A stretch of 30,062 nucleotides of DNA from Patescibacteria group bacterium. GTDB lineage: Bacteria; Patescibacteriota; JACMRA01. Positions 1 through 30,062 of this stretch are shown piece after piece. Each line of letters begins with the position of its first letter. Positions within the stretch are counted from its first letter, which is position 1. The position numbers and the translations under genes are program-made. The notes beneath the pieces were generated by a model. It worked only from the letters and a program-made list of their open reading frames with translations, made no database searches and was not told the origin of the DNA. The stretch lies in NCBI GenBank assembly GCA_029935375.1, contig JAOZKL010000001.1:3290-33351 (forward strand), written 5' to 3'.

Positions 1-723
1 TGAGAGTAAGATATTTAGAGTAGGGTGTGTGCTTAGATGATTATAGTCATCTAAAATTTGCAATATTGCTGTTCTGGAATTTTGATTTGGCTTTGCAGAA
101 TACTCTAACACTTTTGTTTGTTGAGAAATAAATTCCTTTTTAAGTTTTATAGCTATATTTTTCATGACTTTTTGTTCAGGTACTATAATTAAAATATATT
201 CTGATTTTTTGTTTTGATTATTAATCTCCTGAGACTTTGAAATAGAACTTCGTATAATATACTTTATACGAAACCAAATGTCTTTTTCAAGAAAGAAGTT
301 TACACTTTTAGTATTTTGCTTGATTTTGTTTTTGACCTCATCTTCAACCACTTCGCTTTGCTTGTTTGTAATATTATTTTTCCCACTGTTTTTTTTAGAA
401 ATTTGTTTCCAGTATTTTTCTGCAATTATTTCAAAAGCTTGCAACGATGCTTTGTATGTGCTATTTATAGAATTAAAAGTGTTATATCCAAAAAAATCCA
501 AAAATTTTAAGTGATTAAGTGGCTCTGTAATTGGATATATTCTAGATACCTCCTTTGTCTTATAGCTTGGCTTTTCTTTTTGTATACTTCGTATAACACC
601 TAAAACAGGTCTATTTCTCAATGGGACTTCAACCATAGTCCCTACTCTAATATTTTCATTAGATGAATATACAAGATATGGCACTGGTAAGGTTTTTGTT
701 AAAATTACGTTATAGAAGTACAT
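1..723 (-). CDS. priA: PriA N-terminal half (3'-DNA-binding domain plus degenerate helicase lobe 1); partial, runs off the left edge
   Basis: Not in the ORF track. Hand translation from ATG 723 gives 241 open codons. YLVYSS..IRVGTMVEVPLRNRPVLGVI matches the PriA 3'BD, and ILIIVPEQ matches motif Ia (LVPE). No Walker A precedes Ia. The ATG overlaps the upstream stop (TAATG). Confidence 0.8.
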   Translation of the reverse strand, partial: MYFYNVILTKTLPVPYLVYSSNENIRVGTMVEVPLRNRPVLGVIRSIQKEKPSYKTKEVSRIYPITEPLNHLKFLDFFGYNTFNSINSTYKASLQAFEIIAEKYWKQISKKNSGKNNITNKQSEVVEDEVKNKIKQNTKSVNFFLEKDIWFRIKYIIRSSISKSQEINNQNKKSEYILIIVPEQKVMKNIAIKLKKEFISQQTKVLEYSAKPNQNSRTAILQILDDYNHLSTHPTLNILLS

Positions 724-1247
724 TATCTAGACTTTATCTTTTTTGGAGCTATTATATAGCTTTCTATTAGATAGTATAAATAGAAGGTTACAGCATAGTT
801 AAGTGGTAGCATAATCATAAGTAATAAAAAATCATTTACTGTCAGATAATGATTGCTTTTAATATCAGATATTGTACTTGTTAGTGAAAATATGAATGGA
901 GACTCAGCAACTAGAAAAGCTGCGATTATTAACCAGTAACTCAGAACCTTTAATTTTGGAAGTATAAAATATATTAAAAAAAGAGTGCCAAGAAAACCAC
1001 TCAATATCAACATATTAGCCTCTATTATATAATTTACTACCGTTAGTATAGGTCTTCTAGTTACATCTTGATACAACACTTCACTACCATCCACTAGGTA
1101 ACTACTTAGAATGAAGGAGTTGTTTGGATCATGGCCAACAAATCTATATATTATAACAGATAACCAACTAGCTACTATTATGAAATATAATAGGAAAAAA
1201 TAGGCTCCATATTTTCTGTTCTTCTTTTTATACTCGTCTTGGTGCAT
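723..1247 (-). CDS. Hypothetical membrane protein, about 4 TM segments
   Basis: 174-aa ORF with four hydrophobic stretches; its stop overlaps the priA-N start. No family recognised. Confidence 0.75.
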   Translation of the reverse strand: MHQDEYKKKNRKYGAYFFLLYFIIVASWLSVIIYRFVGHDPNNSFILSSYLVDGSEVLYQDVTRRPILTVVNYIIEANMLILSGFLGTLFLIYFILPKLKVLSYWLIIAAFLVAESPFIFSLTSTISDIKSNHYLTVNDFLLLMIMLPLNYAVTFYLYYLIESYIIAPKKIKSR

Positions 1248-1306
1248 GAAAATTATTTATTACTTTACAAAAACACTAAAGTATATATTTATGAAATGGT
1301 CAAGTT

Positions 1307-2269
1307 ATGAAAGTTTTATTTGTCTATCCCCGTAAAGGTTTGTTTCAACTCACACAATGTAGTGAATGTCGTTATATATCTAAATGTCATTATTGTGATA
1401 CGAATTTGACGACATATCGTAAAAATACTAATAGTTTAGAGTTGATTTGTCATCAATGCCAATCGTATTACAGTTATCCTATTAAATGTCCTGAATGTGG
1501 AGCTTTGGACTCTGTATCATCAGCTTTTGGAGGTATAGAGGAGTTGGTAGAGTCTCTACAGAAGCATTTACAAGTTAAAGTTAAGCGCCTTGATCGCAAC
1601 AAATCCAAAAAAGATTCCAATTTGGAAAAAGCCTTATTAAATTCTGCAATATATAATGCATATAGTGGTGAAATATCCGTAACTACTAGAATATTCGATC
1701 CTTCTATACCCTACTCCGTCTTTGATAAAATAATCTTTGTACAAGCAGAAAACTTATTAGCGTCTCCAGACTATCTTGTACAAGAAGATATTATTGGTGG
1801 AGTGTTTCACCTTATAAACTCCATAGATAAAGATAAAACTGAGATGATTTTTGATAGTTCTGTAAAGATTGATATATTGGAAGAATTAGCTAGAAATCCA
1901 GACGCAGGTATTGAAAATTGGTATTATAATTTTTTAGAGAGTGAGTTGGATAACAGAAAAATATTTGGTTTTCCGCCATATACTAATATGTTGTTGCTTA
2001 CCTCTCAACAGAATTCTAAAGAAAAAGCTTGGAATATGATAAAAGCTGCTCAAAAAGATCTAACAAAATCTATTTCTAAATTTGAAGGTATAAAAATAAT
2101 AGATCCCTACCCGGCACGTTTTTTAAAAAGAAAAAATAAATATTCGTATCATCTGTTGATAAAATTTCCTAGAAAATATAAGGAATTTGCAAAGTTTCGT
2201 GATATTATTTTGCAAACTTCTGGAGTTTATGGTCTGCAATCTAGATTAAATCCAAAACATTTATTCTGA
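1307..2269 (+). CDS. priA: PriA C-terminal half (motif IV, Zn-binding Cys-rich region, helicase lobe 2, CTD)
   Basis: VLFVYPRKG matches motif IV (NRRG). Four CxxC pairs: CSEC, CHYC, CHQC, CPEC. RKIFGFPPY and DPYPA..KRKNKYSYHLLIK match the PriA CTD. Confidence 0.9.
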   Translation: MKVLFVYPRKGLFQLTQCSECRYISKCHYCDTNLTTYRKNTNSLELICHQCQSYYSYPIKCPECGALDSVSSAFGGIEELVESLQKHLQVKVKRLDRNKSKKDSNLEKALLNSAIYNAYSGEISVTTRIFDPSIPYSVFDKIIFVQAENLLASPDYLVQEDIIGGVFHLINSIDKDKTEMIFDSSVKIDILEELARNPDAGIENWYYNFLESELDNRKIFGFPPYTNMLLLTSQQNSKEKAWNMIKAAQKDLTKSISKFEGIKIIDPYPARFLKRKNKYSYHLLIKFPRKYKEFAKFRDIILQTSGVYGLQSRLNPKHLF

Positions 2270-3769
2270 GAGTTTGAATATTTCTTTTCTAAGATCTTTA
2301 TAACACTTCATAGAAGGTTTTATTAAAGTAGCTACTTTTTCTCTTAGAGAGAGCTCAGAGTCTTTCATATATTGATCTGTCATTCCATAGGTTGCTATGT
2401 TAAATGCTTTTTCAAGCCTTCTTTTATATGAGTTACCAGTAACCTCGTTTTCAGTTTCTTTTTGTATTGTACTGTTTAACTTATCTAGTATGCTATGATT
2501 TTTGGAGCTCAATGTGTGTCCTATTTTTTTCATCATTGCAGCTGCAGTTTCACTGTTAAATATATAACATTCTATTGCTCTGCGTCTAAGAACTCTTGAC
2601 CCGTCATTTATTTCTTCATATTTTTCTATAGAGTTTTCTGTAGGGAATTCATGATCCCTATCTCTGACCATTAACATATCAAAATCTGCAGACAGGCCGG
2701 GTTTTATTTCTTGCAATATTTGGAAGGTTCTGCCTACTTGGCTACTGCCTCTTGATGATACAAAAAGTACAGCAGGTTCGTGATTTCTAAAAATAATATT
2801 ATAGACTTTCGAATCTTCTCTTATCCCCTCCCCTTCACATATTATAAGAACTGGAGACATTTTACTCTTAACTCTCTTTTGTTTTGAGACGAGATCCATA
2901 AGACCTGCTCCAAGCATTGTACTGGCTATTTGTGTTACTTTTACACCCCAGTATCCATTTCTGCCTTTATTGCTTATATTTCCTCTTTTTGCGGCGACCC
3001 TACCTTCTTTGAGAAAATATACTTTTTGCGTTGGTTCATACTCTTTGCCTATTGCTTTGTTTATTGTATTTTTACTATCTGTTAGTTCTCCACAGCTACT
3101 AATTATAAAAGGACTGTGTGTTGCTACAAAAATCTGTATATTAAGGTTTATAGACAAATAATCTAGTATCATTGGTATTTTCTTTTGCCATGTAGGGTGT
3201 AGGTGATTTTCTGGCTCATCTAATAATATAATTTTACTTTTTTTGTGCTTATAAGACCATAGAATAGAATAAACTATGTTTATTATTTTATTTTCACCTC
3301 CGGTAAGTTGCTCATCTTCAAGATCTTCAGGTTTTATTAATTTTGTATCGTTTTCTAGGTCTAATATCGCTAGTTCATTTAATATTTGGAATACTCCTGT
3401 TAATATGTCCATGTCTAATATTTGCCAATCTCTTTTTTCTCCTTCTAAACTAGAGGAGTACCCAAGTAGGTTAAGCGTTATTATATTGTCATTTTCTACT
3501 AAATCTAAATATATCTTTTTCCATTTTTCAGTTATGTTTTCAGTTTGGCAAGTACTGTTAAAATCTACAAGATTAACTACTTCAACAGATGTTAGAGAGT
3601 CTTTGAGAAGCATCGTTTCTTCTTTAAAATTATCATATAGATAGTCTATTACACTGCTTTTGCCACTGCCGTTCACTCCAACCATATAATTGACCAAAGC
3701 AAGTCTGTCCAACAAAACCCCTGGTTTGCTTATTCTTTTATAGTTTTCTATTTTGATCTTGTTTAACAT
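2261..3769 (-). CDS. OLD-family ATP-dependent nuclease (ABC-type ATPase plus TOPRIM domain)
   Basis: Walker A GVNGSGKS, signature LTGGE, Walker B/D-loop ILLDEPENHLHP and H-loop VATHSPF, then TOPRIM glutamate IICEGE and DxD motif VRDRD. Confidence 0.8.
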   Translation of the reverse strand: MLNKIKIENYKRISKPGVLLDRLALVNYMVGVNGSGKSSVIDYLYDNFKEETMLLKDSLTSVEVVNLVDFNSTCQTENITEKWKKIYLDLVENDNIITLNLLGYSSSLEGEKRDWQILDMDILTGVFQILNELAILDLENDTKLIKPEDLEDEQLTGGENKIINIVYSILWSYKHKKSKIILLDEPENHLHPTWQKKIPMILDYLSINLNIQIFVATHSPFIISSCGELTDSKNTINKAIGKEYEPTQKVYFLKEGRVAAKRGNISNKGRNGYWGVKVTQIASTMLGAGLMDLVSKQKRVKSKMSPVLIICEGEGIREDSKVYNIIFRNHEPAVLFVSSRGSSQVGRTFQILQEIKPGLSADFDMLMVRDRDHEFPTENSIEKYEEINDGSRVLRRRAIECYIFNSETAAAMMKKIGHTLSSKNHSILDKLNSTIQKETENEVTGNSYKRRLEKAFNIATYGMTDQYMKDSELSLREKVATLIKPSMKCYKDLRKEIFKLSE

Positions 3770-3780
3770 TTGTACTTGTA

Positions 3781-3809
3781 ATTATACTCTAAGTTATTGT
3801 TTTTATCAA
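3781..3809 (-). promoter_or_regulatory. sigma70-type promoter of the OLD nuclease gene
   Basis: TTGATA-17 nt-TATAAT on the minus strand; 11 nt between the -10 box and ATG 3769. Confidence 0.65.
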
Positions 3810-3849
3810 GTTTTTTGACAAATGGTTTTTTATATGATTTTATTCTCTT

Positions 3850-4881
3850 ATGATTTCTGTTGGATGTTCGTTTGACCCAAGTAGGTTTGACAAAAAAGCA
3901 GATGCTATGCTCCCTGCTCTGCGGTTTATTGTTGAGGATCTAAAAATTACTGATATCAGGTTAGGGCTGAGATGGAATCGTATTGAAATGGTAAAGAATA
4001 AAATTGATTTTATTTCATATAGATCGTGTTTAGATTACTTGATAGAAAAAAATGCTTTATCAGTTCTCAATATTGGTCCAGTAAAAACACTTGGCTATCC
4101 TGAATCGCATTTGCCGGATTTTATAGATACATCCAACTTTAAAAAGAAGCCAGGTAATTTTTTTGGTGGAAAGTTATATAGAAATAAGATTAAACTGGAC
4201 TCAGAATTGAGTAGTGAAGCCACTAGATACACTGAATTATTGTTATTAAGTTTGAAATCACATTATTCTAACTGGTCACCAAGGATAATTCAGATAGAAA
4301 ATGAAGTTTTTACGTTATTTGGTAAGCATCATCTTATTGGAACTTTTGACTATTTATTTGAGATTCTTAAAAAAGTAAAAAACCACTATCCAAGTAGCAA
4401 GATTTTAATAAATTCATCAAATAGATTCAACCTTAACAAAATATTCAAATTCATCAAATTTATAGATAACACAAAGCTATATAGATTCTCTGATTTTACC
4501 ATAGGATATGATTTTTATTATGATACTACAGATATTCAATCGCTTAAGTGGCTATATGTATTTGGCAATACTATGGATATTTCATTTCCTTGGGATATGA
4601 CTTTATCTAAGCTTAAACAGCTTTCTACAAAATATGGATTTAAAGTAGAGATTACCGAGATGCAGTTTGAACCATGGAAGGGGGTTGGACTGCCTGGTAA
4701 TGATTATAATGATTTTAACAAAGCGCTGATTGAGGGCCAAAGAATCTTTCCCCCTACTCAAGGTAGTAGAGTTGTCCGACTGTGGGGAGTAGAACGTCTA
4801 GCAACAAAATATTTAGAAAATACTCTAACTACTGAGCATCAAAAAATTATAGATAGGATTATAGGTCAGAATACTAATTAA
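3850..4881 (+). CDS. Clan GH-A-like TIM-barrel glycoside hydrolase
   Basis: IRLGLRWNRIE, acid/base-like IQIENE, nucleophile-like ITEMQFEPW and RLWGVE. No signal peptide visible. Confidence 0.6.
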   Translation: MISVGCSFDPSRFDKKADAMLPALRFIVEDLKITDIRLGLRWNRIEMVKNKIDFISYRSCLDYLIEKNALSVLNIGPVKTLGYPESHLPDFIDTSNFKKKPGNFFGGKLYRNKIKLDSELSSEATRYTELLLLSLKSHYSNWSPRIIQIENEVFTLFGKHHLIGTFDYLFEILKKVKNHYPSSKILINSSNRFNLNKIFKFIKFIDNTKLYRFSDFTIGYDFYYDTTDIQSLKWLYVFGNTMDISFPWDMTLSKLKQLSTKYGFKVEITEMQFEPWKGVGLPGNDYNDFNKALIEGQRIFPPTQGSRVVRLWGVERLATKYLENTLTTEHQKIIDRIIGQNTN

Positions 4882-6134
4882 TTTTTATACCACCAGTTTA
4901 GGCTTTCTGCCATTTCCTTCACTTCCTTTTCAACAACACTCTTTAGTTTTCTATCAAAAGTTATATCTGCTATCAGTTCTCCAAGTTTTTCGAATTGCAC
5001 TTCCGTCATACCCCTACTCGTTAACGCAGCAGACCCTAGTCTCATTCCTGATGGTTTCCATGGAGATTTTTTGTCGAAAGGTATTACATTTCTATTTGTA
5101 ATTATGCCTACTTCTTCTAACTTTTTTTGAACTTCTAGACTATTTAATTCATCAGGGAATTTGATTAAACAGAGATGTGTTTGTGTTGGACTAATAATTT
5201 CTAAACCATTTTTTAAAAGTGAATTTTCTAATATTTTACAATTTTTTATTACATTTTCTGAGTATTTTTGAAAAGATATTTTATCCGGATATTCATCTTC
5301 TCCTAGCATTTCTAGAAGCGCTTGTCCAACTGCAGCAATTTTGTTAAAATGAGGCCCTCCACTAGTGCCTGGAAAAATAGTTTTGTTTATTGGCTTTGCA
5401 AATTCTTTTTTAAAAAATAATAGACCCGCTCTTGGACCACGAAATGTCTTGTGAGTTGTCATGCTTACAAAATCAGCTCCACTTTTGTCAGATTTAAATG
5501 GGCTGTCGTGTAAACCAGTTGCTATTAATCCATTTATATGAGCTACATCTGCAAGGACTAAGCTACCAGCGTTGTGTGCAAGTTCACACATTTTTTTAAA
5601 TTTATATGACCGTGGATATGATGAACATCCAATTATAGTTAGCTTTGGCTTGTGTTTTTTCAGTTTATTTTCAAAATCTTCCATGTCTATTTCATAAAGA
5701 TTTGTTTCAACTTCTTTTACATCGTAGTTAACATGTTTGAAAAACTTATTCCAATTACTAGTGGCATGTAAGTGAGAGATATGCCCTCCATTGTTTAGAT
5801 TCAGACTCATGATTGTATCATTGTATTCTAACATCGCCAAATATACCATCATATTGGCAGGAGATCCTGATAATATCTGAACATTTACATCATATTGACC
5901 AGTTTTATCAAACACCTCTAGAGCCAATTCTTGTACATACTTTTCCATATCATCAGTATGAACATTTCCTGCATAATATCTCTTTTCTGGGTACCCTTCT
6001 CCATATTTGTTTGACCACACAGATCCAAGCAGTTCTAGTACTTTTGGTGATGGGTAATTTTCCGACGCTATTAGATTGAGAGTTTCTTTCTGTCTAATCA
6101 TTTCGTTCTTTGTAAGTTCGCTTATTTTATTCAT
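4878..6134 (-). CDS. glyA: Serine hydroxymethyltransferase (start probably 6134; alternative 6179)
   Basis: LIASENYPS, NKYGEGYPEKRYYAG, GGHISH, PLP-lysine motif TTHKTFRGPR, FPGTSGGP, SGMRLGS. Confidence 0.97.
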   Translation of the reverse strand: MNKISELTKNEMIRQKETLNLIASENYPSPKVLELLGSVWSNKYGEGYPEKRYYAGNVHTDDMEKYVQELALEVFDKTGQYDVNVQILSGSPANMMVYLAMLEYNDTIMSLNLNNGGHISHLHATSNWNKFFKHVNYDVKEVETNLYEIDMEDFENKLKKHKPKLTIIGCSSYPRSYKFKKMCELAHNAGSLVLADVAHINGLIATGLHDSPFKSDKSGADFVSMTTHKTFRGPRAGLLFFKKEFAKPINKTIFPGTSGGPHFNKIAAVGQALLEMLGEDEYPDKISFQKYSENVIKNCKILENSLLKNGLEIISPTQTHLCLIKFPDELNSLEVQKKLEEVGIITNRNVIPFDKKSPWKPSGMRLGSAALTSRGMTEVQFEKLGELIADITFDRKLKSVVEKEVKEMAESLNWWYKN

Positions 6135-6278
6135 AATTCTTTTTCTTAGTTTGCTATTTTGGACAGAGTTGCTAATCATTCATTCTATATCAGTTGATCG
6201 ATCTTTTATTTTTAATACTTTTTTAGATTATGTCATATCAATTAATATCGGCTTTTGGCAATCTTTTTTGGATAAAAT

Positions 6279-6662
6279 CTATGATAAGAAAAGCTTATCA
6301 AGAGGTAGAGTTAGTAAAACCCCATATAGTACAATTGTAACCCATCCTAAGGCGGCAAAAAGAACAGCCCCTGCAGAAACATCTTTTATAAATTTTACTT
6401 TTTCATTGTATTTTGGCTCCACGAGATCAGATAAATATTCAAAAGAGGTGTTTACCAATTCCAAACTGATAACTAATGTTGTCATTACTATACTTGCAAT
6501 AATAAAGTTAGGTTCTCTATAGTACCAAAAATATGTAACTGTCACCAGCCCTATCAGGGATTGTATTGTAAGATTTCTTTCTTTGTTAAAGGCGCTTCTC
6601 ATTCCTGCGAATGCATACTTAAAACTTTTGATGATATTATATTTGTGATGCTTATTAGACAT
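6279..6662 (-). CDS. dgkA: Diacylglycerol/undecaprenol kinase family protein
   Basis: SFKYAFAG, ERNL, ELVNTSFE and IKDVSAGAV motifs with three TM segments. Confidence 0.9.
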   Translation of the reverse strand: MSNKHHKYNIIKSFKYAFAGMRSAFNKERNLTIQSLIGLVTVTYFWYYREPNFIIASIVMTTLVISLELVNTSFEYLSDLVEPKYNEKVKFIKDVSAGAVLFAALGWVTIVLYGVLLTLPLDKLFLS

Positions 6663-6732
6663 AGCTTTATTTTTAAGTTATAAAATATTTTCTTTTTCTG
6701 CAAGGTGGTTAAATTATAGGAATTTTAATCGC

Positions 6733-6764
6733 TTGACAAAAATCACAAAGTGTTTTTATATGGT
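6733..6764 (+). promoter_or_regulatory. Probable tuf promoter
   Basis: Perfect TTGACA at 6733-6738; the -10 box is ambiguous (TATATG or TATGGT at 18-20 nt). Confidence 0.4.
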
Positions 6765-6827
6765 AGGTAAGCTTTTTGTAGGAAATAGCTGCAAATTTGT
6801 AAGCTTTTTTATTATTTATTATTTATT

Positions 6828-8018
6828 ATGGCTACTGAAACTTTTAATAGAGACAAAGTGCACGTTAATGTAGGTACTGTAGGTCACGTTGATCACGGTA
6901 AAACTACCCTAACTGCTGCTATTACTACTTATGCTGCTAAGGCATTGGGTGGTAAAGCAAAATCTTTCGCTGAGATTGATAACGCTCCAGAAGAAAAAGA
7001 GCGTGGTATTACTATCAACACTTCACATGTTGAATACGAAACTGAGAAGAGACATTACGCTCATGTAGATTGTCCAGGACATGCTGATTATGTAAAGAAC
7101 ATGATTACAGGCGCTGCTCAGATGGACGCTGCTATTTTGGTAGTTGCTGCAACTGATGGACCAATGCCCCAGACTCGTGAGCACATTCTACTTGCTAAAC
7201 AGGTTAACGTACCAAAGTTGGTAGTTTTCTTGAACAAGTGTGATATGGTTGATGATGAAGAAATGATCGAATTGGTTGAAGAAGAAGTTAAAGAGATGTT
7301 AACTGAGTATGGTTTTGATGGTGAAACTACACCTGTAATCCGTGGTTCAGCTTTAAAAGCTCTTGAAGGAGATGCAAAATGGGAAGAAAAAATTCAAGAA
7401 TTATTGAATACTTTAGATACTTATATAGAAGATCCTATTCGTGAGACTGAAAAAGATTTCTTGATGTCAATTGAGGACGTATTTTCTATCACTGGTCGTG
7501 GAACTGTTGTAACTGGTCGTATTGATCGTGGAACTTTGAATTTAAATGATGAGGTTTCAATCGTTGGATTAACAGATACAAAGAAAACTGTTGTAACTGG
7601 TATTGAAATGTTTAACAAACAACTTGAACATGGAGAAGCTGGTGACAATGCTGGAATCTTGTTACGTGGTGTTGATAAGGATGGTGTTCAGCGTGGTCAA
7701 GTATTGGCTAAGCCAGGAACTATTACTCCACACACAGAATTTGAAGCAAAGGTTTATATTTTGAAAAAAGAAGAAGGTGGTCGTCACACGCCAATGCTTA
7801 AAGGTTACAAACCACAGTTTTATATCCGTACAACTGATGTAACTGGTGAAGTATCATTCGTTGACTCAAGTAAAGAAATGGCTCTTCCTGGAGATACAGA
7901 TGTAGCTGTTAAAATTACACTTGAAAAACCTGTAGCTATTGAAGATGGAATGCGTTTCGCTATCCGTGAAGGTGGTCGTACAGTTGGAGCTGGAGTTGTT
8001 ACAAAGATCGTAAAATAA
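6828..8018 (+). CDS. tuf: Elongation factor Tu
   Basis: [51 protein letters not shown]. Confidence 0.99.
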
Positions 8019-8047
8019 CAATTTAAAAAGTAAGTTTCAGATCTTAA

Positions 8048-8079
8048 CCCCTGCTCTAAAAGCGGGGGATTTATTTTTT
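8048..8079 (+). terminator. Intrinsic terminator after tuf
   Basis: Stem CCCCTGCT / AGCGGGGG (one G-U pair) with loop CTAAA, followed by ATTTATTTTTT. Confidence 0.85.
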
Positions 8080-8134
8080 GATAAAAAATTTGACTATTAA
8101 TTTTATTCCATGAAAAATTATACCTAACAATCCT

Positions 8135-9514
8135 ATGTCATCAAAAACACAATATAAATGCTCTCAATGTGGTCATATAGTTCCAAAATGGCAAGGAAAG
8201 TGTCTTGAATGCGATACTTGGAGTTCTTATCAAGAAATTCTAGATAATAAAGGTGTAGACTCAAACCAAAGTATATCCAGCTCTGCAAATATAGACCCTG
8301 AAAAACTCAGTGTTTTGTTTGATCAAATTGATAAAAGACAAGACAAGAGGGCCTATCCTTTTTCAGCAAAGCAGCTTAATATTTTTTTCAACAAAGGGTT
8401 GGTCACTGGCAGTCTAACACTGTTGGCTGGAGAGCCAGGTCTTGGCAAATCTACATTTGCTTTGCAGATATTAAGATCTCTCAAAGTTGCAGATGAGAAA
8501 CAAAAGTTAAAACTATTATATATAACTGCGGAAGAATCTTCTTTTGAGCTTGCTCGTCGTAGTAGAAGACTCGGAATTGGGAAGGATGATATGTATATTT
8601 TACAGTCAAACAGCTTAGAGCATATTGAAAAAACATTAGATGTTCATAGTCCCAATATTGTAGTTGTTGATTCTATACAGACTATTTTTACATCAGACTC
8701 AACTTCATCCCCTGGTAGTGTATCACAAGTTTCTATATTAGCCACTCGCTTATTAGCAATTTCAAAATCTAGAAATATTAGCATAATATTAGTTGGACAT
8801 GTTACTAAAAGTGGGCAAATTGCAGGTCCAAAGACATTAGAGCACCTTGTTGACTCTGTGTTGCTGTTGGAATCATCAAAAAATCCAAAATATAGAACTT
8901 TAAGTTTTAGTAAACATAGATTTGGAAGTGTTGATGAGTTGTTATTATTGAAAATGGAAAGCTCAGGATTGCAGATAGTTGTTGATCCAAGCCTTGCGTT
9001 GTTGGAAAATATAGAAAAAGGAGTTGGTATAGTTTATGGAGTGGCTATGGATAAAAATCTTGTGCTATTGGCAGAAATTCAAGCTTTGGTTTCCAATCAA
9101 AAATTTCCGAGTGGTGATGGTAAATCATTTGGTCAAAGAGTTGTTATAGGTGGTCTAAAACCAGCAAAATTAAATACCATTCTTGCAATTGCTGAAAAAT
9201 ATCTTAATATAAACCTACAAAACGAAGATGTGTATCTGCAAGTATCTGGTCTTCCGAAAAATTGTTACGATGATAGTTTAGATTTGCCAATTTTACTAGC
9301 AATAATATCTTCATTAAAACAAAAATCTATTCAAGATATAACTAAATCTAAAAGTGATAAGATTTCTTATTCTGCCAGGCTTACACTTAGCGGGAAGATA
9401 CGTTCAGCAACTAATATGGAGATGCGAAGTAGAGTTGCAGAAAAACTAGGTTTCTTATACAATCCAAAGATTAACAATGGAGACATAGATGTTTCATTAT
9501 CAAATTTATTATAA
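8135..9514 (+). CDS. radA: DNA repair protein RadA/Sms
   Basis: N-terminal C4 Zn finger (CSQC..KWQGKCLEC), Walker A GEPGLGKST, VVDSIQT, GPKTLEHLVD, KHRFG (KNRFG variant) and a Lon-like C-terminal domain. Confidence 0.95.
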   Translation: MSSKTQYKCSQCGHIVPKWQGKCLECDTWSSYQEILDNKGVDSNQSISSSANIDPEKLSVLFDQIDKRQDKRAYPFSAKQLNIFFNKGLVTGSLTLLAGEPGLGKSTFALQILRSLKVADEKQKLKLLYITAEESSFELARRSRRLGIGKDDMYILQSNSLEHIEKTLDVHSPNIVVVDSIQTIFTSDSTSSPGSVSQVSILATRLLAISKSRNISIILVGHVTKSGQIAGPKTLEHLVDSVLLLESSKNPKYRTLSFSKHRFGSVDELLLLKMESSGLQIVVDPSLALLENIEKGVGIVYGVAMDKNLVLLAEIQALVSNQKFPSGDGKSFGQRVVIGGLKPAKLNTILAIAEKYLNINLQNEDVYLQVSGLPKNCYDDSLDLPILLAIISSLKQKSIQDITKSKSDKISYSARLTLSGKIRSATNMEMRSRVAEKLGFLYNPKINNGDIDVSLSNLL

Positions 9515-9520
9515 ATAATA

Positions 9521-9548
9521 TTGACATATTTAAGAAAACCTGTAATAT
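9521..9548 (+). promoter_or_regulatory. sigma70-type promoter of ftsE
   Basis: TTGACA-16 nt-TAATAT, 10 nt before the ATG. Confidence 0.55.
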
Positions 9549-9558
9549 TTATGTTAAT

Positions 9559-10254
9559 ATGATTAAACTCGTTGATGTCAACAAAAGATATAAAATTAAT
9601 GAAGAAAAAAAACATAAAGATGTTATAAATGGTATTAATCTTGAAATTGATCCAGGAGAATTTGTTATATTTATTGGCAAGTCTGGAGCTGGCAAATCAA
9701 CGCTACTAAAGATGATAACTGGAGAAGAGAGATCGACCTCTGGAGAGGTTTGGTTGGAGGATATTCGTGTTGATAAGATTAAATCAGAGTTTTTGCCATA
9801 TCTCAGGCGAAAAATTGGCGTCATCTTTCAGGATTTTAAATTATTGTCTACCAGAACAGTTTTTGAAAATGTTAGCTTGGCAATGGAAGTTGCTGGCGTG
9901 TGTAAAAAAGAGGTAGCAAAAAAAGTACCAGAACTATTAAAACAGGTTGGCATTGCAGACAAAGCCCATTATTATCCAAACGAGCTGTCGGGTGGAGAGA
10001 AACAGAGAGTGTCTATTGCAAGAGCTCTTTCACATGACCCAGTACTTTTGATAGCAGACGAGCCAACGGGTAATTTGGATAAAACAAATACCTATGAAAT
10101 AATGACTCTTTTATTAAAAATTAATAATTTAGGTACAACTGTTTTGTTAACTACCCATGATCAGGAAGTAGTCGACAAGTTAAGAAAGCGCGTTATAACA
10201 ATAAAAGACGGTCAAATAAGTATGGATCAGGAGATAGGATCTTACTATATTTAA
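9559..10254 (+). CDS. ftsE: Cell-division ABC ATPase FtsE
   Basis: GKSGAGKST, PYLRRKIGVIFQDFKLL, LSGGEKQRV, IADEPTGNLD, GTTVLLTTHD. The LRRxIGVxFQDFxLL segment favours FtsE over other ABC ATPases. Confidence 0.88.
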   Translation: MIKLVDVNKRYKINEEKKHKDVINGINLEIDPGEFVIFIGKSGAGKSTLLKMITGEERSTSGEVWLEDIRVDKIKSEFLPYLRRKIGVIFQDFKLLSTRTVFENVSLAMEVAGVCKKEVAKKVPELLKQVGIADKAHYYPNELSGGEKQRVSIARALSHDPVLLIADEPTGNLDKTNTYEIMTLLLKINNLGTTVLLTTHDQEVVDKLRKRVITIKDGQISMDQEIGSYYI

Positions 10255-10865
10255 TTGACAATATCTTTTACAGAATCTTTTAATGAGTTTACTACACTGG
10301 CAAAGTCTGGAACGTAGCTGTATGCTAAGACAAATATTATAAAAATTTCAAATATTGATAATATCAGCTTGATAGTTGTCCATGCTATCCCATTTTTTAC
10401 AGAGTCGTTTGTTTTGAATAATTGATAGAAAGGGTCTAAAATTGCTTCGTTGATAAAATAAAAGACTGTCTTTATCCAATGAAAAGGGTTTATTGTATTT
10501 ATCACACTCTTGTTTTTATTGCTCTCAAATAGACTCATCACTTCCAACAGGTTATTATATGTAATATCTGCCTTATTTAATTTAACAATATCTTCTATAT
10601 CCTCTATTGTTGAGATCTCTATGTAATCTTCTCTGTCAGTATAATTGTTTGGTTGATAGTTTAATAGTTTAGATTTGCCAGCAGCTCCAAAAATTTTCTT
10701 TATGACCATGCTTTTTAACTTTAGCTTAGCTTTTAGTTCAAACAACATATCTTTATCCCCTGTTTCGTATATCTCACAATACTGACGAAAAAGTTCGAAA
10801 TATTTTTTAAGCTGTTTGGATGAATATGTATTTTGCCAAATATATAGATCTGTGTAATGTCTCAT
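10251..10865 (-). CDS. Hypothetical protein with C-terminal membrane segment(s)
   Basis: 204-aa ORF; amphipathic NPFHWI segment and a hydrophobic stretch near the C-terminus. Confidence 0.7.
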   Translation of the reverse strand: MRHYTDLYIWQNTYSSKQLKKYFELFRQYCEIYETGDKDMLFELKAKLKLKSMVIKKIFGAAGKSKLLNYQPNNYTDREDYIEISTIEDIEDIVKLNKADITYNNLLEVMSLFESNKNKSVINTINPFHWIKTVFYFINEAILDPFYQLFKTNDSVKNGIAWTTIKLILSIFEIFIIFVLAYSYVPDFASVVNSLKDSVKDIVN

Positions 10866-10884
10866 AATAATCTTTTATGAACAC

Positions 10885-10913
10885 AACATAGCATATTTAT
10901 TTGTTGTAGTAAA
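10885..10913 (-). promoter_or_regulatory. Possible promoter of the 204-aa gene
   Basis: TTTACT-17 nt-TATGTT on the minus strand, overlapped by the inverted repeat ACAACA/TGTTGT (10883-10907). Confidence 0.4.
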
Positions 10914-10927
10914 GAGTCGTCTGTTTT

Positions 10928-13309
10928 TTAACTTAGAAGGCCAAATGAGCTTGTTAAATCTTCTACTATCTTTTTTTCACCAAAAATTAATATACCAAGT
11001 ATTTTAATATCATCTATGTTTTTTGATTCTTGTGACACGTTAACTTTTTTATCATCTGAGGAGTCTTGCATGTCTTGTGTAAATAATGAAATTGTCAAAC
11101 CTTTTTCTTCTGCAGACTGTTTCAATTCTAACAATACTTTATTATTTTCTTTCTCTTCCTTTATTACAATCGCATGTTGTATGTTCATTGGTATATAGGT
11201 TCCGTCCTTGGTATTAGATCCTTCTATGTCGATCAAATCTTTGCCTTTCCTAGCTGCCATTGAAGCTGACAGATGAGCAACAGTATTCATTTTAACCCAT
11301 TGCGGGGTCTTACTATCATTAAACACTACTATATGAGCTGATAATGTTTTTTTATTTTTATTACTTTTCTGTTCTTGATTTCTAACATGTGGAAAAGTAA
11401 CACATTCTTTTATATGCTTACCGAATAAGAATGAGAACAATCTTTCGCTGCTCCCCCACCCTGACAAGGGCGGCAATCCATATTCCAGGGCTTTAACATA
11501 GTCCTCGTTCATAAAGTGAGCCTCATCATCTCCTGCATCTCTTGCTGCTTGCTGATTTTCAAACCTATTATACTGATCTATAGGATCGTTTAACTCGCTA
11601 AAACCTTTTCCTAATTCTGCTGTTCCTGCAACAATTTGAAATCTTTCTGTTAGTTCTTGTTTTTCTGGATTTCGTTTTGCTAGCGGTTCTATTTCAACTG
11701 GAGGTAATGTTAAGAAGAATGGGTTGTGCATGTTTACTCTAGCCATTTTTTTATAAATTGTATCCATTACTTTGCTATATCCTGCATTTTGTTCTATTTC
11801 AATGTTGTGTGTACTTGCAATCTTTAGCATTTGATCTCTATTTTTACCTTCTAGGTCTACTTTACCACCAGAGAAATGTCGTATAGCTTCAAAATAAGGT
11901 ATCATTGGCCACCCTCCAATAAGTTTCCATCCATTTTTTTTTGCTTCTTTCTCTGTGCACCACTCACCCCAATTTATTGTATTTCCATAGTAGTCAGTTT
12001 GAATTAGAGGGCCTTTTAACTCTTTTATTATTCGTTGAAAAACTCTTTTCATGAATTTCATTCCATCTGTATAATCAGAGTATGCCCAATACCATTCAAT
12101 TTGGGTATATTCTTGTAAATGTTGTGGTGAAGACCCTTCATTTCTAAAGATGCGACCTATTTCAAATACTTTTTCAAAACCTCCCGCAATCAATCTTTTT
12201 AATGGAAGTTCCAGTGATATTCTCATATACACGTCTTGTCCCAATTCGTTATAATATGTTACAAAAGGTGATGCATCGGCTCCTCCTGGGGTAGTTTCAA
12301 ATACAGGACATTCAACTTCTAGAAAGCCTTCAGTTAACATTTCTTCTCTCCAAATTTGCCAAAATCTAGATTTTAATCTCATTAAGTTTCGTACAGACAG
12401 TCCATTGCTATCCTTTGTATTCATTTTGAAGTCAACAACTCTATTTGAATATCGTTCTTCCAGGTTCTCATATTCTAGTGTTTCTGGCAGTGGTCGCAAA
12501 GCTTTTGTTAATATTTTAAAATCCTCTACAAAGAGACTTGGCTCTTCTGTATTAGAAAAATCCACCATTCCAACAGCTTCTATATAGTCACCTTCATCAA
12601 TTAACTTAGCGAAATTTTTAAGAGTCATTGATTTTGGTTTCTCCCTGGTGTATTCTTCTTTTGTTTCTAAGTTTTGATCTTCTGCTAAATTATCTTTTTT
12701 GAATATAAACTGAAACCCATCTGGATTGGACTCGTCTTCAACTGTAGCAAACGCAATCTTACCTGCCACTCTTTTTGATTTTACTCTCCCAGATAGTGTT
12801 ATTTTTTGTCCTTTTTTGTATGATGTATCGATTAACTTGTTACTATCATCTTGTGAAAAAATGAAATAATCTTTTAAGAGGCTATACCTACCATGTTTAC
12901 TAATACCCGCCAATCCTTTAAATAGTTTTCTAGTTTCTATAATAAGGTTGTTATCTAACGGGGATTTTTGCATTTCTTCGTTATCGGGGTCTATTCCCAT
13001 ATCTTTTACAGCTTTACGTATTCTTAGCATTTCCTCTGCTTTGCCAACAAGATCTTTTGGAAGTATTACTTGATATAAAAAATATTCTAACGTATATGGT
13101 TTTATTTCTTTTTCTAATTTTTGGAGATCAATTTTATTTACAAAACTTGCCCAAAATTTCATAAAACTGAGCGAATAATCTCTTTTTGCATTTACTGCAA
13201 AGGTATTGTATCCAAAATCTTCAAGTTGCTCCATTCTTTTTATCCTAAGATCTCTCTGGTGTTTGACTGATGATAGTGAGATGTTATTGTCTTTGTTCTC
13301 TTTTGACAT
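10928..13309 (-). CDS. lysS: Class II lysyl-tRNA synthetase with N-terminal insertion and C-terminal DUF2000-like domain (start re-assigned to ATG 13309)
   Basis: OB-fold LSGRVKSKRVAGKIAF, motif 1 GFLEVECP, GGADASPF, MRISLELPLKRLIAGGFEKVFEIGRIFRNEG, TERFQ, motif 3 EYGLPPLSGWG. The ORF-track start at 13396 is a TTG inside the promoter region. Confidence 0.96.
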   Translation of the reverse strand: MSKENKDNNISLSSVKHQRDLRIKRMEQLEDFGYNTFAVNAKRDYSLSFMKFWASFVNKIDLQKLEKEIKPYTLEYFLYQVILPKDLVGKAEEMLRIRKAVKDMGIDPDNEEMQKSPLDNNLIIETRKLFKGLAGISKHGRYSLLKDYFIFSQDDSNKLIDTSYKKGQKITLSGRVKSKRVAGKIAFATVEDESNPDGFQFIFKKDNLAEDQNLETKEEYTREKPKSMTLKNFAKLIDEGDYIEAVGMVDFSNTEEPSLFVEDFKILTKALRPLPETLEYENLEERYSNRVVDFKMNTKDSNGLSVRNLMRLKSRFWQIWREEMLTEGFLEVECPVFETTPGGADASPFVTYYNELGQDVYMRISLELPLKRLIAGGFEKVFEIGRIFRNEGSSPQHLQEYTQIEWYWAYSDYTDGMKFMKRVFQRIIKELKGPLIQTDYYGNTINWGEWCTEKEAKKNGWKLIGGWPMIPYFEAIRHFSGGKVDLEGKNRDQMLKIASTHNIEIEQNAGYSKVMDTIYKKMARVNMHNPFFLTLPPVEIEPLAKRNPEKQELTERFQIVAGTAELGKGFSELNDPIDQYNRFENQQAARDAGDDEAHFMNEDYVKALEYGLPPLSGWGSSERLFSFLFGKHIKECVTFPHVRNQEQKSNKNKKTLSAHIVVFNDSKTPQWVKMNTVAHLSASMAARKGKDLIDIEGSNTKDGTYIPMNIQHAIVIKEEKENNKVLLELKQSAEEKGLTISLFTQDMQDSSDDKKVNVSQESKNIDDIKILGILIFGEKKIVEDLTSSFGLLS

Positions 13310-13331
13310 AATTGTAATAATATTTATATAT

Positions 13332-13362
13332 ATAATAAAATACCATTTTTTGATTTTGTCAA
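13332..13362 (-). promoter_or_regulatory. Probable lysS promoter
   Basis: TTGACA-19 nt-TATTAT on the minus strand; a second TTGACA (13390-13395) faces clpP. Confidence 0.45.
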
Positions 13363-13419
13363 TGTTATGGCCTAATTTTTTACAAAAGCTTGACAAAAAG
13401 TGTAAATTTATGAAAGTTT

Positions 13420-14025
13420 ATGTCTAATATGTCTTTAGTACCAATGGTTATAAAAAGAACTAGTGATGGAGAGAGGTCGATGGATTTATATTCTAGATTA
13501 CTTGATGAAAGGATTATAATGGTAAATGAGGGTTTTAATGATGAAATGGCTGGTAGTATAGTTGCTCAGCTTTTGTATCTACAAAGTGAAGATTCTGAAA
13601 AAGACATAACTATGTATATAAATAGTCCTGGTGGAGCTATTGTATCAATGTGGTCTATTATAGATACGATTAATATAATCAATCCTGATGTTGTGACTAT
13701 TTGTACTGGTATGGCAGCGTCTGCAGGTTCTGCACTTCTTGCAGCAGGAGCTAAAGGAAAAAGGATGATATTGCCACATGCAAAGGTGATGATCCATCAA
13801 CCCATGGGAGGTGCTCAGGGACAGATAAGTGATATGGAAATAACTATAAAAGAAGCCCTGCGTGAGAAGAAATCTTTAACTCAGTTTTTAGCGGATAGGT
13901 GTGACAAATCATTTAAACAGTTAGATAAAGATATGGATAGAGATAACTACATGGATGCAGAAGCGGCTTTAAAATATGGTATAGTTGATAAAATATTAAA
14001 AGCAAATCCAGCAAAAACAAGATAG
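13420..14025 (+). CDS. clpP: ATP-dependent Clp protease proteolytic subunit
   Basis: DLYSRLLDERII, YINSPGG, catalytic Ser in GMAASAG, His in MIHQP, Asp in DRDNY. Confidence 0.98.
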   Translation: MSNMSLVPMVIKRTSDGERSMDLYSRLLDERIIMVNEGFNDEMAGSIVAQLLYLQSEDSEKDITMYINSPGGAIVSMWSIIDTINIINPDVVTICTGMAASAGSALLAAGAKGKRMILPHAKVMIHQPMGGAQGQISDMEITIKEALREKKSLTQFLADRCDKSFKQLDKDMDRDNYMDAEAALKYGIVDKILKANPAKTR

Positions 14026-14026
14026 T

Positions 14027-14368
14027 ATGAAAATAGAAAAAATTAGAGATTTGGTAAAAGATTATTTTGTAAACATGTTGTTGCTCAGGTGGATCTGGGT
14101 GTTTGGATTGCTTGCAATAGGTACATTTTTTTTGTTCTATGGGCAAGTACAAGGAACTTTTGATATACATGAGTCAATACGAACAGCATCTATAAGAGAT
14201 CTTAGTTTTTTCCAAATCTGGACGGTTATTACAGCATCAGTGTTGATAAATTATTCTATATCATTCTCTGTTAAGTATAAGTTTCCTAGAACAGAGGTGT
14301 TGTTTTTTCTGGTAAGTCTACTGAGTTTATCTGTTCTGTATTTTCACGTTGTTCCAAATTTCTTTTAA
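14027..14368 (+). CDS. Hypothetical membrane protein, about 3 TM segments
   Basis: 113-aa hydrophobic ORF starting 1 nt after the clpP stop. Confidence 0.65.
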   Translation: MKIEKIRDLVKDYFVNMLLLRWIWVFGLLAIGTFFLFYGQVQGTFDIHESIRTASIRDLSFFQIWTVITASVLINYSISFSVKYKFPRTEVLFFLVSLLSLSVLYFHVVPNFF

Positions 14369-14373
14369 ATAGT

Positions 14374-15858
14374 TTATTTTTCCAAATCTGTTTTACACTG
14401 TGTGTCTTGCCACCTTGGTATCTTATAATTATCTCCAGTCCACAACTCTTTTATATTATATACAGGAGTTCCCTTATTTATATTGTCATAAACAAATTTA
14501 ACGTCATCCAATGGAGTTCTTGTACAACCATGACTGCCCTTTATTTTCCAAATATCTGTGCCCATACAAGATTCAGGAAACCATCTATACGCATCATGTA
14601 TTCCATATAGGCTTCCTCGAAAATACGCCAATACTCTGTCATATTTTATATTAGCCCCATATGGCTTGCCTGTATATGGACTGATTGGTTGCCTGTCTTT
14701 TTGTTTTTTAGATACACTACCAACAATATCAGTTGGGGTTGGTGTCTTTGGACTTCCGCTAGTCATAGGAACTGAGAATACAAACATACCATCCTGATAT
14801 ACATAAAATCTTTGTGTTTCTATGTTTTGCAAGATAACTTGATTGTTATTTTCTGCCAGTTCTACAAATTTTTCTAGTTTATTTGTTTTTGTCTGTATTG
14901 GAGGTGTATTATTTATATTTATATCCCTTCCATCTTTCTCTGCACTGTTAAGTAGCTTTATCGCTCTATCTATTTTTTCTTTATCAAACTGATTCTCTAT
15001 AGTTGCTAGGTTTTCATCGTATTTTTTACCTCCCCCGATTGTATCAAATACAGTTTTTGTTATAAACTCGTTTAATTCTACAGTGGTTTTCTGAGATCCT
15101 TCTAGTTTACTCAAGATAATTTCGTTTTGGTTGTATATGTTTTTAACTTTATTTTTTAGATATGATAGCTTTTGGCTTTCTTCGATATATACAGATCTAG
15201 GTAGATATATTTCAAAATTAGTTTTATCAGTTTCTATATTTTCTTTGAGATCATTGTTTGCAGATCTAAGCATGTTAATCAAAACTTCTTTTTTTGAGTT
15301 TATATCTTTTGGTAGTTCGAATCCACTTCCACTTTGTATATTTTTGAGATTTTCTAGCGCTTGATTACAAAGATAAATACTGTTCATATTCTTATCAAAC
15401 TCTAATTTTATATTATCAATTTTAGTAGAGTGTTTTTGTTCTATGTTTTCGAAAGCTTGACTAATTTGTGATTGTTCAGAATATCCAGTTTGGTTTTGTA
15501 TGTTGAGCCATGTTACTGCTAATTGACTTGGTACTTTACGTAAATTGTCAATCTGATTACAAGTTTTTTGTAGGTTTTTTGTAGGTTTTATATAGTCAAT
15601 TTTATTATTTATTGCTTTCAGAACTTGATTACAATTTTTTGGTAGAGTTTGTGTTTTTATATTTATGTCTTGTATAATTTGTCCTACTTCACGGCCGCTA
15701 TCACTATTTACATACAAAAAACTACCTATTGCAACCCCACCACTAAGTCCCAGCATTGTTAATATTTGTAATCCTCTACTTTTATTGTTGGATATTCTCT
15801 TTTTTTCACCTAACTTTTTTCTTGTAAATCCTTTATCTTTTTGGCCTTCTTTGATCAT
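14374..15858 (-). CDS. L,D-transpeptidase (YkuD family) with N-terminal membrane anchor and long helical stalk
   Basis: C-terminal MTSGSPKTPTP, YGIHD...GSHGC catalytic His/Cys; one TM near the N-terminus. Start set at the first ATG (15858); the ORF-track start is TTG 15894. Confidence 0.88.
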   Translation of the reverse strand: MIKEGQKDKGFTRKKLGEKKRISNNKSRGLQILTMLGLSGGVAIGSFLYVNSDSGREVGQIIQDINIKTQTLPKNCNQVLKAINNKIDYIKPTKNLQKTCNQIDNLRKVPSQLAVTWLNIQNQTGYSEQSQISQAFENIEQKHSTKIDNIKLEFDKNMNSIYLCNQALENLKNIQSGSGFELPKDINSKKEVLINMLRSANNDLKENIETDKTNFEIYLPRSVYIEESQKLSYLKNKVKNIYNQNEIILSKLEGSQKTTVELNEFITKTVFDTIGGGKKYDENLATIENQFDKEKIDRAIKLLNSAEKDGRDININNTPPIQTKTNKLEKFVELAENNNQVILQNIETQRFYVYQDGMFVFSVPMTSGSPKTPTPTDIVGSVSKKQKDRQPISPYTGKPYGANIKYDRVLAYFRGSLYGIHDAYRWFPESCMGTDIWKIKGSHGCTRTPLDDVKFVYDNINKGTPVYNIKELWTGDNYKIPRWQDTQCKTDLEK

Positions 15859-15932
15859 ATAGATATATCTAGCATAATTATTTATTATATACAATAGTGG
15901 TTAATTATTAAGTTTTTTAGACTTTTCAGCCT

Positions 15933-17180
15933 CTAGTCAACATATACTAACGTCCCAATATCAGCCCATTTATATACAAATTCTACAGCAGAATGTGGTG
16001 TGTTTATACATCCGTGACTACCTCCCCATTTATAGTCATCCCCTCCAAACTTTGATCTCCAACAATCTACACTATTGCAAGAGTCGTGAATACCATAACC
16101 ACCATAGAATGGCATCCAATAATCCACCCATAACCGATAGCCATCTCCGGAAAGATATCTACCAGGAGTTTTTTGATAAATACTGAAAGAGCCTCGTACT
16201 GTTGGAGTGCTTAATTTCCCACTTGTAATATATGTAGAGAAAATCAACTGTTCATCCTCGTACAGATACATTTTCTGACTCCATATATTTATATATATTT
16301 GTTTCCATATACCCTCTTTTGGTGCTTTTGGTGGCAGCTTTCCAATCCATTTTTTTGCCTCTTGCTCTATCCACACTTCTCTCTGAGCAATTTCTTTATC
16401 GTATGTTTTTTGTTGCTCTTCTCTAGATTTGTTTAGTATTGGATACACATGCTCTTCTAATACTGATACAATCTCTTTGTAATTTTTTTTCTGATACTTC
16501 TGCAGAACTCTGATATCTTTTGCTTTGCTTAGAAATTGATTCATATCTTCTTGCTGTCCTTCCATTCCTCTTTTTTCAAAGAAGATGGCCAACTCTTCCG
16601 CTTCTGCCTCCATTTCTATTAAACTTTCAAATAATATCTTTTTCTGGGTTGTGTCAACTTGGGTCGTTAATATTGCATTCTTTTGTTCTAACTCTTTTAA
16701 CAAATCATTGTAATCATTCAAGTTCAAATCTATTTCTACAAAGCTTTCTGTAAAGTAATTTATATAGTTTTCTAGCTCTTCCCTATTCTGGATTGTAATG
16801 TTTTCTGTGTCTATAAGCTCAATTTGATAAGCTTCTAGATTCAGCTCTAGTAGCTCCCTACTCTTTTCTACCTTGCTTTTGTATTTTTTATTTAACTCTC
16901 CCTCTTTTTCTTTTGTTTGATTCGCTATATCTTTTATTTTACTATATCCAGAGAACAGTGTCATATCATCTTTCTCTGATTGAAGATATTCTAGGTCATC
17001 TTGTAGCTGGTCTAATCCGTTGTAACTAAGTTTTTCAACTGTCTGTATTCCATGGTTGATTATACTTTTAGTATCCATATAAGCTTTTGTATAGCCAGTC
17101 CCAGCTAATACTATAAATAATAGTAACAATGCAATAATTCCATATACTATATATTTGACTGTTGCCATCCCTCCCCTCAT
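15933..17180 (-). CDS. L,D-transpeptidase (YkuD family) with N-terminal membrane anchor and coiled-coil stalk
   Basis: ITSGKLSTPTVRG, YWMPFYGGYGIHD...GSHGCINTP; N-terminal TM; E/K/Q-rich helical middle. Alternative start ATG 17168 follows a GGAGG. Confidence 0.92.
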   Translation of the reverse strand: MRGGMATVKYIVYGIIALLLLFIVLAGTGYTKAYMDTKSIINHGIQTVEKLSYNGLDQLQDDLEYLQSEKDDMTLFSGYSKIKDIANQTKEKEGELNKKYKSKVEKSRELLELNLEAYQIELIDTENITIQNREELENYINYFTESFVEIDLNLNDYNDLLKELEQKNAILTTQVDTTQKKILFESLIEMEAEAEELAIFFEKRGMEGQQEDMNQFLSKAKDIRVLQKYQKKNYKEIVSVLEEHVYPILNKSREEQQKTYDKEIAQREVWIEQEAKKWIGKLPPKAPKEGIWKQIYINIWSQKMYLYEDEQLIFSTYITSGKLSTPTVRGSFSIYQKTPGRYLSGDGYRLWVDYWMPFYGGYGIHDSCNSVDCWRSKFGGDDYKWGGSHGCINTPHSAVEFVYKWADIGTLVYVD

Positions 17181-17188
17181 ACCAATTA

Positions 17189-17217
17189 AGTATGATTCAA
17201 TCTTTTATCATTGTCAA
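17189..17217 (-). promoter_or_regulatory. Promoter of the L,D-transpeptidase pair
   Basis: TTGACA-17 nt-CATACT on the minus strand, 8 nt before ATG 17180. Confidence 0.6.
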
Positions 17218-17221
17218 TATT

Positions 17222-25278: not shown

Positions 25279-26661
25279 ATGGCATCACCAAAGCTTTTTC
25301 ATCTACCTCTCCCACAAAATACTGAATTTGAGCTTAGGCAGAAAATTAGCAGTCTAGATAGTGATGCAAAGGCTTCTTTAACGTTTTTACAAAACCAATC
25401 GCTGATATTGGCAAACAAGTCTTTGTGTTATAGAAAAGTTTTACAATCAATGGATTTGTCCGCTATTGATGGTAACATCCTTCACTGGGCAATGTGGAAA
25501 AGCATGAAGGCTAGTTTTCTTCCAAGAAAATTTTCAGAACAGGTAACTACTCTACCCTTGTTTTTAAGATTTTTAATTTTTTTACCATCTTTTATAGTAC
25601 AATTTGTGTTGAACTATATTACTTTAATACTGGGGTTATTACTGAAGTATAACTATACAAAACATACAAAAACACAAAACATATCAGGTCACAAATTCAG
25701 TTTTGATCTGTTAAAACTTGCAAATAAAAAAAAGTGGAAAACTTTGATATTAAGTGAGAATACAGAAGCTGACATGGTTACCAAAGATTTGACAACTAGG
25801 CTTTATCCGGACTTAGATCTTATTTGGTGGGATCATAAAGTAAAAAACCTGGCAATAATGCTAGAAAATAAGGCTGAAACATCACAAATTAGTAGCAAAG
25901 AGGATGAGAAGTTTTTAAAAAAAAGAAAATCCAAAGTTAATCTTGATAATTTATTTGATCTATATCCAGAGTTATATGCTGCTCAAGAATTTATTATACA
26001 ACAAAGCCCCGATTTAATTATTACAACACTGCCAAATTATCATGGAGAGCAAGAGTTTTTTATGCATTTGTTGAAAATAAATAAAGATTTGAATTTTAGA
26101 CTAATAGCTGGGGTTGAGGATCACAATCTATTTAACTTTAAGAAAAATGTTATAACCTACTTTAAGAATATTTTGATGAAGCTTAAAAATTATATATTGT
26201 TGTTATTTTGGGCGACACAAAACGAATTTGTCTCTTTAATAAAAAAACCTTCTTTTAAGATTATAAATGTAGTGAAAAACATTAACTCTGATTATTTATT
26301 GGTACAGAATTCGGATAGTCTAGAGTATTCATTCCCTACTATCAGTGTTAAAAATTTCAAAAAACCTGAAGAAGAAGGTGTTGACTATATATCTAAAGAG
26401 TTCAATATAAAAACTTCAAATATTAATATTGAAGCGTTTTCAAAACAAATTGATAACCTAGAAGAGTCTGTTACGTTTTTAAATTTTATAAGAGATAGGT
26501 TGGATAAAAATTCTATTATAGAAAGAAGGGTGAATATAATGCATTATAACGCATCAGGTATTGTAAAAGATGATGTTAGTATAAAATGGGTTGCTGCAAA
26601 AGAATTACAAAAAGCACTGCCCGTCAATCAAAGATGTGTCGTAAGTATGCTAACAAATTAA
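25279..26661 (+). CDS. WecB/TagA/CpsF (GT26)-like glycosyltransferase fused to a degenerate NUDIX-like domain
   Basis: VLQSMDLSAIDG..LHWA, ISGHKFSFDLLKLA.KKKWK, LYPDL, IIQQSPDLII...EQEFF and LIAGV follow GT26 motif order. C-terminal YLLVQ..YSFP..PEEEGVDYISKEFNI..IKWV..KEL follows NUDIX order. Start at first ATG; the ORF-track start is GTG 25264. Confidence 0.65.
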   Translation: MASPKLFHLPLPQNTEFELRQKISSLDSDAKASLTFLQNQSLILANKSLCYRKVLQSMDLSAIDGNILHWAMWKSMKASFLPRKFSEQVTTLPLFLRFLIFLPSFIVQFVLNYITLILGLLLKYNYTKHTKTQNISGHKFSFDLLKLANKKKWKTLILSENTEADMVTKDLTTRLYPDLDLIWWDHKVKNLAIMLENKAETSQISSKEDEKFLKKRKSKVNLDNLFDLYPELYAAQEFIIQQSPDLIITTLPNYHGEQEFFMHLLKINKDLNFRLIAGVEDHNLFNFKKNVITYFKNILMKLKNYILLLFWATQNEFVSLIKKPSFKIINVVKNINSDYLLVQNSDSLEYSFPTISVKNFKKPEEEGVDYISKEFNIKTSNINIEAFSKQIDNLEESVTFLNFIRDRLDKNSIIERRVNIMHYNASGIVKDDVSIKWVAAKELQKALPVNQRCVVSMLTN

Positions 26662-27359
26662 TTTTGTAATAAAGAAGTTAATTCCTTTTCGATTAATGAC
26701 GCACCTCCTATTAAAAATCCTTCTATACCGTTTATTTTTGATAACTCTTCAATATTATCACTCTTTACACTTCCACCATACAAAACAGAGACTTTATTTC
26801 TGTCGTTATTTATTTGTTTAATTATTTTAACTGCGTTTTCAATATCATCAATACCAGCTGGCTTGCCTGATCCAATCGCCCATATAGGTTCATAAGCTAT
26901 ATATATCTGTTTATTTGTAAAGTTATCCAGAACGGGCTTTAGTTGTTCAATAATAACATTGTCATCGGACTGATCAATATTACTACTCGTGTATCCAATA
27001 CACAAAACTGGTATTAAGTTATTCTTATAGGCTTCTTCTATTTTTTTTATTATCGTACTGCTTGTGTTGGAATCTCTGAAAGTTTCTCTACACTCAGAAT
27101 GAGCAATTATACAATATTTTGCACCGCAACTAGCTGCCATTTTTGCAGAAATTTGAGAAGTATAGGCTCCAGAGTCATAACTGGAAATATTTTGGATACC
27201 TATCTGGTCGCAGGATTCTTTAGCTTGTTGTAGAAAAACACTTGGTGGGAATATTACAATATTTTTTCTAGAGGTCTTTTTATATATTGAAAGTAACTTT
27301 TCTGTATCGTTATAGCTATTTGGATTCATTTTCCAATTAAACATTAAAATTTTAGACAT
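26658..27359 (-). CDS. tpiA: Triosephosphate isomerase
   Basis: FNWKMN (catalytic Lys), IIAHSE (His), IAYEPIWAIGSG (Glu), VLYGGSV, GFLIGGASL. Confidence 0.95.
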   Translation of the reverse strand: MSKILMFNWKMNPNSYNDTEKLLSIYKKTSRKNIVIFPPSVFLQQAKESCDQIGIQNISSYDSGAYTSQISAKMAASCGAKYCIIAHSECRETFRDSNTSSTIIKKIEEAYKNNLIPVLCIGYTSSNIDQSDDNVIIEQLKPVLDNFTNKQIYIAYEPIWAIGSGKPAGIDDIENAVKIIKQINNDRNKVSVLYGGSVKSDNIEELSKINGIEGFLIGGASLIEKELTSLLQN

Positions 27360-27382
27360 ATATATAATTTTTTAATAAAGTT

Positions 27383-28534
27383 TTACTTAATTGTTTTTGT
27401 ATTCCAGTCATAGTTATTTAATACAACTTCCAATATATCATCAATTGTGCGAATACGGATATCTGGCACAATGCCAATTTGGTCTATTTCATCTCCATTT
27501 GGAGTATACCAATTAGCTATTGTTAATTTTAGGGTTCCATCGTCTTTTAGTGGGTACATTTGTTGCACAACTCCTTTTCCAAATGTAGTTTGTCCTATTA
27601 TCATAGTTCCGCGATTATCTCGTAAGCATCCTGTGACAATTTCACTTGCAGATGCTGTATTTTTGTCAGTTAGAACTATTATTGGATAGTCCTGTAGGGT
27701 ATTATCTTTTGTTGTGGATCTCAAATAACTACTCTCCTCTTTTGTTTTTTCTTTTACAACAATACTATCTGTCTTAACAAAATATGAAGAAACTTCTATT
27801 GTTTGGTCTAATAATCCTCCAGTATTACCTCTTAGATCTAAAATAATTTTCTCCACTTCTTTATTATTAATAATCTCTGAAGCAACTTGATTCATCGCAC
27901 TGTCTAATCCAGTACCAAATGAACTTATAGTTATTATTGCAACGGAATCTTTAAATACTAATTGAATAGGATCGATCCTTACGCTTCTTCTTTCAACTTT
28001 AAAATCCATCAATTCATCTCCCCGAAAAAATTGTAGATCAACGAATGTCCCTGGCTTGCCTTTAATTTTCTCTGCAATCTCATCAAAATCATAAAATTCT
28101 AAAACACTAGTATTATCAACGCTATATAATATATCTCCTGTATCAATACCATACTCTTGTGCTGGACTGTTTTTAAAAACTTTATCTATTCTATATTCAC
28201 CTTCGTCAATTCTAAATTGCACTCCTATTCCTTCGTATTGCTCATCTATATCTTTATTAAACTGACCAGCTTCTTCTTCTGTCATATAGTAACTGTATCT
28301 ATCGCCGAGTGAGCTTACAAACCCTCTCATTTGACCTTCATACAACTCTCTTTCGTTTGGATACTGACCTATATAATCTTTATCTATTATATCTTCTATT
28401 TGGTTTTTTGCATTCGAATCGATAGAAACAACATTGGGAGAGTATTTATCTAATAGCAACACAGTCGTTATGATTAATAAAATTGCAGATACCGATGCTA
28501 ACACAATCTCATTAATTCGTTTTTGTTTTGTCAT
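27383..28534 (-). CDS. ctpA: S41 family C-terminal processing peptidase (CtpA/Prc-like) with PDZ domain
   Basis: N-terminal TM, LGDRYS, PDZ YEGIGV..NSPA...GD.L, ILDLRGNTGG, catalytic Ser in TASASEI, Lys in TFGKGVVQ. Confidence 0.93.
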   Translation of the reverse strand: MTKQKRINEIVLASVSAILLIITTVLLLDKYSPNVVSIDSNAKNQIEDIIDKDYIGQYPNERELYEGQMRGFVSSLGDRYSYYMTEEEAGQFNKDIDEQYEGIGVQFRIDEGEYRIDKVFKNSPAQEYGIDTGDILYSVDNTSVLEFYDFDEIAEKIKGKPGTFVDLQFFRGDELMDFKVERRSVRIDPIQLVFKDSVAIITISSFGTGLDSAMNQVASEIINNKEVEKIILDLRGNTGGLLDQTIEVSSYFVKTDSIVVKEKTKEESSYLRSTTKDNTLQDYPIIVLTDKNTASASEIVTGCLRDNRGTMIIGQTTFGKGVVQQMYPLKDDGTLKLTIANWYTPNGDEIDQIGIVPDIRIRTIDDILEVVLNNYDWNTKTIK

Positions 28535-28571
28535 AATTAATAAAGTAATTAATATATAATAAAATAAAATA

Positions 28572-28586
28572 TGTCAACCATTGACA
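28572..28586. promoter_or_regulatory. Back-to-back -35 boxes between ctpA and mraY
   Basis: TGTCAA-CCA-TTGACA inverted repeat in the divergent intergenic region; the -10 boxes are weak. Confidence 0.4.
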
Positions 28587-28660
28587 AAAATGAAAGGTTG
28601 GTAAAAACTGTTTTTGTTTAATAAAAGAAATTTTCTCTTCTTTAAAATACGTATATTAAT

Positions 28661-29866
28661 ATGATACAAAACGACCCTGAAATATATTTACAAGCTGCAA
28701 AAATGTTTACTTATTTTGGTCTTGCATTTCTTATAGCAATGTGGCTATCTCCTTTCTTAATTGCACTATTAAAAGGCCTGAAGTTTTGGAAAAAAACCAG
28801 TAGAAAAATGTCAGCAACTGGAGAAAAACTTACTGTAACCGCCCAATTCTACAAAGAGAATGAGGAAAATGAAGACAGAAAAAAAACACCAAGAGCTGGA
28901 GGTATATTAATATGGGTTACAACTTTATTATTAGCTTTGATTTTTTGGGTTGCACTGAAAATTGATCCAGATGACAGCTTGATTCAGTTCCTCAACTTTG
29001 TAGATAGGAGAGAGACTTTTATACCACTTGGGGCATTATTTTTTTCAGCTTTATTAGGATTGGCAGATGATATCCTTGTAGTATTACCTACGGGAGGAAA
29101 TTATTTTGCTGGTGGATTGAGACTCAGTCAGCGGGCTGGAGGAGTGGCTATTATCAGTTTTTTGGTTGGGCTTTGGTTTCATCTAAAAATTGGAGACAAA
29201 ATGCATACTATTACCCTTCCATGGTGGAATAGCGTAGAAAATGGATGGTATAAACTTAATTTGGAAAACATTTCACTACCTTTCACTTTTTTGGATAATT
29301 TCTTACAAAATAGTTTTGGTTGGGATATGCATATATCTAATGGAGGCTGGCTAATTATACCGATTACTTTGGTGGTCTTAATGAGTTTATGGGGATCTTC
29401 GATTATAGATGGGTTTGATGGTCTTGCAGCAGGAACTCTAATTCCAGTATATTTTGCTTTTGCGGGACTTGCTTTTGCACAATCTTCTTATGATATCGCA
29501 ACATTTTTAGCTGTAATTACTGGAGCACTTGTTGCCTACCTATGGTTTAATATTCCACCGGCTAAGTTTTATATGGGAGATACTGGTAGCCTTAGTTTGT
29601 TGATTGTAATAGGGGTGGTAGCTATGTTGCTGGATAAAATCTATATCCTGCCGATCGTTGGACTAATCCTGTATATAACACTTTTTTCTGCTATCATTCA
29701 GATATTTTCTAAGAAAGTTTTTAAGAAAAAAGTTTTTTTAGCTGCTCCATATCATCATCATCTTGAAGCTAAGGGGTGGGAGCGCAATCAAGTTACCATG
29801 AGATTTTGGTTAATTTCTATAATTACTTCTATACTTGGGTTTGCAATGGGTATAATAATAGTTTAA
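28661..29866 (+). CDS. mraY: Phospho-N-acetylmuramoyl-pentapeptide transferase
   Basis: KKTPRAGG, LGLADD, IIDGFDGLA, FNIPPAKFYMGDTGS, FLAAPYHHHLE..GW...VTMRFW; multiple TMs. Confidence 0.95.
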   Translation: MIQNDPEIYLQAAKMFTYFGLAFLIAMWLSPFLIALLKGLKFWKKTSRKMSATGEKLTVTAQFYKENEENEDRKKTPRAGGILIWVTTLLLALIFWVALKIDPDDSLIQFLNFVDRRETFIPLGALFFSALLGLADDILVVLPTGGNYFAGGLRLSQRAGGVAIISFLVGLWFHLKIGDKMHTITLPWWNSVENGWYKLNLENISLPFTFLDNFLQNSFGWDMHISNGGWLIIPITLVVLMSLWGSSIIDGFDGLAAGTLIPVYFAFAGLAFAQSSYDIATFLAVITGALVAYLWFNIPPAKFYMGDTGSLSLLIVIGVVAMLLDKIYILPIVGLILYITLFSAIIQIFSKKVFKKKVFLAAPYHHHLEAKGWERNQVTMRFWLISIITSILGFAMGIIIV

Positions 29867-29893
29867 ATGTAATAATAATAACAAACAATACTT

Positions 29894-30062
29894 ATGACTA
29901 AAATGTATAAAACGAAATTTTGGAACAAACTACCAATTGTTAACAAAGTAAATGATAGTGAAAAAATATTTCTACATACGAGAGCCCATGTAATATTGAT
30001 AACATTAAAAGCCATTGGTTTTGTATTGGTATCCATAATGTTATATACTATGAGTATTGTTA
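29894..30062 (+). CDS. Partial membrane protein, possibly bacterial PH-domain family; runs off the right edge
   Basis: Open frame MTKMYKTKFWNKLPIVNKVNDSEKIFLHTRAHVILITLKAIGFVLVSIMLY...; the E.I...R.H motif before a TM resembles PH-domain membrane proteins. Confidence 0.5.
   Translation, partial: MTKMYKTKFWNKLPIVNKVNDSEKIFLHTRAHVILITLKAIGFVLVSIMLYTMSIV

Follow-up and report, generated by a model that had tools for sequence, protein, structure and literature searches.

PriA is regarded as a single-chain helicase conserved across bacteria. In the Patescibacteria genome analyzed here, PriA is spread over two genes that are read in opposite directions at the left end of the window (the whole stretch of 30,062 nucleotides, C66:3290-33351). 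One gene, here called the N-half, runs leftward out of the window; the other, the C-half, runs rightward, and a third gene lies between them. In window coordinates the features are:

1..723 (-), N-half of PriA, the first 241 codons of a 359-codon gene whose remainder lies left of the window
439..723 (-), 3' DNA-binding domain, N-half residues ~1-95 (Pfam PF17764, AlphaFold pLDDT)
244..294 (-), place of Walker A (GxxGSGKT), which reads F-L-E-K-D-I-W-F-R-I-K-Y and lacks GK[ST]
723..1247 (-), gene for a hydrophobic (membrane) protein of 174 aa, an ORF that is not part of PriA
1248..1306, AT-rich spacer of 59 nt that separates the divergent membrane/N-half operon from the C-half
1307..2269 (+), C-half of PriA, 320 aa (TIGR00595, PDB matches, hhalign)
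1358..1498 (+), Cys-rich region with four CxxC pairs (C18/C21, C27/C30, C48/C51, C61/C64)
1976..2176 (+), PriA C-terminal domain, C-half residues 224-290 (Pfam PF18074)

A first-pass annotation, made from the letters of the window, had described a leftward gene from position 723 with the 3' DNA-binding domain and lobe 1 of PriA, and the ORF, Pfam and hhalign agree on this. The Pfam family PriA_3primeBD (PF17764) matches N-half residues 16-91 with 27.5 bits (cut-off 22.7), and the AlphaFold model has a pLDDT of 86-93 across residues 1-100. The domain is followed by a helical linker, in the place of the winged helix of E. coli PriA, by a degenerate RecA lobe 1 and by the first strand and helix of lobe 2. 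The reading frame is open at the window edge and had been expected to run on for about 120-130 codons and to stop before motif IV. On the contig we found 115 more codons and then a TAA (C66:2942), 1.07 kb on from the start at 723; strand 1 and helix 1 of lobe 2 are encoded in this part outside the window. Searching the PDB by phmmer with the single N-half sequence returned nothing relevant; it took the family profile and the predicted structure to obtain matches. The family profile matches only PriA chains in the PDB (E 1e-7), the best eight PDB structure matches of the AlphaFold model are all PriA chains (best E 1.6e-9), and in a profile-profile alignment (hhalign) the N-half family falls on positions 1-338 of the PriA profile (E 1.8e-24, probability 99.6). 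Immediately left of the window the N-half contains a 10-N scaffold gap. Two other runs have contigs that span it and add 9 letters, giving a true gap of 19 nt, and the filled gene keeps its frame, forms a 359-aa ORF and regains the family's conserved 'G-I/L-F-x-P' stretch.

The C-half begins at the motif-IV strand, as proposed from the window and as borne out by the ORF and the profile alignment, and continues through the Cys-rich zinc region and what remains of a degenerate RecA lobe 2 to the C-terminal domain. It matches positions 205-481 of TIGR00595 (E 1.9e-32), with a best score of 112.5 bits against an equivalog cut-off of 230.35; both halves stay below that cut-off. Only PriA chains are matched in the PDB (E 1.5e-14, the alignment starting at residue 437 of 4nl4), and the C-half family occupies positions 341-649 of the PriA profile (hhalign, E 7.9e-34, probability 99.9). 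The C-terminal domain is recognized by Pfam PF18074 (PriA_C) with 43.5 bits (cut-off 26.9), and a motif scan found all four CxxC pairs in 16 of 17 C-halves. The gene has its own ATG, and the in-frame TAA at 1277 and TGA at 1292 noticed upstream of it are confirmed within the spacer.

The 174-aa hydrophobic gene had been called coupled to the N-half, and indeed its TAA stop shares one base with the N-half ATG. Its product has no significant match in Pfam or NCBIfam. Homologues occur in two related genera only, and in each the gene is divergent from the C-half. A promoter and terminator scan gave 28 sites where 16.8 were expected and none in the 59-nt spacer, a result that AT-rich DNA makes uninformative. 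Genes identified beside the locus are xseA and one for an OLD-type ATPase.

On the full-length PriA profile the two halves abut, with no part missing or duplicated. They part within RecA lobe 2, whose first strand-helix unit stays with the N-half while the motif-IV strand opens the C-half. The alternative that the two genes are paralogues fails on this coverage of the profile and on the N-half ORF, which was read to its end left of the window and has no Cys-rich region or C-terminal domain of its own. Together the two chains supply the 3' DNA-binding domain, two colinear RecA-like SF2 lobes, four CxxC pairs in lobe 2 and the C-terminal domain of PriA; they lack the single polypeptide, an equivalog-level TIGR00595 score and helicase/ATPase motifs I, II and VI. 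The genome also encodes DnaB (504.5 bits). DciA was not found, which in an 85%-complete genome supports no conclusion.

A misassembly at the junction of the divergent genes is contradicted by an independently assembled contig of 2379 nt, which holds the 5' part of the N-half, the membrane gene, the spacer and the whole C-half with 0 differences; it may stem from the MAG's own source sample and so checks the assembler, not the biology. Contigs of four runs show a single orientation at the locus, and contigs can hide rare variants. One opposite-strand joint, linking L002 4419 to 5349 in run X2, was considered as an inversion and rejected: both its ends carry GATC, and other loose ends in X2 and X4 begin with GATC. 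We read it as a fit to a proximity-ligation chimera. Some Gracilibacteria/SR1 use TGA as a sense codon, and reading through TGA raised a crude ORF count. An alternative code was rejected on the 1065-aa rpoB and 1328-aa rpoC frames, which have no internal stop, and on the stops of this N-half and of the G004 and G019 junctions, all of which are TAA. This genome uses the standard genetic code.

The same split was then sought in related genomes, all of which, like the present one, are incomplete MAGs (64-93%). The C-half is present in 24 of 25 further species genomes from this GTDB family, representing 17 additional genera, in open frames 305-426 aa long apart from two that are truncated by contig ends. 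The N-half is likewise found in 24 of the 25, that is, in 23 of the 24 first searched and as a tail fragment in the genus-mate arrangement of G002. Throughout the family the split falls at the same alignment position. A total of 42 clusters at 50% identity give matches at E<1e-30, most of them 305-340 aa long and with the same starting residue; a scan of genome contigs with a single protein gave no matches, and an alignment-based scan gave 21 loci with organism labels. The sole genome of the sister family has one fused ORF of 808 aa, and more distant members of the phylum have PriA ORFs of 600-720 aa.

The layout of the halves differs among relatives. They are adjacent and co-directional in some genomes; elsewhere inserted genes part them (TerD in G007, a Phd/PIN pair in G022), and in many genomes they are on separate contigs. 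Where they adjoin, the junction holds a TAA (G004 and G019), an overlapping TGATG (G018) or a 4-nt overlap (G001). The N-half tail is missing in G017, G018 and G022. For both halves dN/dS is 0.17-0.29, with dS near saturation, and these values point to purifying selection on both. The present genome and G003 are sisters (96/96), both with the membrane gene and the divergent layout, which is restricted to this genome's clade plus a single sister genus.

In the gene tree the fused protein of the sister family falls inside the split clade (91/93, on a long branch), and under an AU test one clade uniting the split forms is not rejected (p 0.216). A re-fusion in the sister family was therefore not read from the tree, given the long branch and an AU result that allows one split clade. 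Two sequences were considered as independent fissions and set aside. P0068 is a motif-intact PriA on one metagenome contig, divided beside a CCCCGCCC run; its frames fit a one-base indel, and the division may be an error. P0108 is located at a contig end. Neither is evidence for a second conserved fission.

The place of Walker A was set by alignment with four motif-intact Patescibacteria PriAs, which served as positive controls. A motif scan found no P-loop or DExH in any of 17 N-halves and no motif VI (QxxGRxGR) in any of 17 C-halves. Walker A, DExH and motif VI are also absent from the three fused close relatives checked, and all three are present in four of seven other PriAs of the phylum. 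The zinc ligands, the 3' DNA-binding domain and the C-terminal domain are retained despite this loss. Because the three motifs are missing in all split and nearby fused forms, these proteins are, judged from their sequences, pseudohelicases.

When the N-half and the C-half were co-folded, the pair scored 0.82, compared with 0.01 for the best of three controls. The mark used is reached by 58 of 80 solved complexes and 2 of 110 mismatched pairs, calibration counts that hold only roughly for the shallow alignments (17 rows) used here. The predicted interface takes in N-half residues 294-355, which have low confidence (pLDDT 52-66) when the N-half is folded alone. The model thus supports binding of the two halves, and its pass may reflect memory of single-chain PriA structures.

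We consider it likely that an ancient fission of priA, now fixed, arose at the base of one Patescibacteria family or close to it and that the halves reassemble as a scaffold; the likelihood is stated for this account as a whole, including the step that PriA had already lost ATP hydrolysis before the gene was divided. A two-chain PriA produced by a fixed fission was one of two readings offered by the first-pass annotation, and it gains from the family-wide split at one position, the selection acting on both genes and the co-fold score relative to its controls. An already ATPase-lost priA would have been cut inside RecA lobe 2, and the two chains would associate non-covalently into a PriA-shaped heterodimer in which the N-half tail completes lobe 2. 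Such a heterodimer may recognize abandoned forks and, serving as a passive scaffold, bring in the replicative helicase, as PriA without helicase activity does in E. coli and Deinococcus. After their separation the two genes would have drifted apart differently from genus to genus. The divergent layout with the membrane gene would come from a later inversion, in the ancestor that this genus shares with one sister genus; it postdates the fission because only this genome's clade and that genus have the layout. An origin by a single inversion through an intact priA, as first suggested, is unlikely: in several genera the halves lie side by side in the same direction and are already separate genes, so the inversion rearranged two existing genes. 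We also propose, tentatively and at a little under even probability, that loss of the ATP site licensed the fission. The lobes would have been freed from opening and closing round ATP, fragment complementation through the N-half tail would have held them together, and the subunits would have become independently encoded and possibly independently regulated.

The other reading in the first-pass annotation was an invertible DNA switch, in which site-specific inversion of the segment with the N-half and the membrane gene would toggle priA between split and colinear forms. The geometry permits this, and the part of the proposal that stands is that inversion would bring both halves into the same orientation. 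They would still be two genes, kept apart by the TAA of the N-half, the ATG of the C-half and intervening stops. The search for inverted repeats at the segment ends (~L002 2942 against ~4560) gave chance matches of short AT-rich sequence, and none linked one end to the other; neither identified neighbor is a recombinase, and the assembled contigs hold one orientation apart from the lone chimera-like joint. Moreover, the halves are unlinked or co-directional in most relatives, so no inversion could rejoin them there. The switch is thus largely refuted and hardly credible, and the split PriA probably works as a two-piece scaffold. A decaying pseudogene or an assembly or scaffolding artefact might be suspected from the gap in the N-half, the incompleteness of the MAG and the degenerate helicase motifs. 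The artefact is refuted by the contigs that bridge the gap in frame and by the one that covers the junction. Decay is very improbable in view of intact ORFs in ~25 species, the low dN/dS and the same motif losses in fused relatives, which are also conserved.

Post-translational joining, such as the split-intein splicing of cyanobacterial DnaE, would suit halves encoded apart on opposite strands, as split-intein genes can be. The alignment refutes it, and we give it next to no weight: there are no extra residues, and the N-half stops and the C-half starts at the adjacent profile positions 338 and 341, too close for intein halves of ~100 and 35 residues to fit between. Subfunctionalization deserves more attention. 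Separate halves would no longer form a PriA-like complex, and the N-half might serve as a 3'-end or fork binder, the C-half as an adaptor with a zinc finger and C-terminal domain. Halves that sit on separate contigs in most relatives, and have unrelated genes between them in others, favor this, as does the absence of the interface-forming tail from three genomes; where the halves are unlinked, co-regulation is not guaranteed. Against it stand the occurrence of both halves in nearly every family genome, a cut inside a RecA-like domain that leaves neither chain with a complete lobe 2, and the co-fold score. We regard subfunctionalization as unlikely and keep to the reading of a reassembling two-piece scaffold.

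Precedents exist for the separate elements of this scaffold. In D. radiodurans, PriA is a pseudohelicase, yet it has kept the ability to bind DNA and DnaB (Lopper, Boone and Morrow, 2015; PMC4504706). The split proteins resemble it in being a conserved PriA with degenerate helicase motifs and a retained architecture. They differ in that Deinococcus PriA is one polypeptide, whereas here there are two genes, often unlinked and known from sequence; Deinococcus belongs to a different phylum, so the motif loss is independent. In E. coli, the priA300 allele (K230R) abolishes the ATPase and leaves cells nearly wild type (PMC5778457). E. coli and K. pneumoniae PriA (PDB 4NL4, 6DGD, 8FAK) share the domain order and fold, but they are active single-chain SF2 helicases of ~730 aa, and the family described here lacks the ATPase motifs and is split in lobe 2. 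E. coli PriA has also been expressed as two segments divided at residue 154/157 and was almost fully functional; this form, reviewed in PMC5778457, arose as a suppressor of an insertion at residue 154, with a restart at 157. From it we learn that a PriA made of two polypeptides, associated non-covalently, can function. That laboratory split is artificial, lies in the flexible winged-helix linker and is ATPase-proficient, whereas the split reported here is natural, conserved and placed between helix 1 and strand 2 of lobe 2. In the open-access literature searched, a search that was not exhaustive, we found no description of a natural split PriA.

A PriA in two genes, often unlinked and without an ATP site, throughout a family of uncultured bacteria with small genomes would amount to a natural experiment in what replication restart requires. 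Recognition of the 3' end and the fork, the zinc module and the C-terminal domain may be indispensable; motor activity and covalent continuity may be dispensable. A natural two-piece PriA could be useful for mapping helicase-recruiting surfaces in bacteria with neither PriB nor DnaT. In this lineage, priA will be overlooked or given a wrong label by automated pipelines, since each half falls short of the equivalog cut-off.

Positions 1-2269 of the window, which belongs to a metagenome-assembled genome (G000; 0.91 Mb, 34% G+C, 85% complete), are occupied by three open reading frames.

Open reading frames at window positions 1-2269
1-723, minus strand: N-terminal half of PriA (N-half), open at the window edge; Pfam PriA 3' DNA-binding domain, 27.5 bits (cut-off 22.7)
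723-1247, minus strand: 174-aa hydrophobic (membrane) protein; its TAA shares one base with the N-half ATG
1307-2269, plus strand: C-terminal half of PriA (C-half), 320 aa; PriA_C, 43.5 bits (cut-off 26.9); TIGR00595 positions 205-481, E 1.9e-32

The first-pass annotation read this as PriA encoded by two divergent genes with a membrane gene between them, and the reading frames, Pfam and TIGR00595 matches confirm it. Upstream of the C-half are in-frame TAA (1277) and TGA (1292) stops. Beyond the window's left edge (L002, positions 1-6000 of contig C66), the N-half runs for 115 further codons to a TAA; xseA (Pfam Exonuc_VII_L, E 7.7e-62) directly adjoins it with its 3' end. Read to this stop, the N-half lacks both a Cys-rich region and a CTD, as predicted, so the objection that the two genes are paralogues does not apply. 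A genome search of G000 revealed no second PriA-like gene; other weak TIGR00595 matches are other helicases.

The membrane protein matches no Pfam or NCBIfam family. Its only homologues are in G003 (36% identity) and G005, two genomes of the same GTDB family, each time divergent from the C-half; a further copy, at G000:C107:16300-16707, is decayed, with three stops. Convergent with the C-half, and sharing its last 9 bases, is a gene for a 502-aa ATPase (2261-3769, minus strand) of the OLD/PtuA-like kind (AAA_21/AAA_15, Pfam E 2.2e-17); its match to NCBIfam PtuA (5.3e-14) is far under the cut-off.

Runs of 10 or 100 Ns, marking scaffold gaps, occur all over the assembly, and one 10-N run lies inside the N-half (L002:3280-3289), directly left of window position 1. 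This DNA is present in six public sequencing runs, the best being hydrothermal-vent metagenomes; a marine-sediment run from another study has part of it. Independently assembled contigs were placed on L002:2400-5800. A 2379-nt contig from run X1, which may be the sample from which the genome was built, spans L002 positions 3335-5713 with 0 differences, covering the 5' part of the N-half, the membrane gene, the 59-nt spacer and the complete C-half, and crosses the junction (window ~1250-1306) where a misassembly had been raised as a possibility. Contigs from runs X2 and X4 close the scaffold gap and add 9 letters to it, so that it truly measures 19 nt and the N-half is in frame, at 359 codons. 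Those of the inserted letters that are visible give G-I-F-I ahead of P-I-P-D-L, in agreement with the family consensus there. In this contig-based check of orientation, which rare variants could escape, one opposite-strand joint appeared (L002 positions 4419 to 5349, X2 only), with a GATC site at each end. In X2 and X4, GATC also begins many of the loose ends; both runs look like proximity-ligation libraries, and the joint and GATC ends like their chimeras.

Some SR1 and Gracilibacteria decode TGA as glycine, and both names occur among the labels of related genomes. A recoded TGA was ruled out, since rpoB and rpoC of G000 are open over 1065 and 1328 aa with zero stops and the stops that matter for the split are TAA; the standard code applies.

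We aligned 17 N-halves, 17 C-halves and seven full-length Patescibacteria PriAs. In profile-profile comparison against the full-length proteins, the N-half family occupies positions 1-338 (probability 99.6, E 1.8e-24) and the C-half family positions 341-649 (probability 99.9, E 7.9e-34), and concatenated halves are colinear with full-length proteins in a joint alignment. The N-half profile retrieves only PriA chains from the PDB (E 1e-7), and the eight best PDB matches of its AlphaFold model (mean pLDDT 77.5) are PriA chains (best E 1.6e-9). The C-half aligns to Klebsiella pneumoniae PriA (4nl4 chain) from residue 437 and, as first proposed, begins at the motif-IV strand. The cut lies elsewhere than the inter-lobe linker, and the N-half retains the segment aligned with the strand and helix before that strand. 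Judged by standard SF2 topology, they would be the first strand and first helix of lobe 2, carried by the end of the N-half. A split intein was excluded because the junction holds no extra residues.

Co-folding of the two halves scored 0.82, against 0.01 for the best of three controls. Of 80 solved complexes, 58 reach this score, as do 2 of 110 mismatched pairs; these counts are only a rough guide here because our own alignments were used, and memory of single-chain PriA may contribute to the score. The predicted interface takes in N-half residues 294-355, a tail with poor order (pLDDT 52-66) in the model of the isolated N-half; this fits a model in which the N-half tail complements lobe 2 in trans.

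The P-loop and DExH motifs are each present in 0/17 N-halves, and motif VI in 0/17 C-halves; four other Patescibacteria PriAs, used as positive controls, have all three. The place of DExH is taken by h-h-x-D-E-(A/S/G)-N in most N-halves and by L-L-E-E-A-S in G000. By its motifs, the motor of the split PriA is judged dead. G000 keeps the 3'BD, all eight zinc ligands and the CTD; the G003 C-half (L031:2254-3270, minus strand) has lost four of its eight zinc-binding cysteines, with the outer two CxxC pairs left. We class the protein as a split pseudohelicase: architecture and fold place it in the PriA lineage, but helicase motifs and a single chain, both of which define canonical PriA, are missing. 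All three motifs are likewise absent from the fused close relatives P0021, P0026 and P0028, suggesting that ATPase loss preceded or accompanied fission. In three other, more distant Patescibacteria families, fused full-length PriAs (G029, L057; G031, L055; G036, L053) have lost Walker A and motif VI, and loss of the ATP site seems recurrent in the phylum.

In Escherichia coli, most restart can do without the PriA ATPase (priA300, K230R), and a laboratory version of the protein, produced in two pieces divided at residue 154/157, keeps nearly full function (PMC5778457). A natural pseudohelicase is known from Deinococcus radiodurans, whose PriA binds both DNA and DnaB (PMC4504706). DnaB is encoded in G000. 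We found no description of a natural split PriA in the open-access papers covered by our non-exhaustive search.

The split is shared by related genomes. The C-half was found in 24 of 25 other species genomes of the family (17 further genera), as open frames of 305-426 aa plus two fragments truncated by contig ends, and the N-half in 23 of the 24 first searched (frames about 320-500 aa), with an extra N-half fragment beside the C-half in G001. The C-half was not found in G016, nor the N-half in G002, both about 85% complete. G025, sole genome of the sister family, has one 808-aa frame, and more distant phylum members have PriAs of 600-720 aa. Among 1.84 billion library representatives, the C-half matched 42 clusters at E<1e-30, most of 305-340 aa with a common start residue and three fused (695, 708 and 808 aa). 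Both halves have dN/dS of 0.17-0.29 in close pairs, with dS near saturation.

Several C-halves (P0002, L047:1773-2936, L044:1875-3002, and those of G011, G021 and G023) carry insertions in one variable loop after about residue 100; the insertion in P0002 is about 215 aa long and includes a domain of the DUF559 endonuclease kind (E 1e-21). On an unrelated 66-kb metagenome contig (L079:2024-4017), a motif-intact PriA lies in 323- and 338-aa frames beside a CCCCGCCC run; these fit a one-base indel, so that split may be an assembly error or recent frameshift.

The arrangement of the halves varies among genomes.

Arrangement of the two priA halves
G001, G004, G018, G019: adjacent and co-directional; TAA stops or overlapping stop/start
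G007, G017, G022: co-directional, with 0.76-1.9 kb of unrelated DNA between
G000, G003: divergent, with the membrane gene
G005: membrane gene still next to the C-half, N-half on another contig
G006, G008, G009, G013, G014, G015, G020 and others: on separate contigs, some longer than 150 kb

The intervening DNA includes a TerD-domain gene in G007 (L041:3192-3797) and, on the opposite strand, a Phd/PIN toxin-antitoxin pair in G022 (L044:4131-4803).

The first-pass annotation offered either a fixed fission giving a two-chain PriA or a segment inverting between split and intact forms. No inverted repeat pairs both segment ends, the identified neighbours are xseA and the OLD-type ATPase rather than a recombinase, and inversion would still leave the TAA stop, the separate ATG and the intervening stops. 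An invertible segment is not supported; a fixed fission is supported. Its origin in a single inversion through priA is not, given the adjacent co-directional halves of four genomes. In a maximum-likelihood tree of concatenated halves, G000 and G003 are sisters (96/96). The long-branched, fused G025 falls within the split clade (91/93); a single clade of split forms is not rejected (AU test, p 0.216). The simplest history would be fission of priA in place, then dispersal of the two halves, then an inversion in the common ancestor of the G000 and G003 genera giving the divergent layout.

Alanyl-tRNA synthetase in G000 appears split too, over two contigs; judged from sequence, it would be, after priA, another core gene of this small genome to have undergone fission.

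Parts of alanyl-tRNA synthetase in G000
Window about 18004-19064 (C66:21305-22288): TIGR00344 positions 266-690 in a 343-aa frame
G000:C94:3422-4330: aminoacylation domain; TIGR00344 positions 1-253 in a 316-aa frame

What the first reader, a model, noticed from the sequence alone, without database searches (positions are those of the whole stretch)
10931..11350. LysRS fused to a C-terminal DUF2000-like (PTH2-fold) domain, a candidate editing or deacylase module
Seen: after the normal LysRS end (VTFPHVR) come 140 extra residues: HIVVFNDSKTPQWVKMNTVAHLSAS...DG...MNIQHAIVI...LFTQDM...ILGILIFGEKKIVEDLT. Known: this pattern matches DUF2000, which belongs to the peptidyl-tRNA hydrolase II structural clan; class II LysRS normally has no post-transfer editing domain. 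Inference: the domain may hydrolyse mischarged or peptidyl-tRNA in cis, which would suggest a function for DUF2000.
Basis: partly seen in the sequence, partly recalled or inferred. Interest (0 to 1): 0.72.

Follow-up and report, generated by a model that had tools for sequence, protein, structure and literature searches.

The report
Lysyl-tRNA synthetase with PTH2-fold tail
The only lysine-charging enzyme of this tiny-genome (Patescibacteria) bacterium carries a conserved extra end-domain of unknown function (DUF2000), built like a peptidyl-tRNA hydrolase. The fusion is common in these bacteria and apparently unstudied, and it probably removes wrong acyl groups from lysine tRNA.

Summary
One uninterrupted gene (window 10928-13309, minus strand, 793 aa from its ATG) encodes a class II LysRS. 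A 14-residue basic linker joins it to a full-length DUF2000 domain (Pfam E 5e-18). Independent contigs and a 98%-identical relative show the same junction.

The domain folds confidently (pLDDT 97). It matches Atu0240 (2GAX) best and archaeal/human Pth2 structures next, but the Pth2 sequence model does not match it.

It is the only LysRS found in this 85%-complete genome, and Pth1 is also present. Both the core and the tail are under strong purifying selection.

The fusion is widespread in Patescibacteria. Every fused partner I checked is LysRS, and the domain tree requires several fusion or fission events. Some relatives add AlaX-like, B3/4 or HD hydrolase modules to the same chain.

Asn704, His708, Asp731, Thr773, Met776 and Thr815 are conserved across the family, which suggests an enzyme.

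The function is untested. My best reading, at about 50%, is a cis-acting hydrolase of wrongly acylated tRNA-Lys. This would be proofreading or clean-up of N-blocked or peptidyl tRNA.

This scan has already noted the same fusion in at least 41 other genomes. I found no paper on it.

The parts
10928..13309 (-). lysS-DUF2000 gene, 793 aa from the ATG at 13309, with a TAA stop at 10928-10930. Residue numbers in this report follow the 822-codon ORF P0001; subtract 29 for the mature protein.
13145..13309 (-). N-terminal helix region of LysRS (residues 30-84), basic
12803..13144 (-). Insert of about 114 aa (residues 85-198) between the N-terminal helix and the OB fold. It is shared by about 45 of the 790-840-aa homologues, has no Pfam family, and is predicted helical at low confidence.
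12509..12802 (-). Anticodon-binding OB fold (PF01336, residues 199-296), with a small internal insert
11384..12460 (-). Class II catalytic domain (PF00152, residues 313-671). The best NCBIfam matches are lysine--tRNA ligase models.
11333..11374 (-). Lys-rich linker (residues 675-688). Residues 676-688 carry net charge +4 over 13 residues.
10934..11332 (-). DUF2000 domain (residues 689-821) with a PTH2-type alpha/beta fold
11273..11287 (-). Codons of Asn704 (11285-11287) and His708 (11273-11275), one helical turn apart on helix 1. Both are conserved in 99 of 101 fused and free DUF2000 sequences.
11204..11206 (-). Codon of Asp731 (the DG motif in the beta-hairpin loop), conserved in 93 of 101 sequences
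11069..11080 (-). Codons of Thr773 to Met776 (the FTxxM motif at the end of strand 4)
10952..10954 (-). Codon of Thr815 (the LT motif after the last helix), conserved in 96 of 101 sequences

Best explanation
The gene encodes the cell's working class II lysyl-tRNA synthetase with a covalently tethered DUF2000 domain. I think the tail is a small hydrolase built on the Pth2 scaffold, using its own conserved Asn-His-Asp-Thr site. On its short basic linker it could reach the 3' end of tRNA-Lys as it is charged or released, and cleave acyl esters that should not be there. The leading version is post-transfer proofreading of non-cognate aminoacyl-tRNA-Lys (about 30%). The second version is removal of N-blocked or peptidyl groups from tRNA-Lys, so that the tRNA is recharged at once (about 20%). 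Shown: the fusion, the fold, conservation, selection, LysRS as the exclusive partner, and co-fused editing-type domains in relatives. Inferred: catalysis, substrate and action in cis.
For: There is a full-length DUF2000 match. The model is confident and matches 2GAX (E 3.6e-11, TM 0.80/0.84), then Pth2 structures 2zv3, 1wn2, 1q7s, 3erj, 1xty and 1rlk (E 2e-5 to 8e-4, target TM 0.66-0.73). It is the sole LysRS in the assembly: the other PF00152 proteins are a 621-codon frame that I take to be AspRS (not scanned further) and an EpmA-like protein, and no class I LysRS passes its cut-off. pN/pS against the 98%-identical relative is 0.10 for linker plus tail and 0.04 for the core. The top 120 homologues all carry the fusion. 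In a 401-genome phylum sample, 16 of 23 genomes of the organism's own family have it, always in long frames. Ten distant fused proteins from both branches of the domain tree all have LysRS as partner. The tree forces at least 5 changes between free and fused states. Relatives add AlaX-like, B3/4 or HD modules to the same chain. Asn, His, Asp, Thr and Met are invariant in fused and truly free copies. The domain is mildly acidic (pI 5.2), unlike a generic RNA-binding appendage. Pth-deficient E. coli are limited by Lys-tRNA-Lys specifically (Heurgue-Hamard 1996, cited in PMC11994314).
Against: No biochemical data exist for any DUF2000 protein, and no paper was found. The Pth2 Pfam model does not match the tail at E <= 1, and a DUF2000 profile finds no Pth2 chain in the PDB. 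Residue-level equivalence with the Pth2 active site was not tested. The only solved member, 2GAX, has Phe in place of His708 and Ile in place of Thr773, so the proposed site is not universal. Pth1 is present here and in 393 of 401 sampled genomes, so general peptidyl-tRNA hydrolysis is already covered. Most Patescibacteria manage without DUF2000 (363 of 401). AlaX-type domains normally act on tRNA-Ala, so fusion to LysRS need not imply action on tRNA-Lys.
Confidence: 0.5

Rival explanations
1. The tail is non-catalytic. It would be a structural, dimer-stabilising, acceptor-end-holding or regulatory appendage that merely keeps the Pth2 fold.
For: The Pth2 sequence signature is absent. 2GAX lacks the His. 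Appended non-catalytic domains are common in synthetases (own knowledge). Pth2 works as a homodimer (PMC11994314) and LysRS is a dimer, so the tails could simply pair.
Against: Several polar residues (Asn, His, Asp, two Thr) are nearly invariant in fused and free copies across deep divergence. The domain is acidic rather than basic. Free-standing copies exist without any synthetase, so the domain has a function of its own.
Confidence: 0.2
2. The tail is a hydrolase for a substrate other than tRNA that arises from LysRS chemistry. Candidates are lysyl-adenylate or its side products, Ap4A-type nucleotides, or a lysine-derived ester or amide.
For: LysRS is a major Ap4A producer and HD-domain Ap4A hydrolases exist (own knowledge). 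Some relatives carry an HD domain directly after DUF2000. Free DUF2000 genes show no LysRS within the roughly 1.5-kb flanks I examined.
Against: All characterised proteins with this fold act on the tRNA 3' ester (Pth2; own knowledge). The co-fused AlaX-like and B3/4 modules are acyl-tRNA deacylase families.
Confidence: 0.13
3. The tail is a general trans-acting aminoacyl- or D-aminoacyl-tRNA deacylase that is only parked on LysRS, for example as a substitute for the missing DTD.
For: DTD was not found in this genome or in any of the 27 sampled genomes with a fused copy. AlaX-like domains, which act on another tRNA, are also parked on this chain in relatives.
Against: DTD is missing from 366 of 401 sampled genomes whether or not they have DUF2000. 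All four genomes of family f20 have both DTD and a free DUF2000. The partner is LysRS every time, including in separate branches of the tree.
Confidence: 0.08
4. The fusion is an assembly or frameshift artefact joining two genes.
For: There is a run of A's in the linker region.
Against: The frame is continuous. Contigs from other runs are identical across the junction. An independent 18-kb contig and more than 100 homologue clusters at about 50-60% identity share the architecture.
Confidence: 0.01

Closest known systems
DUF2000 family (Pfam PF09391); solved member Atu0240 of Agrobacterium tumefaciens, PDB 2GAX
   Same: The sequence family matches (65.7 bits; profile against 2GAX E 1e-12) and so does the fold (TM 0.80/0.84). 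The Trp, Asn, Glu-Met and Thr motifs are shared.
   Different: 2GAX is a free 135-aa protein of unknown function. It has Phe where His708 stands and Ile where Thr773 stands. The domain here is fused to LysRS.
Peptidyl-tRNA hydrolase 2 (Pth2/PTRH2/Bit1, PF01981; PDB 1XTY, 1Q7S, 2ZV3, 1WN2, 3ERJ, 1RLK)
   Same: The alpha/beta fold is the same (Foldseek probability 1.00). Its established substrate is the acyl ester at the tRNA 3' end.
   Different: There is no sequence-model match. DUF2000 is about 25 residues longer, with a beta-hairpin after helix 1 and two helices after strand 4. It has a different conserved residue set. Pth2 itself was not found over its cut-off in 401 sampled genomes of this phylum.
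Synthetase editing modules and free trans-editing factors (AlaX/tRNA_SAD, PheRS B3/4 and CtdA, ProRS INS/YbaK, DTD)
   Same: It is an appended or free small hydrolase associated with a synthetase. AlaX-like and B3/4 domains occur on the same LysRS-DUF2000 chain in relatives.
   Different: The fold is unrelated to any known editing domain. As far as I know, class II LysRS has only pre-transfer editing. No activity has been shown.
LysX (LysRS-MprF fusion) and other LysRS fusions
   Same: LysRS is used as a fusion platform, and the LysX model is the third-best NCBIfam match to the core.
   Different: LysX consumes Lys-tRNA-Lys for lipid lysinylation with an N-terminal membrane domain. Here the extra module is a C-terminal soluble Pth2-fold domain.

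Membership tests
DUF2000 (PF09391) | Match to the family HMM above the gathering score over the whole domain | tested here: met
   65.7 bits against a cut-off of 25, profile positions 3-132 of 133; 70.4 bits in the genome search
DUF2000 (PF09391) | Fold of the solved member 2GAX | tested here: met
   AF2 pLDDT 96.9; Foldseek E 3.6e-11, TM 0.80/0.84
Class II lysyl-tRNA synthetase | OB anticodon-binding domain plus class II catalytic domain, with LysRS models as best match | tested here: met
   PF01336 and PF00152 match. The best NCBIfam hits are lysine--tRNA ligase models at 400.6 and 380.8 bits.
Class II lysyl-tRNA synthetase | Score above the curated NCBIfam LysRS cut-offs | tested here: not met
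   400.6 bits against 468, and 380.8 against 427.6. The shortfall goes with the N-terminal and OB inserts and with divergence. Nine of ten other fused relatives pass.
Class II lysyl-tRNA synthetase | Motif 2 (FRNEG ... E) and the motif 3 arginine are present, and it is the only LysRS in the genome | tested here: met
   EIGRIFRNEGSSPQHLQEYTQIEWY and GLPPLSGWGSSERL can be read; recognising them as these motifs rests on my own knowledge. No class I LysRS passes its cut-off. The paralogue on contig C14 is EpmA-like. The genome is 85% complete.
Peptidyl-tRNA hydrolase 2 (PF01981) | Match to the PTH2 HMM | tested here: not met
   No PTH2 hit at E <= 1. There is none in the genome. A DUF2000 profile finds no Pth2 chain in the PDB at E <= 10.
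Peptidyl-tRNA hydrolase 2 (PF01981) | Pth2 fold | tested here: met
   Ten Pth2 chains from six PDB entries at E 2e-5 to 8e-4, probability 1.00
Peptidyl-tRNA hydrolase 2 (PF01981) | Catalytic Lys and Asp (K18 and D86 of S. solfataricus Pth2, from my own memory of Fromant et al. 2005) at equivalent positions | not testable with these tools
   No Pth2 sequence or model coordinates could be obtained for a residue-level superposition. By order of secondary structure, the equivalent places hold Trp700 and Thr773 to Met776; this is inference only.
Peptidyl-tRNA hydrolase 2 (PF01981) | Hydrolysis of N-blocked aminoacyl-tRNA | not testable with these tools
   This needs an enzyme assay.
Synthetase post-transfer editing domain | Hydrolysis of mischarged tRNA of the attached synthetase | not testable with these tools
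   Only contextual support is available.

The most novel reading that the evidence does not exclude
DUF2000 is a previously unrecognised class of acyl-tRNA hydrolase that gives class II LysRS a post-transfer proofreading or tRNA-Lys clean-up step. It would use an Asn-His-Asp site that evolved on the Pth2 scaffold and chemically resembles the Asn10-His20-Asp93 site of the unrelated Pth1. The free-standing DUF2000 proteins would then be trans-acting factors for tRNA-Lys.
Probability: 0.3. Interest if true: 0.8.

Novelty: new variant of a known kind. Interest (0 to 1): 0.55.

Why it matters
As far as I know, class II LysRS is described as lacking a post-transfer editing domain, and DUF2000 has no known function even though a structure was released in 2006. 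A recurrent fusion that involves only LysRS is a classic Rosetta-stone clue. It turns 'domain of unknown function' into a short list of testable reactions on one tRNA. If correct, it would add a new fold to the set of tRNA proofreading or recycling enzymes. It would also say something about how very small genomes protect the tRNA-Lys pool, which is the limiting tRNA when peptidyl-tRNA accumulates in E. coli. If it turns out to be non-catalytic, it is still a lineage marker for a large group of Patescibacteria.

Tried and rejected
- **Literature.** Searches for DUF2000, PF09391, Atu0240, 2GAX, 'lysyl-tRNA synthetase + Pth2' and 'CPR + editing domain' found nothing relevant. The Powers 2005 Pth2 paper is not held.
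- **Sequence link to Pth2.** The profile search of the PDB found only 2GAX.
- **Obtaining Pth2 sequences.** I looked for Pth2 sequences for a profile-profile alignment, but there were none over the cut-off in 401 genomes of the phylum. Residue-level mapping of the Pth2 active site was therefore not done.
- **Locus search.** The genome-contig search with the 89-row alignment failed for lack of conserved stretches. A 25-row alignment worked.
- **DTD replacement idea.** There was no discrimination, because DTD is rare in the whole phylum and co-occurs with free DUF2000 in one family.
- **Pth1 replacement idea.** Rejected, because Pth1 is near-universal. That tally includes one unpublished genome, G154, and does not depend on it.
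- **Gene neighbourhood of free DUF2000 copies.** No LysRS lies within the roughly 1.5-kb flanks I examined.
- **Short 'free' hits.** P0122, P0132 and P0135 sit at contig edges and are probably fragments of fused genes. I therefore counted only copies from genomes with upstream stops as free.
- **T-box or other leader.** There are no Rfam hits and no tRNA genes in the window. The leader is about 50 nt behind a TTGACA that I read by eye.
- **N-terminal insert.** There was no Pfam hit. The AF2 model was too poor (pLDDT 56, pTM 0.27) to use for a fold search.
- **AlaX-like module of relatives.** It is not the orthologue of the split AlaRS subunit in this window (21-24% identity).
- **Complex prediction.** Not run, because a pass would not have separated the rival hypotheses.
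Full report
**What is there.** The minus-strand ORF 10928..13396 is open for 822 codons. Relatives, including a 98%-identical protein, start at the ATG at 13309, which gives a 793-aa product. Residue numbers below follow the 822-codon ORF.

Pfam places the following domains:
- an OB anticodon-binding fold at 199-296;
- the class II catalytic domain at 313-671 (E 1e-55);
- a full-length DUF2000 domain at 689-821 (65.7 bits, E 5e-18).

The best NCBIfam matches for the core are lysine--tRNA ligase models. These align to the very end of their profiles at residues 673-674. The LysRS is therefore complete. A 14-residue linker follows (residues 675-688; net +4 over 676-688), and then the extra domain.

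**Is the fusion real?** The linker DNA contains an A-run, so I checked it in three ways.
- Contigs of three samples from a hydrothermal-vent metagenome study cover the junction with no substitutions or indels. These may include the source sample.
- An independent 18-kb JGI contig carries the same gene in the same neighbourhood (two YkuD genes, a 113-aa gene, ClpP).
- Against that relative, pN/pS is 0.06 for the N-terminal part, 0.04 for the OB and catalytic part, and 0.10 for linker plus DUF2000. All parts are therefore under purifying selection.

**Fold.** I built an 89-sequence alignment of the domain. AlphaFold2 gave pLDDT 96.9 and pTM 0.89. Foldseek against the PDB gave these results:
- Atu0240 (2GAX) first, at E 3.6e-11 and TM 0.80/0.84;
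- then only Pth2 structures (2zv3, 1wn2, 1q7s, 3erj, 1xty, 1rlk), at E 2e-5 to 8e-4;
- then noise.

By sequence, only 2GAX is found in the PDB, even with a profile. The Pth2 Pfam model does not match. So the protein has the Pth2 fold but is not a member of the Pth2 family. Compared with Pth2, the model has an extra beta-hairpin after helix 1 and two short helices after strand 4 (the comparison rests on my own knowledge of the Pth2 topology).

**Genome context.** The assembly is 0.91 Mb in 121 contigs and 85% complete.
- It holds one DUF2000 copy, which is this one.
- It has a normal Pth1, but no Pth2 and no DTD.
- No class I LysRS passes its cut-off.
- The other class IIb proteins are a 621-codon frame that I take to be AspRS (not scanned further) and a 341-aa EpmA/GenX-like protein.
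- The fused gene is therefore the only LysRS found.
- The window has no T-box, other Rfam element or tRNA gene.
- Neighbouring genes are clpP (divergent), ftsE, radA, tuf and two YkuD transpeptidases. None suggests a function.
- The window reads well under the standard code.

**Distribution.**
- A search with residues 560-822 gave 3921 hits. All of the top 120 clusters carry LysRS plus DUF2000.
- Named records include Peribacteria, Magasanikbacteria, Gracilibacteria, SR1, Uhrbacteria, Nomurabacteria and Saccharibacteria-labelled MAGs.
- In an even sample of 401 genomes of the phylum, 38 have DUF2000.
- In the organism's own family, 16 of 23 have it, always in frames of 573-1049 codons.
- Elsewhere there are both fused copies (about 610-670 aa) and truly free copies (144-179-codon frames). 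Two genomes have both.
- Pth1 is in 393 of 401 genomes and in 23 of 23 of the own family (one of the 401, G154, is unpublished and does not affect the conclusion). The tail therefore does not replace Pth1.
- DTD is in only 35 of 401 genomes. It is in none of the 27 with a fused copy, but in all four genomes of one family that has free DUF2000. This does not discriminate between hypotheses.

**Partner specificity and history.**
- A domain-only search of 1.84 billion representatives found 87 relatives.
- Nine long proteins scanned with Pfam have the class IIb synthetase core.
- Ten full-length distant proteins, from both main branches of the domain tree, have LysRS models as best match. Nine of them are above the curated cut-offs.
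- A maximum-likelihood tree of 101 domains splits 100/100 into a nearly all-fused clade that contains this protein, and a mixed clade where fused and truly free copies interleave.
- Well-supported branches force at least five changes between the free and fused states.
- Three short apparently free hits turned out to lie at contig edges, so I did not count them as free.

**Extra modules in relatives.**
- LysRS-DUF2000-AlaX-like (C-terminal part of PF01411 plus tRNA_SAD).
- LysRS-DUF2000-HD.
- LysRS-B3/4-DUF2000.
- One protein with a further 220-aa tail of unknown type.

The AlaX-like module is only 21-24% identical to the split AlaRS subunit encoded at 18004-18999 in this window. It is therefore a separate paralogue. 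AlaX and B3/4 are aminoacyl-tRNA deacylase families, by my own knowledge.

**Conserved residues.** Across 72 fused and 29 short or free sequences, these are nearly invariant:

| Residue | Conserved in |
|---|---|
| Asn704 | 99/101 |
| His708 | 99/101 |
| Asp731 | 93/101 |
| Met776 | 98/101 |
| Gly801 | 96/101 |
| Gly806 | 97/101 |
| Thr815 | 96/101 |

- Thr773 is conserved in 80 of 101.
- These residues hold in almost all of the 11 truly free copies from genomes; the exceptions are one Asn704-to-Asp and the Thr773 position in three copies.
- Trp700, Asn738, His741 and Asp782 are further conserved in the fused clade.
- 2GAX has Phe at the His708 position and Ile at the Thr773 position.
- The domain proper is mildly acidic, at pI 5.2.
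- A set of invariant Asn, His, Asp and Thr residues suggests an enzyme. It recalls the Asn10/His20/Asp93 chemistry of the unrelated Pth1 (PMC4929431). This is analogy only.
- I could not superpose the model on Pth2 residue by residue.

**Interpretation.** The following points favour a catalytic module that acts on the acyl ester of tRNA-Lys:
- the fold;
- LysRS as the exclusive and recurrent partner;
- editing-type domains co-fused in relatives;
- the invariant polar residues;
- purifying selection on the tail.

Two versions are open. One is proofreading of mischarged tRNA-Lys. The other is removal of N-blocked or peptidyl groups. The second version is attractive because Pth-deficient E. coli are limited by Lys-tRNA-Lys specifically (Heurgue-Hamard et al. 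1996, listed in PMC11994314). It is weakened by the universal presence of Pth1. Non-catalytic, non-tRNA and 'parked trans-factor' readings remain possible. Nothing here is biochemical evidence.

**Novelty.** The architecture is visible in public protein databases. NCBI even names some of these proteins 'DUF2000 family protein'. I found no paper on DUF2000 or on this fusion. This scan has already noted the same fusion on other DNA: 41 notes in at least 41 genomes. The present window is therefore one more member of that set. It is distinguished by a conserved N-terminal insert of about 114 aa of unknown fold.

Noticed in passing
window 12803-13144 (-), residues 85-198 of the same protein: A conserved insert of about 114 aa lies between the LysRS N-terminal helix and the OB fold. 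Its motifs are FWF and YFLxQVLFPxSLxE. It is shared by about 45 of the 790-840-aa homologues and absent from the 640-680-aa ones. It has no Pfam family, and AF2 predicts helices at low confidence (pLDDT 56).
   Followed up: partly
homologues P0079 and P0094 (alignment), inside the OB fold: Two relatives carry a further insert of about 100 aa within the OB domain, with a KTIETRxLNPxExERYFG motif. By eye it resembles an ASCH/PUA-like RNA-binding domain. I did not scan it.
   Followed up: no
window 1307-2269 (+): Of 28 complete ORFs of 100 aa or more, 22 end in TAA, 5 in TAG and one, this ORF, in TGA. Under table 25 it would run on to 2326.
   Followed up: partly
window 10251-10865 (-): A 204-aa ORF lies 62 nt downstream of lysS on the same strand. 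It has no Pfam match and a hydrophobic C-terminal segment. It may be co-transcribed.
   Followed up: no
window 18004-18999 (-): A free-standing AlaRS C-terminal (editing-type, HxxxH ... CGGPH) protein. It is only 21-24% identical to the AlaX-like modules that relatives fuse behind LysRS-DUF2000.
   Followed up: partly
G000 contig C14, locus L005 1480-2505 (-): An EpmA/GenX-like EF-P lysine ligase paralogue (280 bits, just under the cut-off of 286.9) is present in this very small genome.
   Followed up: partly
window 14374-17180 (-): Two adjacent large YkuD-type L,D-transpeptidase genes (506 and 415 aa). They are conserved in the same order in the 98%-identical relative.
   Followed up: no
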